This document shows positions 1 through 64,000 of a stretch of DNA of 64,000 nt, one piece after another. Source of the stretch: Escherichia phage CJY920; sequence record PQ349265.1. One strand, given 5' to 3'. A program made the position numbers and the translations under genes. The notes beneath the pieces are model-generated. The model had not been told where the DNA came from, searched no databases, and saw nothing but the letters and a program-made list of their open reading frames with translations. Numbering within the stretch: position 1 is the stretch's first letter; each line of letters begins with the position of its first letter.

Positions 1-104
1 TCGGAATGTCATGTAAAATCGCTAAAAACGGTAATGTGTATCTTGACATTAAACGCTCAGCAGAAAACATTGAAGCTGTAATTACTATAGCATCTGAACT
101 GTGA
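1..104 (+). CDS. motA: MotA (middle-transcription activator), C-terminal fragment; 5' end outside window
   Basis: Frame ending at TGA 102-104 translates ...SCKIAKNGNVYLDIKRSAENIEAVITIASEL, which matches the T4 MotA C-terminus as I recall it; position upstream of arn/asiA fits T4 order. Confidence 0.6.
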   Translation, partial: GMSCKIAKNGNVYLDIKRSAENIEAVITIASEL

Positions 105-113
105 GGAATAATA

Positions 114-443
114 ATGAACAAGTTAGAAATTGTTAATGAACTTCGTCGTTGTGCAGAACCTACTCAAGAGGGATGGGACATCTGGTACCATGGGGCTTAT
201 CTTGGAACTATCGTAAAGATTAAGACCGGTAAATACATGATTATTCGTGAAAGTAAAGATGCTCCAGTAGGTATTCGCAATAATTTTATGGCAGCGATAA
301 GTTCATTTACGGATGCAGCTTACGAAATTTACCTTGCTGATTATAAAGAATTCCAGGAATCTCAACCAGTTATTCGCTCAATTGGTGTTAACAAAGCTCA
401 ACAGAAAACTTTGTGGCAGCGTATTAAAGGATGGTTTAAATGA
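114..443 (+). CDS. hypothetical early protein (109 aa)
   Basis: ATG ORF with GAGGA SD 6 nt upstream; tightly packed, same strand as motA-asiA early block. Confidence 0.5.
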
Positions 444-901
444 ATCCATTTATTAATCGTTTAAAAATGCTGAATGTTCCTTTATCTCGTGAAACTCCAG
501 AAAGTCTTGTTCAAAAATTTAAAGCACATGGTTATAAATGCACAGAAGAAGATATTCTTGCAGAAGTTCCGGAAATTTGTTGGCAAACCGCATACTGGGA
601 TGAAAACCAAAAGTACCAACGACGGATTGTTTGCGCAGCCAACCGTTTTAAATTAAAAGATGGACGAACTCTTGTTATTCCAGGTGCTCGTCATTATTCT
701 AAAGATATGGCAGCAGTTTTAGATGTAGTTAAACCCCAATTAGTTACTCAGCAAGTTTGTGATGATGACCAAGGGTTTATTGACCAATATAGTAATTATT
801 GGACACGTGAAGAAGCAATGATTATTGCAACTTACGCTGGACAAGTACGTATTGAACGCGGTGGTAGTGAAAAAGAACTTTACTCTGAGGACCTTTACTA
901 A
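440..901 (+). CDS. hypothetical early protein (153 aa)
   Basis: ATG overlaps previous stop (ATGA); compact early-gene spacing. Confidence 0.5.
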
Positions 902-1197
902 TGAATATTAAAAAGTTTCAAATTGATGGAATTATGAATCAAATCCAGGCATTGGAATATGCCAATAAAATGATGTCAACCAATTGGGGAATTTATACCA
1001 ATGAACCGGCATTTCAGTTCTGTAATATGGAATTCACTAAAAAGCTCGTAGGAAAAGATTATGTATGTCCATTTAGTTCCCCAATAAATGGAATGCTAAA
1101 GCCTGCTTTACGCGATCTTTATATTGCGATGAACGAAGAAATGATAAAAGAACTAAAACGTCAACTGAAGGTGATTCAATTTGGCCAGGGAAATTAA
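901..1197 (+). CDS. hypothetical early protein (98 aa)
   Basis: ATG overlapping upstream stop (TAATG). Confidence 0.5.
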   Translation: MNIKKFQIDGIMNQIQALEYANKMMSTNWGIYTNEPAFQFCNMEFTKKLVGKDYVCPFSSPINGMLKPALRDLYIAMNEEMIKELKRQLKVIQFGQGN

Positions 1198-1399
1198 TTC
1201 AAAATCCGATTATTTTAATTCTCTCAATGATAAAAATAAAAATCTAATACGGCACTTTATCGTTGAGATGGGATATACTGATACACGTGATTTAAGAGAA
1301 CATATATTTGAATGTGGTGTAGCTAAAAAGTTTTCATTCACATGCAAATGTTTAAGAGAGGTAATTCAGCACTATGAACAATTTAGTCGCAAAACATAA
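1181..1399 (+). CDS. hypothetical small protein; start uncertain (TTG at 1181 or in-frame ATG near 1268)
   Basis: ORF-track start is TTG and overlaps previous ORF; coding status uncertain. Confidence 0.3.
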   Translation: MAREINSKSDYFNSLNDKNKNLIRHFIVEMGYTDTRDLREHIFECGVAKKFSFTCKCLREVIQHYEQFSRKT

Positions 1400-1482
1400 T
1401 TTTAATAAAGCTTCTGTTCATAAAGATAAGAAGAAAGCGTTTAAAGAATCTAATCGCAAACAGAAACATAAGGGGAAGGTCT

Positions 1483-1761
1483 ATGATTATTGATTCTCAA
1501 TCTGTGGTTCAATACACAATCAAAATTGATATTCTAGAAAAGCTATATAAGTTTCTACCAAATTTATACCACTCAATTGTTAATGAATTAGTTGAAGAAC
1601 TACATCTCGAGAATAATGATTTCTTGGTTGGAACTTATAAAGACCTCTCAAAAGCAGGATATTTTTACGTAATTCCAGCTCCAGGAAAAAGTATTGATGA
1701 TGTATTAAAAACTATAATGATTTACGTCCATGATTACGAAATTGAAGATTATTTCGAATGA
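1483..1761 (+). CDS. arn: Arn-like anti-restriction protein (92 aa)
   Basis: 92-aa ORF immediately upstream of asiA, same size and position as T4 arn as recalled. Confidence 0.65.
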   Translation: MIIDSQSVVQYTIKIDILEKLYKFLPNLYHSIVNELVEELHLENNDFLVGTYKDLSKAGYFYVIPAPGKSIDDVLKTIMIYVHDYEIEDYFE

Positions 1762-1922
1762 GTCATAATCTTGAAAAGGTAATCGAGCATAATGTAGCTC
1801 AGGAACGCGAGTCGTTCAAGGAATTCGTAGAAAAAATTTTTGAAGAAAATAACACAGACCAGTTTACAAATCAAGTGTCTGATGATATTATAATAAAGTC
1901 AACTAATTGAGTGGTATAGTTA

Positions 1923-2195
1923 ATGAATAAAAACATTGATACAGTTCGTGAAATTATTACTGTTGCGTCTATTTTGATTAAATTTTCCAGAGAAGATATT
2001 GTTGAAAATCGTGCTAATTTTATTGCATTTCTGAATGAGATTGGAGTAACGCATGAAGGTAGAAAGTTAAATCAGAATTCATTCCGTAAAATTGTTTCTG
2101 AATTAACCCAAGAAGATAAGAAAACCCTCATCGACGAATTCAACGAGGGTTTTGAGGGTGTATATCGATATCTAGAGATGTATACAAACAAATAA
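1923..2195 (+). CDS. asiA: AsiA anti-sigma-70 factor (90 aa)
   Basis: Translation MNKNIDTVREIITVASILIKFSREDIVENRANF... matches T4 AsiA as recalled; 90 aa. Confidence 0.9.
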   Translation: MNKNIDTVREIITVASILIKFSREDIVENRANFIAFLNEIGVTHEGRKLNQNSFRKIVSELTQEDKKTLIDEFNEGFEGVYRYLEMYTNK

Positions 2196-2852
2196 TTATT
2201 TAGCCCTTCCTAATATTCTGGCCGCCTGAGAACATATTGATTCAAGGCGGTCATTACTTATATGATCATTTCTATACCAGTACATGGTTATTGTTCCAGC
2301 ATAGATATTATCCAAATTGAAATATGGACAACTGTACATGTAATTTATTTCGGGAGTAGGCTTTTTAGTTGGTAAAAAAGCAAATTTTGAGTCGGAATAA
2401 TAATGACGTCCATTTAAATGAACTGTATATTCATCCATAGTTTTATCAACAGGATATCCTCCAAGTGATTTTTCGCTTATTGTTGAAGGTAATTTTCCTT
2501 CATATGCTATAATATCAACAAAATAGTTTAAGTTTTTAGGGCGGAAAGAATACACCGCACTAAAGTCTGCCTCAGATGATATATGAACTATCTGGAGTTG
2601 TTCCAGGGCGACAGATTCAAAGCGTGCATTTCTTTCCTTTTCAATAATTTCACTGTATGTTTCATACTTTGATTGCTTATAGTACTCAAAGAAACTATCT
2701 CCCCTATACCAAACAATCGCCATTATAAACAAAAGAATTACGACAGCTACCCGGGAAGCAAGAACTTTCCCGGTAGCGTTATCTTTGAACAAGCGATCTA
2801 GAACACCAAACAGAATATCAGAGGGCGAAAATGATATTCTAGGTGCTGCCAT
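2196..2852 (-). CDS. t: holin T (218 aa)
   Basis: Translation MAAPRISFSPSDILFGVLDRLFKDNATGK... with single N-terminal TM segment; 218 aa as in T4 t; downstream of gene 38. Confidence 0.9.
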   Translation of the reverse strand: MAAPRISFSPSDILFGVLDRLFKDNATGKVLASRVAVVILLFIMAIVWYRGDSFFEYYKQSKYETYSEIIEKERNARFESVALEQLQIVHISSEADFSAVYSFRPKNLNYFVDIIAYEGKLPSTISEKSLGGYPVDKTMDEYTVHLNGRHYYSDSKFAFLPTKKPTPEINYMYSCPYFNLDNIYAGTITMYWYRNDHISNDRLESICSQAARILGRAK

Positions 2853-2869
2853 AGACCCTCCTTTTAAGA

Positions 2870-2877
2870 TATTTATA
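2870..2877 (-). promoter_or_regulatory. late promoter TATAAATA for holin gene t, inside the 3' end of gene 38
   Basis: Plus-strand TATTTATA 18 nt upstream of the t start codon. Confidence 0.6.
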
Positions 2878-3424
2878 CGTAATGCTTGAATAAACGCTTA
2901 TACCAAGGCTTCTGTTCTTTTTCAGGCCATGAAGGGAATTCACCACCTAAATGCTCATGCTTTTCTAAAAGAGCAAAGAACCGCTTAAGGTTTTTATAAT
3001 AAAATTTTTCCTTTTTATTGGCGACAGAAGCTTCAATCATATTATTTAAAACTTGGAACTCTTTATATAATTCTTCAATTTTTCTATTACGAATTAAAAC
3101 TCGCTTATATGTTTCGTCTTCTTTCCAACCGTCATCAGTCCATATATCAAATTCGCCGGGCTCATCAAAAGTTATACCAACCGGGCTTCCAATGTCACTT
3201 ATAAAAATTTCTTCTTTATTAAAAGTCCATGCCCGTTTGCCGCGATGGTCTTCTTCATAAATCCAATCTTGAGTACGTTCATCAAATACAACCGCGTATC
3301 CTTCTTTAGGTTCTAAAGGTTTTTTAATTGTTGAATGAGCAGGAAGACCGAGGCCTTTAATCGGTTTGTAATTTTCTTCTTTGTAAAATTCTTTAGTGTC
3401 AAAATAATAATGATATATTTTCAT
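2873..3424 (-). CDS. 38: gp38 tail-fibre assembly chaperone (183 aa)
   Basis: 183 aa, directly after gene 37; preceded by the characteristic SD-hairpin-AUG split RBS. Confidence 0.85.
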   Translation of the reverse strand: MKIYHYYFDTKEFYKEENYKPIKGLGLPAHSTIKKPLEPKEGYAVVFDERTQDWIYEEDHRGKRAWTFNKEEIFISDIGSPVGITFDEPGEFDIWTDDGWKEDETYKRVLIRNRKIEELYKEFQVLNNMIEASVANKKEKFYYKNLKRFFALLEKHEHLGGEFPSWPEKEQKPWYKRLFKHYV

Positions 3425-3454
3425 ATTTAGAAGGGGCCGAAGCCCCTCTCCTTA
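3425..3454 (-). promoter_or_regulatory. split ribosome-binding site of gene 38 (SD - UUCG hairpin - AUG)
   Basis: Minus-strand mRNA UAAGGAGAG-GGGCUUCGGCCCC-UUCUAAAU-AUG; the gene 37 stop UAA overlaps the SD. Confidence 0.75.
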
Positions 3455-6400
3455 TGCTAAACGAACGATATAGTTAAAAGCAATGTTTTTAACCGTGTTT
3501 TCTGTATTACCTGTACTATTTACAGTGATAGTATGACCGTGCGAACCAATTGCTACCGTGTGGGTATGGGCACCGATACCTACAGTATGGGTATGAGCAC
3601 CTATACCTACAGTATGAGCATGGTTACCGGTGGTGTTAGTTACACCTGTCCAAGTTCTTGATGCGTGGAAATCAACGGGAGCGCCATAAGTGAAGTTGGA
3701 ACCTGTGAAGCCGTGTGAAGCCTGACTACTACCCATCACGAACGCTCCACTCGCGGTGTAGAATGAACTATTATCACTTCTGAACCAACCAAACACACCA
3801 GAGATTTCCATGTTACCTCTATCGTGAGCGTGGTTTCCAGTAGTATTGGTCGCTTTAGTACCATAATCAAATGATGAAGAGGTTTTAGTACCATAATCAA
3901 AACTTGATGTGGTTTTAGTACCCAAATCAGTATTAGATGCAGAAGCACTATGATTATGAGACTTAATACCATCAGCTTCAGCACTCAACACTGCGCGACC
4001 GCTCGGTTTACCTTTGATAGTTTGCCCACGCATATCTGGAATAACACCACTAGGATATGCAACAGCTAACTTAGGATATGCAGACTTATCAAAGGTTTGG
4101 CCTTCCATTAAAGCAAACCCGTCAGGAACTGAATCGCTCGGCCACGGAATTGGAGCACCTACCGGATAAGGTATCTGAGCATCGGAATACATCTTATACA
4201 CTTGTCCAAGTACATGGTCTGCAGGTAATTCTTCTACCGGTGATTGAGATGCACCATTAAGACCGATTACCGAAATATTGCTAGTATTTTCTGTAGCATC
4301 ATATTCAACCAATAAAGATTGGGCAAAAGAGCCCATGTATATGTATACATCATAATCATTACCAGATGTATTCACTGTAGCAATGTTTGACGGGCTGGTA
4401 CTAGTGCTAGACCACAGCGCCGCATTAATAGATTTAGGATTATTGTTACCAGTTCTAAGAACAATTTCACTTATGGATGCTTGTTCAGGAGAATTAGCAT
4501 TATAACCATTCCCGCCGATAATTTTGAAACGCGCGGTAGATGTAGATTGTGGCATTGTTACAGTAGCAAATTTGTACCAGTACCAGCCTACTACTTTATC
4601 AACACCTGACCATGTGCCAACATTAACTTTGCGGTTTAATGTGGTATTCAAGTTAGCAAAGTTTCCTGAACCACCAGTGATATTACCGTCAGTTCCTAGT
4701 TTGGTATTTCCAACTTTAAGAGGCTTAGTAATATCGACAGTATCAGAGTTTAATGCAATGCCATGGGCGTAGGTGTAATTATGCATACGAACAATGTTTC
4801 CACCATCACCAATACCTACATACCATTTTGTAACATCTGCTTTGCGTCCTTGGATGAAGTTAGAAGACTCTTGTGTTGGAGCATTTATTCTAATAGCATC
4901 GGCGGCAGTATTAACTGTTATACGCTGAGATGCTGTAGTACCTGATGTATCTACTTTAAACTTGCCCACGCCAATATCAACAACGTGTTCCATAGAAACT
5001 GCGCCGGTGCCTAACTCAATACTAAACGGGCGAAGTGGACCGATATCGCCATGTTTACCTTCACCGTAAGCAGTTGGAATAATATGAAGACTGCCTTCTG
5101 AACGTCTAAAAATGGCTCCATAATCTGCGTTCCAAATGCGAAGACCATTTACAGCATTTGTCGCGATTTCACCGGCTGCGCTGATTGTACCGTCAAATGT
5201 AGCATTTTTTACTACTGTAAAGTTTTCATTAACAATCTGGGTGCCATTTATAACCGATTCGACTTTACCCGCAGTTGTTCGTTGAATATAGCTCATCCAA
5301 CTAGTTGCGTCAGAAATTTCCATGACATTTTTACGGGTGCCTTCACTAGGATTAGTAAAGGTATTACCCCAAACTTTGATTTCCACATTATCAACTGAAC
5401 TATAACCGCTTGTATTTCCTTTGAACAACAGCGTAGAAGCATTATTACGACCATCAATATTAACCGAACCACCAATAACGTCAATATTGCCTGGAGTAAC
5501 TAACAAACCGCCATGAGTATTAATGTTTGTGGTACCTTTACCACGGAAATAGTGATGATAATTACCGCCTTGATAATATCCTAAAAGAGTCTGACCGTCA
5601 CCATACGCGTTATTATCATGATAAGTGACAACCGTCGCCAAAGCATAGTTTTCCGACGGAGGAGTGGTTAAATCGGTACCGTTTACAGAATAACCCATAA
5701 CCATTTTTCTAAGACTGGTGGTTTCTGCCGGGCCACTCAGGAAAGTTCTTGTGCCGTTGTTTACACTAAAGAAATAACCATCTTGGTGCCATTGTAAGCC
5801 GGTATCATTATCGCCAAGAGCAATTGAAGCTGTTCCTAATTCAGAATATCCTTTAGGGCCGTGTGGAAGACCTACAGAAACAGAATGACCTGCTTTCAAT
5901 CCACCAGACCAAGTAAATGACCAAAGATAGGCGTCTAATCCATCGCCGGCATACCAGGTTATTCCATCATTATCTTTAACTTCATGGAATATACCCGCAC
6001 CTACGGCATTACGCATAACACGAAGATGATTAATAGCGGTTTCGCTTTCTGCCAATGGGGTGTTATTTGCTAATGAATAGATATCATAATCGCCTGTCTT
6101 CTTCCCATTTGTAATAACTTTATCGGTCAGAATTTGTGGAGACGAAATAGATTTCCATGCTGATACTTCAGGTGAAGTAAATAGGCCACTGCCTGAAAAT
6201 GCATAAGTGCTTTCGTTACCAGCGGCGTAGTCTTGAACGCGGATATTAACTACTTGTGTAGTTAATCCATCATTAGCCGGGGCATAAATGATTCCACGTT
6301 CGCGACTATTGCCATCGAAAAAACGAACATGCGCTGTACCTGAACTTTTTGTAATAAGTTCTCCGCCTTCGGTCATAATCTGCCCGGCGGCAATAATATC

Positions 6401-6688
6401 GCGAGTTACTCGAGCAATACCAGTTAAATTAAAATTACCTGTCTGAGTGAAGGTGCCATTTAAACTATAATCACCAGTTTGATTATAGTTTCCTATATGA
6501 ATAACATTCCCGTCAATACTACCGCCCTTAGCAAAACCAAGATCAATGATATTTCCTTGGTCGTCTTTAGTAAAAAGTACGCGGTCTTTTAAGTTTATAG
6601 CCAATTCACCTTCGGCTAATACTGAAGCGGCAGGACGTGCTCCTGCAGTTTTGCTTCTTTTAAATTGTATTTGTTTTAAAGTAGCCAT
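3452..6688 (-). CDS. 37: gp37 long tail fibre distal subunit (1078 aa)
   Basis: N-terminus [13 protein letters not shown]...; C-terminal His boxes ([16 protein letters not shown]); position between 36 and 38. Confidence 0.9.
3555..3615 (-). repeat. tandem ~27-bp repeats encoding the gp37 C-terminal His boxes
   Basis: GTGTGGGTATGGGCACCGATACCTACA / GTATGGGTATGAGCACCTATACCTACA, encoding repeated (A/S)HTHTVGIG units. Confidence 0.7.
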
Positions 6689-6696
6689 AAGTCCTC

Positions 6697-7353
6697 TTAA
6701 TAATAGCCGAAATCTTGAACAGAATCCTTAATAACAATTTGATCAAATCGTGGAACATGTGAGGGTTGAGATGCAGGATTCTGTGAAAAAAGGTTTGGCG
6801 CAGTTAAATTTCCTGTCATAGTATCTCCAGAGCGTAATACCCTAGAGTTTGCGTTTGCTGTAACAATATTTATTGCTCCATCAACATAATCTTTCCGTGT
6901 AAGGTCATAATTATTTACTGGAGATAATGAAGCTGCGCGTATTTGTGATGCTTCAATTACACCCTTTGAGCTAATATCTCCATTTCGCGTGTTAATTACT
7001 ACAGTTCTACCTGCTGTTCCTTGTGATGATTTAAAACCAATACCATGCCACGAAACAATATCCATATTTGTAGTATCATACGTGGCATTATCACCAGGAC
7101 CAGCAAAAATACCATTGTCACCTGACCCTGCACCAGGAACAGTCATTCCTTTATTAAAAATTACTTTATTTAAATACGTACCACCATTAGCTTTAGAAAC
7201 GAAATCGTTATCAGTAGCTTGTGGTTTATTATATTCTGAATATATTTTAAATGATTTATAGAGTACATCGTCACCGGCTGGATTCAATGGAAAATTTCCT
7301 TGATGCCAAATGACAGAGCCTCCAGTTGTTGAACCTACTTTTAAATCAGCCAT
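6697..7353 (-). CDS. 36: gp36 long tail fibre hinge subunit (218 aa)
   Basis: Size and position between genes 35 and 37; own late promoter upstream. Confidence 0.85.
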
Positions 7354-7376
7354 TGTATGCCCCTTTATTTTAATAG

Positions 7377-7410
7377 TATTTATAAAGAAAAAGGGAACCC
7401 GAAGGCTCCC
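7377..7410 (-). promoter_or_regulatory. terminator hairpin after gene 35 followed by late promoter TATAAATA for gene 36
   Basis: Minus-strand GGGAGCC-UUCG-GGUUCCC then UUUUUCUU then TATAAATA (7377-84). Confidence 0.65.
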
Positions 7411-7415
7411 TCAAT

Positions 7416-8531
7416 TTAAACTTCTCTAAATTCTTGCCCAAACACTTTACCAGTTTTAGACGATGCTTGCGTAGGAAGTACCATTATATCCGGAGGTGAA
7501 GCAGATTCACAGACATAATTAACTCGAATACCATTGACGCCAAATTCAGCAGGTTTTGAAATTCCGCCATTTCTTGATACTTCAGAAAAGCTTAAATTTC
7601 TCATGCCGCCTTGACCAGCTTGAGCAGTTCTTTGTGCATATATTGTAAATCCTACTGCGTTTTCTGGAATAACTACATAATCTTCCTTTAATTCCCATGA
7701 CCCAGCTTGTCCAGTAAACTCAGCATGTGTTGAAGAAATATATCCATTCGATTCATCATAAAAACGGATAGATATATTTGTAGTTCCAAGCGCAAGTAAA
7801 TCGGCATCAGCATATAACTGTGCTTTAAGATAAAGAACATCGCCAGGAATTAAATTATAATCAGATAATTTACTTATCGCGGATGAAGTTGGTAAACGTG
7901 CAATTTCGTTATTAGTTCCACCAACCGCTGACATAAATTGCTCAACGCTTTCATATGTTCTTTTAGGAAATCCTGTAGCTCCAACGTCTTCTAAACTATC
8001 AAATACAACATCTAAAATAGTTTGATAATCATCTGTGCTTTTTCTATTGCTTAATTTAACATGTTCTAATGCAATAGCTCTTTTAGAAGAAGTGTAAAAA
8101 GCAGCATATGATACGTCAAATCTTGACAATATAAAATCAGATGGAAAAGCAGACGTTCCTGTGGCTCTTAGCCAAGATACTACCTCAGGAGGAAAATTAA
8201 CCTTTCCACTAGTTAATATAGCAACAAGTCTATTATTCGTCAAAGAGTTCATGAAACCAACAAAAGCAGCTGATGTAGTATCATTTGAAGTCGAAAAAGC
8301 ATATGACTTACTATCAACTAATGCTCCTGTAGAAGGGTCAAAAACTCTTAAATGAAGACCTGTATTAAATGTTTGGCTTCCGATAGGATTATCCTGAAAT
8401 TTGACATATGGTCCTGCTGTAGAAAGCGGGCAAGAACCCGCTATACTTATTTTGTATCTTACTGAATTACTTTCCGATAAAAATGGCGTTTGGACATATC
8501 CTTGTCCAAACTCTGCCATAAATTTTTCCAT
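7416..8531 (-). CDS. 35: gp35 long tail fibre hinge connector (371 aa)
   Basis: Size and position between 34 and 36. Confidence 0.85.
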   Translation of the reverse strand: MEKFMAEFGQGYVQTPFLSESNSVRYKISIAGSCPLSTAGPYVKFQDNPIGSQTFNTGLHLRVFDPSTGALVDSKSYAFSTSNDTTSAAFVGFMNSLTNNRLVAILTSGKVNFPPEVVSWLRATGTSAFPSDFILSRFDVSYAAFYTSSKRAIALEHVKLSNRKSTDDYQTILDVVFDSLEDVGATGFPKRTYESVEQFMSAVGGTNNEIARLPTSSAISKLSDYNLIPGDVLYLKAQLYADADLLALGTTNISIRFYDESNGYISSTHAEFTGQAGSWELKEDYVVIPENAVGFTIYAQRTAQAGQGGMRNLSFSEVSRNGGISKPAEFGVNGIRVNYVCESASPPDIMVLPTQASSKTGKVFGQEFREV

Positions 8532-8539
8532 AATACCTC

Positions 8540-11500
8540 TTATTCAACCCATTCAAATTTAACCGTTTTATTCACTGGGTCAGGAATAATGCGAACATTA
8601 CCAATTCGTAAGAAATCACGAATAGTAAGATTCCCCATTGTAGCATTATCAGATGGTAAAGCACCAATATCAGATGGTTGAGGAGGGTTACCTCCATCAA
8701 ATACCTGAACAAAACTTGACCAGGAGTTTTTGGTTTTCTGCCATGTGCGTGTCCAGCGAGTGGTGCGCGCTTCTGGAGTCGTTGGATAAGTAATCCAATC
8801 TTGGTAAAGCGAATCAAGTGTGTTACCAAACTGAGTTAATGTACCAGGAGATTTAACTTCTTCGCCACGTTCTAAGTATGGAAGTCCAGTCACTTCATTA
8901 GTTTTTTCAACCATTTTAAAATAACCCGGGAACTGGTTATAAGTAGCTGAATCATTAATGTCAATTGACCAGAATCCTACAGTATCAGATGTTGGCGCAC
9001 GGGTGTATAGGTCAGATGTTTTAGTACCTTGAGAACGAATTCTCGAGTTAACAGTTAAACCACCTGAATTTATAGTAGCACCTTTGGCAATGATTAAGCT
9101 TTCACCAATCGTTACTTGACCAGATGCATTATTAATAGCTAAAGGACGTAATCCATTAAATCCGCCAGTCTGATCGCCCGATGCAGTAAGCATAAAATAT
9201 GTGCTTCCGCCATCATTCCTGATAAAGAATCCATAATTACCATTTATTGCTCTGAAAGCATTTGCAGACTTGCTAATGAATCCACCATTGGCTGTAACTG
9301 AACTACCGAATGTTGCAACACCATTCACATTCATCAAACCGGAAGCGTTAACATTTATTGGCATTACAGTACCATTAATGCTAAACGCTATATTACCATC
9401 TTTATTACGTTGAGAATAAAAGTGATGAGATGTTTCATCGCCAACTTCAAACACGGTAGAACGAGTCGTATCCGAGCCGCCGTAAAACTGATTTCCCCAT
9501 ACTCTGATAGTCATCGTCTGTGCTGGGTTAGTTCCAGTTTGAGGTCCTTTTTCAAAAATCAGATGAGTTTCTGTACGAGTTTCTGTTCCAGAGTTAGAAA
9601 TAGTTAATGTACTATTTGCCGAAACTGAACCACCAAACGTAGCAGTACTAGATGATACAAGAGGGGCACTCAGATTCGTTTGTTGGGTTAAGGTTAGTGA
9701 ACCATTAACCGTCTGTGCAATATCCCTACGAATGAACTGAGATGAATCTAGACCATCCAGTAAATTTGTATCAGCAGCTTTTGCTTTTAACGGCAAATAA
9801 TTTGCTAATACACGGTTTAATTCATATGGTGATACCGCATAGCTATTTTTCTCATATGATTCTAATGGCTGTGTTGAACCTACCGTATCATTACCAACGA
9901 ATGTAATTGAACCAGATGAAGTTTTAACAAAACCTCTTATCGCAGTAGTAGCTGCCCAGGTAGGTTCACTCTGCACAATCCACTTTAAATTTTTTGGAGA
10001 TACAGCAGTATTTGCTGATGTTCCAGTCACAGTTTCAGACTGAGTCGCAACTTTAATAACACCTTCTTGCGATTCGGTAGATTTAGTACCTAAAAGCTTT
10101 TTAGGAGTTATCAAAACATTATCCAATGTTCCTGCAGCAGCTTCAACTTGTGTAGCTACACGAAGTGTACCACGCTGTGTCTCATTTGCTTCAAGAATAT
10201 TAAGGGTATAATGGTCCCAGAGAGTTCCTGATTCAACTAATCCAGATAGAGCAACAACAGAAGTACGATCAGTACTATTAAATCTAGTTTTAATTTTTAA
10301 TGGTGTAGAGATACGAGTATCGTCGACGCCTGCGTCGAATTCAACTTGAGTAGCAATTTCAGCTATACCACTTAAACTTTCAGTTGCTCTACGGTCATTT
10401 AAAGTTTTAGGAGTGACTGCACGAGTATAATCAGTCCCAGCATTAGTTTCTGCTTGCGTAGCAATTTCAATTAAACCAATTCTTCCATCAGTTGATGTCT
10501 TTTTATGTAACGTTTCTGGCGTTACAACCGCATTTGCCCATCCTTCTTGACTTTTTCCAGCAATTACTTCACTTTCAACTGCTAAAATTACTGCACCTTG
10601 TTGTGTTGGAGTAGCTTTATACTGATCCAAAGCTTTAGGCGAAACAACTAAATTATTAGTGTTTTTATTATAAACATTCGTACCATTTAATTCACGGCTA
10701 GAAGCTGGAGTAGCACCTGCAGTAGATACAAAAGTTACAATACCAGATAATGATTCAGAACCTTGACGAGCTTGAAGCTTTTTAGGAGTAATGATTGTAG
10801 TATCATCAGTACCTGCATTAGTTTCCTGTTGCGTAGCAATTTCAGCAACACCTCTGCGAGTTTCTGTAGCAGTTCTTTCATTTAGCTTTTTAGGAGTGAT
10901 GATAATATCATCAGCAAAAGAGAATGTGGTGTTCTGGTTCACTTGAGCGGTAGTTGCTATTCTTGCGATACCTCTGCGAGTTTCTGTAGCAGTACGGTTA
11001 GCTAATGTTTCTGGTGTAATTGCTAATTCTTTTTGCGGAGAATTTTCTAAATCGACGTTAGCTTGAGCTTGTGTAGCTAAAGCAATTACGCCTAATCTTG
11101 CTCTAGTAGAATCATTTAAAGAATCAACTCTTTCAACTGTTGGAACGTTTTGCTGTACTACCCAGTATTTTCCGTCAGAATCTTCTATATAAGCAAGTTG
11201 TAAAACTGGAACATAATTAGTTTCACCGTTAAAAACTAATTCTTGAACAGTCACCCATTCAGCTTCAGGCGGATATTCTGAACGTTTTGGGAATTGCAGC
11301 AATTGAACTGAAGAAGCAATTTTATCTTCATCAGCAGCTTTGATTTTAACTGTTTGTCCTTTTCTCATGTAATTCATGGAAATTTTAACAGTATCACCAA
11401 CAGAAATATCAGTCGGAAGCTGAAGTTCAATTGTCTGAGCTGTTCCGTTATTCGCACCAAATACCATAACTTCTTCATTTGGACGAATATTAGAATTAGT

Positions 11501-12421
11501 TGTTATAATACGTAAACGTGCTTTACTATCCCCGTCAAACAATCTCCACAATTTCTCATTATCATCAAACATCAAGAAACCGTCAATCGTTGTACGGCCT
11601 TCAATGGAATGAGTTCCAACTTCTTGTATTGAAGTTGTTTCATCGTATGTAGTAACAATTGTATGATAAAGCGGATTTAGTTTATCTAAATCGACGAAAT
11701 TAATAATATCGCCATGATTAGCAAATCTTGGAAGTTTAACATTAATTGGTGCAGCAGAAGTAAATCTACGTACGATAAAATCGTTGGATTGTGCTTGATA
11801 AGTATTCGCTGGTGTTACAACTACAGCTTCTCTACTATAATCAGCAACATACATTTGCCACAGACGATTACTAAAAATTAAAACTATCTGTGATTTTGGA
11901 TGAGTCATTAGTACTGAACGTACCTGTTCACCTCTAAAGTTTACAATACTTTGCACTGGAGCTACAATTAAAACTTGGTTAACTCCAGGTTTTCCTCCAA
12001 TATCTTGGAGAACGATAGTATCACCATCAATTGGAGAAGACGGTAAAGTAAACGTAATGTCATTTCCAGCTGCAGTGTTAACCGAAATTGCTTCACCCGA
12101 TTTTAATTGATATGAACCAGATGAAACCGTAATCCAGTTTGCATCGGTACGTAATGCTCTCCAGCGTCCGCTATTAAAAGCTCCTGCTGGTTTTGGAATA
12201 TCATTTATAGCAGCCCAAAAGCGATTATCATAAATGATTACAAAATCTTTTAAATATCCACGAGTTGGATCATATTGTTGAACTGTGTTTTCTTGAATTA
12301 AGTAATCAACGTTAACACCGTCAGTTCCTACGGTACGATCAGCTAAAGCTACGTTGATTATTTTATCACCACCTGCGTCCAGACCATCTTCTGCTCTGAA
12401 CTTTCTTTTAATCTCGGCCAT
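8540..12421 (-). CDS. 34: gp34 long tail fibre proximal subunit (1293 aa)
   Basis: 1293 aa with internal repeats (…TATETRRGIARIATTAQ… several times); late promoter TATAAATA upstream; position next to rnh. Confidence 0.9.
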   Translation of the reverse strand: MAEIKRKFRAEDGLDAGGDKIINVALADRTVGTDGVNVDYLIQENTVQQYDPTRGYLKDFVIIYDNRFWAAINDIPKPAGAFNSGRWRALRTDANWITVSSGSYQLKSGEAISVNTAAGNDITFTLPSSPIDGDTIVLQDIGGKPGVNQVLIVAPVQSIVNFRGEQVRSVLMTHPKSQIVLIFSNRLWQMYVADYSREAVVVTPANTYQAQSNDFIVRRFTSAAPINVKLPRFANHGDIINFVDLDKLNPLYHTIVTTYDETTSIQEVGTHSIEGRTTIDGFLMFDDNEKLWRLFDGDSKARLRIITTNSNIRPNEEVMVFGANNGTAQTIELQLPTDISVGDTVKISMNYMRKGQTVKIKAADEDKIASSVQLLQFPKRSEYPPEAEWVTVQELVFNGETNYVPVLQLAYIEDSDGKYWVVQQNVPTVERVDSLNDSTRARLGVIALATQAQANVDLENSPQKELAITPETLANRTATETRRGIARIATTAQVNQNTTFSFADDIIITPKKLNERTATETRRGVAEIATQQETNAGTDDTTIITPKKLQARQGSESLSGIVTFVSTAGATPASSRELNGTNVYNKNTNNLVVSPKALDQYKATPTQQGAVILAVESEVIAGKSQEGWANAVVTPETLHKKTSTDGRIGLIEIATQAETNAGTDYTRAVTPKTLNDRRATESLSGIAEIATQVEFDAGVDDTRISTPLKIKTRFNSTDRTSVVALSGLVESGTLWDHYTLNILEANETQRGTLRVATQVEAAAGTLDNVLITPKKLLGTKSTESQEGVIKVATQSETVTGTSANTAVSPKNLKWIVQSEPTWAATTAIRGFVKTSSGSITFVGNDTVGSTQPLESYEKNSYAVSPYELNRVLANYLPLKAKAADTNLLDGLDSSQFIRRDIAQTVNGSLTLTQQTNLSAPLVSSSTATFGGSVSANSTLTISNSGTETRTETHLIFEKGPQTGTNPAQTMTIRVWGNQFYGGSDTTRSTVFEVGDETSHHFYSQRNKDGNIAFSINGTVMPINVNASGLMNVNGVATFGSSVTANGGFISKSANAFRAINGNYGFFIRNDGGSTYFMLTASGDQTGGFNGLRPLAINNASGQVTIGESLIIAKGATINSGGLTVNSRIRSQGTKTSDLYTRAPTSDTVGFWSIDINDSATYNQFPGYFKMVEKTNEVTGLPYLERGEEVKSPGTLTQFGNTLDSLYQDWITYPTTPEARTTRWTRTWQKTKNSWSSFVQVFDGGNPPQPSDIGALPSDNATMGNLTIRDFLRIGNVRIIPDPVNKTVKFEWVE

Positions 12422-12455
12422 TCTCCCGGGCTCCTATTGTGTTTTCAATAATAAG

Positions 12456-12463
12456 TATTTATA
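12456..12463 (-). promoter_or_regulatory. late promoter TATAAATA for gene 34
   Basis: Plus-strand TATTTATA about 35 nt upstream of the gene 34 ATG. Confidence 0.65.
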
Positions 12464-12525
12464 CTTGTTTACTTTAAGATTTGGATGGTATATAATAGAA
12501 ATCTCACTAATTGAACGAGGTTCAT

Positions 12526-13443
12526 ATGGATTTAGAAATGATGTTGGATGAAGATTACAAAGAAGGAATTTGCTTAATTGACTTTAGTCAAATTGCGCTT
12601 TCAACTGCTTTGGTAAACTTCTCAGATAAAGAAAAAATTAATTTATCAATGGTTCGTCATTTGATATTGAACTCAATTAAGTTTAATGTCAAAAAAGCAA
12701 AAACGCTTGGATACACTAAAATTGTACTGTGTATTGATAACGCGAAATCTGGATATTGGCGTCGTGATTTTGCTTACTATTACAAGAAAAACCGTGGAAA
12801 AGCACGAGAAGAATCTACTTGGGACTGGGAAGGTTATTTTGAATCCAGCCATAAAGTTATAGATGAATTGAAAGCTTATATGCCATACATTGTTATGGAT
12901 ATTGATAAGTATGAAGCAGATGACCACATTGCTGTTCTTGTTAAAAAGTTCTCTTTAGAAGGACATAAGATTTTAATCATTTCGTCGGATGGTGACTTTA
13001 CTCAACTTCACAAATACCCAAATGTTAAGCAATGGTCACCGATGCACAAGAAATGGGTTAAAATTAAAAGCGGTTCTGCTGAAATTGACTGTATGACTAA
13101 AATCCTTAAAGGCGACAAAAAGGATAACGTTGCTTCAGTTAAAGTACGATCTGACTTTTGGTTTACCAAAGTTGAAGGTGAACGAACTCCTTCAATGAAA
13201 ACTTCAATCGTTGAAGCTATTGCTAATGACCGTGAGCAAGCTAAGGTGCTTCTCACAGAATCTGAATATAATCGTTATAAAGAAAATTTAGTTCTAATTG
13301 ATTTTGATTATATTCCTGATAATATTGCTTCAAACATTGTGAATTACTATAATTCATATAAATTACCACCGCGTGGCAAAATTTATTCATATTTTGTAAA
13401 AGCGGGTCTTTCTAAATTAACTAATAGCATTAATGAATTTTGA
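12526..13443 (+). CDS. rnh: RNase H (5'-3' exonuclease / flap endonuclease), 305 aa
   Basis: Translation from ATG 12526 MDLEMMLDEDYKEGICLIDFSQIAL... matches T4 RNase H as recalled; ORF-track start at 12511 is a TTG extension; SD GAGG at 12517. Confidence 0.9.
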   Translation: MDLEMMLDEDYKEGICLIDFSQIALSTALVNFSDKEKINLSMVRHLILNSIKFNVKKAKTLGYTKIVLCIDNAKSGYWRRDFAYYYKKNRGKAREESTWDWEGYFESSHKVIDELKAYMPYIVMDIDKYEADDHIAVLVKKFSLEGHKILIISSDGDFTQLHKYPNVKQWSPMHKKWVKIKSGSAEIDCMTKILKGDKKDNVASVKVRSDFWFTKVEGERTPSMKTSIVEAIANDREQAKVLLTESEYNRYKENLVLIDFDYIPDNIASNIVNYYNSYKLPPRGKIYSYFVKAGLSKLTNSINEF

Positions 13444-13451
13444 GGTGAATA

Positions 13452-13721
13452 ATGGCTAAAAAAGAAATGGTTGAATTTGATGAAGCTATCCATGGCGAAG
13501 ACTTGGCTAAATTTATTAAAGAAGCATCTGATCATAAACTGAAAATTTCCGGTTATAATGAACTGATTAAAGATATTCGAATTCGTGCTAAAGATGAACT
13601 TGGTGTTGATGGTAAGATGTTTAATCGTCTGTTAGCTTTGTATCATAAAGATAACCGTGATGTGTTTGAAGCTGAAACTGAAGAGGTAGTTGAACTTTAT
13701 GACACAGTTTTCTCTAAATGA
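13452..13721 (+). CDS. dsbA: DsbA double-stranded DNA-binding late transcription factor (89 aa)
   Basis: 89 aa, position between rnh and 33. Confidence 0.8.
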   Translation: MAKKEMVEFDEAIHGEDLAKFIKEASDHKLKISGYNELIKDIRIRAKDELGVDGKMFNRLLALYHKDNRDVFEAETEEVVELYDTVFSK

Positions 13722-14037
13722 TATTCGTCCGGTCGATGAGACCGGTCTTTCAGAAAAAGAACTTTCAATTAAGAAAGAAAAGGATGAAATAGCAAAGCTT
13801 CTTGACCGTCAAGAAAATGGATTTATTATTGAAAAAATGGTAGAAGAGTTTGGAATGAGTTATCTTGAAGCTACAACAGCATTCTTAGAAGAAAATTCTA
13901 TTCCTGAAACTCAATTTGCTAAATTTATTCCTTCGGGTATAATTGAAAAAATTCAGTCAGAAGCTATTGACGAAAATCTTTTACGTCCTTCTGTTGTTCG
14001 TTGTGAAAAAACTAATACATTAGATTTTCTACTATGA
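13699..14037 (+). CDS. 33: gp33 late-transcription co-activator (112 aa)
   Basis: From ATG 13699: MTQFSLNDIRPVDETGLSEKELSIKKEK...; 112 aa; ORF-track start is a TTG extension. Confidence 0.85.
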   Translation: MTQFSLNDIRPVDETGLSEKELSIKKEKDEIAKLLDRQENGFIIEKMVEEFGMSYLEATTAFLEENSIPETQFAKFIPSGIIEKIQSEAIDENLLRPSVVRCEKTNTLDFLL

Positions 14038-14687
14038 TTAAACTCCGCATGCCTGCTGGTGGTGAAAGATATATTGATGGTAAATCAGTTTATAAATTAT
14101 ACTTAATGATAAAACAACATATGAATGGAAAGTATGATGTAATTAAGTATAATTGGTGCATGCGGGTGTCTGATGCCGCTTATCAAAAGCGAAGGGATAA
14201 GTATTTTTTCCAGAAGTTATCAGAAAAATATAAATTAAAGGAACTTGCTTTAATTTTTATAAGTAATTTGGTTGCTAACCAGGATGCTTGGATTGGTGAC
14301 ATCTCTGACGCTGATGCACTTGTGTTTTATCGTGAATATATCGGACGCTTAAAGCAAATTAAATTTAAGTTTGAAGAAGATATTCGCAACATTTATTATT
14401 TTAGTAAAAAAGTTGAAGTTTCTGCTTTTAAAGAAATCTTTGAATATAATCCAAAAGTTCAATCAAGTTATATTTTTAAACTGCTTCAGTCGAACATAAT
14501 TTCGTTTGAGACGTTTATCTTGCTTGATTCATTTTTAAATATAATTGATAAACATGATGAACAGACTGATAATTTAGTCTGGAATAATTATTCTATAAAG
14601 TTAAAGGCTTATAGAAAAATTTTAAATATTGATTCACAGAAAGCTAAAAATGTTTTCATTGAAACTGTGAAATCTTGCAAGTATTAA
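14034..14687 (+). CDS. 59: gp59 helicase-loading protein (217 aa)
   Basis: 217 aa, start overlaps gene 33 stop (ATGA); position before gene 32. Confidence 0.9.
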   Translation: MIKLRMPAGGERYIDGKSVYKLYLMIKQHMNGKYDVIKYNWCMRVSDAAYQKRRDKYFFQKLSEKYKLKELALIFISNLVANQDAWIGDISDADALVFYREYIGRLKQIKFKFEEDIRNIYYFSKKVEVSAFKEIFEYNPKVQSSYIFKLLQSNIISFETFILLDSFLNIIDKHDEQTDNLVWNNYSIKLKAYRKILNIDSQKAKNVFIETVKSCKY

Positions 14688-14720
14688 TTGCTTATTATAA
14701 ATAGATTATAATTATCTCAC

Positions 14721-14786
14721 TGACCAGCTATGAGGTCATACATCGTCATAGCACCAACTGTTAATTAAATTAAAAAGGAAATAAAA
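14721..14786 (+). promoter_or_regulatory. gene 32 translational operator: mRNA pseudoknot plus A/U-rich gp32 binding tract
   Basis: Stem 1 TGACC(14721-25)/GGTCA(14734-38) and stem 2 AGCTATGA(14726-33)/TCATAGC(14745-51) interleave as a pseudoknot, followed by TTAATTAAATTAAAAAGGAAATAAAA up to the AUG. Confidence 0.8.
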
Positions 14787-15695
14787 ATGTTTAAACGTAA
14801 ATCTACTGCTGAACTCGCTGCGCAAATGGCTAAACTGGCTGGAAATAAAGGTGGTTTTTCTTCTGAAGATAAAGGCGAGTGGAAACTGAAACTCGATAAT
14901 GCGGGTAACGGTCAAGCAGTAATTCGTTTTCTTCCGTCTAAAAATGATGAACAAGCACCATTCGCACTTCTTGTAAATCACGGTTTCAAGAAAAATGGTA
15001 AATGGTATATCGAAACATGCTCATCTACCTATGGTGATTACGATTCTTGTCCAGTATGTCAGTACATCAGTAAAAATGATTTGTATAATACTGACAATAA
15101 AGAGTACGGTCTTGTTAAACGTAAAATTTCTTACTGGGCTAACATTCTTGTAGTAAAAGACCCAGCTGCTCCAGAAAATGAAGGTAAAGTATTTAAATAT
15201 CGTTTCGGTAAGAAAATCTGGGATAAAATCAATGCAATGATTGCAGTTGATGTTGAAATGGGTGAAACTCCGGTTGATGTAACTTGTCCGTGGGAAGGTG
15301 CTAACTTTGTACTGAAAGTTAAACAAGTTTCTGGTTTTAGTAACTACGACGAATCTAAATTCCTGAATCAATCTGCGATTCCAAACATTGATGATGAATC
15401 TTTCCAGAAAGAACTGTTCGAACAAATGGTTGACCTTTCTGAAATGACTTCTAAAGATAAATTCAAATCGTTTGAAGAACTGAGCACTAAGTTCAGTCAA
15501 GTTATGGGAACTGCTGCTATGGGTGGTGCCGCAGCAACTGCTGCTAAGAAAGCCGATAAAGTTGCTGATGATTTGGATGCATTCAATGTTGATGACTTCA
15601 AAACAAAAACTGAAGATGATTTTATGAGATCAAGCTCTGGCAGTTCATCTAGTGTTGATGACACGGACCTGGATGACCTTTTGAATGACCTTTAA
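14787..15695 (+). CDS. 32: gp32 single-stranded DNA-binding protein (302 aa)
   Basis: Translation [50 protein letters not shown]... matches T4 gp32 as recalled; acidic C-terminal tail. Confidence 0.95.
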
Positions 15696-15717
15696 TAGAT
15701 TATATTACTAATTAATT

Positions 15718-15742
15718 GGGGACCCTAGAGGTCCCCTTTTTT
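15718..15742 (+). terminator. intrinsic terminator after gene 32
   Basis: GGGGACC-loop-GGTCCCC hairpin followed by TTTTTT. Confidence 0.8.
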
Positions 15743-15767
15743 ATTTCAAAAATTTTTTCACATAACA

Positions 15768-15797
15768 GTTTACATACAACAAGGACTATGGTACTAT
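15768..15797 (+). promoter_or_regulatory. early promoter (GTTTAC -35, TACTAT -10)
   Basis: GTTTAC at 15768 with a -10-like hexamer about 18 bp downstream, ahead of the small early ORF cluster. Confidence 0.5.
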
Positions 15798-15840
15798 ACA
15801 ACTATCGGCAATACTGCTGATGATTAAAGAGGAAAATAAC

Positions 15841-16068
15841 ATGGCTAAAATTGATATTGATGTTGTTGATTTTGAATATATTGAAGAAATTATTCGTAAT
15901 CGTTATCCTGAACTCCGTATTACAAGCGCACTAAATGATCCTAACTGCAATGTTTCAGTTGTTATTGAAGGTCCTTTAAATCGTCTTAAACAATTTATGG
16001 TTAATGAATATTGTGACGGTATGGATGCTGAAGATGTAGAATTTTACACTGGATTTATTGAGCAGTAA
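15841..16068 (+). CDS. hypothetical small early protein (75 aa from ATG 15841)
   Basis: ATG with AAAGAGGA SD; occupies the frd.x-like position between 32 and frd. Confidence 0.5.
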
Positions 16069-16112
16069 TTATCAAGGGGCTATCAAGCCCCTATTAAAAT
16101 GAGGAAAACGCA

Positions 16113-16490
16113 ATGTATACTGGTAGAAAGTATGAACTTGTTCCAAGACTTATTGATACATTTATTAATTATAGTCCACGTTCTAATTCATCAATAGTTA
16201 AAGCTATTCGAGATAATGGCGGATGGTTTGAAGTTAAAGAAGTTTCCGTCGCCAATGGATACAAAGCAGTAAAACACATTGAATGTGCAAATGGAAAGCA
16301 TTTTTATCTCAAAGATAGACTTTTAGAAATTTGCGAAGATGAATTTCATTGTTTTCGTGAGTATAAAGAACCGACTTCTGAAGATGAAGTCGAAGACAAG
16401 GTTTCTGGCGTAACAAAAATTCACTGCATTGTTGACGAAAACAATGTAGACGAAATCATTGAACTTTTGCGAAAAACTTTCAAAAAGTAG
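16113..16490 (+). CDS. hypothetical protein (125 aa)
   Basis: ATG with GAGGA SD; flanked by terminator-like hairpin and next promoter. Confidence 0.5.
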   Translation: MYTGRKYELVPRLIDTFINYSPRSNSSIVKAIRDNGGWFEVKEVSVANGYKAVKHIECANGKHFYLKDRLLEICEDEFHCFREYKEPTSEDEVEDKVSGVTKIHCIVDENNVDEIIELLRKTFKK

Positions 16491-16520
16491 TTTACAGAAG
16501 GGTAGTAGTGTGATACTATT
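16490..16520 (+). promoter_or_regulatory. early promoter
   Basis: GTTTAC at 16490 and TGATACTAT extended -10. Confidence 0.5.
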
Positions 16521-16544
16521 ACCCTATCAACTAAGGATAATAAA

Positions 16545-16787
16545 ATGAGATTACAACGTCAGAGCATTAAAGATTCAGAAGTTAGAGGTAAATGGTATTT
16601 TAATATCATCGGTAAAGACGCTGAACTTGTTGAAAAAGCTGAACATCTTTTACGTGATATGGGATGGGAAGATGAATGTGATGGATGCCCTCTTTATGAG
16701 GATGGAGAAAGCGCAGGATTCTGGATTTACCATTCTGACGTTGAACAGTTTAAAGCTGATTGGAAAATTGTGAAAAAGTCTGTTTAA
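16545..16787 (+). CDS. hypothetical protein (80 aa)
   Basis: ATG with AAGGA SD. Confidence 0.5.
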   Translation: MRLQRQSIKDSEVRGKWYFNIIGKDAELVEKAEHLLRDMGWEDECDGCPLYEDGESAGFWIYHSDVEQFKADWKIVKKSV

Positions 16788-16797
16788 GGAAAATAAT

Positions 16798-18172
<1,375 letters not shown>

Positions 18173-18426
18173 TAATTGAGGCCTGAGTATAAGGTGACTT
18201 ATACTTGTAATCTATCTAAACGGGGAACCTCTCTAGTAGACAATCCCGTGCTAAATGTTCTTTTGAACTAAATGCCTAACGACTATCCCTTTGGGGAGTA
18301 GGGTCAAGTGACTCGAAACGATAGACAACTTGCTTTAACAAGTTGGAGATATAGTCTGATCTGCATGGTGACATGCAGCTGGATATAATTCCGGGGTAAG
18401 ATTAACGACCTTATCTGAACATAATG
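18173..18426 (+). ncRNA. group I self-splicing intron in td, ORF-less (about 254 nt)
   Basis: Starts TAATTGAGGCCTGAG..., contains core GTAGGGTCAAGTGACTCGAAA and GATATAGTCTGATCTGCATGG, ends ...CTGAACATAATG; no ORF inside. Confidence 0.8.
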
Positions 18427-18738
18427 CTTCCATTTAATATTGCATCATATGCTGCGTTAGTTCATATTGTAGCTAAGATGTGTAATCTTATTCCAGGAGA
18501 TTTGATATTTTCTGGCGGTAATACTCATATCTATATGAATCACGTAGAACAATGTAAAGAAATTTTGCGTCGTGAACCTAAAGAGCTTTGTGAACTGGTA
18601 ATAGGCGGATTGCCTTATAAATTCCGCTATCTTTCTACTAAAGAACAATTGGAATATGTTCTTAAACTCAGGCCTAAAGATTTCGTTCTTAAAGGTTACG
18701 AATCACACCCTCCTATTAAAGGAAAAATGGCGGTGTAA
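18427..18738 (+). CDS. td: thymidylate synthase, exon 2 (103 codons)
   Basis: LPFNIASYAALVHIVAKMCNLIPGDLIFSGGNTHIYMNH... continues ThyA; exon 1 + exon 2 = 286 aa. Confidence 0.9.
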   Translation, partial: LPFNIASYAALVHIVAKMCNLIPGDLIFSGGNTHIYMNHVEQCKEILRREPKELCELVIGGLPYKFRYLSTKEQLEYVLKLRPKDFVLKGYESHPPIKGKMAV

Positions 18739-18761
18739 TTAATTATTAATTGTGAGGATAT

Positions 18762-19007
18762 ATGATTTTACGATTTAAAGATACTTCTGGTGTCGTTCTT
18801 TTTACACTTCCTAATCCAAGTGAGTTAGAAGTTCCAGGACCAAATCAGCCTATTATCATTTATGGCAAAAAATATTATACTCATAAAATGACTCGTGAGT
18901 ATTTTGATAATAAAATTTCTACGGTTAAAACTTCTTCAGATTGTTATTATGATATTACTGTTTTAACGGAAAAACAATATGACGAATGCAGAACTTTAGC
19001 AGTATAA
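18762..19007 (+). CDS. hypothetical protein (81 aa)
   Basis: ATG ORF; its 3' end overlaps the 3' end of the antisense GIY-YIG gene by 12 bp. Confidence 0.4.
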
Positions 19008-19727
19008 ATATGATTCCCAGCAATCTAGAGCGCATCTTTTAGATATAAGTTTTCTGCTTATTCCGGTTTGACGCACAGCTTCTGCTATTGTTGGATATTC
19101 TACCCCATCTATACTTACTCTTAGATGGGGTTTCTTTTTACCTCTTTGTGAGTCAGAAATTCGTTTTCTAACTTCATTGGTATGTGTCTGTCCATAATAT
19201 GGATTATTGATGCCTTTCATATTAAGTGCAGCGTTTCTTTCTTGGAACTTTTTGCTTATTTCTATAGCACGATCTAACCCATAGTGTTCTTCTATAGTTT
19301 TACCTTTGATATCTCTAGGTCTACCATGTTTTTGCTTAAGTTCTTCTGGTGATAATTTTGAATTATTATTTTTAATTGCATTTGAAATTTTATTAAGGAT
19401 TTCTTGCTTTCTTGGGTGATGAGATAAGGTATCCCCAAATGATGCGTCTGCTATATTATACCCATTTTCCTTTGAGTCATATTCATGCATCCAATAATTT
19501 TCACGTTCAATAATGATAGATTTTTCGTATGGAAGTTCTTCTATGATTTTACATACGAAAGCATCTTTCCCATGCTTATTATAAGAACGCTGCAGCTTTA
19601 TTGAATGATGATTTCCATTATCTAAATCTTTAAAGTGTCGTTTCCATCGTTCTTCAAAATTAATTGCACTTCCTATATAGTGCTTATTAGTTTTAGTGTT
19701 TATAATAGCATATATTCCAGATTTCAT
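18996..19727 (-). CDS. GIY-YIG homing endonuclease, I-TevI-like catalytic domain (243 aa), free-standing and antisense
   Basis: N-terminus [35 protein letters not shown]... closely resembles the I-TevI GIY-YIG domain as recalled; C-terminal HTH-like [21 protein letters not shown]; own TATAAATA and AGGAGA upstream. Confidence 0.8.
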
Positions 19728-19749
19728 TATATTCTCCTATATAAAATTA

Positions 19750-19757
19750 TATTTATA
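19750..19757 (-). promoter_or_regulatory. late promoter TATAAATA for the GIY-YIG endonuclease gene
   Basis: Plus-strand TATTTATA is TATAAATA on the minus strand, about 22 nt upstream of the ATG. Confidence 0.6.
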
Positions 19758-19782
19758 TGGGGTAACTTACGACAGAGGACTT

Positions 19783-22047
19783 ATGCAATTAATTAATGTT
19801 ATCAAAAGTAGTGGTGTTTCTCAGAGCTTTGACCCGCAAAAAATTATTAAAGTTTTATCTTGGGCAGCTGAAGGAACATCTGTAGATCCTTATGAATTAT
19901 ATGAAAATATTAAATCATATCTCCGTGATGGAATGACAACTGATGACATTCAAACCATTGTAATTAAGGCTGCTGCGAATTCTATTTCAGTTGAAGAGCC
20001 TGATTATCAATACGTAGCTGCACGCTGTTTAATGTTTGCTCTTCGTAAACACGTGTACGGACAGTATGAGCCCCGTTCATTTATTGACCATATTTCTTAC
20101 TGTGTAAATGAAGGTAAATACGACCCTGAACTGTTGTCAAAATATTCAGCAGAAGAAATTACATTTTTAGAATCAAAAATTAAGCACGAACGGGATATGG
20201 AATTTACTTATTCCGGGGCGATGCAATTAAAAGAAAAATATCTCGTTAAAGATAAAACCACTGGTCAAATTTATGAAACTCCACAGTTTGCATTTATGAC
20301 TATTGGAATGGCATTGCATCAAGATGAACCTGTTGACAGATTAAAACATGTTATTCGTTTTTATGAAGCAGTATCTACTCGACAGATTTCATTGCCAACT
20401 CCTATTATGGCTGGTTGTCGTACTCCGACTCGGCAATTTAGTTCATGCGTTGTTATTGAGGCAGGTGATTCGCTGAAGTCTATCAACAAAGCTTCTGCTT
20501 CAATTGTTGAGTATATTTCTAAACGAGCCGGAATCGGCATTAACGTTGGTATGATTCGTGCCGAAGGTTCTAAGATTGGCACAGGTGAAGTACGCCATAC
20601 TGGTGTTATTCCTTTTTGGAAACATTTTCAGACTGCTGTTAAATCATGCTCACAGGGTGGAATTCGTGGCGGCGCTGCTACTGCTTATTATCCTATTTGG
20701 CATTTGGAAGTTGAAAATCTTCTCGTTTTGAAAAATAACAAAGGCGTAGAAGAAAACCGTATCCGTCATATGGATTATGGTGTCCAGCTGAATGATTTGA
20801 TGATGGAACGTTTTGGAAAGAACGATTACATTACTTTGTTTAGTCCACATGAAATGGGTGGCGAACTTTATTATTCTTATTTTAAAGACCAAGACCGTTT
20901 CCGTGAATTATACGAAGCTGCAGAAAAAGACCCTAATATTCGTAAAAAGCGCATTAAAGCCCGTGAACTGTTTGAATTGCTCATGACTGAACGCTCAGGA
21001 ACAGCAAGGATTTATGTACAGTTCATTGATAATACGAATAACTATACTCCATTTATTCGTGAAAAGGCACCTATTCGTCAGAGTAACTTGTGCTGTGAAA
21101 TTGCTATTCCAACAAATGATGTGAATGGACCTGACGCTGAAGTGGGCCTCTGCACTCTTTCTGCCTTTGTTCTTGATAACTTCGATTGGCAAGACCAAGA
21201 TAAAATTAATGAATTAGCAGAAGTCCAAGTTCGCGCTCTTGATAATCTTTTGGATTACCAAGGATATCCAGTTCCTGAAGCAGAAAAAGCTAAAAAGCGT
21301 CGAAATCTTGGTGTAGGTGTTACTAACTATGCAGCTTGGCTGGCAAGTAACTTTGCTTCTTATGAAGATGCTAACGATTTAACACATGAACTATTTGAGA
21401 GATTACAGTATGGGCTCATTAAAGCATCCATTAAGCTCGCCAAAGAAAAAGGACCTTGCGAATATTATTCAGACACTCGTTGGTCTCGAGACGAATTACC
21501 TATCGACTGGTACAATAAAAAGATTGACCAAATCGCAGCTCCAAAATACGTTTGTGACTGGTCGTCGCTGCGGGAAGACCTTAAGCTCTTTGGCATCCGT
21601 AATAGCACATTATCAGCACTTATGCCATGTGAGTCATCTTCCCAAGTTTCTAACAGTACAAACGGTATCGAGCCTCCACGTGGACCAGTCTCGGTTAAAG
21701 AATCAAAAGAGGGTTCCTTTAATCAAGTCGTGCCCAATATTGAACATAACATAGACCTCTATGATTATACATGGAAATTAGCTAAGAAAGGTAATAAACC
21801 TTATCTTACGCAGGTAGCTATTATGCTTAAATGGGTATGTCAATCAGCTTCAGCGAATACATATTATGACCCGCAGATTTTTCCAAAAGGAAAGGTTCCA
21901 ATGTCTGTAATGATTGATGACATGCTATACGGATGGTATTATGGCATTAAAAACTTCTATTATCATAATACTCGTGATGGTTCCGGTACTGATGATTACG
22001 AAATAGAAACTCCAAAAGCTGAAGATTGTTCATCCTGTAAATTATGA
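19783..22047 (+). CDS. nrdA: ribonucleotide reductase large subunit (754 aa)
   Basis: From ATG 19783 (SD GAGGA): MQLINVIKSSGVSQSFDPQKI...; class Ia RNR alpha motifs; the ORF-track N-terminal extension from 19696 is rejected. Confidence 0.9.
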   Translation: MQLINVIKSSGVSQSFDPQKIIKVLSWAAEGTSVDPYELYENIKSYLRDGMTTDDIQTIVIKAAANSISVEEPDYQYVAARCLMFALRKHVYGQYEPRSFIDHISYCVNEGKYDPELLSKYSAEEITFLESKIKHERDMEFTYSGAMQLKEKYLVKDKTTGQIYETPQFAFMTIGMALHQDEPVDRLKHVIRFYEAVSTRQISLPTPIMAGCRTPTRQFSSCVVIEAGDSLKSINKASASIVEYISKRAGIGINVGMIRAEGSKIGTGEVRHTGVIPFWKHFQTAVKSCSQGGIRGGAATAYYPIWHLEVENLLVLKNNKGVEENRIRHMDYGVQLNDLMMERFGKNDYITLFSPHEMGGELYYSYFKDQDRFRELYEAAEKDPNIRKKRIKARELFELLMTERSGTARIYVQFIDNTNNYTPFIREKAPIRQSNLCCEIAIPTNDVNGPDAEVGLCTLSAFVLDNFDWQDQDKINELAEVQVRALDNLLDYQGYPVPEAEKAKKRRNLGVGVTNYAAWLASNFASYEDANDLTHELFERLQYGLIKASIKLAKEKGPCEYYSDTRWSRDELPIDWYNKKIDQIAAPKYVCDWSSLREDLKLFGIRNSTLSALMPCESSSQVSNSTNGIEPPRGPVSVKESKEGSFNQVVPNIEHNIDLYDYTWKLAKKGNKPYLTQVAIMLKWVCQSASANTYYDPQIFPKGKVPMSVMIDDMLYGWYYGIKNFYYHNTRDGSGTDDYEIETPKAEDCSSCKL

Positions 22048-22063
22048 TATAATTACCACAAGG

Positions 22064-23656
22064 ATGTGGTTAACTAAGAATAACGCTATGTTTGATAATA
22101 TATACAAAAACGGAAAGTTTCTTCCATTTGGAGAAGAAAAACTTAAATCTAGACTAACAGAAGAAGATAAAGCTCTTCTAACTGATGGAATAGATTTTAA
22201 GCTCAATGTGTTCCAAATTATGGAAGGCATTGACATTAACGATCTAAAATGTGCAGTTTGTGGAAATTTCATTTCTCTGAAAACAGCAAAGAAACGTGTA
22301 TTTCCAGCAACATGTAGTAAATCCTGCTCAGGGATATTTTTCGCGGATAAGAGAATTCAAAGCCGTGATACAAATTTTGGCGGAAAAGAAAAATATAAAA
22401 AATATTTGTCTGAACTTCAACACAAAAATTCTTTAGAAAAATATGGAACAACTCATCAAAAAATTTCAAGAAATAAAAATAGAAAAACTTTAATTGAACG
22501 ATATGGGGTAACGCATAATTCACAATTAGAAAGTGTGAAAGAAGCGAGAAAAGTTATAGAAAACGGTAAATCAGTTGATATTCTGAATTCTAAAAAATCT
22601 CGCGAAAAATCTAAGAAGACTAAATTAAATTGGACTGAAGAATATAAGGCATCGTTATATTCATCTATAGGAAAATCTATTAAAAATAACGGTCATATTA
22701 ATCATGATATACTAGATAAAATCAATTACAAAATTTCTATAGAAGAACTACAACAATTAGCAAATTGTTCTCGGATGACGGCTTATAGAGCTCTTTCATC
22801 CAAAGGACTAATTGACGTTCATTATACTCAAAGTTCTATAGAGCAATTCATTTTAGATCTAGGATTTGATTGCGTAGAAACTAGAAAAATTATTCCTCCG
22901 TATGAATTAGATATTTACATTCCTGAGAAAAAATTGGCTATAGAATACGATGGAATTTATTGGCATTCTAGCGGGTCAAAGGAAACAGATAAAATTAAAG
23001 AAACTTATCATTTGATGAAGACAGAGATGTGTGAAGCACAAGGAATTCAATTACTTCACATCTTCGAAAATGAATGGATTGATGATACAAAAAGAGAGAT
23101 CTGGAAATCCATTATAAAGCATAAATTAGGATTATCAGAAAGAATACCAGCCCGAAAATGCAAAGCACGGTTTGTTAATAAGGATGAGGCAAAAGAATTT
23201 ATTAATAAGAATCATCTTCAAGGATTTTGCTCAGGAGCTCATACGTATAAAGGACTTTATTACAATAATGAGTTAGTTCAAATTATTTCTATCGGTAAAT
23301 CTAGATATAGCTCAGGTGATGAACTTTTAAGGATGTGTTCAAAATTAGGGGTTTGTGTTGTAGGAGGAGCCTCAAAATTATTAAAAGGAATTAATTGTCT
23401 ATCTTATGGCAATCGAAGATGGTGCAGTACATTATCAAATGTTTATGACTCTGTCATGGAATTTAGTCATATCTCTGAGCCATGTTATTGGTACGTCGAT
23501 AAAGGAGAGGTATTTCACCGCTCAAGCTATATGAAACATAAGCTTAAAAACAAGCTTAAAAATTATGATGATACAATAACTGAAGTAGAAAATTGTTATG
23601 CAAATGGTCTTAGAAGAATCTGGGACTGTGGAAATTTAGTTTACAGGACAAAATAA
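22064..23656 (+). CDS. putative free-standing homing endonuclease (530 aa): zinc-finger-like N-terminus, tandem YG-TH repeats, Vsr/DUF559-like nuclease core
   Basis: Cys cluster CAVCGNF...CSKSCSG; repeats EKYGTTHQKIS / ERYGVTHNSQ; core PYELDIYIPEKKLAIEYDGIYWHS...GIQLLHIFENEW resembles DUF559/Vsr-type PD-(D/E)xK nucleases; sits at the nrdA-nrdB position where T4 has mobE. Confidence 0.55.
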   Translation: MWLTKNNAMFDNIYKNGKFLPFGEEKLKSRLTEEDKALLTDGIDFKLNVFQIMEGIDINDLKCAVCGNFISLKTAKKRVFPATCSKSCSGIFFADKRIQSRDTNFGGKEKYKKYLSELQHKNSLEKYGTTHQKISRNKNRKTLIERYGVTHNSQLESVKEARKVIENGKSVDILNSKKSREKSKKTKLNWTEEYKASLYSSIGKSIKNNGHINHDILDKINYKISIEELQQLANCSRMTAYRALSSKGLIDVHYTQSSIEQFILDLGFDCVETRKIIPPYELDIYIPEKKLAIEYDGIYWHSSGSKETDKIKETYHLMKTEMCEAQGIQLLHIFENEWIDDTKREIWKSIIKHKLGLSERIPARKCKARFVNKDEAKEFINKNHLQGFCSGAHTYKGLYYNNELVQIISIGKSRYSSGDELLRMCSKLGVCVVGGASKLLKGINCLSYGNRRWCSTLSNVYDSVMEFSHISEPCYWYVDKGEVFHRSSYMKHKLKNKLKNYDDTITEVENCYANGLRRIWDCGNLVYRTK

Positions 23657-24331
23657 TGAGTACAGTTTTTAATACTAAACAGGTCGATGTTTTAAAAGAA
23701 CCTATGTTTTTTGGTTCAGGTCTTGGTATTGCGCGTTATGATATTCAACGGCATCGAGTATTTGAAGAACTTATTGAACGTTCGCTCTCGTTTTTCTGGC
23801 GTCCGGAAGAAGTAAACTTGATGATGGATGCTGCACAGTTTAATAAGCTTCCTCAGTATCAACAAAATATTTTTACTAATAATCTGAAGTATCAATCATT
23901 ACTTGATAGTATTCAAGGTCGTGCGCCGTCTGCTGTACTTATGCCATTGCTTTCAGACCCAAGCCTTGATACATGGGTTGCTACATGGACTTTTAGTGAA
24001 ACTATTCACAGTCGTTCATATACTCATATCATGCGAAATCTTTATACTGATCCATCGAAGGTATTTGATGAGATTGTACTAGATGAAGCTATCATGAAAC
24101 GTGCTGAATCTATCGGTCGCTATTATGATGATGTTCTGACTAAAACCCGTGAATGGGAAAATGCTAAAGAATTTACAGAACTAGCTAAAGAATCTCCTGA
24201 TGCTGTTTTTCGTTTAAATCGAGCTATTAAACAAGAAGCCGAAGCTAAACGTGCTTTAATGAAATCTCTTTACCTCTGTTTGCATGTTATCAACGCATTG
24301 GAAGCTATTCGTTTTTATGTATCTTTCGCGT
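23656..24331 (+). CDS. nrdB: ribonucleotide reductase small subunit, exon 1
   Basis: ...NALEAIRFYVSFA then T of a split Cys codon; R2 signature as in E. coli NrdB. Confidence 0.85.
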
Positions 24332-24640
24332 AAAATGCGCCTTTAAGCAGTAATGCTTATCGAAAACTCCTTTAATTGCTGGAAAATCCAGAAATGGAAA
24401 ACTAGCAGCCAAGGTTTTGCTTGCACCTTTAATTAGTATCATATTATAAATATGATTATACTTTTAAGAGGATGCACAATTGCAAAGCAAGGTTCAACGA
24501 CTAGTCTTCGGACGTAGGGTCAAGCGACTCGAAATGGGGAGAATCCCTCTGGGATTGTGATATAGTCTGGTCTGCATAGTAATATGTAGCAGTTCATAAG
24601 AGAACGGGTTGAGAATTAGCGAGCTCAATCGAACATAACG
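24332..24640 (+). ncRNA. group I self-splicing intron in nrdB, ORF-less (about 309 nt; boundaries within a few nt)
   Basis: Core GTAGGGTCAAGCGACTCGAAA and GATATAGTCTGGTCTGCAT paralogous to the td intron core; ends ...GAACATAACG; no ORF inside. Confidence 0.7.
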
Positions 24641-25143
24641 GTACCTTTAACTTCCATAAGAACATGGAAATCATGGAAGGTAATGCCAAGATTATGAAGT
24701 TCATTGCTCGTGATGAACAGCTTCACCTTAAGGGTACCCAATATATTATTCGTCAACTTCAATCCGGTACTGATGGTGATGAATGGGTTAAAATTGCTCA
24801 AGAGTGTGAACAAGAAGCAGTTGATATTTTCATGGAAGTTAACCGTCAAGAAAAAGACTGGGCAGTTCATTTATTTAAAGATGGTGATGTTCCTGGATTA
24901 AATACAAATAGCATGTGGAGCTTTATTGATTACTTAACTGTATCTCGTATGAAACAGTGTGGTCTTCCATGCCCAATTACCGATGCTCCGGTTAAACATC
25001 CATATCCTTGGATTCGTGAATACCTTAATTCTGATAATGTTCAATCCGCGCCACAAGAAGTAGAACTATCATCTTACCTTGTAGCACAGATTGATAATGA
25101 TGTTGATGATAAAGTTATGATGAGTTTTAAAAAATATTTTTAA
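24641..25143 (+). CDS. nrdB: ribonucleotide reductase small subunit, exon 2
   Basis: Splice restores [36 protein letters not shown]..., homologous to E. coli [24 protein letters not shown]... Confidence 0.85.
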
Positions 25144-25170
25144 GGAGTGGGCCGCAAGGCCCATTTTATT

Positions 25171-25173
<3 letters not shown>
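25141..25173 (+). promoter_or_regulatory. SD (AGGAG) - GNRA hairpin - AUG arrangement at denA (split RBS and/or nrdB terminator)
   Basis: AGGAG 25143-47, hairpin TGGGCC-GCAA-GGCCCA 25148-63, TTTTATT, ATG 25171. Confidence 0.5.
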
Positions 25174-26758
<1,585 letters not shown>

Positions 26759-26761
26759 GCT

Positions 26762-26814
26762 GTTTACAAGTTCCTCATGTTGTGTTATAGTAGTCTTACT
26801 GACATAACATGAGG
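26762..26814 (+). promoter_or_regulatory. early promoter with embedded 9-bp inverted repeat (copy A), upstream of alc
   Basis: GTTTAC 26762-67, extended -10 TGTTATAGT; arms CCTCATGTT (26773-81) and AACATGAGG (26806-14), the latter overlapping the alc SD GAGGA. Confidence 0.6.
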
Positions 26815-26822
26815 ACTTTATG

Positions 26823-27326
26823 ATGGATTTGCAGCTTATTACTACTGAGATGGTCGTTGAAGCATACGGTGATACTACAGATGGGATTTCTGTGTTTAAA
26901 GGAAATCGTCGAGTTGGATATATCACCGATCTTAAGAAAGATTTAGCTAAGCAAGTCAAGCGGAAAACGACCATTAAAGAATATCGAAATCGTCGTCTTG
27001 AGCAAGCCCGTGATATGCTTCCTGATGCAGTTGAGGAGATGAAAGTCTTTTTAGAAAATCAGCTTGCGAAATATGATTGTGATGTGTTCATTAATCAGAC
27101 TCAACCTAATGTTCACATTAATAGTTGTAAATGTTACATCATCGTTAATCCTTTGACGGGAAAACATCGTCTTGGAATTAGTAATCCAAATCGTAGTGCA
27201 TCAGATATGGCAGAAGATGTTGAGGCATGCTTTAAAATTTCTAAATCTCCGGCTGAACATCACATTTTAATTAACGGTCTTTCTCAAGACGATATTGTAG
27301 AGGTTATTAAAACTTTATGCATGTAA
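26823..27326 (+). CDS. alc: Alc, transcription termination on cytosine-containing DNA (167 aa)
   Basis: 167 aa; position between rnlA and the spanin genes as in T4. Confidence 0.8.
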   Translation: MDLQLITTEMVVEAYGDTTDGISVFKGNRRVGYITDLKKDLAKQVKRKTTIKEYRNRRLEQARDMLPDAVEEMKVFLENQLAKYDCDVFINQTQPNVHINSCKCYIIVNPLTGKHRLGISNPNRSASDMAEDVEACFKISKSPAEHHILINGLSQDDIVEVIKTLCM

Positions 27327-27670
27327 GTAATTTTACAGCTGGATTGCTATTACTTGTAATAGCATTTGGCGGAACATCTATTATTTTAAAAAATAAGGTA
27401 GAAAGATTAGAAACATCGGTTACTGAAATTACAAAAACGGCCAATGAAAACGCTTTAGCATTAAATAATTTGCGAATTCAGTATAATTATATTGATGCGA
27501 TGAATAATAAAAATCGTGAGGCAATTGCTGCTATTGAGCGTGAAAATGAAAAACTGCGCAAAGACGCAAAGAAGGCGGATGTGGTGGCTCATAAGCCAGG
27601 ATTGGTTGAAAAACAAATCAACAACTCCTTCAACAAGTTCGCAGAAGACATCCAGGACCTTTCTAAATGA
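27317..27670 (+). CDS. pseT.3: i-spanin (inner-membrane spanin subunit), PseT.3-like (117 aa)
   Basis: N-terminal TM helix FTAGLLLLVIAFGGTSIIL followed by coiled-coil-like periplasmic domain; immediately precedes a lipoprotein gene. Confidence 0.7.
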   Translation: MHVSNFTAGLLLLVIAFGGTSIILKNKVERLETSVTEITKTANENALALNNLRIQYNYIDAMNNKNREAIAAIERENEKLRKDAKKADVVAHKPGLVEKQINNSFNKFAEDIQDLSK

Positions 27671-27966
27671 TTAAACTATCGGCAGTAATATTATCTATTG
27701 GTCTTCTAGTTGGTTGTTCGACAAAGCCTCTAGAAGTAAAGAAAGAAACAGTTCATCCTAATTGGCCTGTGCAAATAAAGTCATATGACGAAGCTAAACT
27801 ATCTTGGCAAGTTAAAGTTATTGATGGTAAAGCTTGGGTCGGTATGCCATTCGAAGATTCTCAGGAATTTCGTATTTGGCTTAATGATGTAAAACGATAT
27901 GTACATGACCAAAAAACTATGATATGTTATTATCGTCAAGAGCTAAAAGAGGATAAATGTAAATGA
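27667..27966 (+). CDS. pseT.2: o-spanin (outer-membrane lipoprotein spanin subunit), PseT.2-like (99 aa)
   Basis: Signal peptide with lipobox LLVGC|S (MIKLSAVILSIGLLVGCSTKP); start overlaps i-spanin stop. Confidence 0.7.
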   Translation: MIKLSAVILSIGLLVGCSTKPLEVKKETVHPNWPVQIKSYDEAKLSWQVKVIDGKAWVGMPFEDSQEFRIWLNDVKRYVHDQKTMICYYRQELKEDKCK

Positions 27967-28187
27967 TTTCATGGCATCAATTTGAACATCTCAAAGGATT
28001 GATTTATGAATCTGAGATGGCTGCAATGATTTATGGACGCCAGATTCAACGATTAGAATCTTTACCTCCAACTAATGATGTTTTATTAGCTCAATCACGT
28101 GCTAATCTCAAAAATGAATATCAAAATAAGTGGGGTAAAGCATCTAAAGACCTGCATGATTATATTCAATCATTGGTTGAGAAATAA
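27963..28187 (+). CDS. hypothetical protein (74 aa)
   Basis: ATG overlapping previous stop. Confidence 0.45.
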   Translation: MISWHQFEHLKGLIYESEMAAMIYGRQIQRLESLPPTNDVLLAQSRANLKNEYQNKWGKASKDLHDYIQSLVEK

Positions 28188-28190
28188 TAA

Positions 28191-29415
<1,225 letters not shown>

Positions 29416-29416
<1 letters not shown>

Positions 29417-29613
29417 TGGCGTGGCATCATGAAACTTGGTCTATTGTTATTGTAAATAGTGGTTTAGTTGGTACTAGTAATGGGCAATTTTGTGTATTCA
29501 CTAGTGAAATCAGAGCTTGGGAGGAATGCCTTAAATTAAGAGAAAAGAATCCTGATGTTGAACTAACAGTAAAGAAAACTAAACTGCCTTTACCATGGAA
29601 AACTTATGAATAA
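29416..29613 (+). CDS. hypothetical small protein (65 aa)
   Basis: ATG overlapping pseT stop (TAATG), GGAG SD; ORF-track start at 29386 lies inside pseT. Confidence 0.4.
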
Positions 29614-29806
29614 CATAGAAAAGATTTATCAACTTTGCGATAAAATTGAAAAAGAAAAGAAATATCTATTTTGTTTATGGCCTATTGTTGATGGAAGAAT
29701 AGACTTAGATATTCTTGATTATGAAACAGAAGACATAGTAGATGGTTCAACTTTTGATAATGCGTTGGATGTTATTAATTGGCTTGAAGAAAATTATGTG
29801 GGGTGA
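29606..29806 (+). CDS. hypothetical small protein (66 aa)
   Basis: ATG ORF in the pseT-cd small-gene cluster. Confidence 0.45.
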   Translation: MNNIEKIYQLCDKIEKEKKYLFCLWPIVDGRIDLDILDYETEDIVDGSTFDNALDVINWLEENYVG

Positions 29807-29808
29807 AT

Positions 29809-30084
29809 ATGTTTCCGACTTATTCTAAAATCGTAGAAGTAGTGTTTAGCCAAATTATCGCTAATAACATGTTTGAAAAGCTTGATAACGCAGCTGAGCT
29901 TCGAATTCATGCTCAAGTGACTCATGTATTGAACACTTTGCTTCCAGACCAGGTGGATTCTATTGCAATTACGCTGTATCCAGGTTCCGCGCATATCATT
30001 GTCGTATTCGGTCTTGATGCTGAGCTAGTCATCAAAGGCGATATTCGCTTTGAATCACAGACATCAGAATTCAAAGCAATTTAA
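29809..30084 (+). CDS. hypothetical small protein (91 aa)
   Basis: First ATG of ORF whose track start is GTG 29803. Confidence 0.45.
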   Translation: MFPTYSKIVEVVFSQIIANNMFEKLDNAAELRIHAQVTHVLNTLLPDQVDSIAITLYPGSAHIIVVFGLDAELVIKGDIRFESQTSEFKAI

Positions 30085-30086
30085 TG

Positions 30087-30116
30087 GTTTACTTTATGGT
30101 AGAGTTGTGATATTAT
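30087..30116 (+). promoter_or_regulatory. early promoter
   Basis: GTTTAC 30087-92, TGATATTAT extended -10. Confidence 0.5.
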
Positions 30117-30147
30117 AGCTCTACCAAAACAAATGAGGAAAAACAAA

Positions 30148-30402
30148 ATGCTAAGTGAAAAACCAATTACTGTTAAAGAATTCCAAGAAAAAGTTAAACT
30201 ATTTGCTCAGGAATTGGTAAATAAGGTTTCTGAACGATTTCCTGAAACATCGGTTCGTGTTATTACCGAGACTCCTCGTTCAGTATTAGTAATTGTGAAT
30301 CCAGGTGATGGTGACCAAATAACACATCTCAAATTGGATTTTGATGGATTAGTTGAAGCACAAAGGGTGTATGGCGACTATGATGAATTTAACTTGATAT
30401 AA
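30148..30402 (+). CDS. hypothetical small protein (84 aa)
   Basis: ATG 30148 with GAGGA SD. Confidence 0.45.
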   Translation: MLSEKPITVKEFQEKVKLFAQELVNKVSERFPETSVRVITETPRSVLVIVNPGDGDQITHLKLDFDGLVEAQRVYGDYDEFNLI

Positions 30403-30482
30403 TTGATAATTGTCTTGAAAATGATACTGGCGATCATAGAGCGCTTGATTCTGAAACAGCGCAGTTCATTAGAATAACTTTA

Positions 30483-30719
30483 ATGAACGATACTCTAGTG
30501 AACAGTATTCATCCTTCTGTGTATGATGCTATTATTGTGACGAAGTATCCAGTTGAGCTTCACAAAAAGATGGCTGGTGCAATTTTTATTGATAAGAAAA
30601 ACCGCTTTAAAGACGGGCAGAATATAATTAGTTCTGTTATTAAAAGTATAACTAAACTTCGTCACGAAATTTATCGTGTTGAAACTGCTAAATCTGCTTA
30701 TCTGGTGATTATGAAATGA
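30483..30719 (+). CDS. hypothetical small protein (78 aa)
   Basis: ATG ORF; stop overlaps cd start. Confidence 0.45.
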   Translation: MNDTLVNSIHPSVYDAIIVTKYPVELHKKMAGAIFIDKKNRFKDGQNIISSVIKSITKLRHEIYRVETAKSAYLVIMK

Positions 30720-31297
30720 AAGCGAGTACAGTACTTCAAATTGCATATTTAGTATCACAAGAATCAAAATGTTGCTCCTGGAAGGTAGGAGCAGTAATTG
30801 AAAAGAATGGACGTATTATTTCTACTGGATATAACGGTTCTCCGGCAGGTGGTGTGAATTGCTGTGATTATGCTGCCGAGCAAGGTTGGTTGCTGAATAA
30901 GCCTAAACATACTATCATTCAAGGTCATAAGCCCGAATGTGTATCGTTTGGTTCAACTGATCGTTTTGTCTTGGCGAAAGAACACCGTAGCGCTCACTCT
31001 GAATGGTCGTCTAAAAATGAAATTCATGCTGAACTAAATGCGATTTTGTTTGCTGCACGAAATGGTTCTTCAATTGAAGGTGCTACTATGTATGTAACAC
31101 TTTCTCCTTGCCCAGATTGCGCAAAAGCGATAGCTCAATCTGGTATTAAAAAGCTGGTTTATTGCGAAACATACGATAAAAATAAACCTGGCTGGGATGA
31201 TATTCTGCGAAATGCAGGTATTGAAGTGTTCAATGTTCCTAAGAAAAACTTGAATAAGTTAAACTGGGAAAATATCAACGAATTCTGTGGTGAATAA
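30716..31297 (+). CDS. cd: dCMP deaminase (193 aa)
   Basis: Zinc-binding deaminase motifs HAELNAILFAARNG and SPCPDCA; 193 aa as T4 Cd. Confidence 0.9.
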   Translation: MKASTVLQIAYLVSQESKCCSWKVGAVIEKNGRIISTGYNGSPAGGVNCCDYAAEQGWLLNKPKHTIIQGHKPECVSFGSTDRFVLAKEHRSAHSEWSSKNEIHAELNAILFAARNGSSIEGATMYVTLSPCPDCAKAIAQSGIKKLVYCETYDKNKPGWDDILRNAGIEVFNVPKKNLNKLNWENINEFCGE

Positions 31298-31533
31298 TGA
31301 AATTTCGTTTGGTAAAGCTCACAGCAATTAGTTCTTATTCTAACGAGAACATCTCATTTGCTGTAGAGTATAAGAAATATTTTTTCTCTAAATGGAAGCA
31401 GTATTATAAGTCAGAATGGGTTTGTATTGATAGACCATATAGTTGGAAATCTGATTTAGAAAAATGCCAAAAACTGCTTTCCACACTTAAAGAACGTGGA
31501 ACAACCCATATTAAAACCGTGATAGGTAAATAA
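31297..31533 (+). CDS. hypothetical protein (78 aa)
   Basis: ATG overlapping cd stop. Confidence 0.5.
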   Translation: MKFRLVKLTAISSYSNENISFAVEYKKYFFSKWKQYYKSEWVCIDRPYSWKSDLEKCQKLLSTLKERGTTHIKTVIGK

Positions 31534-31842
31534 ATGAAACTGACAACTAAGCAGAAGCAAGCAATTCGTGAAATTTTGAAAACTAAATTGTCCATGGGTA
31601 TTTCAAACGTGGTTTTTGAAAAGTCTGATGGTACTATTCGTACTATGAAAGGCACTCGTGATGCTGACTTTATGCCAACCATGCAAACCGGTAAATTGAC
31701 TGAATCTACTCGGAAAGAATCTATTGATATGATTCCAGTATTTGATGTTGAGCTTGGTGCATGGCGAGGCTTTTCTATTGACAAATTGATTTCCGTTAAT
31801 GGTATGAAAGTTGAGCATTTGCTTCAATTTATTGGTAAATAA
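31534..31842 (+). CDS. hypothetical protein (102 aa)
   Basis: ATG ORF upstream of gene 31. Confidence 0.5.
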   Translation: MKLTTKQKQAIREILKTKLSMGISNVVFEKSDGTIRTMKGTRDADFMPTMQTGKLTESTRKESIDMIPVFDVELGAWRGFSIDKLISVNGMKVEHLLQFIGK

Positions 31843-31870
31843 ATGCTTTAAGAATTATTTGTTATTATTA
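31842..31870 (+). promoter_or_regulatory. middle promoter (MotA box ATGCTTTA, -10 TATTAT) for gene 31
   Basis: TGCTT at 31844-48 and TATTAT about 19 bp downstream. Confidence 0.55.
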
Positions 31871-31898
31871 ACTCATCTGTTAACAAAAAGGAAAAACG

Positions 31899-32234
31899 AT
31901 GTCTGAAGTACAACAGCTACCAATTCGTGCTGTCGGTGAATATGTTATTTTAGTTTCTGAACCTGCACAAGCCGGTGATGAAGAAGTTACAGAATCAGGA
32001 CTTATTATCGGTAAACGTGTCCAAGGTGAAGTTCCTGAACTGTGTGTAATTCACTCTGTTGGTCCTGATGTTCCTGAAGGTTTCTGCGAAGTTGGTGATT
32101 TGACTTCTCTTCCAGTTGGTCAAATTCGAAACGTTCCGCATCCTTTTGTAGCTCTGGGTCTTAAGCAGCCAAAAGAAATTAAACAAAAATTCGTTACTTG
32201 TCACTATAAAGCTATTCCGTGTCTTTATAAGTGA
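31899..32234 (+). CDS. 31: gp31 co-chaperonin (GroES-like), 111 aa
   Basis: [61 protein letters not shown]...; 111 aa as T4 gp31. Confidence 0.85.
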
Positions 32235-32381
32235 TATAAATAATAATATGAATTGGGTGTCGGAATAATAAGTTAACCGAACAATTCTACGTGGTAGTCT
32301 ACAACTGAGAGATCTGTCGAAAGAAGATGAAATTCAGAAGAACGTGACTACCGAGTTTTAATCTCTAACGAGAATTTTTAA

Positions 32382-32630
32382 ATGATTAAACAATTACAAC
32401 ACGCTCTTGAACTGCAACGAAACGCATGGAATAATGGTCACGAAAACTATGGTGCATCTATTGATGTTGAAGCCGAAGCTCTTGAAATCCTGCGTTATTT
32501 CAAACATCTGAATCCTGCTCAAACTGCACTAGCTGCCGAGCTTCAGGAAAAAGATGAACTTAAGTATGCTAAGCCTCTGGCTTCTGCTGCACGAAAAGCA
32601 GTTCGTCACTTTGTGGTAACACTGAAATAA
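32382..32630 (+). CDS. rIII: RIII lysis-inhibition accessory protein (82 aa)
   Basis: 82 aa; MIKQLQHALELQRNAWNNGHENYG...; position after gene 31. Confidence 0.8.
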   Translation: MIKQLQHALELQRNAWNNGHENYGASIDVEAEALEILRYFKHLNPAQTALAAELQEKDELKYAKPLASAARKAVRHFVVTLK

Positions 32631-33028
32631 TTTATTGGAGAGTCACTGCCTTAGTGTGAAGTTAAAACGAGGAGCCGTCGAACTGTCTGATTAATGATTT
32701 GCGAATCATTATAGTTTTAAGACCCCGGCAGTTTTACGGTGTACCTCTTGAATGTTATTCTTATAGCGGCAAGTGCATGCTACCCCGAGGTGATGGCCAA
32801 TCGGGAGTACGCCTCAAGGCCTATATATCCATCAGTATATATCTTATCCTCGAGAAATCGAACCCGGAACCTTTAAGCTAACGGTGTGCAACAGATAAGA
32901 GCTATAAGGTATGATGACGGGTTTATGGTTATCCTGGTCGTTAAATATCCAAAAACCTATGTTCCCCTTGAGGGCTTGCGCAGGCAATGCCAATAAGTCC
33001 TGCATTTTCATTTAAAAGAGAATTTATA

Positions 33029-33205
33029 ATGGCAAAACAAGCTAAAGCAAAGAAAGCAGTTGAAAAGAAAGTTGGTGATTCTAAACGCGCTGGTTACAAG
33101 CGTGGGTCGAACTCTCGTATCAATCAAACTGTTGAGAAGATCATGCGCCGAGCACGTGCGGTTCTTCGAGATGATGCTTCTCGTTTTGGTAAGCAGAAAG
33201 CATAA
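33029..33205 (+). CDS. small highly basic protein (58 aa), function unknown
   Basis: MAKQAKAKKAVEKKVGDSKRAGYKRGSNSRINQTVEKIMRRARAVLRDDASRFGKQKA; SD-like AAAAGAG; followed by a terminator. Confidence 0.4.
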   Translation: MAKQAKAKKAVEKKVGDSKRAGYKRGSNSRINQTVEKIMRRARAVLRDDASRFGKQKA

Positions 33206-33210
33206 GTTGA

Positions 33211-33236
33211 GGACTCCTTCGGGAGTCCTTTTTTAT
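33211..33236 (+). terminator. intrinsic terminator
   Basis: GGACTCC-TTCG-GGAGTCC hairpin followed by TTTTTTATTTT. Confidence 0.75.
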
Positions 33237-33258
33237 TTTCCAAAGATTGCACAAAGTT

Positions 33259-33291
33259 GTTTACAGTATGGTTCCTTTGTGATAGTATTAT
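33259..33291 (+). promoter_or_regulatory. early promoter
   Basis: GTTTAC 33259-64 and TGATAGTATTAT -10 region. Confidence 0.5.
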
Positions 33292-33315
33292 CTTACACAA
33301 ACAAAGGAGAATAAA

Positions 33316-33366
33316 ATGAAAACGATTAATCGGGTTACGGTCATTGGGCTGATGTTGAAATTATAA
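33316..33366 (+). CDS. 16-codon upstream ORF (MKTINRVTVIGLMLKL) with strong SD, candidate leader peptide
   Basis: AAGGAGA SD 5 nt upstream of the ATG; stop lies 9 nt before the SD-less ATG of the NADAR-like ORF. Confidence 0.35.
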   Translation: MKTINRVTVIGLMLKL

Positions 33367-33375
33367 GTATTGAAA

Positions 33376-33834
33376 ATGTCTGAGCTAGAAATAAGAAGCA
33401 ATTTTAGATGGCCATCATGTGCATTAAGCAATTTCGCCCAATGGCCTTTCGTTATGGATGGTATCCAATTTGGAGGTCTCGAAGGATTCCTCCAAGGATG
33501 TAAGGTGAAAAATGTTGAACAGCAAAGACGTATATTTGGGTTATCCGGGCTTGCCGCCCAACAAGCTGGAAGGTCTTATGCTAGAGCTCAGGACCGTGGC
33601 ACGTTGTTCTGGCTTGGAACTCCGTTTTCAAGATATTCCGAAGCATGGAAAGAATTATACACAAATGCATATTTTGAAGCAGCGATCCAAAACAGGGGTT
33701 TTCGTGATGCATTACAAGCCTCGAAAGGAAAAGTTTTGAAGCACAGCATGGCTAGTGGTCTAACAAAAGATGATACAATACTAACCGAAGCTGAATTTAT
33801 TGATGTGTTAAACCTATTAAGAGACTCTCTATGA
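33376..33834 (+). CDS. NADAR (YbiA/DUF1768-like) domain protein, 152 aa
   Basis: Motif LSNFAQWPFVMDGIQF...EGFLQGCK parallels E. coli YbiA FSNFAAWPIKVDGKTW...EHYFQAQK as recalled; ORF-track start is TTG 33370; ATG at 33376. Confidence 0.55.
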   Translation: MSELEIRSNFRWPSCALSNFAQWPFVMDGIQFGGLEGFLQGCKVKNVEQQRRIFGLSGLAAQQAGRSYARAQDRGTLFWLGTPFSRYSEAWKELYTNAYFEAAIQNRGFRDALQASKGKVLKHSMASGLTKDDTILTEAEFIDVLNLLRDSL

Positions 33835-34679
33835 AGCCAACTATTTTGACTGATATTGATGGAGTATGTTTAAGCTGGCAATCAGGCCTTCCTTATTTTG
33901 CTCAGAAATATAATCTTCCGTTAGAACATATTTTAAAAATGATCCAAGATGAGAAATTTATTTCTCCAGGTAAACTCTTTAATTGTGATGAAGAACTTGG
34001 TGTCAAGTTAATTGAAAAATACAATCGTTCAGATTTTATTCGTTACTTGTCTCCGTATAAAGATGCCCTGTGTGTAATTAACAAATTAAAAGAAGATTAT
34101 AATTTTGTAGCTGTTACAGCATTGGGTGATTCTATTGATGCTCTATTAAATCGTCAATTTAATTTGAATGCTCTTTTTCCTGGTGCCTTCTCAGAAGTAA
34201 TGATGTGTGGTCATGATTCTTCAAAAGAAGAGTTGTTTAAAAAGGCAAAAGAGAAATATAACGTAATTTGTTATATTGACGATCTCGCTCACCACTGCGA
34301 CCACGCGAGTGAAATATTAAATGTTCCGGTTTATTGGATGGCTCGAGGAGAACGTGACAATATTCCAAAAACTGCTCAGCGAGTTTATACATGGAATGAT
34401 GTAGAAAATAAGCTTTTTTCGCCGAAGGAAAATAAAGAAAGTTTTGATAGTGAAAAAGCTATAAAAGATTTAATTGAGAAGATGGTTAAAAACGATTCTT
34501 TTCCTTGGAACACTACCTGGAGAACGCCTGGATTAAATCCTTATAATCATCTATATCATCTATATCATCCATATCAGACACATCCGTTTCAGACATGGAA
34601 CTATATTAAACCTGGTGGCATAGAGTATTTGTATAATAGACCTACTAGTGGTGATAATATTTTTCAAGGAGCATTCTAA
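33831..34679 (+). CDS. HAD-superfamily hydrolase, 5'(3')-deoxyribonucleotidase-like (282 aa)
   Basis: N-terminal motif I ILTDIDGV (DxDGV); start overlaps upstream stop (ATGA); aromatic/His-rich C-terminal tail. Confidence 0.5.
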   Translation: MKPTILTDIDGVCLSWQSGLPYFAQKYNLPLEHILKMIQDEKFISPGKLFNCDEELGVKLIEKYNRSDFIRYLSPYKDALCVINKLKEDYNFVAVTALGDSIDALLNRQFNLNALFPGAFSEVMMCGHDSSKEELFKKAKEKYNVICYIDDLAHHCDHASEILNVPVYWMARGERDNIPKTAQRVYTWNDVENKLFSPKENKESFDSEKAIKDLIEKMVKNDSFPWNTTWRTPGLNPYNHLYHLYHPYQTHPFQTWNYIKPGGIEYLYNRPTSGDNIFQGAF

Positions 34680-34948
34680 TGTTTGTTGTTCATACTATTT
34701 ATGAAAATGAAGATAATACTACACGTGATTACGGTCACGTAAATCAATTTTTTAGATGCAATCCAGAATTCCGTGCTCAAAAAGACGAACGAATTTTTAA
34801 AAAATGTGTAGAACAAGGTTTCATTTACGTCAAGCACTGGATGCAAGGAAATAAAGTTAGAACTACATATCATAAGTCTTTGCCTGAGCTTAATGATGAA
34901 TTGATTTATAATAGAAATGTAAATCAAACTCTGAAGGATGAACAATGA
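34679..34948 (+). CDS. hypothetical protein (89 aa)
   Basis: ATG overlapping previous stop; precedes ligase. Confidence 0.5.
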   Translation: MFVVHTIYENEDNTTRDYGHVNQFFRCNPEFRAQKDERIFKKCVEQGFIYVKHWMQGNKVRTTYHKSLPELNDELIYNRNVNQTLKDEQ

Positions 34949-36405
34949 TTCTTAAAATTCTGAATGAAATAGCATCTATTGGATCAACTAAGCAGAAGCA
35001 AGCAATTCTTGAAAAGAATAAAGATAATGAATTGCTTAAACGAGTATATCGTCTGACTTATTCTCGTGGGTTACAGTATTATATCAAGAAATGGCCTAAG
35101 CCTGGTATTGCTACCCAGAGTTTTGGAATGCTGACCATTACCGATATGCTTGACTTTATTGAATTTACGTTAGCTACTCGGAAATTGACTGGAAATGCAG
35201 CAATTGAGGAATTAACTGGATATATCACTGATGGTAAAAAGGATGATGTTGAAGTTTTGCGTCGAGTTATGATGCGAGACCTTGAATGCGGTGCTTCAGT
35301 ATCTATTGCAAATAAAGTTTGGCCAGGTTTAATTCCTGAACAACCTCAAATGCTGGCAAGTTCTTATGATGAAAAAGGCATTAGTAAGAATATCAAGTTT
35401 CCAGCTTTTGCCCAGTTAAAAGCTGATGGGGCTCGGTGTTTTGCTGAAGTCAGAGGAGATGAATTAGATGATGTTCGTCTTTTATCACGAGCTGGTAATG
35501 AATATCTAGGATTAGATCTTCTTAAGGAAGAGTTAATCAAAATGACCGCTGAAGCCCGCCAGATTCATCCAGAAGGTGTGTTAATTGATGGCGAATTGGT
35601 ATACCATGAGCAAGTTAAAAAGGAACCAGAAGGCCTAGATTTTCTTTTTGACACTCCTGAAATTAGCAAAGCTAAAGACTTCGCAGAAGTAGCTGAATCT
35701 CGTACTGCTTCTAATGGAATCGCTAATAAATCTTTAAAGGGAACTATTTCTGAAAAAGAAGCTCAATGCATGAAGTTTCAGGTCTGGGATTATGTCCCGT
35801 TGGTAGAAATATACGGTCTTCCGGCGTTTCGTTTAAAATATGATGTACGTTTTTCTAAACTAGAACAAATGACATCAGGATATGATAAAGTAATTTTAAT
35901 TGAAAACCAGGTAGTAAATAACCTAGATGAAGCTAAGGTAATTTATAAAAAGTATATTGACCAAGGTCTTGAAGGTATTATTCTCAAAAATACCGATGGA
36001 TTGTGGGAAAATGCTCGTTCAAAAAATCTCTATAAATTTAAAGAAGTAATTGATGTTGATTTAAAAATTGTAGGAATTTATCCTCACCGTAAAGACCCTA
36101 CTAAAGCCGGTGGATTTATTCTTGAATCAGAATGTGGAAAAATTAAAGTAAATGCTGGTTCAGGCTTAAAAGATAAAGCCGGTGTAAAATCACATGAACT
36201 TGACCGTACTCGCATTATGGAAAACCAAAATTATTATATTGGAAAAATTCTAGAATGTGAATGCAACGGTTGGTTAAAATCTGACGGCCGCACTGATTAC
36301 GTTAAATTATTTCTTCCGATTGCGATTCGTTTACGTGAAGATAAAACTAAAGCTAATACATTCGAGGATGTATTTGGTGATTTTCATGAGGTAACTGGTC
36401 TATGA
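34945..36405 (+). CDS. 30: ATP-dependent DNA ligase (486 aa)
   Basis: MILKILNEIASIGSTKQKQAILEKNKDNELLKRVYRL...; adenylation motif KADGAR; size as T4 ligase. Confidence 0.9.
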   Translation: MILKILNEIASIGSTKQKQAILEKNKDNELLKRVYRLTYSRGLQYYIKKWPKPGIATQSFGMLTITDMLDFIEFTLATRKLTGNAAIEELTGYITDGKKDDVEVLRRVMMRDLECGASVSIANKVWPGLIPEQPQMLASSYDEKGISKNIKFPAFAQLKADGARCFAEVRGDELDDVRLLSRAGNEYLGLDLLKEELIKMTAEARQIHPEGVLIDGELVYHEQVKKEPEGLDFLFDTPEISKAKDFAEVAESRTASNGIANKSLKGTISEKEAQCMKFQVWDYVPLVEIYGLPAFRLKYDVRFSKLEQMTSGYDKVILIENQVVNNLDEAKVIYKKYIDQGLEGIILKNTDGLWENARSKNLYKFKEVIDVDLKIVGIYPHRKDPTKAGGFILESECGKIKVNAGSGLKDKAGVKSHELDRTRIMENQNYYIGKILECECNGWLKSDGRTDYVKLFLPIAIRLREDKTKANTFEDVFGDFHEVTGL

Positions 36406-36590
36406 AAGCTTACTTAGAAACAATTGTCATTGCTCAAAAAGAAGGTGGAGATGTTTCTACTTCTGTATCACAAGTCATTCTCGAATTTGTAGATGCATAT
36501 GCTTATAATAAATTTACAGAAACATTTGATGCCTATGAAAAAGGACCAAAGTTTGAAATATATCGTACTCTCTTACCACTAGATTACTAA
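36402..36590 (+). CDS. hypothetical small protein (62 aa)
   Basis: ATG overlapping ligase stop (ATGA). Confidence 0.45.
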   Translation: MKAYLETIVIAQKEGGDVSTSVSQVILEFVDAYAYNKFTETFDAYEKGPKFEIYRTLLPLDY

Positions 36591-36619
36591 AGGCCTTCGG
36601 GCCTTTAATTTTATAAATA
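36591..36619 (+). promoter_or_regulatory. terminator hairpin followed by late promoter TATAAATA for alt
   Basis: AGGCC-TTCG-GGCCT hairpin 36591-36604, then TATAAATA at 36612-19, 24 nt upstream of the alt ATG. Confidence 0.65.
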
Positions 36620-36642
36620 GAATAAACACTAGAGAGGATATG

Positions 36643-38736
36643 ATGGAACTCATTACAGAATTATTTGACGAAGATACTACTCTTCCGATTACAAACTTAA
36701 ATCCAAAGAAGAAAATACCACAAATTTTTTCAGTTCATGTTGATGACGCAATTGAACAACCAGGCTTTCGTTTATGTACCTATACATCTGGAGGTGATAC
36801 TAACCGTGATTTAAAGATGGGCGATAAAATGATGCATATTGTTCCTTTTACATTAACTGCTAAAGGTTCAATTGCTAAATTAAAAGGTCTCGGTCCAAGC
36901 CCAATTAATTATATCAATTCAGTTTTTACTGTTGCAATGCAGACGATGCGTCAGTATAAAATTGATGCCTGTATGCTCCGTATTCTTAAGTCTAAAACTG
37001 CCGGTCAAGCTCGACAAATTCAAGTTATTGCTGATAGACTTATCCGTAGTCGTTCAGGTGGCAGATACGTCCTTCTTAAGGAACTCTGGGATTATGATAA
37101 AAAGTATGCATATATTCTTATACATCGCAAAAATGTATCACTAGAAGACATTCCAGGAGTTCCGGAAATTAGTACCGAGCTCTTTACTAAAGTTGAATCG
37201 AAAGTCGGCGATGTTTATATCAATAAAGATACTGGAGCTCAAGTAACTAAAAATGAGGCAATTGCAGCATCTATTGCACAAGAAAACGATAAACGTTCTG
37301 ACCAAGCTGTAATCGTTAAAGTTAAAATTTCCCGTAGAGCAATTGCACAAAGTCAGTCATTGGAATCTTCTAGATTTGAAAGTGAATTATTCCAGAAGTA
37401 TGAATCTACTGCAGCTAATTTCAATAAACCTGCTACAGCTCCTTTAATTCCCGAAGCAGAAGAAATGAAACTTGGAATTAATTCAATAGCTTCTAAAACT
37501 AAGGCAGCAAAAATTATTGCCGAAGGAACCGCAAATGAACTTCATTATGATTATAAATTCTTTTCAAAAAGTGAGGTTAATGAAGTTTCTGAAAAAATTA
37601 AAGATGTAATTCTTAATGCGATTAAAAATGAACCGACTACTTCAATAAAATGTTTAGAGAAGTATGCAGCAGCTATTAATAAATTCTTTGAAGAATATAA
37701 AGATACTTGGCTTGATAAACATAATAAAACCCGTAAAGGACAGCCAGATGAAGTCTGGGAAGAAATGACTAAAAATTCCTGGAACGCAGCAAAAACTAAA
37801 TTCCTCAAAAGAATGATTTACAGCTTTTCTGGAATTGGTGCAGGTCCAATGATTGATATTACTATTGCCCGTGATGGTTCTAAATATACTCCATCACAAA
37901 AGCGCGGCATTAGAGAGTATTGTGGTTCAGGATATACTGACATCAATAATCTTCTTTTAGGACGCTACAATCCAGAACGATATGATGTAATGAGTGAAAA
38001 AGAAATTGAATCTGCTATAAATAACTTAGATTCAGCTTTTGAAAATGGTGACCGTATACCGGAAGGAATTACAGTTTATCGTGCACAAAGTATGACTGCT
38101 CCTATATACGAAGCACTAGTTAAAAATAAAGTGTTCTATTTCAGAAATTTTGTATCTACTTCTTTAACTCCTATCATTTTTGGACGTTTTGGAATTACAC
38201 ATGCTGGTATTGGTCTTTTAGAACCAGAAGCTCGTAATGAATTGACAGTTGATAAAAATGAAGAAGGAATAACTATTAATCCAAACGAAATAAGAGCGTA
38301 TAAAGAAAATCCTGAATACGTTAAAGTTCAAATAGGATGGGCAATTGATGGAGCTCATAAAGTTAATGTTGTATATCCAGGAAGTCTCGGAATAGCAACA
38401 GAAGCTGAAGTTATTCTACCACGCGGATTGATGGTCAAAGTTAATAAAATAACTGATGCTTCTAATAATGACGGAACAACATCTAATAACACAAAACTCA
38501 TTCAAGCTGAAGTTATGACTACAGAAGAACTCACCGAATCGGTAATTTATGACGGTGACAGTCTAATGGAAACTGGTGAAGTAGTTGCAATGACAGGTGA
38601 TATTGAAATAGAAGACAGAGTTGACTTTGCATCATTTGTTTCATCAAATGTTAAACAAAAAGTAGAATCATCTCTTGGAATTATTGCGTCTTGCATAGAT
38701 ATTACAAACATGCCTTACAAGTTCGTTCAAGGATAA
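36643..38736 (+). CDS. alt: Alt ADP-ribosyltransferase (capsid-packaged), 697 aa
   Basis: N-terminus MELITELFD...; ART R-S-ExE signature (VYRAQS, FVSTSL, EAEVILPRG); downstream of ligase as in T4. Confidence 0.85.
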   Translation: MELITELFDEDTTLPITNLNPKKKIPQIFSVHVDDAIEQPGFRLCTYTSGGDTNRDLKMGDKMMHIVPFTLTAKGSIAKLKGLGPSPINYINSVFTVAMQTMRQYKIDACMLRILKSKTAGQARQIQVIADRLIRSRSGGRYVLLKELWDYDKKYAYILIHRKNVSLEDIPGVPEISTELFTKVESKVGDVYINKDTGAQVTKNEAIAASIAQENDKRSDQAVIVKVKISRRAIAQSQSLESSRFESELFQKYESTAANFNKPATAPLIPEAEEMKLGINSIASKTKAAKIIAEGTANELHYDYKFFSKSEVNEVSEKIKDVILNAIKNEPTTSIKCLEKYAAAINKFFEEYKDTWLDKHNKTRKGQPDEVWEEMTKNSWNAAKTKFLKRMIYSFSGIGAGPMIDITIARDGSKYTPSQKRGIREYCGSGYTDINNLLLGRYNPERYDVMSEKEIESAINNLDSAFENGDRIPEGITVYRAQSMTAPIYEALVKNKVFYFRNFVSTSLTPIIFGRFGITHAGIGLLEPEARNELTVDKNEEGITINPNEIRAYKENPEYVKVQIGWAIDGAHKVNVVYPGSLGIATEAEVILPRGLMVKVNKITDASNNDGTTSNNTKLIQAEVMTTEELTESVIYDGDSLMETGEVVAMTGDIEIEDRVDFASFVSSNVKQKVESSLGIIASCIDITNMPYKFVQG

Positions 38737-38739
38737 ATC

Positions 38740-40797
38740 ATGGAACTTATTACAGAATTATTTGACGGCGCTTCGGCGCCGGTTGTTAACTTAAATCCTA
38801 AGCATAAAATACCTCAAATTTTTGCTATTCAAGCCGGTGAAGAAAGCGTGCTTCCTGGATTTAGATTTTGTACATACACCTCTGGCGGTGATACAAATAA
38901 AAATGTTAAGCCAGGCGATAAAATGATGCATATCGTAATGATAGGTGTTAATGAGAAACTATCATTAGTTAAACTTAAAAACTTGGGTGGAAATCCAATT
39001 GGTGTCATTAATGCGGTTTTTGATACTGCTCTTCAAACAATGAAACAGTATAAAATTGACGCATGCCTATTCCGCGTGCTAAAGAGTAAAACAAACGGTG
39101 CAGCTCGTCAAATGCAAGTTATTGCCGACCGTTTAGTACGTACTAAAGGAGCAGGTCGATATGTTCTTTTAAAGGAAATCTGGGACTATGATAAAAAGTA
39201 TGCATATATTATGGTTTACCGTAAAAATGCCAATTTAGAAGACATTCCAGGTGTACCTCCTATTTCAACTGAGTTATTCACAAAAGTTGAATCAAAGGTT
39301 GGTGATGTTTATGTAGACGTTAAAACAGGTAATGCTGTTCCTAAAGCTGTTGCTGTTGCTGCTTCTATTGCTTTAGAAAATGATAAGCGTACGGATCAAG
39401 CTGTTATTCAGAAAACTAAAATTAGTCGTCGATTAGCAGCACAAGCTCAATATTCTACTGTCGATGCTTCACTTCAGGGTGATAGCTTCGCTGCTAAGAA
39501 ATATCAAGAGTTTGAATCTAAAGTTCCGGTATATAAAGCAGAAGGACCAATGAACTCCGGTGTTATTCAAGTTGGTTCAAACTTCAGCAAAGGAGCTATC
39601 GGTGGTATGAGGAGTGCTTCTCGTTTTAAATCTAATGATTATGAATTAGAAAGCTTCCGAAATCATATTGCATTGGCTCATGCACGTTTACGTGATCCAT
39701 CTATCAAGTTACAGAGCGATATAACATATCAAGGTTCTCAGGAATATTTAAAGAATAAAGAATTTTTTGATTATAAAACTGATAAAATTTTAAGCGATCT
39801 TGCTGACATTAATATTTCTAATAGCTTTGATGTTATTAAGAAAATTGTCAATGATTTAGTTAAAGGTTCTAAAGCCACACCAGATGAAAAGGTAGCTATT
39901 GTTCAATTTGTCATGAATGGCGTTTATAAATTGATTAATGAATCTGCTTCTCAAGCGTATGAATACGCAAGCACCGAAGTAACTCCAAAAGGATTAACTC
40001 AGGCTGAGTCTGATGTAATTGAAGATTATTGTGCAGATTCATATGTTGAAATGAACTCGTTCCTTTTAGGTAAACCAGATTCTACTCGTGAAGAATATAT
40101 GGAACGAGCTATTAAACACATCGAGACAATGGATTCTGCCTTTGCCAAAGGATCAGTTCTTCCTCCAGGAACTACACTTTATCGTGGACAAGAAGTTACC
40201 TTTAAAACTTTACGTCATAATATTGAAAATAAAATGTTCTATTTCAAGAACTTCGTATCCACATCGCTTAAACCAAATATCTTCGGTGAGTATGGTAAAA
40301 ACTATATGGCTCTAGATGATTTCAGTGCAGTATTTTCTGGTGAAGGAGAAGGTTCAGTTGATGCTGAAGATTTAATGCATATGGGTAGTCATTCTGCTTA
40401 TGCGAATGAAGATGCTGAAACTAGCGTAGGTATGGTAATTAAAGGAGCTGAGCGAATCAAAGTTATCGTTCCAGGACATTTATCAGGATTTCCATCAGAA
40501 GCTGAAGTTATTCTACCGCGTGGAATTTTGCTGAAGATTAATAAAGTGAGTACGTACATGATGAAAGAAACTGCTTATAATAAGTATCTAATCGAAGGCA
40601 CAATCGTTCCTCCTTCTGAACAATTAGAAGAATCGGTATATGATGGCGACCATCTAATGGAAACTGGTGAAGTTCGTCCAATGGCTGGATTTAATCAATT
40701 CCTTGTAGAAGAATCAAAAGAAGAGGAAAACGAAGTTTCTCAAATCTTGGCTTCTTTGGTTAACATCAACGGAATGTCTAAAAAGTTCAAGATGTAG
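38740..40797 (+). CDS. Alt-like ADP-ribosyltransferase paralog (685 aa)
   Basis: Collinear with upstream alt at roughly half identity by eye; conserved MELITELFD N-terminus, LYRGQE / FVSTSL / EAEVILPRG motifs; SD AAGGA inside the end of the upstream gene. Confidence 0.8.
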   Translation: MELITELFDGASAPVVNLNPKHKIPQIFAIQAGEESVLPGFRFCTYTSGGDTNKNVKPGDKMMHIVMIGVNEKLSLVKLKNLGGNPIGVINAVFDTALQTMKQYKIDACLFRVLKSKTNGAARQMQVIADRLVRTKGAGRYVLLKEIWDYDKKYAYIMVYRKNANLEDIPGVPPISTELFTKVESKVGDVYVDVKTGNAVPKAVAVAASIALENDKRTDQAVIQKTKISRRLAAQAQYSTVDASLQGDSFAAKKYQEFESKVPVYKAEGPMNSGVIQVGSNFSKGAIGGMRSASRFKSNDYELESFRNHIALAHARLRDPSIKLQSDITYQGSQEYLKNKEFFDYKTDKILSDLADINISNSFDVIKKIVNDLVKGSKATPDEKVAIVQFVMNGVYKLINESASQAYEYASTEVTPKGLTQAESDVIEDYCADSYVEMNSFLLGKPDSTREEYMERAIKHIETMDSAFAKGSVLPPGTTLYRGQEVTFKTLRHNIENKMFYFKNFVSTSLKPNIFGEYGKNYMALDDFSAVFSGEGEGSVDAEDLMHMGSHSAYANEDAETSVGMVIKGAERIKVIVPGHLSGFPSEAEVILPRGILLKINKVSTYMMKETAYNKYLIEGTIVPPSEQLEESVYDGDHLMETGEVRPMAGFNQFLVEESKEEENEVSQILASLVNINGMSKKFKM

Positions 40798-40849
40798 TTT
40801 ACAAGTCCCTCGTGTTGTGTTATAATAATCTTACTGACATAACATGAGG
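40797..40849 (+). promoter_or_regulatory. early promoter with embedded inverted repeat (copy B)
   Basis: GTTTAC 40797-802, TGTTATAAT; arms CCTCGTGTT (40808-16) and AACATGAGG (40841-49); about 50 bp near-identical to 26762-26814. Confidence 0.6.
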
Positions 40850-40857
40850 AACACAAA

Positions 40858-41148
40858 ATGAAATCTTCTTTGCGCTTTTTAGGCCAAGAACTTGTAGTTG
40901 AAGGCGTTATTCCTGCTGATAACACTTTTAATGAAGCAGTTTATGATGAATTTATCAAAATTTTTGGAACAGATAAAAAGTTCGGAATTTTTCCTTCTGA
41001 AAATTTTTCAAAGCCAGAGCAGACTGAAAGCATTTTCCAGGGTGTAGTAACAGGTAAATTTGAGTCAGAAGCTCCGGTAAAAATTGAAGTTTATATTGAA
41101 GATAGTTTAGTTGCTTCAGTTTCCGCTTTTATTTCATTCCGTAAATAA
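40858..41148 (+). CDS. hypothetical protein (96 aa)
   Basis: ATG 8 nt after GAGGA; followed by a bidirectional terminator. Confidence 0.5.
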   Translation: MKSSLRFLGQELVVEGVIPADNTFNEAVYDEFIKIFGTDKKFGIFPSENFSKPEQTESIFQGVVTGKFESEAPVKIEVYIEDSLVASVSAFISFRK

Positions 41149-41154
41149 AAACAT

Positions 41155-41172
41155 GGGGACCTTTCGGTCCCC
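41155..41172. terminator. bidirectional terminator hairpin between the 96-aa ORF (+) and gene 54 (-)
   Basis: GGGGACC-TTTC-GGTCCCC with flanking T/A runs. Confidence 0.7.
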
Positions 41173-41176
41173 ATTG

Positions 41177-42142
41177 TTATATTGCTCCTAATATTTTACT
41201 TTGCGAGTTGACAATTCCCGTCATAGTATTAATGTTTGAAATGCTTCCTGCAGTTCCTCCTAATCTACTAAGTCGTGAAAGCGAATTAGATAGTCCAGTA
41301 ACACCTCCACTATTTCCGAGAACGCTTTGAATGCCATTTATAGCAGCAGATTCAAGCCACTCAAGCGCAGCTTGTCTATCAACCGCTCCAGCCTGCATGA
41401 CTCTATACGCAAAAGTAACATCAAATGTAGTTATTTGGTTATCTCCATCATATGATAACTCAGGAGCGCTCACTGACACTGGAATGCATCCGGTGAACAT
41501 CACAGCAGTATGAGGTAATCCATTACGAGCATGAAGATTAACCTGAATATCTGCCTCGACATCTTGTGGCAAAGCACGCAGTCCAGTTACTGGGTCTTGA
41601 ACAGCATTAACCCAGTCTTGCATTGCACGATAATTACATGCTTCTGAATCCATTCTAAATGAAATAACCAAAGGGTCTAATTCTCTCCCAGTTATACGAA
41701 TATTAGGAGAATTATAGTTCCAGTCAGTTTCATAGGATAATCTATTCTCTGGCATTTTTACTGAATATATCATCAATCCAGATGAGTTATATGCCATATT
41801 AAAGAAGTCAATTAAATATGTACCAACTGTAAATGAGCCCAATAAACTTTGAACTGTACGTTGACTCATGGCACCAATAAGATATTTACTAACTCCTGAT
41901 TTTCTTATCAGTTTTTGTGTGCCAGCAGTAATTAGCGTGGTAATTCCCTGATTAATATCGACTTGAGTCAATCCTAACCAATCTGAATTTAAACCCAAGT
42001 TATTATAAGAAAAGTTGCTAATTGAACTTATCAACGAAGAGCTTTTAGTTGATGGAGTTGTCGCAAAAACGCAGCTAAACATATTATTACGTTGGAAATC
42101 TGCGTTTATTGCTTGATTATTAAATTCCTCTAAAGAATACAT
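41177..42142 (-). CDS. 54: gp54 baseplate tail-tube initiator (321 aa)
   Basis: Size and order 54-48-29-28-27-51 as in T4. Confidence 0.8.
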   Translation of the reverse strand: MYSLEEFNNQAINADFQRNNMFSCVFATTPSTKSSSLISSISNFSYNNLGLNSDWLGLTQVDINQGITTLITAGTQKLIRKSGVSKYLIGAMSQRTVQSLLGSFTVGTYLIDFFNMAYNSSGLMIYSVKMPENRLSYETDWNYNSPNIRITGRELDPLVISFRMDSEACNYRAMQDWVNAVQDPVTGLRALPQDVEADIQVNLHARNGLPHTAVMFTGCIPVSVSAPELSYDGDNQITTFDVTFAYRVMQAGAVDRQAALEWLESAAINGIQSVLGNSGGVTGLSNSLSRLSRLGGTAGSISNINTMTGIVNSQSKILGAI

Positions 42143-43236
42143 TAAAAAGTCCCCGCATATAAAGAAGCACGGTTTAACGTGATAATTTCTCTCATAGTAA
42201 TCTCAAGAGTAAATGTACTAGGGAGGTTTGGAGCAATAGCTAATCCGTTAAAGTTACCATTAGGTGTTTTATCAAATCTGATGCTCTGTATTTGGCATGG
42301 GCCAAATATTTCCGTTTTTCCATCAAACTTAGATGTTGCACCAAAGTTTTTCACCATCCAAATTGTCGGGTTTGAAACTACTAGAACGTTAGTTAAACTC
42401 GATGTCATTTTCTCAAATAGTGTTTTATTTTTAGCTGCGTCTTCCGGAGATAAAGGTTCAATTAACGTAGAACGATACCAATCATCTAAATACCCCTTTA
42501 TTTCAGCAGCATATTGAGATTTGCCCGTTTCACCATAAGAAAAATAGTTAAAATATTGATAGATATTAATAATAGCCATTAAATCTTCTGTGGAACGTGG
42601 AGTCAAATCCCATGTAAACACTTTAGTTCTATTCTCAGCACCACCATACATACTTCTGGCTGTCGTATAAATCTGTTCATTATTATCAGCCATTATACCT
42701 TGTGTTATACTTTCCAGTGCCCCAAATACTGCAGTTGAAGCAATATTACTTAGCACACCAGTAGCAGTACCTCCGCCTCTGCTGATAAGACTTTCTTGAA
42801 CATCATTAAATCTATGTGATGATGTATCAACATCGGATTTAGATCTTGGTAAAAGAATATTTGCAACAGGTGCTTTACTTATTGTTCCTGAATTATTATC
42901 TGATATTAATCCATTTGACAGTTTTGATACTGTATTACTGATAGTGTTTCTGGCTGTACGTAAAATACTCGAAGATGAAGAAGAGTAGTTAGATCTCATC
43001 AATCTAAGACTTCCAGAATCCCTAGATGACATATTGTATGCAGTAAATAATAATCCATTCTTATATAGATCTGTTACCTGGAAGTCCCCTGTAGTGTCAT
43101 TACCACTAGCACGCCCAGTTGGAAACTGGGCAGTGTATGTTTTAGTTGCTACTTCTGATTTAGTACTCTGTCCGGCTGAAATTTTCTCACCTGACTTTTT
43201 AATTAAATCAGCAGTTATTTCTTTAACAATTGCCAT
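42142..43236 (-). CDS. 48: gp48 baseplate tail-tube cap (364 aa)
   Basis: 364 aa, T4 order. Confidence 0.8.
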   Translation of the reverse strand: MAIVKEITADLIKKSGEKISAGQSTKSEVATKTYTAQFPTGRASGNDTTGDFQVTDLYKNGLLFTAYNMSSRDSGSLRLMRSNYSSSSSSILRTARNTISNTVSKLSNGLISDNNSGTISKAPVANILLPRSKSDVDTSSHRFNDVQESLISRGGGTATGVLSNIASTAVFGALESITQGIMADNNEQIYTTARSMYGGAENRTKVFTWDLTPRSTEDLMAIINIYQYFNYFSYGETGKSQYAAEIKGYLDDWYRSTLIEPLSPEDAAKNKTLFEKMTSSLTNVLVVSNPTIWMVKNFGATSKFDGKTEIFGPCQIQSIRFDKTPNGNFNGLAIAPNLPSTFTLEITMREIITLNRASLYAGTF

Positions 43237-43244
43237 ATTATTCC

Positions 43245-45017
43245 TTAATTAACTCCAGTCGCATCAAATACACCAGGAGCAGTCGTGCTCGTAACAGGTG
43301 TCATATTATGAACGACAGTATTTTTCTTAATAACATTATTAGTATTATTGATCGAAGGAGATACTTGTTGAACAGGAGCTTGCTGTGCTTTGTTCTTTTC
43401 TATTACCTGGACTTGTTTTGCTTCTGGCGATTTAGCAGAAGTTTCAGGCTTGGCGTTAGGCTGATTTTTCTTGAGCTCTTGATAAGTAGCATCAATTTTA
43501 GAAAATCTAGCAGCAAGTTCCTTTTTAACTGCCGGTGAATTATTTAAATCTGGGTCATCCATCCGTTTTTTAAGGTCTTCATAGGCAGCTTCAACTGATT
43601 TAACTGTTGAGTCTTTACTCATATCAGCCGAATCAGCATATTTTTCAAAGCGAATCATCGCGGCGCGCGCTTCATTAGCCTTCATTAAAGCATTTTTTCT
43701 TTCTTCAGGTGAAAGTTGCTTTAATTTTTCTTCTTCTGCTGCACGTTCTTCGTCGGTAGTTAGTGCTTCTTTATTATCAACGCCACGAATCCAGTTAGAT
43801 GCACGAGTTTTCCAGTTCGCAATTTTGTCTAGTCCTTCTGCTATTGGACCAAGGTCTCCATTCATTCGTTTATCTTGATAATTTGCAACTTTTTCCTGGT
43901 CTTCTTTATTGAGAGATGCTCCAGTAGAATTTTGGAAATTTTCTAGCGCTCTTCCTTCTACTTCATCAGCGGTATCCTTCATGCCAGGAATGACTCGAAG
44001 AATTGCAGCAGATAATTTAGCCATTCCAAGCTGAATAAGTTCTCCTAAATTATAAAGAACCTTTCCAAGCCCTTCTACAATAGCTACCGTCAAACCGCCC
44101 CAATCTCCCTCTTCCCAGAATTTTTTAATTTCATCAATAGAACTAAAGATGCTCTGTAATAAAGGACCCCATGTTCCTGTTTCACTAGAGAATTTAGTAA
44201 AGTCTGTACTAAATAAATCCCATGCCTGCGAAAATTTATCTGACCAATATTTAAAGTGAACCATCAGCAGATCTATTCCAACAACAACAGCCAATATCAT
44301 TGCAGTCATTTTAGCAGCTTCAATAGCAGCACTGACGGTGTACTTAAATAGCATGCTTGATATTTTATCAGTAATTGAAATGGATTTTTTAAATCCAAAA
44401 TCAACTGTCTTTGTTAATTTATCTAAAGCTTGAGATAATTTTAAGTTAAATGCGTCTTTTTTCTGTTTTTCTTCTGGCGATTCTTGTTTAGGTTCAACTG
44501 GCTGAGGGGTAGGGAAAAAATCAGCATCAGGATCATTATTAACTGCTTCAGGAGCCGGTAATAAAGGACCCACAGATTCAGCTGTATCGTCCTCAACAAC
44601 TTTAACAGGAATAGCGCTTTCAACCGTGGCTAAACTAGTTCCTGTTTGTTGAATTCCGGCTGTCTGGATTTTTTGCTCGAGTAAACTGGTTAATTTATCT
44701 AATTTGCTCCCGAGTGATTCACCGATTTCTTTATTAATATTGTTGCCAATTTCAACAGTTTCAGCAATTAACTCAGAACCAGCAGTAGTATCACTCACTG
44801 CACTTTCTACATTGTCAATTGCTCCAATTATTTCATTCGATTTTTCTTCGACAGTTTGAGCAATTAATTCAGAAGCAGCTTGAGCATCATCCAATTTCGT
44901 AGATATATCGTTAAGTCCAGATAAAGTGTTAGAAGCGGATTTAGCCGCTTCCTGTGTTGGTTTATTATCTGAAATAACTTTTCTACGCATCGTTTGCATT
45001 TCTTGTGGCTTTTTCAT
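43245..45017 (-). CDS. 29: gp29 tail tape-measure / baseplate hub protein (590 aa)
   Basis: 590 aa, T4 order. Confidence 0.8.
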   Translation of the reverse strand: MKKPQEMQTMRRKVISDNKPTQEAAKSASNTLSGLNDISTKLDDAQAASELIAQTVEEKSNEIIGAIDNVESAVSDTTAGSELIAETVEIGNNINKEIGESLGSKLDKLTSLLEQKIQTAGIQQTGTSLATVESAIPVKVVEDDTAESVGPLLPAPEAVNNDPDADFFPTPQPVEPKQESPEEKQKKDAFNLKLSQALDKLTKTVDFGFKKSISITDKISSMLFKYTVSAAIEAAKMTAMILAVVVGIDLLMVHFKYWSDKFSQAWDLFSTDFTKFSSETGTWGPLLQSIFSSIDEIKKFWEEGDWGGLTVAIVEGLGKVLYNLGELIQLGMAKLSAAILRVIPGMKDTADEVEGRALENFQNSTGASLNKEDQEKVANYQDKRMNGDLGPIAEGLDKIANWKTRASNWIRGVDNKEALTTDEERAAEEEKLKQLSPEERKNALMKANEARAAMIRFEKYADSADMSKDSTVKSVEAAYEDLKKRMDDPDLNNSPAVKKELAARFSKIDATYQELKKNQPNAKPETSAKSPEAKQVQVIEKNKAQQAPVQQVSPSINNTNNVIKKNTVVHNMTPVTSTTAPGVFDATGVN

Positions 45018-45547
45018 TCAAATAATCCAATAATATTGCCAATTCCGGTTATTGGACCATTAGGGCCAGGAATTGCTAAAGTTGTAAAAATATCATTTGC
45101 CCATTTTAAAACGAATGCTGGCATCTCAAGAAAATTAATTTCTTTAACTTCATCATTGACCTTAAGCAAGCATTTGGATAACATATCGCTCACAGTTAAA
45201 AATTGTTCAAATTTTCCAGGCGGTCTAAAATAAAATGTATTTCCTTGGTATTGAAATTCTAATCTTTGGCATACATAAACATCATTAATGTCATAAGTAT
45301 AACCATCTATTTCTTTACGAGATTTAATCTTTCCATTAAATTCCAATAAATGAATTGAAACGAAATCAACTTCTGCTGGTGATAAATTCGGACAAATAGA
45401 ATCAATAAGAAGTTTTAAATTTTCATCAGGACCTTTAACATCTTTTAAAATGTTATAATGTTTAAGACCCATTTTAGGAATAGAAACTTCTTTATTGCTT
45501 ATTGGAAGAACTACTTTCTTCAGTGGTAGTATCAGATTTAAATTCAT
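45014..45547 (-). CDS. 28: gp28 baseplate distal hub subunit (177 aa)
   Basis: 177 aa; start overlaps the 3' end of gene 27 by about 56 nt. Confidence 0.75.
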
Positions 45548-46667
45548 TTTTAACCTTAACTGGGTCTATTGTTTCCAGTTTCGTTGCATTAGTGAACATA
45601 TATAGATGAGTTACCGAATTATTATTGGATAATTCATGGATGACTTCATCAACGTAAAATTCTGTTTTAAATTGGTTTTTACTATCATTAAAAATAATTT
45701 TAACGCCAGGAGTCAAGTTAAAATTACCGACAGTAGAACATTTAGCATAACCATCGTATTGTGCCATAGTTTGAAGACGAATAGCTTCTTCATATCCATT
45801 CCTATAAGTCATTTCAGAATAAGCACCTGACCTTGATACTACAATAGAGTTTTCTCCCTTTCCTGTAGTAATCATTGGCAATGAAGAATCTAAAAATGAA
45901 TGCGCATAGATAGTAGCGTTTTTCATTGGGTCGCGTTTGTGAGGATTTGATTTAGTCAACCAAACGAAATCATATGCTAATGGATATTTTAATTCTTGGA
46001 TGAATTGACCTATTAAAGATGGCTCACCGACAATCATTGGATATGGTTCTTGATTTATCATCATATCATAGTCCATCATGTTAACTCCCATGATGTCTTG
46101 CCATACAAATACAAATTTGTCACTTCCTACAGCTAGAGCAACTTCTCTGACATACGACAAATAGTTTTCAAATGTGCTAGTCCATGGAATATCAGGAACA
46201 TAAGCATTTATAGCATTTATTGCTGGAGTTAATAACGTGCGATCCTGATAAATGACACCAAGCATTTCCTTTATAGATTCACCTGCATCAGAGAAAAACG
46301 GTCTGCCAAATTTAAGATTTTCTATAGAATGAATAGTTCCCAATTCAATAGCAATGATGTTATCACCCTTTGAATCTACAGATACAGAAAAATGCTTACA
46401 TCCATAAATTCGTGTTTTAACATTATTAATATCGTTTGCATTAGCTACAGAAATCTGAATTATTTCATTTCCATCCATTTTTGTATGGATATTTTTAGAA
46501 TCATAAAACTGCAGCATTCCTTCATTTCGGCCATAAAGAGAATCCCGCATAGTTAATGTGGTAATAGTAGCAGCTAATTCAACAAATCTATTATTACTCC
46601 AAGAGTCGTAGCTATCAAATAATTTAACGCTGAGATTTGGATATCCTGGGCGTTGCAACATACTCAT
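45492..46667 (-). CDS. 27: gp27 baseplate hub subunit (391 aa)
   Basis: 391 aa, T4 order. Confidence 0.85.
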
Positions 46668-47416
46668 TATTGTTTATCCTTCTCAATCAGTTTTAATACG
46701 AATCCGCGCTCGGCAGGAATCATTTTCATTATTGAATTTAAGCTATAATTACTTTTTACGAGTGTGTGATTAATTTGATAAAAAGTAAATATCTCATCTG
46801 GGTTAACTAATAGCTTAAACACATCTACTATATCAGTGTATTTTTTTACATACTTATCACAGCAGGACATATGTAGAGTTAAATTAATAGGATTCATTGC
46901 ATCGAGAATTTTTTCTAATGTTTCTATCTCGATGGCGTCAACGAGTTCTATTTGACTTGATTCGCTAATTTCCTTCCAATCATACCAAGTTTCATCTACT
47001 TGAACAGAATGAATATTTTCAGTAATCATCTTTGCTTTATTTTCATAAAACTCAGAAGGAAACTTTAATTTAATTTTAACATTAGCTACATCAAAAACAG
47101 GTTCCTTTAATTCTTTTTGATATATTTCAAATGGAACTGTCTTTTCTTTTTTACATTTTGGACATACAAATGTGACCGGTACTTTAGTTTTACCTATTGA
47201 CCCTACAAATACCTGCAAAAATATAAATGGTTGCCAAGTCTTCGGATAATCTCCAAAATAATCGGCAATTAAATCAGCAATTATTTCTTTTTGTTCTTGT
47301 GGTGACCGATGTTCTATATCGTTTCGAACTAACAAAAAATCTCGATAATCTTCTACCGTAAATGGTTTAAAACGATGAACACCATCTGGTAATTTACAAC
47401 GAATAATGTTTGCCAT
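46667..47416 (-). CDS. 51: gp51 baseplate hub assembly catalyst (249 aa)
   Basis: 249 aa, divergent from gene 26. Confidence 0.8.
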
Positions 47417-47432
47417 AGATGCTCCTTTTATT

Positions 47433-47444
47433 CTATTTATAAAT
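47433..47444. promoter_or_regulatory. overlapping divergent late promoters (TATAAATA on both strands) for genes 51 and 26
   Basis: TATTTATAAATA: minus-strand TATAAATA at 47433-40 for gene 51 and plus-strand TATAAATA at 47437-44 for gene 26. Confidence 0.7.
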
Positions 47445-47466
47445 ATGATAAATAAAGGAGCTAAAT

Positions 47467-48093
47467 ATGTATGAATACAAATTTGATGTGAGAGTTGGTT
47501 CTAAAATAATCAACTGTCGCGCATTTACTCTTAAAGAATATCTAGAACTTATTACTGCTAAAAAGAACGGTTCAGTAGAAGAGATCGTTAAAAAGCTAAT
47601 TAAAGACTGTACAAATGCAAAAGATTTAAACCGCCAAGAATCAGAACTACTGCTGATTCATTTATGGGCGCATTCTCTTGGAGAAGTTAATCACGAAAAC
47701 TCCTGGAAGTGCACCTGTGGAACTGAAATATCAACCCATATAAATCTATTACATACACAAATAGATGCACCAGAAGACCTCTGGTATACACTGGGTGACA
47801 TTAAAATTAAGTTCCATTACCCTAAAATTTTTGATGATAAAAACATAGCCCACATGATAGTATCATGCATAGAAACGATTCATGCTAACGGGGAAAGCAT
47901 TCCAGTTGAAGACTTAAATGAAAAGGAACTAGAAGATTTATATTCTATCATCACAGAGTCAGATATTGTAGCTATAAAAGATATGCTTTTAAAACCTACC
48001 GTTTATTTGGCTGTTCCAATTAAGTGTCCAGAGTGTGGAAAAACCCATGCTCACGTAATAAGAGGCCTCAAAGAGTTCTTTGAGTTACTATAA
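47467..48093 (+). CDS. 26: gp26 baseplate hub subunit (208 aa)
   Basis: 208 aa, T4 order. Confidence 0.8.
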
Positions 48094-48095
48094 TG
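48060..48095 (+). promoter_or_regulatory. split ribosome-binding site of gene 25 (SD - hairpin - AUG)
   Basis: AAGAGG 48060-65, hairpin CTCAAAG-AGTT-CTTTGAG 48067-84, ATG 48093. Confidence 0.7.
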
Positions 48096-48491
48096 GCAAA
48101 TATTAATAAGCTTTATTCTGATATTGACCCGGAAATGAAAATGGATTGGAACAAAGATGTTTCCAGATCACTTGGATTAAGGTCAATTAAAAACAGTCTT
48201 TTGGGAATTATTACAACAAGAAAAGGTTCAAGACCGTTTGACCCTGAATTTGGATGTGATTTATCAGACCAGCTTTTTGAAAATATGACTCCTCTTACTG
48301 CTGACACAGTTGAGCGCAATATTGAAAGCGCAGTAAGAAACTATGAGCCACGTATTGATAAATTATCAGTTAATGTGATACCAGTTTATGATGATTATAC
48401 TCTGATAGTAGAAATACGCTTTTCGGTCATCGATAACCCTGATGATATTGAGCAGATAAAACTGCAACTGGCTTCCAGTAATAGGGTATAA
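48093..48491 (+). CDS. 25: gp25 baseplate wedge protein (132 aa)
   Basis: 132 aa, T4 order. Confidence 0.85.
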   Translation: MANINKLYSDIDPEMKMDWNKDVSRSLGLRSIKNSLLGIITTRKGSRPFDPEFGCDLSDQLFENMTPLTADTVERNIESAVRNYEPRIDKLSVNVIPVYDDYTLIVEIRFSVIDNPDDIEQIKLQLASSNRV

Positions 48492-48518
48492 TGCTTCACG
48501 TTAAAACGTGGTATAATG
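48489..48518 (+). promoter_or_regulatory. middle promoter (MotA box AATGCTTCA, -10 TATAAT) for uvsY
   Basis: TGCTT at 48492-96, TATAAT at 48512-17. Confidence 0.65.
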
Positions 48519-48557
48519 AATCTAAGTCCATCCAATAACAATTGAATAGAGAACAAT

Positions 48558-48971
48558 ATGAGATTAGAAGATCTTCAAGAAGAATTGAAGAAAGATGTGT
48601 TTATAGATTCGACTAAATTACAGTATGAAGCAGCTAATAATGTGATGTTATATAGTAAATGGCTTAATAAGCATTCAAGTATTAAAAAGGAAATGCTTAG
48701 AATTGACGCACAGAAAAAAGTTGCTCTTAAAGCTAGATTAGACTACTACTCGGGACGAGGAGATGGTGATGAATTTAGTATGGACCGTTACGAGAAATCA
48801 GAAATGAAGACAGTTCTATCAGCTGATAAGGATGTTTTAAAGGTTGATACCTCGTTACAGTATTGGGGAATTTTATTAGATTTCTGTAGCGGAGCTCTTG
48901 ATGCTATTAAATCACGCGGATTTGCTATTAAGCATATTCAAGACATGCGAGCATTTGAGGCTGGAAAATAA
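48558..48971 (+). CDS. uvsY: UvsY recombination mediator (137 aa)
   Basis: 137 aa, T4 order after gene 25. Confidence 0.85.
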   Translation: MRLEDLQEELKKDVFIDSTKLQYEAANNVMLYSKWLNKHSSIKKEMLRIDAQKKVALKARLDYYSGRGDGDEFSMDRYEKSEMKTVLSADKDVLKVDTSLQYWGILLDFCSGALDAIKSRGFAIKHIQDMRAFEAGK

Positions 48972-49195
48972 TGAGATATAGCATTGATGATGCTTTTAAT
49001 TATGAAGAAGAATTCGAAACGGAAATTCAATTCTTAATGAAAAAGTATAATCTCAAGCGTCAGGATATTCGTATCCTGGCCGACCATCCATGCGGTGAAG
49101 ATGTACTTTATATTAAAGGAAAATTTGCCGGATATCTTGATGAATATTTTTATTCTAAAGATATGGGCATTGATATGCATATGAGAGTTGTATAA
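48971..49195 (+). CDS. hypothetical protein, uvsY.-1-like (74 aa)
   Basis: ATG overlapping uvsY stop. Confidence 0.5.
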   Translation: MRYSIDDAFNYEEEFETEIQFLMKKYNLKRQDIRILADHPCGEDVLYIKGKFAGYLDEYFYSKDMGIDMHMRVV

Positions 49196-49231
49196 ATAGA
49201 TATAGATATATATAATTCAGAGGAGACAATC

Positions 49232-49399
49232 ATGTCAGATAAGATTTGTGTTGTCTGTAAAACTCCAATCGATTCTGCATTGGTTGTTGAAACAGACAAA
49301 GGTCCTGTACATCCTGGGCCTTGTTATAATTACATTAAAGAACTACCAGTTTCAGAAAGTTCGGAAGAACAATTAAATGAAACACAACTTTTGCTATAG
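49232..49399 (+). CDS. small Cys-containing protein, uvsY.-2-like (55 aa)
   Basis: ATG with AGGAGA SD; CVVCKT...HPGPC; below the ORF-track length cut-off. Confidence 0.4.
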   Translation: MSDKICVVCKTPIDSALVVETDKGPVHPGPCYNYIKELPVSESSEEQLNETQLLL

Positions 49400-49454
49400 T
49401 GTGACCTTTAGTCTATAGTTTTGGCCCTTCCTTTTTGGTTGGGCCTTTTTTAAT

Positions 49455-49685
49455 TTAAAAGCTTTCTTCTACTTCATCGTCTGAATCTTCTAATTCAGCT
49501 CTTTTTCCTGCCAAAGCATCTCTCACAGAGATGTCATCAGTATCTTTTAATTCAGTTTCTTTAACTCTTTTCTTATAATAAGCTTCAAGTTCTTCTAAAC
49601 CTTCTAATGTTTGACAAGAGGCAATTTTACCCATAAATTCATCAATAGAAGCTTCATAAAGAAATTGTTTAAATCCTAGTAACAT
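49455..49685 (-). CDS. uvsW.1: UvsW.1 (76 aa)
   Basis: From ATG at 49685 (SD GGAGA): MLLGFKQFLYEASIDEF...; ORF-track start is a TTG extension. Confidence 0.7.
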   Translation of the reverse strand: MLLGFKQFLYEASIDEFMGKIASCQTLEGLEELEAYYKKRVKETELKDTDDISVRDALAGKRAELEDSDDEVEESF

Positions 49686-49710
49686 CTTTTTCTCCAAAGG
49701 GCCGAAGCCC

Positions 49711-51222
49711 TTATAAATTAACTGTTTTCATTACGTAATTAAATTTTTCATCTGCGTAGCGCTGAATACGATCAATGCCGTGTTTTAAAAGATAGTTCAA
49801 ATGAACGTATTTCTTTTTCGTATTAGCAGATTTTGGTCTAACGCCCGCGTCATCTATGAGGTCCCAGACCGTTGCGATTGTTTTAGAACCATGCTTACGT
49901 AATACACGACCGATTGTTTGTAATACAATGATTTTTGATTTAACGCCGTGCGCTAAAACAACATGATGCAGATTTTTAACTGAAATACCAGTAGAAAATA
50001 CACCATAACTCGCTACTATAATTATTCCTTTACCGTTTTCAGCTAAGGTTTTCATTACGTTGCGGGTTTCGGTATCAACTTCCCCTGATACGTAATAAAC
50101 TTTATCGTATTCATTTTTAATTAAATCGAAAATAGCTTTACCGTGTGATACGTGTTTAAACATGACAAAAGCGTTTTCATCTTTTTGCGCAAGCTTAATA
50201 GCTAATTTAGCGATCCATTTATTTCTTTTACTGAGCCCAGTAATAATTTTTATTTCTTCTTGGTAAGTTTTTCCCTTTAATTTAGTAGTGAACTCATCGG
50301 GATAGCGAAGAAAAATACTATTAATTTTTAGCTCAGTTACTTGTCCATCTTCCATTAATTTAGAAGTCGTTACTGGCTTAAATATTTCACCAAACATTCC
50401 AACATACTGCATGATATTAGCTTTGCCATCACGTAATGAACCAGACAAACCGAATTTGAACATGCAGTTATTTAAACCTGATATGATAGATGAAATACTT
50501 TTTCCTGTAGCAAGATGGCATTCATCATTCATCATCATTCCAAACTGTGAGAACCATTCTTTTGGTTGTTTTACTACAGTTTGCCATGTACCAACAACGA
50601 CTGGCGCATCATTTTTATATTTATCATCTTTTGATGCTCCGCCACCGATTTTCTTTATCATTGCATGACTGAATAAACGATAGTCAACGAAGTCATCAGC
50701 CATCTGAGTTGTCAGAGCAGTTGTTGGAACAATGATAAGAATTTTACCTTCATAATTTTCCAAATAATATCGCGCAAGCAAAGCTTGAATTAAAGATTTA
50801 CCAGCAGATGTTGGAAGATTAAGAATTCTACGACGATTAACTAATCCTTCGAACACTGCATCTTTTTGATACCAGTGTGGTTCAATTCTTTTATTTCCTG
50901 AATAGATTTCTAATTTAGAAAGCCATTCATCAAAATCTTTTCTTGATAATTCTTCTTTTTCATTAATTTGTGGGTCAATCCAGGCTTTATAACCAAAGTT
51001 ATCACAGAACTTTTTAATTTGCCCGACTAAGCCGAATGGAAGAAGACGATTATAATCTAAAAGACGGATTCGTCCATCCCAGTTGCCATATCTGAAGCGA
51101 GGATTAAACCTATATCCATCAGCTTCAAAGCTAAAGAAATCACGGAGTTCATGAAATGTACTTTCTTCACAATCAATTCTCACGTGACTAAAATCATAAA
51201 AATGTACTTTAATGTCAGTCAT
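49711..51222 (-). CDS. uvsW: UvsW DNA/RNA helicase (503 aa)
   Basis: SF2 helicase motifs (PTSAGKS Walker A, DECH box); 503 aa. Confidence 0.9.
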   Translation of the reverse strand: MTDIKVHFYDFSHVRIDCEESTFHELRDFFSFEADGYRFNPRFRYGNWDGRIRLLDYNRLLPFGLVGQIKKFCDNFGYKAWIDPQINEKEELSRKDFDEWLSKLEIYSGNKRIEPHWYQKDAVFEGLVNRRRILNLPTSAGKSLIQALLARYYLENYEGKILIIVPTTALTTQMADDFVDYRLFSHAMIKKIGGGASKDDKYKNDAPVVVGTWQTVVKQPKEWFSQFGMMMNDECHLATGKSISSIISGLNNCMFKFGLSGSLRDGKANIMQYVGMFGEIFKPVTTSKLMEDGQVTELKINSIFLRYPDEFTTKLKGKTYQEEIKIITGLSKRNKWIAKLAIKLAQKDENAFVMFKHVSHGKAIFDLIKNEYDKVYYVSGEVDTETRNVMKTLAENGKGIIIVASYGVFSTGISVKNLHHVVLAHGVKSKIIVLQTIGRVLRKHGSKTIATVWDLIDDAGVRPKSANTKKKYVHLNYLLKHGIDRIQRYADEKFNYVMKTVNL

Positions 51223-51272
51223 GTCTAAATACCATGTAATAAATATATCTATATTTATACTGAGGAAATATT

Positions 51273-51953
51273 ATGATAGATAAAGATTATATTGCAGAGC
51301 TGAAGGCTCTTGATGATAATAAAGAAGCTAAGGCTAAATTAGCTGAATATGCTGAACAGTTTGGTATAAAGGTCAAAAAGAATAAATCTTTTGATAATAT
51401 CGTTAATGATATTGAAGAAGCCCTCCAGAAGCTCGCTAGTGAACCTATGCCAGAGACTGATGGGTTATCTATTAAAGACTTAATCAATGCTGCTGATGCC
51501 GCAGAGGGGTTAAAATATGACGATGAAGAAGTCAATCCAGAAGCAGCACTTCTGATTGATTCTCCGGTTAAATCTGATATTAAAATTGAAGTAGTAGAAA
51601 CGGATAAAATTCCCGAAAATACAGATGTTTTGATTGAAGATACTCCTTTTGTTGAAGAAAAATTTGAACAGGCTGTAGCTGAGATTATTGAATCTGAAAA
51701 GCCGTCTGTATTTACTCTTCCGGAAAACTTTAGTCCGAATCTTCAGCTGATTGGAAAAAATCCAGGATTCTGCACTGTTCCTTGGTGGATTTATCAATGG
51801 ATAGCTGAAACTCCGGATTGGAAATCTCACCCAACTAGTTTTGAACACGCGTCGGCACACCAAACTTTATTTAGCTTAATTTACTACATTAACCGTGACG
51901 GATCAGTTCTAATTCGTGAAACACGCAATTCTTCTTTCGTAACATTAAAATAA
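51273..51953 (+). CDS. inh: Inh-like inhibitor of prohead protease (226 aa)
   Basis: 226 aa acidic protein directly upstream of hoc. Confidence 0.6.
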   Translation: MIDKDYIAELKALDDNKEAKAKLAEYAEQFGIKVKKNKSFDNIVNDIEEALQKLASEPMPETDGLSIKDLINAADAAEGLKYDDEEVNPEAALLIDSPVKSDIKIEVVETDKIPENTDVLIEDTPFVEEKFEQAVAEIIESEKPSVFTLPENFSPNLQLIGKNPGFCTVPWWIYQWIAETPDWKSHPTSFEHASAHQTLFSLIYYINRDGSVLIRETRNSSFVTLK

Positions 51954-51962
51954 GGATAACTT

Positions 51963-53093
51963 ATGACTTTTACAGTTGATATAACTCCTAAAACACCTAC
52001 TGGAGTTATAGATCAGACTCAGCAGTTTACTGCTACACCCAGTGGTCAAACTGGAGATGGACCTATTACATATGTTTGGACTGTAGACGGTGCTCAACAG
52101 GAAGAAACGTCAGCAACTTTTAATTATGTATTAAAAGGACCTGCCGGTCAAAAGACTATTAAAGTAGTTGCAACAAATCAAGTTGCCGATAGTAGTCCCG
52201 AAACAGCTGAAATTAGTACAACTATCACAGTTCAAAATAAGACACAAACAACTACTTTAGCCGTAACTCCTGCTAGTCCTGCTGCTGGAGTAATTGGAAC
52301 TCCTGTTGAATTTACCGCTGCCTTAGCTTCTCAACCATCAGGTGCATCTGCTACGTATCAGTGGCATGTAGATGGTTCTCCTGTGAGCGAAGCAACTAGT
52401 GCTACATTCAATTACACTCCTACTACAAGCGGAGTTAAAAAAATTAAGTGTGTAGCTCAAGTAACAGCGACAGATTATGATGCACTAAGCGTTACTTCTA
52501 ATGAAGTATCACTGACTGTTAATAAGAAGACAATGAATCCACAGGTTACATTGACTCCTCCTTCTATTAATGTTCAGCAAGATGCTTCGGCTACATTTAC
52601 TGCTAACGTTACGGATGCTCCGGAAGAAGCGCAAATTACGTATTCATGGAAGAAAGATTCTTCTCCTGTAGAAGGGTCAACTAATGTATACACCGTTGAT
52701 ACATCATCTGTTGGAAGTCAAACTATTGAAGTTACTGCAACTGTTACTGCCACTGATTATGATAGCAAAACTATTACAGCAGAAGGCCAAGTTCAGGTAA
52801 CTGATAAAGTTGCTCCGGAACCAGAAGGTGAATTACCTTATGTTCATCCTCTTCCACATCATAGCTCAGCTTATATCTGGTGCGGTTGGTGGGTTATGGA
52901 TGAAATCCAAAAAATGACTGAAGAAGGTAAAGATTGGAAAACTGAAGATCCAGATAGTAAATACTACCTGCATCGTTACACTCTTCAGAAGATGATGAAA
53001 GACTATCCAGAAGTTGATGTTCAAGAATCACGTAATGGATACATCATTCATAAAACTGCTTTAGAAACTGGTATCATCTATACCTATCCATAA
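51963..53093 (+). CDS. hoc: Hoc highly immunogenic outer capsid protein (376 aa)
   Basis: Tandem Ig-like repeats; 376 aa as T4 Hoc. Confidence 0.85.
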   Translation: MTFTVDITPKTPTGVIDQTQQFTATPSGQTGDGPITYVWTVDGAQQEETSATFNYVLKGPAGQKTIKVVATNQVADSSPETAEISTTITVQNKTQTTTLAVTPASPAAGVIGTPVEFTAALASQPSGASATYQWHVDGSPVSEATSATFNYTPTTSGVKKIKCVAQVTATDYDALSVTSNEVSLTVNKKTMNPQVTLTPPSINVQQDASATFTANVTDAPEEAQITYSWKKDSSPVEGSTNVYTVDTSSVGSQTIEVTATVTATDYDSKTITAEGQVQVTDKVAPEPEGELPYVHPLPHHSSAYIWCGWWVMDEIQKMTEEGKDWKTEDPDSKYYLHRYTLQKMMKDYPEVDVQESRNGYIIHKTALETGIIYTYP

Positions 53094-53098
53094 TCTCA

Positions 53099-53120
53099 GG
53101 GGCTTCGGCCCCTTTCTTCA
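53099..53120 (+). terminator. intrinsic terminator after hoc
   Basis: GGGGC-TTCG-GCCCC hairpin followed by TTTCTTCATTTT. Confidence 0.75.
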
Positions 53121-53181
53121 TTTTGAAAGCACACAAAACACAATCAGAAAACGATGTATATAATGGCACCAACTCGATAAC

Positions 53182-53397
53182 ATGAGATTGATTATGAGAA
53201 CTGAGGTTGTGGTGTTTACTCTTCATGAGTCTGGAAAGTCATTCATTGAAATTGCTCGTGAATTGAACTTACAGGCGAAAGAAGTGGCTGTATTATGGGC
53301 TCGAGCTATGACTGCTAAGAATAAATTTGAGACTCGAGAAAAAGTTGTCTATAGAAAAAGACATATTAATAAGAAGGTGAAAAATGGAACAGTATGA
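53182..53397 (+). CDS. hypothetical protein (71 aa)
   Basis: ATG ORF between hoc and rnlB. Confidence 0.45.
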   Translation: MRLIMRTEVVVFTLHESGKSFIEIARELNLQAKEVAVLWARAMTAKNKFETREKVVYRKRHINKKVKNGTV

Positions 53398-53662
53398 TCT
53401 TTATGAAAATGAATCTTTTGCTAATCAATTACGCGAAAAAGCACTTAAAAGCAAACAGTTTAAGCTAGAGTGTTTTATTAAAGATTTTTCGGAACTTGCT
53501 AATAAAGCAGCTGAACAAGGTAAAACATATTTTAGTTATTATTGCACTGCTCGCGATAAATTGATTACTGAAGAAATTGGTGATTGGCTGAGAAAAGAAG
53601 GATTTAGCTTTAAAGTCAATAGTGACCAGCGTGATGGTGATTGGTTAGAAATTACATTTTGA
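53384..53662 (+). CDS. hypothetical protein (92 aa)
   Basis: ATG overlapping previous ORF. Confidence 0.45.
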   Translation: MEQYDLYENESFANQLREKALKSKQFKLECFIKDFSELANKAAEQGKTYFSYYCTARDKLITEEIGDWLRKEGFSFKVNSDQRDGDWLEITF

Positions 53663-53671
53663 GGATTAATT

Positions 53672-54676
53672 ATGTTTAAAAAGTATAGCAGTCTTGAAAA
53701 TCATTACAATTCTAAATTCATTGAAAAACTTTACAGTTTAGGATTGACTGGCGGCGAATGGGTAGCTCGTGAAAAGATTCATGGCACAAATTTCTCACTA
53801 ATTATTGAACGCGATAAAGCAACTTGTGCTAAACGTACTAGACCGATTCTTCCTGCTGAAGATTTCTTTGGGTATGAAATTATTCTAAAGAATTACGCTG
53901 ATTCCATTAAAGCAGTACAAGATATTATGGAAACTTCGGCAGTTGTATCTTATCAAGTCTTCGGCGAATTCGCTGGACCTGGCATTCAGAAGAATGTCGA
54001 TTATGGTGATAAAGATTTTTATGTATTTGACATTATTGTTACTACAGAAAGTGGTGATGTGACTTATGTCGATGATTATATGATGGAATCATTCTGTAAT
54101 ACATTCAAATTTAAAATGGCTCCACTTTTGGGTCGTGGTAAATTTGAAGAACTTATTAAATTGCCAAATGATTTAGATTCTGTCGTCCAGGATTATAATT
54201 TTACAGTAGACCATGCTGGATTAGTTGATGCAAATAAATGCGTTTGGAATGCCGAAGCAAAAGGCGAAGTATTTACTGCTGAAGGATATGTATTGAAACC
54301 TTGTTATCCTTCTTGGATGCCTAACGGAAATCGTGTAGCTATTAAATGCAAGAACTCTAAATTTAGTGAAAAGAAAAAGTCTGATAAGCCTATTAAAGCT
54401 AAAGTTGAGCTGTCAGAAGCTGATAATAAATTGTTGGGAATTTTAGCTTGCTACGTTACACTGAACCGAGTAAATAACGTTATTTCTAAAATTGGTGAAA
54501 TTGGTCCAAAAGATTTTGGAAAGGTGATGGGACTAACTGTTCAAGATATTTTGGAAGAAACTTCTCGTGAAGGTATTACTCTAACTCAAGCGGATAATCC
54601 TTCTTTGGTTAAAAAGGAATTAGTTAAAATGGTACAAGATGTACTTCGTCCGGCTTGGATTGAATTGGTAAGTTAA
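53672..54676 (+). CDS. rnlB: RNA ligase 2 (334 aa)
   Basis: [44 protein letters not shown] with nucleotidyltransferase KxHG lysine; 334 aa. Confidence 0.85.
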
Positions 54677-54683
54677 ATAAAAA

Positions 54684-54699
54684 GGGACCGAAAGGTCCC
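54684..54699. terminator. bidirectional terminator hairpin between rnlB (+) and gene 24 (-)
   Basis: GGGACC-GAAA-GGTCCC (GNRA loop) flanked by A and T runs. Confidence 0.7.
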
Positions 54700-54705
54700 T
54701 TTGTT

Positions 54706-55989
54706 TTATTCATCAACGATAATTTTTGGTAATTTAACACCTAATAAAACAGACAAATCTGAACGACCCGCCATTTTATCCATGTCTCCACCATCAATTA
54801 TTCTTGCTTCTTTTTCATCTTTTGCTACAGTGTAAGGATTTGCAGATAAAGCATATCTAACCAATAAACCGATAGATGGTTGTAAGCTTTCTGGATCAAC
54901 TACAACTTTAAATGCACCTACATGTTCAGGGTCATCTAAGTCAAGACCTTCTGTATACGGAGCATAGAAAATTGATCCAACAATTTCTTTTTCGCCAATA
55001 TTTTCTACCACGCCAACGATTACATAATCTAATGGGCTGTTAGTATCGCAATAAAGCGGTAAACCATTAGCTAAGAACCCGTAGGCATTTTGTGAAAGAT
55101 ATTTATCATCTTCTGGTTTATGTTTTAACCAACCTGATGCAGCAAGAATCGCAGCGGCACGAGCTGAAGCAACACAGAACGTTGCTGTATAAGTTGATTC
55201 TTTTTGGATATGTGAAACCATTTCACATACCATTCGGTATAATGAACGACCAGCTTCAGGTGCAGATGCATAACTCAAATCAATGAAACCGGTATCAGTA
55301 ATTCCTGTAACTTTATAGCGTTTTGATACTGTAATCAAAGACTGTAAAATATCTTTATTGATTTCATCCGCCATTTCAGTTGCAAGCAAATCTTCCAGGA
55401 AATTAGGAGCATCGAATCCATTTGCTTCTAAATCTTGTGCTAATTCAACTGTGATGCCAGTTTTAAGTTTACGAGATTTAACTGCGGTTTGCCATTTATT
55501 AATCTGGAATCTAGCATCAGCAATTTCGCTATCAGAGCTTTCAAATTTGCTTGTTACCGCAGCATCAGAAAATAGACGAACCTTTAAAAGAACAATTGCA
55601 ATCTGAAGAGCTAATTCTAAATCACTTTCTTCAATGGTAGCAAATGGTGTATCTTCTAATACTTTATAAACGATATTATTATATTTGAATAAATCGCCTT
55701 TATTGAGAGTTAATTTAGACTCTTCTGTTAATTCTGTGATTTGTTCTCGGTCTACGTATCCAGCTTCGCCAGCGTAAGTAGCACCAGTTTTAAATGTAAA
55801 TTCGTTATCTGGGTTAAGGTATTTGATACCATAAAAAGCAGCAACAGGTTGATTAGTTCTTTGCGTTGCTACAATGTCAGAATATATTAATTTAGTTGTA
55901 GCGCGAGTCAAAGCAACGAGATTTGGGCGACCGATTGAGTTGCTATTCGTTGTGGTTGATTCGCGCAGAAGTTCGTTGATTTTAGCCAT
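54706..55989 (-). CDS. 24: gp24 head vertex protein (427 aa)
   Basis: 427 aa; gp23-like fold; late promoter upstream at 56017-24. Confidence 0.85.
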   Translation of the reverse strand: MAKINELLRESTTTNSNSIGRPNLVALTRATTKLIYSDIVATQRTNQPVAAFYGIKYLNPDNEFTFKTGATYAGEAGYVDREQITELTEESKLTLNKGDLFKYNNIVYKVLEDTPFATIEESDLELALQIAIVLLKVRLFSDAAVTSKFESSDSEIADARFQINKWQTAVKSRKLKTGITVELAQDLEANGFDAPNFLEDLLATEMADEINKDILQSLITVSKRYKVTGITDTGFIDLSYASAPEAGRSLYRMVCEMVSHIQKESTYTATFCVASARAAAILAASGWLKHKPEDDKYLSQNAYGFLANGLPLYCDTNSPLDYVIVGVVENIGEKEIVGSIFYAPYTEGLDLDDPEHVGAFKVVVDPESLQPSIGLLVRYALSANPYTVAKDEKEARIIDGGDMDKMAGRSDLSVLLGVKLPKIIVDE

Positions 55990-56088
55990 TGTATTTTCCT
56001 TGTTGAAATATAATACTATTTATAAAGTTATTTACAAGACCAAAGTAATATGATATTATATTCATATACAAATGGAGTGGTGTTTAAA

Positions 56089-56751
56089 ATGAAATATTTA
56101 ATATATCAAATTACTAATATCATCAATGGAAAAATTTACATCGGAGCTCATGCTACTCTTGACGAAAACGATGGTTATATGGGTTCTGGCGTAAACATCA
56201 AAAAATCCATCAAAAAATATGGTATTCATAACTTTAAAAAAGAAATTCTTTATTCTTTCTCCTCATCTGAGGAGATGTATAAAATGGAAGCTTTACTAGT
56301 CAATGAGGAATTCGTTATGAGAACTGATACTTATAATGCTGCTATTGGTGGTAGAGGAAATCCAGTTATAGTTCATTTGCAAGATCCTTCATATCGTAAT
56401 ATGTTATCAATGCGAACAAAAGAAGGAATGACTGCGGAAGTTAAACGAAAAATATCAAAGGCAAAAACAGGCGTTAAGCAATCTGATGAAACTATCGCGA
56501 AGCGAGTTAAAGGGCGCAATGAATATTATAAAACACATGTTCATCCACGAAAAAATAAACCTATATCGATTTCACATCGTAAAGCTATTTCTGAAAAACT
56601 TAGCGGTATTAAAAAATTTATTCCAATATGTATAAAGGGTGTCAAATTTGATAATCCTGATTACGCAGCGGAGCATTTTAAAGTTAGTCCTAAAACTATT
56701 CGCAATTGGATAAATGCGGATGATATGCCTGATTGCTATCGTATAAAATAG
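56089..56751 (+). CDS. segD: SegD-like GIY-YIG homing endonuclease (220 aa)
   Basis: From ATG 56089: MKYLIYQITNIINGKIYIGAH...; sits between genes 24 and 23, antisense to the late genes. Confidence 0.75.
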   Translation: MKYLIYQITNIINGKIYIGAHATLDENDGYMGSGVNIKKSIKKYGIHNFKKEILYSFSSSEEMYKMEALLVNEEFVMRTDTYNAAIGGRGNPVIVHLQDPSYRNMLSMRTKEGMTAEVKRKISKAKTGVKQSDETIAKRVKGRNEYYKTHVHPRKNKPISISHRKAISEKLSGIKKFIPICIKGVKFDNPDYAAEHFKVSPKTIRNWINADDMPDCYRIK

Positions 56752-56756
56752 AAAAA

Positions 56757-56774
56757 GGGAACCCGAAGGTTCCC
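56757..56774. terminator. bidirectional terminator hairpin between segD (+) and gene 23 (-)
   Basis: GGGAACC-CGAA-GGTTCCC perfect hairpin. Confidence 0.7.
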
Positions 56775-56800
56775 TAAAATTGTGCTTCTATCGTTAGAGA

Positions 56801-58366
56801 TTAGATACCTTTAACATATACACGTCTAAAGTAAGCGTTTTTACCAAGGCTATTCAGAATAGAAGGCATACCGCTCTGGATGCGAGAAGCCGGAGCCTGA
56901 GCAGCGGATTCTGCAAATGGGTTGATACCGATACCGTAACGAGTTTTGAATCCCATTACTGGTTGGAAGTTCTTCGGATCGGAACCACGCAGCGGAGTCA
57001 GAGCTACATATGGAGCATAGTAAATACCAGCATCCATTTCGTTCGGACCTTTATAACCTACAGTGAAATAATCCTGTTTAGCATACTGGTCGATATATAC
57101 ACGGTATTTACCACCCAGAACACCAGCAAATACTGACTTGGTAGTATCAGTGTTAAAGCCGGTAGCCAGACCCTGTGCAGCATAAGAAATGCCAGTATCA
57201 ACTGAAGCCAGAACGTTAACTACGTTACGGGAAGCGATAATGAAGTTACCTTCACCACGACCGGTCTGACGAGCAATTTCAACTGCTTCTTTGTCAATCT
57301 GGAACAACAGAGCTTTAAAGGATTCACCCGCCCAGCGAGCACCACGAATATCAATCGGATCCTGGAAGTCAAATACACCAGCTTTAGAACCTGGAGTCAG
57401 GGTCATACCAGATTTACCAACCTGAGCTGAGTAGTTAATCCAATCAACAACTTCACGGTTGATTTCCAGCATGATTTCGGTAGCCAGAATACCAGACAGT
57501 TCAGCATCAGCATCCATACCGTGAACAGCGCGGAGGTCTTGTGCTAATTCGATAGAGTAAGCAGCTTTCAGCTGGCGAGATTTAGCTTCGATAACTTGTT
57601 TATCGATACGGAAGCCCATTTCATTCCATGGGTTATCGGTAGAACCGTTGAAACCTTCCTGAAGTTCAGCGATAGAAGTAGCCATACCTTCAGCGATTTC
57701 TACCAATGCACCAGCTTCCATTTGTTTCTTAATTTCAGCATCTAATTTAGCTGCATCAGTTGCGCTTGCACTAATTGTTACTTGAGCAGAAGCCTGCAGA
57801 TACACAGTACCAGTGTCCTGGAAGAAGTGAGTATAGATATCACCTACTGTGGTTTCTGTGCTAGCAGCCAGAGCCGGGAATTTCTTAGCAGCACCCTGAC
57901 CAGAGAACATTGCATCTGGGCCATACATTGGGTGGAATGCTTCTTTAGCACCGGAAGCGATTGGGTCTTTACCATATACTGCGCGCAGTGCGAATACCTG
58001 GCCAGTCGGGCTGTTCATCGGCTGAACACCGCAAATATCGAAAGCAATCAGGTTAGGAATAGCACGACGTACCATACCCATAACAGCTGGGCCAATCTGA
58101 GTTACTGCGCCAGAAGTCTGACCAGCAGCGATGTTAGTAGCATTGTAACCGTGGTCACCACCGATTTCAGCTTCTGTTAAGAAAGAACCGAACGCCTGAG
58201 CGATTTTTTCGTCTTTGTACTCTGGAGCTGTCTGGAAATCTTTTTCCTGGTTTTCAAAGATTTTAGCGATAATCGCTTGTTTGCTATTAGCAATTTCCGG
58301 TAAACCTTCACCTTCCAGTAATGGCTTCCATTTGTTCAAAAGTTCAGCTTTAGTTTTGATAGTCAT
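56801..58366 (-). CDS. 23: gp23 major capsid protein (521 aa)
   Basis: MTIKTKAELLNKWKPLLEGEGLPEIANSKQAIIAKIFENQEKDFQTAPEYKDEKIAQAFGSFLTEAEIGG... matches T4 gp23 as recalled. Confidence 0.95.
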   Translation of the reverse strand: MTIKTKAELLNKWKPLLEGEGLPEIANSKQAIIAKIFENQEKDFQTAPEYKDEKIAQAFGSFLTEAEIGGDHGYNATNIAAGQTSGAVTQIGPAVMGMVRRAIPNLIAFDICGVQPMNSPTGQVFALRAVYGKDPIASGAKEAFHPMYGPDAMFSGQGAAKKFPALAASTETTVGDIYTHFFQDTGTVYLQASAQVTISASATDAAKLDAEIKKQMEAGALVEIAEGMATSIAELQEGFNGSTDNPWNEMGFRIDKQVIEAKSRQLKAAYSIELAQDLRAVHGMDADAELSGILATEIMLEINREVVDWINYSAQVGKSGMTLTPGSKAGVFDFQDPIDIRGARWAGESFKALLFQIDKEAVEIARQTGRGEGNFIIASRNVVNVLASVDTGISYAAQGLATGFNTDTTKSVFAGVLGGKYRVYIDQYAKQDYFTVGYKGPNEMDAGIYYAPYVALTPLRGSDPKNFQPVMGFKTRYGIGINPFAESAAQAPASRIQSGMPSILNSLGKNAYFRRVYVKGI

Positions 58367-58384
58367 TTGTGTTAACCTTTAAAA

Positions 58385-59194
58385 TTAGAAACGAGATGCG
58401 ACTTTCGCATATACACTTACAATATCTTCTGCACCAGGTGCAGCTTTATCTTCTACAGCTTCAGTGACGAAATTCAGTCCGGCTGCTTCAGTATCAGGAG
58501 TATTTATACCCTCAGTAATAGTGCTTTCATCTTTATTAGACTTCTTCACCATTTCTACGATGGCACTCAATTTACTTGAGAATTCATCTGAATAATCCAT
58601 ACCTTCGACCAGAGCAGAGACTTTTTCTTTTTGAGACTCAGTCAGATCTTTAGTACTTTCGCTCAATGCCACTTCACGCTGCACATAATTGATATATGCG
58701 TCACGCTTATTGAGTTCTTCGAACAGACGAGCTGATTCTTCTTTATGTTCTTGCAGCTCTTCTTCCATTTCAGCTACAACATCAACTGATTCTTCTGGAA
58801 CAACAACGTTGTGTTCAACAAAGAGCTCTTTTAATCCACCAAGCATGGATTCAAACAGTTCGGCTTTGATGCCTTTATCAACTGCTAATTTATTTTCGGC
58901 GAGCCATTCTTTCGCAAGATGGTCGATGAATTTAGAAGCTTGCTCAGCGATTTTCTTCTCAGCTTTTTCTTCGGCTTCTTCTTTATTTTTTTCTACTTCT
59001 TCTTCTGCTTTTTCAGCAATTTTAGCGATATGAGATTCAGCTAATTTAACGGCGTGCTGCTTGACGGTAGCTTCGAATACAGTGCCGAAAGTTTCTTTTG
59101 CTTCCGGAGAAATATTAACTGATTCGAAAATACTATCAAGAGCAACGGAAGCATCAATTTTTTGCGCTTCAGCAATCAGTTGTTCTTTAAGCAT
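58385..59194 (-). CDS. 22: gp22 prohead core scaffold protein (269 aa)
   Basis: Highly acidic coiled-coil protein; 269 aa. Confidence 0.85.
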   Translation of the reverse strand: MLKEQLIAEAQKIDASVALDSIFESVNISPEAKETFGTVFEATVKQHAVKLAESHIAKIAEKAEEEVEKNKEEAEEKAEKKIAEQASKFIDHLAKEWLAENKLAVDKGIKAELFESMLGGLKELFVEHNVVVPEESVDVVAEMEEELQEHKEESARLFEELNKRDAYINYVQREVALSESTKDLTESQKEKVSALVEGMDYSDEFSSKLSAIVEMVKKSNKDESTITEGINTPDTEAAGLNFVTEAVEDKAAPGAEDIVSVYAKVASRF

Positions 59195-59221
59195 TTTGTA
59201 GTCCTGTTGTTTAGATAATAA

Positions 59222-59229
59222 TATTTATA
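59222..59229 (-). promoter_or_regulatory. late promoter TATAAATA for gene 22
   Basis: Plus-strand TATTTATA between the gene 21 stop and gene 22 start. Confidence 0.6.
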
Positions 59230-59863
59230 ACGCTTTTTTCATGGCCTCTGCGAGAGCCATATAGGCGTCATCGGCACTTGTATCGGCTTCCGCCGTCTGT
59301 GATTCGGTAATTTCCTTAGGAGTTACCCATGCATCTGGAGCACTTGGACCCCATACTGCATCAACACCTACAGTTAATTTAAATCCTTCGTTTACGATAC
59401 GATAACCTTTATTTGTGTCAGTCAATGAACCTAATCCACGAGAAGAAACTCCTGGAATCCATCCGGCACGAATATTAGCTGCTAATTTATCTCCAGGACC
59501 ATGGTCACCTTCAATAACACGAGCTCGTCCGTATACGTCATTTCCTTTCCACCACATATCTTCTATAATGATAGCGGCTTGCATCGGGTCAACATTAGCG
59601 CGTGGAGGATGATTTAATTCTCCGAGAGCTTGTTTAGTTAAAACTTGCTCATTGATATAGTCTTTTACCGCTTTTTCTAATATGCGTTTTGGATAAAGAC
59701 GTTTATTTCTATTGACGACTTCCGCTTGCATGAATATTCCTTCGATGTATAAACCAGGTTTTAAACCTAGGTCTTTTCCATCGTGAGATTCAAGCATTGG
59801 CACGCCATCAATAATTTCGCCAGGTTGACCCCAAGTTTCAATTAGTAATTGGGGTTCATTCAT
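59225..59863 (-). CDS. 21: gp21 prohead core protease (212 aa)
   Basis: 212 aa between 68 and 22; start overlaps gene 68 stop. Confidence 0.85.
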   Translation of the reverse strand: MNEPQLLIETWGQPGEIIDGVPMLESHDGKDLGLKPGLYIEGIFMQAEVVNRNKRLYPKRILEKAVKDYINEQVLTKQALGELNHPPRANVDPMQAAIIIEDMWWKGNDVYGRARVIEGDHGPGDKLAANIRAGWIPGVSSRGLGSLTDTNKGYRIVNEGFKLTVGVDAVWGPSAPDAWVTPKEITESQTAEADTSADDAYMALAEAMKKAL

Positions 59864-60288
59864 TAGCTTAATCCTAATGCTTTACGGCGTTTAAGAGCTT
59901 TTTTACGCTTACGCTGAGCACGAGATTGACCTGCTGGATTGGCAATCTTCGTTTTGGTAGCTTTGCGAGCAATTTGTCTACGTTTTGCTTTAGACAGCCC
60001 AGTGGTTTGAAATGCATTACGTTCGCGCGTTTTGCGGTCTTTAGTACGTGTAATTTCACCACGAGCTGAAACATGCTTAACAATGAATTCATTTAACGGC
60101 ATATTTTCATTAATAGAAGCTAATGCAACTGCTAAATCAGTTTCATCATCAAGCATATTCTCGACAATTGTATTTATATCGTCTTTATTTAAAGCAGAAG
60201 ACAATTCGTCAAAGCGACCCTGTGCTTCAGGAATAAGTGCTTCGACATTCTCGAGAACTAATTCATGAGTTTCAGGGATCAGAAGCAT
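59863..60288 (-). CDS. 68: gp68 prohead core protein (141 aa)
   Basis: 141 aa, T4 order. Confidence 0.7.
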
Positions 60289-60529
60289 TATTCATCATCC
60301 TCGTCTTCGTCATCTTCGTCAGAGTCTTTGTCTTTTTTGTCGTCTTTATCATCACTATCTTCGTCATCATCCTCGTCTTCAGGTTCTTCACCTTCGATTA
60401 AGAAATTACGAGCGATAGCGATTTTTTCTTCTTTAATTAAATCAATCGTTCTTGCAGCCATGGCTTCAGCAAATAATTTACGAGCGGCTACGAGGTCGTT
60501 TGATTTAATAGCTTCAATTAAACCTTCCA

Positions 60530-60530
<1 letters not shown>
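60288..60530 (-). CDS. 67: gp67 prohead core protein (80 aa)
   Basis: 80 aa with poly-acidic C-terminus [33 protein letters not shown]. Confidence 0.75.
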
Positions 60531-62155
<1,625 letters not shown>

Positions 62156-62187
62156 TTAAGCAGGATGGGGATTTCTCCCCATTCATT

Positions 62188-62679
62188 TTATTCCCAATAA
62201 TCGAGAGCGAGAGTTACTTCAAAGGTTTGGATTTCATTGTTTGAATCCCAATCTAATTGAAGTTCACCCACGTTAGTAGGCCACAAGCCTTTAATTTCGA
62301 CTTCTTTTGTTACAGTTTTAGCGTCACGAGCATATTGGCGAACAACAGCGCTCTTTTTATATTCTGCTGGTTTTCCACCAGTAATTTCGTTCCCTTGCCC
62401 AGCAGCAATGCTTTGCCAATCAACAAACTTCTGGCGAGCATCATGTGCTTCATCGTTCATTACTGTAATAGTCCAGTCATCGAATGTACGATCGCCTGCT
62501 ACGTTAATTTTACGGTTCATAAATCCGACTGGAATTTTTTCTACAATACCAGCTGGTAAAGCAGTGGCTTTACATTGAAACGTAAAATTTTGTCCAAGAT
62601 AAGAAATTTCTACTTGGAATAAGTTAGGTCGAGCAAAATCACCAGATTCAAACGCTCGTGTTACATCATCTACAAACAT
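62188..62679 (-). CDS. 19: gp19 tail tube protein (163 aa)
   Basis: 163 aa; late promoter at 62693-62700. Confidence 0.85.
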   Translation of the reverse strand: MFVDDVTRAFESGDFARPNLFQVEISYLGQNFTFQCKATALPAGIVEKIPVGFMNRKINVAGDRTFDDWTITVMNDEAHDARQKFVDWQSIAAGQGNEITGGKPAEYKKSAVVRQYARDAKTVTKEVEIKGLWPTNVGELQLDWDSNNEIQTFEVTLALDYWE

Positions 62680-62786
62680 ATTAGCCTCTGTAGTATTTAT
62701 ATCCCTATGTTTAACCTAGGGCATATAGAATTAAAGAATTAAGGATATAGTGTATTTATATGGCCTGCCGAAACAGGCCTTTAGAA

Positions 62787-63278
62787 TCATTCTAGTAAAT
62801 CCCAAAGATCTACGCTATTTCTTTTTGACTTTTCTCGGTTAGATTCCCAAGTGATTATTTCTAAATTTTTTACGCTTGCTATAATTTCCGGCGGAATTAA
62901 ATTATCAAATCCATATTTGATAGATACTTTATGATCGAGTTGGTAAGCACCTTCTACACCGCACACTCCTATTTTATCAGCATTCGGCCATTTTGACCAA
63001 ATTTTTCTTATTTTAGCTGACTTAGTTATAGAATGAACTCTACTAGCATATAATGCAAACTCTTTTCTTTTACCAGTCCATCGAGGATGTTTATCGCCTC
63101 TTTGCCATGGTCTGCTTATTCCGGATTGAACTTCCGAATTTTTAATAGCAACTTGTTTAATACTACATTTTCTACATGCATGTGTGGGTGTTCTATTTAA
63201 AAGCTGAATGCTTCTACTAAATTTAATACCGCACAAATCACATTTAGCGTCAACTATTTTATTACTATTCTTTGGCAT
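62787..63278 (-). CDS. putative HNH homing endonuclease with N-terminal zinc ribbon (163 aa), between genes 18 and 19
   Basis: CDLCG...CRKC Cys pairs; HNH-like YQLDHKVSIKYG...NLEIITWESNREKS; no SD, 7-bp hairpin just upstream. Confidence 0.5.
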   Translation of the reverse strand: MPKNSNKIVDAKCDLCGIKFSRSIQLLNRTPTHACRKCSIKQVAIKNSEVQSGISRPWQRGDKHPRWTGKRKEFALYASRVHSITKSAKIRKIWSKWPNADKIGVCGVEGAYQLDHKVSIKYGFDNLIPPEIIASVKNLEIITWESNREKSKRNSVDLWDLLE

Positions 63279-63409
63279 TAATTCTATTGGAACAGATACT
63301 GTATCATGTTATGATACTTTATATCCTAGAATTGTCGACCACATTTTTGAATGATTTCTTGGTTTTATTGTAACAAACTTAGAAATAATCACTTGTTTCC
63401 TCGAGAATA

Positions 63410-63424
63410 GGGGCCGAAGCCCCA
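63410..63424 (-). terminator. terminator hairpin after gene 18
   Basis: GGGGC-UUCG-GCCCC on the minus strand immediately after the gene 18 stop. Confidence 0.7.
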
Positions 63425-63431
63425 CAATCAA

Positions 63432-64000
63432 TTAACCTGCAAGACCAGTTAACTCATCGAAATCTGCGCCAGTAGCAGTTGCGACGAAATTAAGTTGGAT
63501 ATAATTTATACTACGAGCCGGTTGGATGTAGAATGTTGCAACAAACTCATTTCTATCAATTACTGACGGAGTGTTATTTGTTGTATCGCAAACTACACGA
63601 TATTCATAAATTCCACCGAGAGCTTTAATTCCCTGTAAGTATTGGGCAGTTTCTGTGCGGAATGATGAACGAGTAAACGCGTTGTTTAATTCGAATAAAC
63701 GATATTTTGAACTACGTCCGATATTCGTTTTCAACATATTAAACAGACGACGAACGTTAATACGATCAAATGGAGAAGGAACAGAAGTAGCTGTTTTATC
63801 ACCATACAATACGTAACCATCACCACCTGTACCGGTTACCGGGTTGATAGCTTCTTGATATAAACGGTCGCGCTGAGCCTGGCGAGTTTCAATAGCAAGT
63901 TTAATAACGTTAAGAATCTGGCCGCGATTATAACCAGCTGGAGACATCCAAGTCTGAGAAACGTTATCAGTTCTTGCGCATAAACCTGCAATATCAGCTG
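63432..64000 (-). CDS. 18: gp18 tail sheath protein, C-terminal part (5' end outside window)
   Basis: Open reading frame runs to the window edge; C-terminus ...IDFDELTGLAG; position adjacent to gene 19. Confidence 0.85.
   Translation of the reverse strand, partial: ADIAGLCARTDNVSQTWMSPAGYNRGQILNVIKLAIETRQAQRDRLYQEAINPVTGTGGDGYVLYGDKTATSVPSPFDRINVRRLFNMLKTNIGRSSKYRLFELNNAFTRSSFRTETAQYLQGIKALGGIYEYRVVCDTTNNTPSVIDRNEFVATFYIQPARSINYIQLNFVATATGADFDELTGLAG

Follow-up and report, generated by a model that had tools for sequence, protein, structure and literature searches.

The window analysed here is a 64,000-nucleotide stretch of Escherichia phage CJY920 (PQ349265.1), and we examined the interval from 33259 to 34948 within it. 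All genes and signals of this interval lie on the plus strand. An intrinsic terminator following gene 30.9 is found at 33209-33241, and a predicted promoter occupies 33260-33288. These are followed by an ORF of 16 codons (33316-33366), gene 30.3 or adfN, encoding a 152-amino-acid protein of the NADAR superfamily (33376-33834), and gene 30.2, encoding a 282-amino-acid phosphatase-like protein of the HAD superfamily (33831-34679). The 282-amino-acid ORF begins with MKPTILTDIDGV and overlaps the preceding ORF at ATGA. The remainder of the interval is taken up by gene 30.1 (34679-34948), which encodes an 89-amino-acid DUF3045 protein (Pfam PF11243, E=5.4e-61; T4 annotation) and overlaps the stop codon of 30.2 by 1 nt and the start of the ligase gene by 4 nt. 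Gene 30, encoding the ATP-dependent DNA ligase (34945-36405; Pfam PF01068, E=7.6e-33), forms the downstream boundary, in synteny with T4. The ORF list also contained an out-of-frame ORF of 75 codons inside gene 30.3 (33512-33739). It is the counterpart of T4 30.3', annotated at 128402-128629 as an internal translation in a different frame within gene 30.3. According to the ORF list and inspection of the promoter and terminator, the ORFs, both signals and the motifs sit where the original prediction, made from the sequence alone, had placed them; the ORF of gene 30.1 had no place in that prediction.

That prediction had also held that the interval is unlike the series of small 30.x genes in T4. 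A blastn comparison showed otherwise: the interval corresponds to T4 genes 30.9, 30.3, 30.2 and 30.1, with 94-99.5% nucleotide identity. Two blocks of alignment, 99.5% and 94.4% identical to T4, flank a clean gap of 1,432 bp; the first of them, at 32911-33331, is the 99.5% block and corresponds to T4 130658-130238. The gene names used here were taken from the T4 annotation, and the gene order matches that of T4 up to the ligase gene. The interval is shorter than that of T4 because T4 128806-130237, and nothing else, is missing. This segment covers genes 30.8, 30.7, 30.6 and 30.5 and most of 30.4. The interval is therefore T4's own 30.9/30.3/30.2/30.1/ligase block, minus 30.8 to 30.4, and the natural deletion of these five small upstream genes, a rare event, is its sole unusual feature.

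The deletion junction was placed at 33332-33338 by blastn against T4, by the sequences of the endpoints and by a four-way alignment. It falls within the 16-codon ORF (MKTINRVTVIGLMLKL*), whose make-up became apparent by comparison with T4, with NBG2, a relative that has kept 30.8 to 30.4, and with LH2. As predicted, a strong Shine-Dalgarno sequence, AAAGGAG, stands ahead of MKTINRVTVIGLMLKL. This Shine-Dalgarno sequence, the ATG and codons 1 to 5 are those of 30.8, and T4 gp30.8 has the matching N terminus MKTIN. Seven filler bases (GGGTTAC) follow, and then about 40 nt from the end of 30.4, read out of frame; the tail of 30.4, GGTCATTGGGCTGATGTTGAAATTATAAG, is common to T4 and NBG2. The stop codon of the ORF lies 10 nt ahead of the adfN ATG, in the same frame as adfN. 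A single deletion has placed the early promoter, the Shine-Dalgarno sequence and the first five codons of 30.8 directly before what is left of 30.4, out of frame with it.

When 50,697 phage records were searched, which gave 555 matching records, the junction was found in only one other record, that of Escherichia phage LH2 (OQ378934). LH2 has an identical junction (…ATTAATC GGGTTAC GGTCATTGGG…), which gives rise to the 16-codon scar ORF there too, and the sequences spanning it are 96.7% identical; in the LH2 record, 30.3 is annotated from an internal start, with a product of 109 amino acids. Since the breakpoint is identical, we consider the deletion in CJY920 and LH2 to be a single event. The scar ORF is composed of pieces of 30.8 and 30.4 and is known from two genomes with one common junction, and it therefore has no independent conservation. 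It had been described as a leader ORF; it is instead a by-product of the deletion, with the start of 30.8 fused to the end of 30.4, and not a purpose-built leader. A regulatory leader peptide was ruled out by this analysis of the junction, the short ORF not being conserved across independent lineages.

The terminator after gene 30.9 reads GAGGACTCC-TTCG-GGAGTCCTT followed by TTTTATTTT. Its hairpin (33209-33230), just before the first position of the interval, has a 9-bp stem with 5 GC pairs and leads into a run of T residues. The sequence is identical in T4, NBG2 and LH2, and a terminator is annotated here in the NBG2 record. An Rfam match to Atu_C8 at 33161-33244 (E=0.0018, below the gathering threshold) spans this hairpin and was rejected as a terminator look-alike.

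The predicted promoter at 33260-33288 is of the sigma-70/T4-early type, with TTTACA, a 17-nt spacer and TAGTAT, extended by an upstream TG; judged from these elements, it is probably active early. The interval had been credited with an early promoter of its own. A promoter is indeed present, but it is not specific to a cassette, being the one that normally precedes 30.8 in T4; after the deletion, it lies 88 nt upstream of adfN. The ORF of adfN itself has no recognisable Shine-Dalgarno sequence in the upstream tgaaattataagtattgaaaATG, as had been stated. T4 30.3 also lacks a Shine-Dalgarno sequence, and its start overlaps the stop codon of 30.4. Because the stop and start codons overlap along 30.3-30.2-30.1-30, this chain is probably translationally coupled. 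In CJY920, ribosomes finishing the scar ORF would probably re-initiate at adfN, although this is a conjecture.

The product of gene 30.3 was assigned by orthology, profile and fold. It has the same length as T4 gp30.3 and is identical to it at 148 of 152 residues (97%), and it matches PF08010 over the full length of the profile (positions 1-138 of 138; E=4.3e-69). The four conservative substitutions relative to T4 AdfN (T82V, E89P, R107K and M125I) affect no catalytic or invariant position. Direct Pfam scans gave no NADAR match for the 152-amino-acid protein, and no HAD or NT5C match for the 282-amino-acid protein, at E<=1; we therefore used family profiles, scans of individual family members and structure prediction. 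Pfam NADAR (PF08719) was matched by 23 of 61 relatives of gp30.3, with a best E value of 1.5e-7. A single-sequence phmmer search against the PDB gave no match for gp30.3, and its PHROGs family is labelled 'unknown function'. The AF2 model had a pLDDT of 93 and a pTM of 0.88, and a Foldseek search of the PDB returned YbiA (2b3w; E=4.6e-5, TM 0.67) and the NADAR structures 8bau (E=0.02) and 8bat (E=0.12), all further matches having E>2. The assignment of this protein to the NADAR superfamily, made in the original prediction, was thus borne out by the predicted fold, by the family-level matches and by the presence of the catalytic residues E36 and K43.

These residues belong to an N-terminal LSNF...E..Q..K catalytic motif that gp30.3 shares with DarG1-type NADARs and E. 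coli YbiA (8bat, 8bau and 2b3w). The YbiA fold is common to them as well (TM 0.49-0.67), whereas sequence identity to gp30.3 is only 15-20%. The 61 relatives show no variation at E36, G37, F38, Q40 and H123, and conservation of at least 90% at K43; E36, K43 and H123 are all present in the CJY920 protein. H123 lies in the strand at 120-123 (VLKH), where gp30.3 has His, DarT-linked NADARs have Asp and the YbiA family has Glu. A His in the last strand is a hallmark of the gp30.3 subfamily (PMC11125620, PMC11825919). The C-terminal helix, at residues 138-151 of the AF2 model, is intact and ends ...EFIDVLNLLRDSL exactly as in T4; in RB69, the inactive allele is truncated and this helix is lost (PMC11825919). 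Unlike DarG1-type antitoxins, gp30.3 is a phage-encoded orphan with no adjoining DarT toxin. In T4, the gene occupies the same site upstream of 30.2-30.1-ligase; there it is preceded by 30.4, whereas in CJY920 the scar ORF and the promoter of 30.8 lie directly upstream.

The function of the T4 protein is known. T4 AdfN (gp30.3) is necessary and sufficient against DarTG1, the T4 and T2 alleles give resistance to DarTG1, and E36 and K43, studied with the mutants E36A and K43A, contact ADP-ribose (Johannesman et al., Nat Commun 2025, PMC11825919). The T4 protein removes ADP-ribose from guanine in DNA in vitro (PMC11825919) and hydrolyses guanine-ADP-ribose in vitro (PMC11125620). Through this orthologue, the proposed role in counter-defence against DNA ADP-ribosylation of the DarT type is upheld (PMC11825919, PMC11125620). 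With 97% identity to the T4 protein, CJY920 AdfN probably strips ADP-ribose from guanine in DNA, acting as a DNA ADP-ribosylglycohydrolase, and by the same orthology it probably confers resistance to DarTG1 as an anti-DarTG1 factor. In hosts with the DarTG1 toxin-antitoxin defence system, DarT1 would ADP-ribosylate guanine in the phage DNA and block replication. AdfN would then cleave the bond between guanine and ADP-ribose by means of E36 and K43, with H123 in place of the acidic residue of the last strand, and this hydrolysis would restore replicable phage DNA. Papers of 2024-2025 already describe a phage NADAR that reverses DarT DNA ADP-ribosylation, namely the 97%-identical protein of T4, and its recognition here therefore adds no new biology.

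The product of gene 30.2 was assigned by its identity to T4, by motifs and by fold. It is identical to T4 gp30.2 at 270 of 282 residues (96%). The HAD assignment, first suggested by a DxDGV motif, held at the level of both fold and motifs, all four catalytic motifs being recognisable and the NT5C nucleotidases being nearest. Among 63 relatives, D8 and D10 of motif I, G11 and K132 of motif III are invariant, and T96 of motif II and D150 and D151 of motif IV are each at least 90% conserved. The AF2 model (pLDDT 83 overall and >90 for residues 1-190) consists of a Rossmannoid core with a helical cap at residues 1-222 and a tail at 228-282 that is rich in aromatic residues, His and Pro and is predicted to be disordered. 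This tail, an extra of about 60 residues, distinguishes the T-even proteins from homologues of about 200 amino acids in other genera, which lack it. A Foldseek search of the PDB gave 120 matches at E<=1e-3; the 50 listed were all of the HAD fold and included the deoxyribonucleotidases cdN and mdN. Like the cytosolic and mitochondrial enzymes cdN/mdN (2jao, 2i7d and 1q92) and the deoxyribonucleotidase-like protein 3bwv of Staphylococcus epidermidis, gp30.2 has a HAD Rossmannoid core to which a helical cap is added (target-normalised TM 0.63-0.71, rmsd 4.4-6.0 Å). The order of the DxDGV, Thr, Lys and DD motifs is also the same, and the distances between them are similar, whereas sequence identity is 13-20%.

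Matches at the sequence level were weaker. The gp30.2 family profile matched 2jao with E=0.08 over residues 5-102, and a single-sequence phmmer search of the PDB gave only noise. PF00702 was matched by 14 of the 63 relatives (best E value, 1.2e-4), PF13419 by 5 and PF06941 (NT5C) by 9 (best E value, 1.2e-4). PHROGs gave the label 'unknown function', with weak matches to the polynucleotide kinase and phosphoheptose isomerase families, and a literature search on gp30.2 found no paper. The structural model places gp30.2 nearest to the 5'(3')-deoxyribonucleotidases, and we call it NT5C-like without counting it among the members of NT5C. It would be a Mg-dependent, phosphatase-like enzyme of the HAD family with an Asp nucleophile, whose most likely target is a nucleotide or a sugar phosphate from the pool of the infected cell.

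Genes 30.3 and 30.2 were found in 1,510 and 1,452 T4-like phage records, respectively, and the genus counts match. We take the interval of this Tequatrovirus, with a probability of about 0.9, to be a vertically inherited T4 block 30.3-30.2-30.1 that carries a 1,432-bp deletion and in which 30.3 is adfN and 30.2 encodes a HAD-family protein.

AdfN rescues phages outside the T-even group only partly, and the authors of PMC11825919 therefore invoked an extra T-even factor, one that is probably required for full activity of AdfN. Could gp30.2 be a functional partner of AdfN, and perhaps this factor? One possible task would be to remove the ADP-ribose set free by AdfN, or a phosphorylated remnant; another would be to stabilise AdfN. 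The stop codon of 30.3 and the start codon of 30.2 overlap (ATGA), and the genera in which the two genes occur are almost the same. The genes are neighbours in T4 and in Acinetobacter phage KARL-1, of the Twarogvirinae, and lie almost side by side in Aeromonas phage Aeh1. However, this synteny is weak evidence because gene order is broadly conserved among T4-like phages anyway, and a check beyond the core T4-like phages found no HAD gene within 2.5 kb of the NADAR gene in Ochrobactrum phage ORM_20 and Klebsiella phage EI. In addition, plaquing of RB69 was restored by AdfN alone, although RB69 has its own 30.2 (PMC11825919). We therefore regard a partnership as unlikely. A bolder version, in which gp30.2 is the missing T-even helper and the deletion has put the pair under a strong early promoter, with the scar ORF feeding adfN, seems slightly less probable again. 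If the helper role were true, gp30.2 might process ADP-ribose or a phosphoribosyl remnant, or stabilise AdfN.

The original prediction had seen in the interval a region richer in G+C than its flanks and, from this, a sign of horizontal acquisition. Sliding-window analysis did not support either point. The G+C content of the region was 0.351, against a mean of 0.360 for the window (z = -0.36), and 62% of windows of equal length were at least as GC-rich. It was 0.333 for 30.2 and 0.307 for 30.1; 30.3 alone was mildly raised, at 0.416 (z = +1.56), a value as high as which was found in 7% of windows. With no rise in G+C content, and with both genes nearly universal among T4-like phages (about 1,450-1,510 records from many genera), the block is not a GC-rich cassette gained by horizontal transfer. 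Such a cassette, in which a promoter of its own and a leader peptide with a regulatory role would control a NADAR-HAD counter-defence pair, would account for the promoter, the strong Shine-Dalgarno sequence, the short ORF and the downstream gene without a Shine-Dalgarno sequence, all of which are present, and for the modestly GC-rich 30.3. It would also recall the suggestion by the authors of PMC11825919 that T4-like phages co-opted a DarG1-like NADAR from bacteria in the distant past. However, the genes are T4's own (94-99% identity), the region lies under the window mean in G+C, and the short ORF is pieced together from 30.8 and 30.4. This explanation as a whole is highly improbable, and recent acquisition and a conserved leader are already refuted.

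The interval is best read as an inherited T4 block with adfN as its probable anti-DarTG1 gene. A mainly metabolic role for gp30.3, as a YbiA-like N-glycosidase on intermediates of the riboflavin pathway or another NAD/ADP-ribose metabolite, has very little chance of being correct: YbiA is the best structural neighbour and the sole PDB match of the family profile (E=0.0033), and the T4 NADAR did not rescue uninfected E. coli from DarT1 toxicity (PMC11125620), but the 97%-identical T4 protein defeats DarTG1 and acts on ADP-ribosylated DNA, and the subfamily has the last-strand His, not the Glu of the YbiA type. The lack of rescue in uninfected cells indicates that the activity of the T4 NADAR depends on context.

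Outside the interval and just upstream of it, at 32760-32908 of the window, we observed a structured RNA of about 150 nt with strong covariation. It matched nothing relevant in Rfam at E<=10, ARAGORN found no tRNA in the region, and its 20-nt core was found in none of 100,044 bacterial and archaeal genomes. A literature search found no description of it. Folding of the single sequence was uninformative, since the MFE z-score of the whole intergenic region was only -1.18. The RNA is phage-specific, and NBG2, LH2 and KPN6 are among its carriers; it is absent from T4, the reference strain of which has lost it. Compared with the NADAR block, this RNA is the more novel object and the more valuable lead.

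Gene order was taken from the ORF list of the window and the T4 annotation; the + strand, on which all of the following features lie, is the direction of T4 early transcription. Gene 31 (31899-32234), rIII (32382-32630) and 30.9 (33029-33205) are followed by a 16-codon ORF (33316-33366), 30.3 (33376-33834), 30.2 (33831-34679), 30.1 (34679-34948) and the ligase gene 30 (34945-36405), with alt.1 and alt after the ligase gene. A consensus scan located a clean intrinsic terminator (33209-33230 plus a T-run) and a promoter-like site at 33260-33288 (TTTACA, a 17-nt spacer and TAGTAT, with TG). The physical features listed in the original prediction, namely the terminator, the promoter-like site and the ORFs, are thus real. 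The observation was partly confirmed and its interpretation partly supported; the framing as a GC-rich cassette with a leader ORF was wrong.

When the interval was compared with 50,697 phage records by megablast, 968 T4-like records matched, 494 of them covering at least 80% of it. Window 32911-33331 corresponds to T4 130658-130238 at 99.5% identity and window 33336-35053 to T4 128805-127100 at 94.4% identity; the 1,432 bp between these two T4 blocks, with genes 30.8, 30.7, 30.6, 30.5 and most of 30.4, are missing in the window. The products of 30.3 and 30.2 are identical to the T4 proteins at 148 of 152 and 270 of 282 residues, respectively. By tblastn, 1,510 phage records contained 30.3 and 1,452 contained 30.2, with nearly equal counts by genus (Klebsiella, 272 versus 279; Aeromonas, 77 versus 77; Acinetobacter, 69 versus 69). 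The foreign cassette proposed earlier thus consists of T4's own genes, and 30.3 and 30.2 are old, vertically inherited components of the T4-like genome. Nor was the GC content of 33259-34948 elevated: it was 0.351, compared with 0.360 for the window (z = -0.36 against equal-length windows). Genes 30.2 and 30.1 had values of 0.333 and 0.307, and 30.3 was the only raised gene of the block (0.416; z = +1.56; a value reached by 7% of windows of the same length). The stretch from rIII to 30.9 had a GC content of 0.424. The GC-rich stretch that had been sensed is rIII to 30.9 plus 30.3, mostly upstream of 33259.

Pfam assigned gp30.3 to Phage_30_3 (E = 4e-69) and the 89-aa gp30.1 to DUF3045 (E = 5e-61), and gave no family for gp30.2. 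The proposal that gp30.3 is a NADAR protein held. Among 61 relatives, P13, L17-F20, F25, E36, G37, F38, Q40 and H123 were invariant, and K43 was conserved in at least 90%. The family profile matched Escherichia coli YbiA (2b3w; E = 0.0033) across the LSNF...E..Q..K motif, and 23 of the 61 members matched Pfam NADAR individually. The only meaningful PDB neighbours of the AlphaFold model (pLDDT 93) were YbiA and the NADAR crystal structures 8bau and 8bat. T4 gene 30.3, renamed adfN, is both necessary and sufficient for the resistance of T-even phages to DarTG1; the substitutions E36A and K43A impair AdfN, which strips ADP-ribose from DNA in vitro, and RB69 is sensitive to DarTG1 owing to a frameshift that deletes the last 15 residues of its AdfN (Johannesman et al., Nat Commun 2025, PMC11825919). 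De-ADP-ribosylation by the T4 protein is guanine specific, and NADARs of the gp30.3 type are marked by a His in place of Glu/Asp (Toxins 2024, PMC11125620). The allele of the window has E36, K43 and H123 and a complete C-terminal helix. By orthology, gp30.3 of the window is AdfN, a NADAR enzyme. The functional guess of an anti-DarT role was correct, by way of the T4 orthologue, and this counter-defence function is already published rather than new.

The 282-aa gp30.2 had been proposed to be a HAD protein, and this was borne out. In 63 relatives, D8, D10, G11 and K132 were invariant and T96, D150 and D151 nearly so; these residues make up the four HAD motifs in canonical order. The model was confident for residues 1-222, and the best 50 of 120 Foldseek matches in the PDB (E ≤ 1e-3) were all HAD-fold entries. 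Among the matches listed, cytosolic and mitochondrial 5'(3')-deoxyribonucleotidases and a staphylococcal deoxyribonucleotidase-like protein had the lowest rmsd and the highest target TM. The family profile matched NT5C weakly (E = 0.08), and 9 of the 63 relatives matched PF06941. Because these sequence links are weak, gp30.2 is best described as a predicted HAD-fold phosphatase-like protein that is NT5C-like, not a member of NT5C. The T-even tail (residues 228-282; 34514-34676), about 55 residues rich in Tyr, His, Pro, Asn and Trp (...NPYNHLYHLYHPYQTHPFQTWNYIKPGG...), is predicted to be disordered; the window phage has a 4-residue HLYH insertion there relative to T4, and many homologues in other genera are about 200 aa long and lack the tail. 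No mention of gp30.2 was found in the literature searched. A functional partnership of gp30.2 with AdfN is improbable. The 30.3 stop and 30.2 start codons overlap, the two genes are adjacent in T4 and Acinetobacter phage KARL-1 and nearly so in Aeromonas phage Aeh1, and T-even phages have been suggested to supply a further factor for full AdfN activity (PMC11825919). However, gene order is conserved among T4-like phages in general, which makes adjacency a weaker argument, and Ochrobactrum phage ORM_20 and Klebsiella phage EI carry a NADAR gene without a HAD neighbour.

The 16-codon ORF, taken earlier for a leader, is a deletion scar. T4 gp30.8 begins with MKTIN, and gp30.4 ends in ...CYGHWADVEIISIENV, its stop codon overlapping the 30.3 ATG (ATGTCTGA). 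The scar ORF consists of the 30.8 Shine-Dalgarno sequence, ATG and first 16 nt, 7 filler bases (GGGTTAC) and the 30.4 tail GGTCATTGGGCTGATGTTGAAATTATAAG in the wrong frame; its product is MKTINRVTVIGLMLKL, and it stops 10 nt upstream of the 30.3 ATG. Only 1 of 555 matching records, Escherichia phage LH2, spans the junction, with an identical breakpoint; the junction thus reflects one past event rather than a regulatory device under conservation. No Shine-Dalgarno sequence was found upstream of 30.3 in the window, and T4 30.3 is presumably coupled to 30.4. The scar may nevertheless have a mechanical effect: a ribosome that terminates on it could start again at adfN, and the predicted 30.8 early promoter now lies 88 nt upstream of that gene. 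The LH2 depositors annotated 30.3 from an internal start (2706-3035 of the LH2 locus sequence; 109 aa versus the full 152 aa), the likely reason being that no Shine-Dalgarno sequence precedes the true start. Such a start is an annotation trap for automated pipelines, and the same artefact seems to account for several database clusters of 109-126 aa. A 75-codon ORF in another frame within adfN (33512-33739, +), annotated in T4 as 30.3' ('internal translation in a different reading frame'), is kept in the window.

The rIII-30.9 spacer has 155 extra bases relative to T4, and a candidate structured RNA of about 150 nt lies there (32760-32908, +; covariance-model match, 32755-32913). Seven helices were proposed: P0 (32760-67/32901-08), P0b (32768-70/32819-21), P1 (32779-91/32796-812), P2 (32822-28/32835-41), P3 (32842-48/32894-900), P3a (32850-53/32858-61, with a GAAA loop) and P3b (32862-66/32882-87). 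In a MAFFT alignment of 20 distinct copies, 99-99.5% of cells were paired, compared with 25-42% in slid controls, and 11 pairs had compensatory changes, a number reached in 0 of 500 shuffles. When more divergent copies from a covariance-model search were included, compensatory changes were seen in 23 of 43 pairs; this second alignment, being fitted to the model, is biased in favour of the structure. Where only one partner of a pair had changed, C-G had become U-G or G-C had become G-U, a pattern seen for the + strand alone that suggests an RNA transcribed in the direction of the early genes. Different copies carry indels of 1, 2 and 7 nt that disrupt any shared frame, so the 42-45-aa ORFs that some annotators place here are unlikely to be real. 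The 3' core, ACCCGGAaCCUUuAAGCUAACGGUGUGCAACAG, varies hardly at all.

A 186-nt query over the insert (32740-32925) matched 404 T4-like phage records. The core of about 135 nt was 91-96% identical in Klebsiella, Enterobacter and Raoultella phages and 85% identical in an Erwinia phage, always between the rIII and 30.9 homologues, and these flanking genes were less identical at the nucleotide level (73% and 87%, respectively). A divergent full-length copy also occurs between uvsY and uvsW in Yersinia phage JC221, so the candidate RNA behaves like a self-contained module. T4 has lost it, which shows that it is dispensable in the laboratory. Rfam 15 gave no match at E ≤ 10, ARAGORN gave no tRNA, the 20-nt core had no match in a scan of 100,044 genomes of bacteria and archaea, and a literature search found no description of it. 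Just after the rIII stop codon lies a hairpin motif, GAGTCACTGCCTTAGTGTGAAGTTA (32640-32664, +), which recurs at 88% identity (E = 0.006) directly downstream of the JC221 RNA copy, where one stem pair has changed from A-U to G-U. This motif may belong to a longer transcript or form a second small RNA element that is conserved. Gene 30.9 (33029-33205, +) encodes a very basic 58-aa protein (MAKQAKAKKAVEKK...RFGKQKA) with no family in a Pfam search and assigned to PHROG 1427 ('unknown function'). It is unusually conserved, with 87% nucleotide identity to Klebsiella phage KPN6, compared with 73% for rIII. In most phages 30.9 lies downstream of the structured RNA, and T4 has 30.9 without the RNA.

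Follow-up and report, generated by a model that had tools for sequence, protein, structure and literature searches.

Organisation of the alt locus

The window (the whole stretch of DNA that was analysed, 64,000 nt of Escherichia phage CJY920) contains, in full, the alt locus of a Tequatrovirus (T-even phage), with the gene order lig - alt.1 - altA - altB - alt.-3 - 54. The paired genes altA and altB follow a late promoter and are flanked by gene 30/alt.1 on one side and alt.-3/54 on the other, as befits members of the alt family.

36643..38736, + strand: altA, 697 aa; positional orthologue of T4 alt with a 'T2-type' effector allele
38740..40797, + strand: altB, 685 aa; second Alt paralogue, orthologous to RB32 'alt.-2', T2 'alt.-1' and the T4 remnants alt.-1 and alt.-2
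40858..41148, + strand: alt.-3, 96 aa, DUF5498; 98% identical to T4 Alt.-3

The ORF listing of altA (36640/36643-38736, + strand, 698/697 aa) offers two candidate ATGs. The second (36643) is the likelier start, since the GAGG-to-ATG spacing is 5 nt and the upstream ATG is absent from phage REP2.

Paralogue comparison and catalytic signature

AltA and AltB are both intact members of the T4 Alt family. The first-pass annotation had described two adjacent, collinear paralogues of about 690 aa, and pairwise comparison by BLASTP agrees (697 and 685 aa; 41% identity over 716 columns, E 3e-159). The common start MELITELFD (the first 9 residues) and the R-S-ExE signature that it had read in both ORFs were also recovered, with the Arg, S-T-S and E-x-E of the second gene intact on alignment. 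The two proteins are built alike: a propeptide of 6 residues is followed by an N-terminal domain (~230 aa) that is specific to the lineage, a middle region that is helical and variable, and an ADP-ribosyltransferase (ART) core of the C3/iota-like kind, which contains R, S-T-S and E-x-E. An L-x-E motif and a C-terminal tail of ~55-65 aa come last. By domain, the paralogues are 68% (N-domain), 12-19% (middle domain) and 35% (ART core) identical.

37879..38523, + strand: AltA ADP-ribosyltransferase core (R480, 38080-38082; S505/S507, 38155-38163; E587, 38401-38403; E589, 38407-38409)
39985..40614, + strand: AltB ADP-ribosyltransferase core (R482, 40183-40185; S507/S509, 40258-40266; E587, 40498-40500; E589, 40504-40506)

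The catalytic motifs are VYRAQS (R480), FVSTSL (S505-T-S507) and EAEVILPRG (E587, E589) in AltA, and LYRGQE (R482), FVSTSL (S507-T-S509) and EAEVILPRG (E587, E589) in AltB. On alignment, AltA, AltB and 17 relatives (T4 Alt among them) all retain R, S-T-S and E-x-E, and the catalytic residues are invariant in an 18-sequence alignment; furthermore, the catalytic Arg and E-x-E align to CdtA, and the Arg and S-T-S to Vis. Both proteins score above the Pfam gathering cut-off of 23.4 bits for PF03496 ADPrib_exo_Tox (AltA 130 bits, AltB 73.2 bits) and match phrog_802 over their full length (AltA E 8.2e-273, residues 1-696; AltB E 2.1e-254, residues 1-685). The loop preceding E-x-E differs between the paralogues (GIATEAE vs SGFPSEAE), while E-A-E in both is of the E-x-E (arginine-directed) and not the Q-x-E (asparagine-directed) type, a correspondence of motif and acceptor residue that is established for the R-S-E family.

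Comparison with toxin folds was made with a structure model for AltB (built from the 18-sequence alignment; pLDDT 76.7) and by sequence alone for AltA. Structural hits to the core of the AltB model are Vis, Certhrax, CDTa, C3 and iota Ia, with E values from 2e-7 to 2e-4 and a target TM of 0.6-0.67; the PDB matches include Vis 4xzk (E 1.7e-7, target TM 0.64), C3bot, CDTa and iota Ia.

Expression signals

36588..36607, + strand: terminator-like hairpin, AAAGGCCTTCGGGCCTTT plus a T-run; closes upstream early transcription before alt
36612..36619, + strand: T4-type late promoter motif TATAAATA, 23 nt ahead of ATG 36643 and directly after the hairpin
36632..36638, + strand: altA Shine-Dalgarno GAGAGGA
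38729..38742, + strand: coupling junction AAGGA-TAA-ATC-ATG (Shine-Dalgarno in the end of altA, stop, 3-nt spacer, altB start)
40798..40826, + strand: early-type sigma-70 promoter for alt.-3 (TTTACA-17-TATAAT with TG), immediately after the altB stop
41153..41174, unstranded: bidirectional terminator hairpin between alt.-3 and gene 54

A conserved terminator has been reported upstream of alt (PMC1524935), and the hairpin at 36588..36607 also precedes alt in T4, T2, PP01, RB32, AR1, IME341, ATK47 and pKp20. The single late promoter proposed earlier for the pair is found as TATAAATA at 36612, and (T/C)ATAAATA is kept at this position in 12/12 loci compared. Within the pair, only one further TATAAATA occurs (38016, inside altA), which is probably incidental because it is missing from PP01, T4 and the Dhakavirus orthologue.

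The close coupling of the two genes was likewise borne out on a reading of motifs: the altA stop TAA (38734-38736) lies 3 nt before the altB ATG, and the Shine-Dalgarno AAGGA overlaps the end of altA. This junction is identical in every Tequatrovirus locus compared, T4 included, and the 3-nt spacer is kept in Dhakavirus too; conservation of hairpin, late promoter, Shine-Dalgarno and 3-nt junction spans genera. The early-type promoter of alt.-3 is also kept in the loci compared. As judged from these motifs, a single late transcript would start at the TATAAATA promoter (36612), carry altA, altB and alt.-3 and end at the terminator at 41153, with AltB translation coupled to AltA termination. Alt.-3, the final gene ahead of the terminator, is probably also carried on the late transcript.

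N-terminal domain and head-packaging cues

36643..36660, + strand: AltA N-terminal propeptide MELITE (gp21 site ITE-6)
36661..37347, + strand: AltA N-terminal domain (Tevenvirinae_ADPRT, Pfam PF26846) spanning aa 7-235; 100% identical to T4 Alt at the aa level
38530..38538, + strand: AltA C-terminal gp21 motif LTE-632, homologous to T4 LTE-619, with a 65-aa C-terminal propeptide behind it
40624..40632, + strand: AltB C-terminal gp21-type motif LEE-631, with a 54-aa tail behind it

Cleavage of T4 Alt by gp21 at ITE-6 and LTE-619 has been mapped by mass spectrometry (PMC5694885), and for residues 7-619 of T4 Alt the calculated mass (68.2 kDa) equals the published value. Both prohead-protease motifs of T4 Alt are kept in AltA and AltB, where cleavage is predicted from comparison of the motifs. 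AltB also has ITE-6, its E631 is invariant across the 18-sequence alignment, and its C-terminal tail has a pLDDT below 50 in the model. The N-domain of AltB is 68% identical to that of T4 Alt, as against full identity for AltA. Assignment to PF26846 was made via precomputed hits on the 98%-identical protein P0001 and on fusion genes, and a HMMER search with this domain gives only 69 cluster representatives, almost all of them Alt-sized. Each T4 head holds 40 copies of Alt, which are ejected (PMC9026906), and a Mosigvirus Alt has been detected in virions by mass spectrometry (PMC6563131). For AltB, the literature search found no proteomic or biochemical study, virion proteomics included.

The AltA allele and exchange of enzyme cores

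Between AltA and T4 Alt, amino acid identity is 100% in the N-domain, 33% in the middle region, 65% in the ART core and 94% in the C-tail. At the nucleotide level, altA and T4 alt are 95-99% identical in codons 1-240 and 661-end vs 37-73% in codons 241-630, and over 37449-37879 no nucleotide match of altA to T4 alt is detected. A strict orthologue of T4 alt encoding the same effector was considered for altA and set aside, as the enzyme core and middle region have diverged despite matching flanks; altA is best described, on this comparison, as a positional orthologue of T4 alt with a different enzyme-core cassette. The T4-type altA allele is carried by AR1.

The AltA core is 96% (aa) and 86-98% (nt) identical to that of the upstream Alt of Dhakavirus IME341. 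N-domains group by genome: identity is 66-68% for the two from one genome and 42-46% across genera. Cores group by type across genera (A-type 96%, B-type 57%). These groupings indicate that the N-terminal domain follows the phage lineage, with the enzyme core apparently exchanged as a cassette.

Apart from the tandem arrangement, a single A(N)::B(C) fusion gene occurs in a few phages, including the cultured ECML-134 and PST.

The ECML-134/PST gene joins the AltA N-terminus to the middle region, core and C-terminal tail of AltB. The AltB core alone would suffice, since these two phages have just this one gene.

Distribution, selection and loss of altB

The altB segment that is deleted in T4 is present in 401 phage records, including T2, RB32, AR1 and PP01, and about 400 encode an intact AltB (95-99.6% aa identity). 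RB32 'alt.-2' and T2 'alt.-1' are 97-98% identical to AltB over the full length, and many of the records annotate the product as a second Alt-like enzyme; alt duplications are also mentioned in T4-like phages (PMC1524935, PMC4177764). The novelty that the first-pass annotation had implied for a duplicated pair is therefore not sustained, about 400 records (T2 and RB32 among them) holding it in full: the intact altA-altB pair is already annotated and ordinary among T-even phages. Its statement of a single alt in T4 is right as to one intact gene and incomplete as to the remnants of altB, T4 alt.-1 being 95% identical to AltB residues 1-56 and T4 alt.-2 98% identical to residues 62-116.

38896..38905, + strand: A-run AATAAAAATG; 1 nt lost in T4, splitting the gene into alt.-1 / alt.-2
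39079..40786, + strand: segment between the 9-bp imperfect direct repeats CTAAAGAGT (39079-39087) and CTAAAAAGT (40778-40786)

The T4 deletion between the CTAAAGAGT and CTAAAAAGT repeats amounts to 1,699 bp, and the same type of junction occurs in 90 phage records, wild/environmental isolates included. Together with the 1-nt frameshift, this deletion has cost T4 its AltB. T4 is a derived exception and the intact pair the common state, because the pair is intact in about 400 records and alt.-1/alt.-2 are remnants of altB. Among related records with either intact altB or the T4-type deletion, ~4 in 5 have the intact gene (401 vs 90).

By a simple counting method on six sequences per gene, each of the four AltB segments has a dN/dS of 0.03-0.06, and AltA has 0.04-0.08 (dS 0.07-0.28), values that point to strong purifying selection on both genes. 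AltB is nevertheless dispensable on at least some hosts, since T4 and about 90 records lack it. It is an accessory effector that is usually kept, being lost in T4 and ~90 records and fused in a few phages.

Proposed mechanism and alternatives

Taken jointly, the best explanation (probability roughly 0.7) is that both predicted Alt enzymes are packaged in the head, injected and arginine-specific, with AltB having differing substrates. AltA and AltB would enter the prohead core, where the gp21 prohead protease would cut each behind Glu6 and again behind the C-terminal L-x-E. Both would then remain in the head and be injected along with the DNA; with NAD+ as the donor, they would mono-ADP-ribosylate host proteins on arginine. 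The known substrate of T4 Alt is the RNA polymerase alpha subunit, which it ADP-ribosylates at Arg265, along with further host proteins (cited in PMC10468400, PMC9503650), and AltA is its counterpart with a differing enzyme-core allele. The substrate set of AltB is most likely distinct from that of AltA; distinct targets, as the first-pass annotation had suggested, would fit an ART core that is 35% and a middle domain that is 12-19% identical, with each paralogue yet under purifying selection.

It is improbable that AltB is a redundant duplicate heading for loss, contributing nothing distinct, as it decayed in T4. Such a course would suit the mere remnants alt.-1 and alt.-2 in T4, the deletion junction in 90 records with environmental isolates among them, and the existence of N-terminally shortened AltB clusters (624, 528 and 415 aa). 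Against this, dN/dS remains at 0.03-0.06 across all domains with dS up to 0.28, about 400 records carry the gene intact, a B-type orthologue is retained in the genus Dhakavirus, the catalytic residues are invariant, and the fusion phages retain the B core and drop the A core.

An AltB that acts as an active ADP-ribosyltransferase late inside the producing cell, neither packaged nor injected, is judged to have an equally small chance. AltB shares the propeptide MELITE, the N-domain, both gp21-type motifs and the late promoter with its packaged paralogue, and in the fusion phages the B core is carried by an AltA N-terminus; nevertheless, head presence has been demonstrated only for T4 Alt, the counterpart of AltA, and virion proteomics of AltB was not found in the literature. 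Marginally less probable again is that AltA and AltB share their targets and that the duplication provides a higher dose or a hetero-oligomer. The E-x-E (arginine-type) motif and overall architecture kept in both accord with this, but a dose duplicate would be expected to remain similar, whereas identity is 35% in the core and 12-19% in the middle domain, with different substrate-facing loops. Moreover, the effector halves are old, separately conserved lineages, the A and B cores clustering across genera and not within a genome.

Comparison with known systems

T4 Alt (gpalt, NP_049811) resembles the genes described here in locus, late promoter, hairpin, domain order, R/S-T-S/E-x-E and both gp21 motifs, while AltB is only 41% identical to it overall. 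The T4 annotation explains alt.-1/alt.-2 as an ancient duplication of the start of alt, and that of RB32 regards the full altB as an 'apparent insertion'; the present analysis finds the reverse direction, with T4 being the one that bears the frameshift and deletion. Dhakavirus IME341 has a similar tandem Alt pair with a 3-nt junction, an upstream A-type core and a downstream B-type core, and tandem pairs are also found in Dhakavirus JS98 and Bp7 (PMC4177764), Aeromonas 44RR, and Acinetobacter Ac42 and ZZ1.

The T4 internal proteins IPI-III are alike in having a short leader cut by gp21 after L/I-x-E, a variable cargo and co-injection with DNA (PMC3012670, PMC9026906), but the Alt proteins add a large conserved N-domain and a C-terminal propeptide, and their cargo is nearly always an ADP-ribosyltransferase. 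C3 exoenzyme, iota Ia, CDTa and Vis (R-S-E clade) share the fold and catalytic triad, E-x-E marking the arginine-specific members. These toxins differ in having 14-19% sequence identity to Alt and in being delivered by secretion or a binary-toxin pore, whereas Alt is delivered by the phage head and has a long insert between S-T-S and E-x-E.

Significance

Alt is the textbook phage enzyme that is injected with DNA to reprogramme the host, and to our knowledge nearly all that is known of it comes from T4. T4 is atypical in this respect, as most relatives keep a strongly conserved second Alt gene, for the targets of which no study was found in the literature. The classification of the gene pair is unchanged: it is annotated and ordinary for the group. 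Work on ADP-ribosylation, RNAylation and host range in T2, the RB-series and therapeutic T4-like phages should expect a fourth (predicted) transferase. Furthermore, the cassette-like exchange of cores and the natural A::B fusions provide ready material for asking which part of Alt directs packaging.

There is an even chance that, more broadly, most T-even phages inject two Alt enzymes, AltB having its own host targets, and that the alt locus is a cassette system. If so, the targets of AltB may lie, for example, among proteins of defence or translation and not be RNA polymerase alpha, and the T4-based picture of 'three phage ADP-ribosyltransferases' would describe a lineage minus one enzyme. 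A lineage-specific N-domain and C-terminal propeptide would then deliver interchangeable enzyme cores, and Alt cores would move between phage genera and be reshuffled by recombination between paralogues.

Organisation and abundance of the alt locus

The region represents a Tequatrovirus (T4-like phage) alt locus, whose gene order was taken from the ORF list, Pfam and the T4 annotation. It harbours two Alt genes, namely AltA (upstream, positional orthologue of T4 alt) and AltB (its downstream paralogue), arranged together with their flanking genes and signals as follows:

Features of the alt locus (window coordinates)
34945-36405: DNA ligase gene 30
36402-36590: alt.1 (Pfam Phage_blade)
36588-36607: hairpin with T-run, upstream of AltA
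36612-36619: late promoter motif TATAAATA, after the hairpin and followed by GAGAGGA and then ATG
36643-38736: AltA, 697-aa ORF
38740-40797: AltB, 685-aa ORF
40798-40826: early-type promoter, directly after the AltB stop and before alt.-3
40858-41148: alt.-3 (DUF5498)
41153-41174: bidirectional terminator, downstream of alt.-3
Opposite strand: genes 54, 48 and 29

The 62-aa alt.1 ORF overlaps the ligase stop, matches PF24647 ("Phage blade protein", E 2e-29) and keeps its position directly upstream of alt in several genera. The alt.-3 product (window 40858-41148) shares 98% identity with T4 Alt.-3, and T4 Alt.-3 mutants with a C-terminal extension escape the CmdTAC defence system (PMC11618068). 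Further upstream, the G+C content is 0.44 at 32500-32999, compared with about 0.35 around it. Judging from T4 synteny, ModA and ModB are expected to be encoded beyond the window.

A megablast search with 36400-41200 matched 542 phage records (97.8% identity for the top record), with 343 of these covering at least 80% of the query, and many of the matched records carry the annotation "Alt-like RNA polymerase ADP-ribosyltransferase (x2)". Paralogous duplications of alt have been described for T4 (alt.-1/alt.-2), RB49ORF183c and 44RRORF188c, and 44RRORF187c duplicates the gene over its full length (Nolan et al., 2006; PMC1524935); alt is also duplicated in Ac42, JS98 and Bp7 (Jin et al., 2014; PMC4177764). 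The first-pass annotation, which had taken the tandem genes for a duplicated and diversified effector pair, was largely right and its finding is real, but what it describes is the normal, already annotated state of T-even phages. No study of the second Alt protein, functional or other, was found in the literature searched (most subscription journals lie outside its coverage), and PMC7917993 contains no Alt proteomics.

Family membership, catalytic residues and selection

Every element of the first-pass description is present in the window. The two proteins are diverged paralogues (41% identity over the whole length, E 3e-159, pairwise comparison), both start with MELITELFD, and the proposed R-S-ExE signature was borne out by a 19-sequence alignment, in which AltA (R480, S505-T-S507, E587/E589) and AltB (R482, S507-T-S509, E587/E589) both retain the catalytic Arg, S-T-S and E-x-E. 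ADPrib_exo_Tox scores above its Pfam cut-off in each protein, and each matches PHROG 802 (the Alt family) end to end. An NCBIfam search gave no matches. The catalytic residues of CdtA align with the Arg and E-x-E of AltA, and the catalytic Arg and S-T-S of Vis with those of AltB; an arginine-specific activity would be consistent with the E-x-E of both proteins. A sequence search of the PDB found no solved Alt structure. The AlphaFold model of AltB, built from an 18-sequence alignment (mean pLDDT 76.7), has a C-terminal domain matching Vis, Certhrax, CDTa, C3 and iota Ia.

The pair is under purifying selection. For AltB, dN/dS is 0.03-0.06 at dS 0.10-0.28 among six Tequatrovirus orthologues, with none of four segments reaching 0.09, and for AltA it is 0.04-0.08; these are simple counting estimates from few sequences, with a strong signal.

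Expression signals

The order of hairpin, (T/C)ATAAATA, GAGG and ATG precedes alt in T4, T2, PP01, RB32, AR1, REP2, ECML-134 and PST, and is likewise kept in one Dhakavirus, one Mosigvirus and one Jiaodavirus. The CAAGGA-TAA-ATC-ATG junction between the two genes is identical across all compared Tequatrovirus loci, T4 included, and its 3-nt spacer is also kept in Dhakavirus. The only other copy of TATAAATA within the gene pair lies at 38016, inside AltA. As a second late promoter it was rejected, since it is missing in PP01, T4 and the Dhakavirus orthologue and is thus probably incidental. Given this conserved motif layout, the best reading remains the one originally proposed, in which a single late promoter would serve both genes, with AltB co-transcribed and probably coupled translationally to AltA.

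Packaging cues and distribution of the N-domain

T4 Alt is a prohead-core protein (40 copies per head) that is cut by the prohead protease gp21 and ejected into the host (PMC9026906). Its cleavage sites have been placed by mass spectrometry at ITE-6 and LTE-619, yielding a 68.2-kDa product (PMC5694885), and the computed mass of residues 7-619 (68.2 kDa) matches that value. Cleavage motifs are intact in both window proteins, at ITE-6 and LTE-632 in AltA and at ITE-6 and LEE-631 in AltB, the latter followed by a conserved SVYDGDxLMETGEV. E631 of AltB is invariant in the 18-sequence alignment, and the tail beyond it is of low confidence in the model. By analogy with T4 Alt, packaging and injection would be expected for the pair. 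AltB would probably have distinct targets.

Residues 1-235 of AltB found only 69 proteins, nearly all of 600-710 aa, among 1.84 billion cluster representatives. PF03496 is present in eight of ten distant N-domain homologues, though in one of the eight, a 461-aa protein, the match is only short and falls below the threshold. In the homologues P0183 (485 aa) and P0184 (541 aa) the Alt match is restricted to the first 140-165 residues, and the remaining ~350 residues matched no Pfam or PHROG family. The two may represent Alt-type delivery domains carrying non-ADP-ribosyltransferase or very divergent cargo.

Loss of AltB in T4

In the T4 annotation, two small ORFs, alt.-1 and alt.-2, come after alt. 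These are 95% and 98% identical to AltB residues 1-56 and 62-116, respectively, compared with only 56-62% identity to T4 Alt itself. Compared with the window, T4 DNA has lost 1 nt in the A-run at 38896-38905, together with 1,699 bp bounded by the 9-bp repeats CTAAAGAGT (39079) and CTAAAAAGT (40778). T4 therefore carries the wreck of AltB and is the derived state. This is the reverse of the direction given in the annotations of T4, where alt.-1/alt.-2 are read as an ancient copy of the beginning of alt, and of RB32, where the full-length second gene is an "apparent insertion". A total of 401 phage records, T2, RB32, RB7, AR1 and PP01 among them, contain the segment that T4 lacks (90-99% nucleotide identity), and 90 contain the exact T4 deletion junction, including T4 stocks and wild isolates such as ACG-C40, RB55, RB59, HY03 and SG1; both counts include duplicate RefSeq/GenBank entries.

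N-terminally shortened AltB products form the clusters P0005 (624 aa, 36 members), P0008 (528 aa) and P0010 (415 aa), with the start Met of P0005 being the same as that of T4 alt.-2. These may be intermediates that carry the frameshift but not yet the large deletion, or they may reflect sequencing errors in homopolymers.

Domain histories and cassette exchange

Segment identities and neighbour-joining trees (without bootstrap) gave different groupings along the proteins. In the N-domain (aa 1-235), paralogues of the same genome cluster, with 68% identity in the window and 66% in the tandem pair of Dhakavirus IME341, versus only 42-46% between the genera. The middle region and the ADP-ribosyltransferase core cluster by type across genera, and the lone Mosigvirus Alt falls on the A-type side. 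The AltA core (window 37879-38523, codons ~421-630) shares 96% protein identity with the upstream gene of IME341 (locus L007, 2414-3849), and the AltB core 57% with the downstream gene. On either side of the core, in the N-domain and the C-tail, AltA and the IME341 upstream Alt share only about 50-60% identity.

Nucleotide identity of AltA by codon window
T4 alt, codons 1-240 and 661-end: 95-99%
T4 alt, codons 241-630: 37-73%
IME341 upstream Alt, codons 421-630: 86-98%
IME341 upstream Alt, elsewhere: about 50-74%

By the codon-window and segment identities, the enzyme core behaves like a cassette swapped between genera, with the flanks staying with the phage lineage, and the AltA cassette appears to have crossed between genera recently. 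The core of T4 Alt is the more divergent allele. At least two AltA alleles occur (T4/AR1 type versus T2/RB32/PP01/window type), along with further variants at about 60% identity (P0016, P0018), and AltB has one allele that is kept or lost. In AR1, an intact AltB stands next to AltA of the T4 type, so the loss of AltB can be separated from the AltA allele.

Recent gene conversion in this genome was rejected as the source of the N-domain likeness of the paralogues, because N-domain dS is saturated (1.36). Their near-identity is limited to the first 27 nt (36643-36669 versus 38740-38766; one synonymous difference), suggesting that the gene starts are either constrained at the nucleotide level or covered by a very short tract of conversion.

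Fusion genes

Natural fusion genes of the two paralogues occur as well. Four protein clusters have an AltA-like start and then continue as AltB, with clean switches near AltB residues 43, 102, 174 and 218, and on their contigs alt.1 and alt.-3 are separated by just one gene. The same single-gene state is found in the cultured phages ECML-134 and Yersinia phage PST (switches at about 147-158 and 98-102) and, by tblastn only, in SCS4.

Fusion alt genes (locus coordinates)
L015 (ECML-134): 2501-4561
L016 (Yersinia phage PST): 2501-4561
L013: 4001-6061
L014: 4001-6055

The crossover point differs among these four, and each fusion appears to be a separate deletion, produced by unequal recombination between the N-domains of the paralogues. 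Only the B-type core is retained, behind an A-type N-terminus, which argues that the B core is useful by itself and that the two N-domains are interchangeable.

Follow-up and report, generated by a model that had tools for sequence, protein, structure and literature searches.

Early, middle and late genes of phage T4 lie head to tail with few terminators between them, so that transcripts often enter genes of another temporal class. A known remedy, documented for late-expressed genes, is a hairpin that masks the ribosome-binding site (RBS) and has a promoter nested within it; hairpins of this kind, sequestering the RBS and containing an internal promoter, were reportedly described in T4 by McPheeters et al. 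in 1986. They are established for genes e, soc, 49 and I-TevI (PMC3014915, section 29). A second group of elements, the PeSLs, was described by Arbiol et al. 2010 (PMC2839356) and Comeau et al. 2014 (PMC4122927) as stem-loops with terminator or attenuator activity; in the account of PMC4122927 these stem-loops are often of the GGGG..CCCC type in RB49 and phi1, and in PST/T4 are situated immediately 5' of the promoter. A third set of conserved elements, in which a T4-type early promoter is accompanied by an AT-rich stem-loop, borders the internal-protein (IP) genes of T-even phages (Repoila et al. 1994, as cited in PMC2839356). According to PMC2839356 the IP-gene elements are repeated in one genome, with a proposed role in the shuffling of small early genes; their loci differ from those treated here.

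The window analysed, a stretch of 64,000 nucleotides from Escherichia phage CJY920 (PQ349265.1), represents a Tequatrovirus (T4-like) genome. It contains two copies of a promoter-hairpin cassette, one situated between rnlA and alc (copy A) and one separating the second alt paralog from alt.-3 (copy B). The copies and the surrounding genes and signals are as follows:

25598-26758: rnlA, the gene upstream of copy A
26762-26815, plus strand: copy A, preceding alc, with arms at 26772-26785 and 26802-26815, the -10 hexamer TATAGT and the Shine-Dalgarno (SD) sequence GAGG at 26811-26814
26820-27326, plus strand: alc open reading frame (Pfam ALC), the gene that copy A would gate
36612-36619, plus strand: late promoter of the T4 type, TATAAATA, which precedes alt and is the putative source of read-through, located after a terminator hairpin (36590-36605)
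36640-40797, plus strand: two tandem alt paralogs of 698 and 685 aa (ADP-ribosyltransferase), whose predicted late transcript enters copy B
40797-40850, plus strand: copy B of the cassette, from the -35 through the SD, identical to copy A at 50 of 54 bases
40858-41148, plus strand: alt.-3 open reading frame, 96 aa (Pfam DUF5498), the gene that copy B would gate
41153-41174, bidirectional: intrinsic terminator separating alt.-3 from gene 54, the first one reached after copy B

Copies A and B constitute a 54-nt direct repeat with 93% identity, for which approximately 0 matches are expected by chance; the near-identity over about 50 bp that had been noticed in the preliminary description was thereby upheld. 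The four differences (B/A) fall at 40807 (C/T), 40812 (G/A), 40825 (A/G) and 40828 (A/G), and homology ends directly after the SD, where GAGGA is followed by A in copy B and by C in copy A. A 58-nt search permitting up to 3 mismatches returned copy B itself as the sole match, with 0 expected from shuffles. The pair is universal in Tequatrovirus: the cassette was found at 997 places in 499 phage records, all with at least 90% identity, and every complete genome examined carried two copies. A third place indicated for phage G28 by the record search was absent from the 12 kb around its alt locus.

In copy B, a promoter and an inverted repeat are interleaved:

40798-40803, plus strand: -35 hexamer TTTACA (11/12 promoter match, 17-nt spacer)
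40808-40820, plus strand: left (5') arm CCTCGTGTTGTGT, which fills the promoter spacer and begins with the anti-SD CCTC
40818-40826, plus strand: extended -10, TGtTATAAT, with TG before the second hexamer, which lies in the loop (40821-40826)
40837-40849, plus strand: right (3') arm ACATAACATGAGG, which holds the SD of alt.-3
40846-40849, plus strand: SD sequence GAGG of alt.-3, in the stem, 8 nt 5' of the ATG and annotated as an RBS in phage Ge15

The hairpin thus encloses an early promoter of the sigma-70 type (TTTACA-17-TATAAT with TG), and neither a late TATAAATA promoter nor a middle one; the T4 early consensus GTTTAC begins at 40797, the last base of the TAG stop codon of the alt paralog (40795-40797). 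On the usual 7-nt spacing, transcription is predicted to start at approximately 40833 (A), in the hairpin loop. The arms given in the preliminary description, CCTCGTGTT (40808-40816) and AACATGAGG (40841-40849), were confirmed, and the stem proved to be longer than described there, pairing 40808-40820 with 40837-40849 over 13 bp that include two G.U pairs. Stem length is 13-14 bp across copies A and B; a T-to-C change at 40807, the second left-arm difference, removes the outermost U-A pair in copy B.

As RNA, the 49-nt hairpin of copy B folded with a predicted energy of -21.6 kcal/mol (z = -6.9; none of 200 shuffles folded as well) and the same segment of copy A with -23.5 kcal/mol (z = -6.1), fold z-scores ranging from -5 to -7 overall. 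The promoter match and this fold support the earlier view that the element combines a promoter with an RNA-level hairpin. The left arm is carried only by RNA arriving from upstream, and the right arm by all transcripts. RNA beginning at the predicted start site of copy B was unstructured (-2.2 kcal/mol, z = +0.2 (0.24)); to open the SD of copy B, read-through RNA was predicted to need 11.5 kcal/mol and nested-promoter RNA 1.2 kcal/mol, the corresponding values for copy A being 9.8 and 1.6 kcal/mol. Rfam yielded no match above the gathering score, only sub-threshold chance matches to generic hairpin miRNA models, and assignment to a known RNA family was rejected.

From the sequence, the fold, the covariation described below and the genomic context, we infer a start site within the loop, a gate set by transcript origin and repression of translation; we estimate a probability of roughly 60% that copy B is a self-insulating early-expression cassette and a duplicate of the one at alc. 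A strong T4 early promoter would here be nested in an inverted repeat, with the spacer as its 5' arm and the SD of alt.-3 in its 3' arm. RNA begun at the nested promoter would possess the 3' arm only, leaving the SD open for Alt.-3 to be made early; late RNA of the alt operon, begun from TATAAATA at 36612 and reading through to 41153, would carry both arms and fold (approximately -21 kcal/mol) such that the SD is buried and alt.-3 is not translated from it. The preliminary description had proposed that the element gates the 96-aa reading frame against late read-through from alt. The position fits, with a late promoter upstream and no terminator-like site in a terminator scan of 40300-40797, upstream of copy B; the SD is predicted to be closed on read-through RNA and open on nested-promoter RNA, and the repression itself would be what this model predicts. 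In T4 omics data, alt.-3 and alc are classed as early at both the RNA and the protein level, and the alt and rnlA proteins as late (PMC9697503, supplements). Extended Alt.-3 variants defeat the CmdTAC defence (PMC11618068). The literature checked, which left aside older T4 papers and the PeSL figures, contained no description of, and no experiment on, the alc or alt.-3 hairpin.

The cassette resembles the hairpins of e, soc, 49 and I-TevI in three respects: the SD lies in a helix on RNA started upstream (GAGG in the stem, with 11.5 kcal/mol needed to open it); the promoter lies in the hairpin and would give RNA lacking the 5' arm (predicted start site, -2.2 kcal/mol), so that transcript origin would set translation; and the upstream promoter is of another temporal class (late, 36612-36619), with predicted read-through. 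In those genes, however, the nested promoter is late or middle and early or middle read-through is silenced, which defers expression of the gene to the late period, whereas the nested promoter of the cassette is early and the silenced RNA would be that of late alt or of the upstream early/middle rnlA unit. The cassette would thus work like this family with its timing inverted, as a variant both of that family's logic and of the PeSL cassettes.

The cassette belongs to a PeSL-like class, which the preliminary description had overlooked together with the apparent derivation of copy B from alc. Like the PeSLs as described in PMC2839356 and PMC4122927, it unites an early promoter, a stem-loop, an SD and a start codon in one intergenic unit, is repeated within the genome, adjoins a plastic locus (the alt paralog region) and shows apparent exchange between sites. 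This likeness suggests another explanation, namely that the stem-loop serves mainly to attenuate or terminate transcription arriving from upstream, or to shield the 3' end of the preceding mRNA, with the repeat serving as a recombination linker and SD masking being incidental. The PeSL definition, in which the loop lies between or overlaps the -35 and -10, would accommodate the cassette, and a PeSL stem-loop lowered reporter expression in the manner of a strong terminator (PMC2839356, PMC4122927). The 54 nt shared by the copies are also enough for T4 recombination, which requires <50 bp of homology; cassette types seem to have been exchanged between alc and alt.-3 in Tequatrovirus and Mosigvirus, and the early promoters at 16491 and 30088 of the window have hairpins that enclose the -10 and leave the SD unmasked. 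The stem of the cassette, unlike that of the PeSLs, spans the spacer, the -10 and the start site and ends on the SD, with an anti-SD that covaries with it. Neither hairpin is followed by a U-run, and neither was called by the terminator scan, which does detect 41153; an intrinsic-terminator reading of the hairpins was rejected on these grounds. Attenuation independent of a U-run may nonetheless occur. A 3' arm that ends on the SD in seven genera, with covariation between anti-SD and SD, is needed neither by a terminator nor by an end-protecting hairpin, and a recombination role accounts for the origin of copy B but not for the maintained pairing. We consider it unlikely that termination, attenuation or end protection is the main function and SD masking incidental.

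In nearly all lineages the stop codon of the upstream gene sits directly before the -35 or overlaps it (TAGTTTACA), with 7-14 nt separating it from the left arm, an arrangement that would suit translational coupling; the hairpin on late RNA would then be opened only by ribosomes finishing the alt paralog, giving low, alt-tied late synthesis of Alt.-3. A terminating ribosome unwinds roughly 5-7 nt, and the left arm begins beyond this reach, 11 nt (copy B) or 14 nt (copy A) past the stop. The Alt.-3 protein of T4 is, furthermore, classed as early rather than late, and coupling appears improbable.

The preliminary description had seen a sign of selection on the hairpin in the A-to-G change at 40812, in the left arm of copy B, which it termed compensatory. 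The change does still permit a G.U pair, but the term does not hold; it is a one-sided, wobble-compatible transition, polymorphic at both sites, of which G is the majority allele. Nor is it a fixed difference between A and B, since T4, whose own two copies match at 53 of 54 bases, has G in both, and among distinct contigs the G:A ratio is approximately 8:2 at alc and approximately 14:1 at alt.-3 (the pattern scans for natural variants comprised 10 stretches from IMG/VR and 10 from metagenome contigs). By itself, the comparison of A with B carries almost no statistical weight. All interior arm substitutions seen in Tequatrovirus were wobble-preserving transitions; those that arose independently in the arms number no more than about 5-6, a count that weighs against the model. 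Arm changes that break pairing without compensation, which by the preliminary description would refute its claim, were few and marginal: a C-to-A change at pair 2, near the stem base and one of these 5-6, breaks the pair in a ZN18-like genome, and STP4-a has two stem mismatches. Diversity of the element within Tequatrovirus equals that of flanking coding DNA (pi of approximately 0.03-0.04), which counts against special conservation, and conservation was dropped as evidence for the element. Both this diversity and the uninformative A-B comparison would be expected if there were no selected structure, only a recent duplication with a strong early-promoter consensus and arm complementarity as a passenger. 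We give this very little credence in view of the fold z-scores of -5 to -7, the limitation of substitutions to wobble-compatible transitions and the covariation at alc across genera.

The alc site displayed the same order in seven genera (Tequatrovirus, Gelderlandvirus, Karamvirus, a Klebsiella phage, Dhakavirus, Marfavirus and Kanagawavirus), namely -35, anti-SD arm, -10 in the loop and SD arm; the stem sequences differ, and in all seven the SD marks the precise end of the 3' arm. In an alignment of the arms alone, 90.6% of cells paired, a percentage inflated by choosing the stem register of each sequence to maximise pairing, and 9 of the 14 pairs changed on both sides. Full-element MAFFT alignments were rejected for pair counts; they aligned the promoter boxes but not the arms, because stem registers differ between genera. 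The covariation score was 0.529; shuffles gave 0.234, none of the 500 reaching the observed value, and slid registers gave at most 0.123. Arms paired better within their own lineage than with the arms of other lineages (2 of 20,000 permutations), and the anti-SD tracked the SD by lineage (CCTC/GAGG, CTCC/GGAG, CCCC/GGGG). SD masking was absent at alc in Mosigvirus and Gaprivervirus. At the level of sequence comparison, then, the real support for hairpin selection is the covariation at alc together with the wobble-preserving changes within Tequatrovirus, and not the A-B comparison on which the claim had been built.

An inverted repeat flanking the promoter -10 might also act as DNA, influencing the promoter or recombination by forming a cruciform or a palindrome to which a protein binds, and the authors of PMC2839356 speculated that DNA-binding proteins target PeSL stem-loops. 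What is conserved between genera, however, is complementarity rather than sequence. Interior cells of the alc arms contained approximately 19 G.U versus approximately 3 A.C combinations, and the G.U pairs gave the sense strand a folding advantage of 5-7 kcal/mol over the antisense strand; this excess and this advantage point to sense-strand RNA and not duplex DNA, and make a DNA-level role highly improbable.

Among the eight further lineages sampled, the promoter of alt.-3 carries a different, short hairpin within its spacer, and the SD is left unmasked. The biology of alt.-3 thus does not depend on SD masking, and copy B has the appearance of an alc cassette transplanted in Tequatrovirus alone, the direction being suggested by this distribution. 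An ancestral alt.-3 promoter with a short spacer hairpin may have been replaced in Tequatrovirus by the duplicate from alc, the likely route being homologous exchange with the -35 (GTTTACAA) and SD region (ACATGAGGA) common to both sites as its boundaries. The neighbouring alt paralog region is variable and is reduced in T4 to alt.-1/alt.-2. Cassette types at alc and alt.-3 are distributed as if swapped, both in Tequatrovirus and in Mosigvirus; neither a recombination junction nor a mini-circle was observed. A broader reading, which we advance tentatively and at somewhat less than even odds, is that the SD-masking hairpin with its nested early promoter, gating by transcript origin, forms a conserved, portable insulation module of the Tevenvirinae, maintained by covariation at alc across at least seven genera and moved between alc and alt.-3, one way in Tequatrovirus and, in Mosigvirus, with the cassette of the other type. 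If so, a gene would gain strict early-only translation by receiving the cassette, whatever transcription enters it.

The hairpin-nested early promoter of alt.-3 is a real and conserved variant of a control device known in T4, through which gating by transcript origin would be exerted. It suggests a reverse use of the remedy documented for late-expressed genes, in which early proteins, here the host-transcription terminator Alc and Alt.-3, are kept from being made on later or upstream transcripts, by a device that travels as a cassette of approximately 54 bp. RNA of alt.-3 or alc present late in infection would accordingly not need to mean that these genes are translated. The cassette offers a compact model of temporal insulation and a natural part for phage engineering.

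The genome in the window is that of a Tequatrovirus (T4-like) phage, oriented against the standard T4 map. A query of 1 kb taken around copy B matched ~500 T4-like phages at 90-98% identity, the features beneath it in those phages being Alt, Alt.-3 and gp54. Local gene order was set by Pfam calls on open reading frames (ORFs):

25598-26758, RnlA (Pfam/ORF)
26762-26815, copy A, before alc
26820-27326, Alc (Pfam/ORF)
36590-36605, terminator hairpin after alt.1
36612-19, T4 late promoter motif TATAAATA, after the terminator hairpin and 20 nt before alt
36640-38736 and 38740-40797, two alt paralogs, ADP-ribosyltransferase (Pfam/ORF)
40797-40850, copy B, before alt.-3
40858-41148, Alt.-3 = DUF5498 (Pfam/ORF)
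41153-41174, bidirectional terminator, found by the terminator scan
from 41177, gene 54, opposite strand

Copy B was correctly placed in the preliminary description after the alt paralogs and before a 96-aa ORF, which is alt.-3. Alt.-3 is non-essential, and C-terminally extended variants escape CmdTAC (PMC11618068). The T4 order is alt, the remnants alt.-1/alt.-2, then alt.-3; the second alt copy is reduced there to these fragments, and in the window both paralogs (36640-40797) are full-length and in tandem (698 and 685 aa, DNA patches 72-94% identical).

The near-identity claimed for the two copies was borne out: a repeat search of the window returned a 54-nt direct repeat of 93% identity, 26762-26815 against 40797-40850 (chance expectation about 0), with four B/A differences (40807 C/T, 40812 G/A, 40825 A/G, 40828 A/G). 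The inverted-repeat arms are likewise present, in a helix longer than described; 40808-40820 pairs with 40837-40849 over 13 bp, two G.U pairs included. Folded as RNA, the 49-nt hairpin segment reaches -21.6 kcal/mol in copy B (z = -6.9) and -23.5 kcal/mol in copy A (z = -6.1), no shuffle doing as well in either case; no Rfam family matches either hairpin. The element is real and ubiquitous in Tequatrovirus, occurring at 997 places in 499 records and exactly twice in every complete genome sampled. Among the listed records only NC_054916.1 (phage vB_EcoM-G28) has three matching places, the third of them more than 6 kb away from the alt locus. Two other repeats were seen in the window: a 40-nt repeat at two distant sites (7386-7425 and 56750-56789, 85% identity) containing a terminator-like hairpin, GGGAACCCGAAGG(C/T)TCCC, and a 68-nt unit present five times in 10044-11020 (60-74% identity; irregular start-to-start spacings of 306, 108, 375 and 120 nt), probably a protein domain that recurs within a structural gene.

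The pairing of promoter with inverted repeat also held. Judged by its sequence, copy B is a model example of a T4 early promoter (TTTACA at 40798-803 and TATAAT at 40821-26 after TG, with 17 nt of spacer between them; 11/12 matches); copy A, with TATAGT, has 10/12. The left arm of copy B fills the spacer, the -10 lies in the loop, and the Shine-Dalgarno (SD) sequence GAGG (40846-49), 8 nt before the ATG, closes the right arm. The predicted start, near 40833 (the usual ~7 nt past the -10), falls 5' of the right arm; RNA from there lacks the left arm and has almost no predicted structure (-2.2 kcal/mol, z = +0.2). Ensemble costs of SD opening were computed for RNA arriving from upstream with both arms, and for the promoter's own transcript:

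Predicted cost of SD opening
Copy B (alt.-3): read-through RNA 11.5 kcal/mol; promoter's own transcript 1.2 kcal/mol
Copy A (alc): read-through RNA 9.8 kcal/mol; promoter's own transcript 1.6 kcal/mol

Gating of translation by transcript origin is the best explanation of the element, with a probability of about 0.6; translational coupling to the preceding gene seems rather improbable. Two more early promoters in the window, at 16483-16545 and 30080-30152, have their -10 within a 12-13 bp hairpin (GGGTAGTAGTG..TACTATTACCC; GGTAGAGYT..AGCTCTACC); there the SD is outside the stem, a PeSL-like (promoter-early stem-loop) form without SD masking.

The left-arm A-to-G change had been proposed as a compensatory difference between the copies. 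It does keep G.U pairing, but is one-sided (A-U to G.U) and so not compensatory, nor is it fixed between copies: the T4 alc and alt.-3 copies, alike at 53/54 bases, both carry G, and G:A among the distinct contigs and records read is ~8:2 at alc and 14:1 at alt.-3. When uncompensated arm mutations were sought in related phages, every interior substitution within Tequatrovirus kept pairing through wobble (G/A in pair 6; C>T in pair 5, two genomes; right-arm A>G in pair 9; right-arm C>T in pair 13), and a single C>A near the stem base broke a pair. By our estimate the significance of this pattern is no more than modest (P about 0.04, assuming that a neutral change keeps the pair with a chance of ~0.4). 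Diversity within the element (pi 0.03-0.04) is the same as in the coding DNA beside it, so that conservation alone is uninformative.

Covariation at homologous sites, the suggested check, was found 5' of alc, where seven lineages share a layout with differing stem sequences: Tequatrovirus, Gelderlandvirus (STP4-a and two IMG/VR genomes), Karamvirus UFV01, Klebsiella phage TNG87, Dhakavirus IME341, Marfavirus EI, and Kanagawavirus CIP9 and Entb_45. Each has GTTTACA, a left arm opening with the anti-SD, the -10 in the loop, and a right arm closing with the SD 5-9 nt from the ATG. In an arms-only alignment 90.6% of cells were paired, a figure inflated, unlike the double changes, by picking each register for maximal pairing; 9 of 14 pairs had changed on both sides. 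The covariation score was 0.529 against 0.234 in shuffles (reached by 0/500); slid registers gave at most 0.123. Each left arm fits its own right arm far better than others' (2/20,000 permutations), and the anti-SD follows the SD type (CCTC/GAGG, CTCC/GGAG, CCCC/GGGG). The flagged pair (G-C in Gelderlandvirus and Marfavirus, A-U in four lineages, G.U or A-U in Tequatrovirus) behaves, on this alignment, as an intermediate in a covarying pair. The element is very probably functional at the RNA level, and we consider a passenger structure very unlikely. A palindrome acting in DNA is equally improbable, since the stem interior holds far more G.U than A.C cells and the fold of the sense RNA is 5-7 kcal/mol more stable than that of the antisense, which points to sense-strand RNA. 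In Gaprivervirus (VR25, L039 ~800-1110; also the stretches L013, L014 and L017), rnlA and alc are separated by an inserted 77-aa ORF; before it stands, in place of the SD-masking hairpin, the classic PeSL form, a terminator-like GGGG..CCCC hairpin that overlaps the -35.

An early promoter also abuts the alt stop codon before alt.-3 in the eight other lineages sampled (Dhakavirus, Mosigvirus, Marfavirus, Citrobacter phage Ursula, Kanagawavirus, Gaprivervirus, Gelderlandvirus, Karamvirus), all with the SD unmasked. Seven carry a 4-6 bp hairpin wholly within the spacer, with loop (A)TGGAA or AAGGAA, and stems differing by compensatory changes (CCACAT/ATGTGG, ACACAT/ATGTGT, TCCAC/GTGGA, GCAC/GTGC, CATCC/GGATG, ACACC/GGTGT); Kanagawavirus phage 305 has no clear one at alt.-3. 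The short hairpin's locations in relatives' DNA were as follows:

Short-hairpin cassette before alt.-3
L040 ~445-500; L041, L042, L043, L060 and L061; L039 (Gaprivervirus VR25) 15940-16000

The purine-rich, SD-like loop is intriguing, and Mosigvirus alc (L048 ~243-300) carries this cassette type. The Tequatrovirus alc element is clearly orthologous to those of other genera (e.g. TCCCCATTTTGTTGTGTTAAGAT vs TCCTCATGTTGTGTTATAGT), the long hairpin occurs at alt.-3 only in Tequatrovirus among the lineages sampled, and the exact limits of A-to-B homology are the shared -35 and the shared SD region; from this we infer that the alc cassette was transplanted to give copy B.

PeSLs (early promoter, stem-loop, SD and start) are repeated near plastic loci (PMC2839356, PMC4122927), and the cassette fits this definition, repetition and setting included. 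The same papers interpret the stem-loops as terminators and, for PST/T4, draw them upstream of the promoter; the terminator scan gave no U-run or terminator call for either hairpin here. A PeSL attenuator or recombination linker is a less likely reading, though the likeliest of the alternatives. Transcript-origin gating has the logic of T4 e, soc, 49 and I-TevI, whose SD is sequestered on long RNA and whose late promoter inside the hairpin yields translatable RNA (PMC3014915): SD sequestration is predicted and a promoter is nested in the hairpin. One defining feature differs, however; the nested promoter is early here, so that the timing would be inverted. A literature search, with key older papers beyond its reach, found no paper describing the alc or alt.-3 sites.

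No terminator-like site was found 5' of copy B within 40300-41400, the nearby stretch scanned, the first downstream being at 41153, so that late alt RNA is expected to continue through alt.-3. At 25577-25607 (T4, L062 ~1790-1830, minus strand), 5' of rnlA, a MotA-box-like TGCTT, a hairpin CCACA-TGGAG-TGTGG and TACTAT form a candidate middle promoter, its short spacer hairpin being of the kind seen before alt.-3 in other lineages; an rnlA promoter is absent from the T4 middle promoters listed as mapped in 2010. In published T4 time-course omics, alt.-3 and alc fall in the early class for both RNA and protein, Alt is a late protein, and RnlA combines early RNA with late protein (PMC9697503, text and supplements 4 and 6). 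By these classes, copies A and B each sit where the gene of a late-accumulating product runs into an early-only gene.
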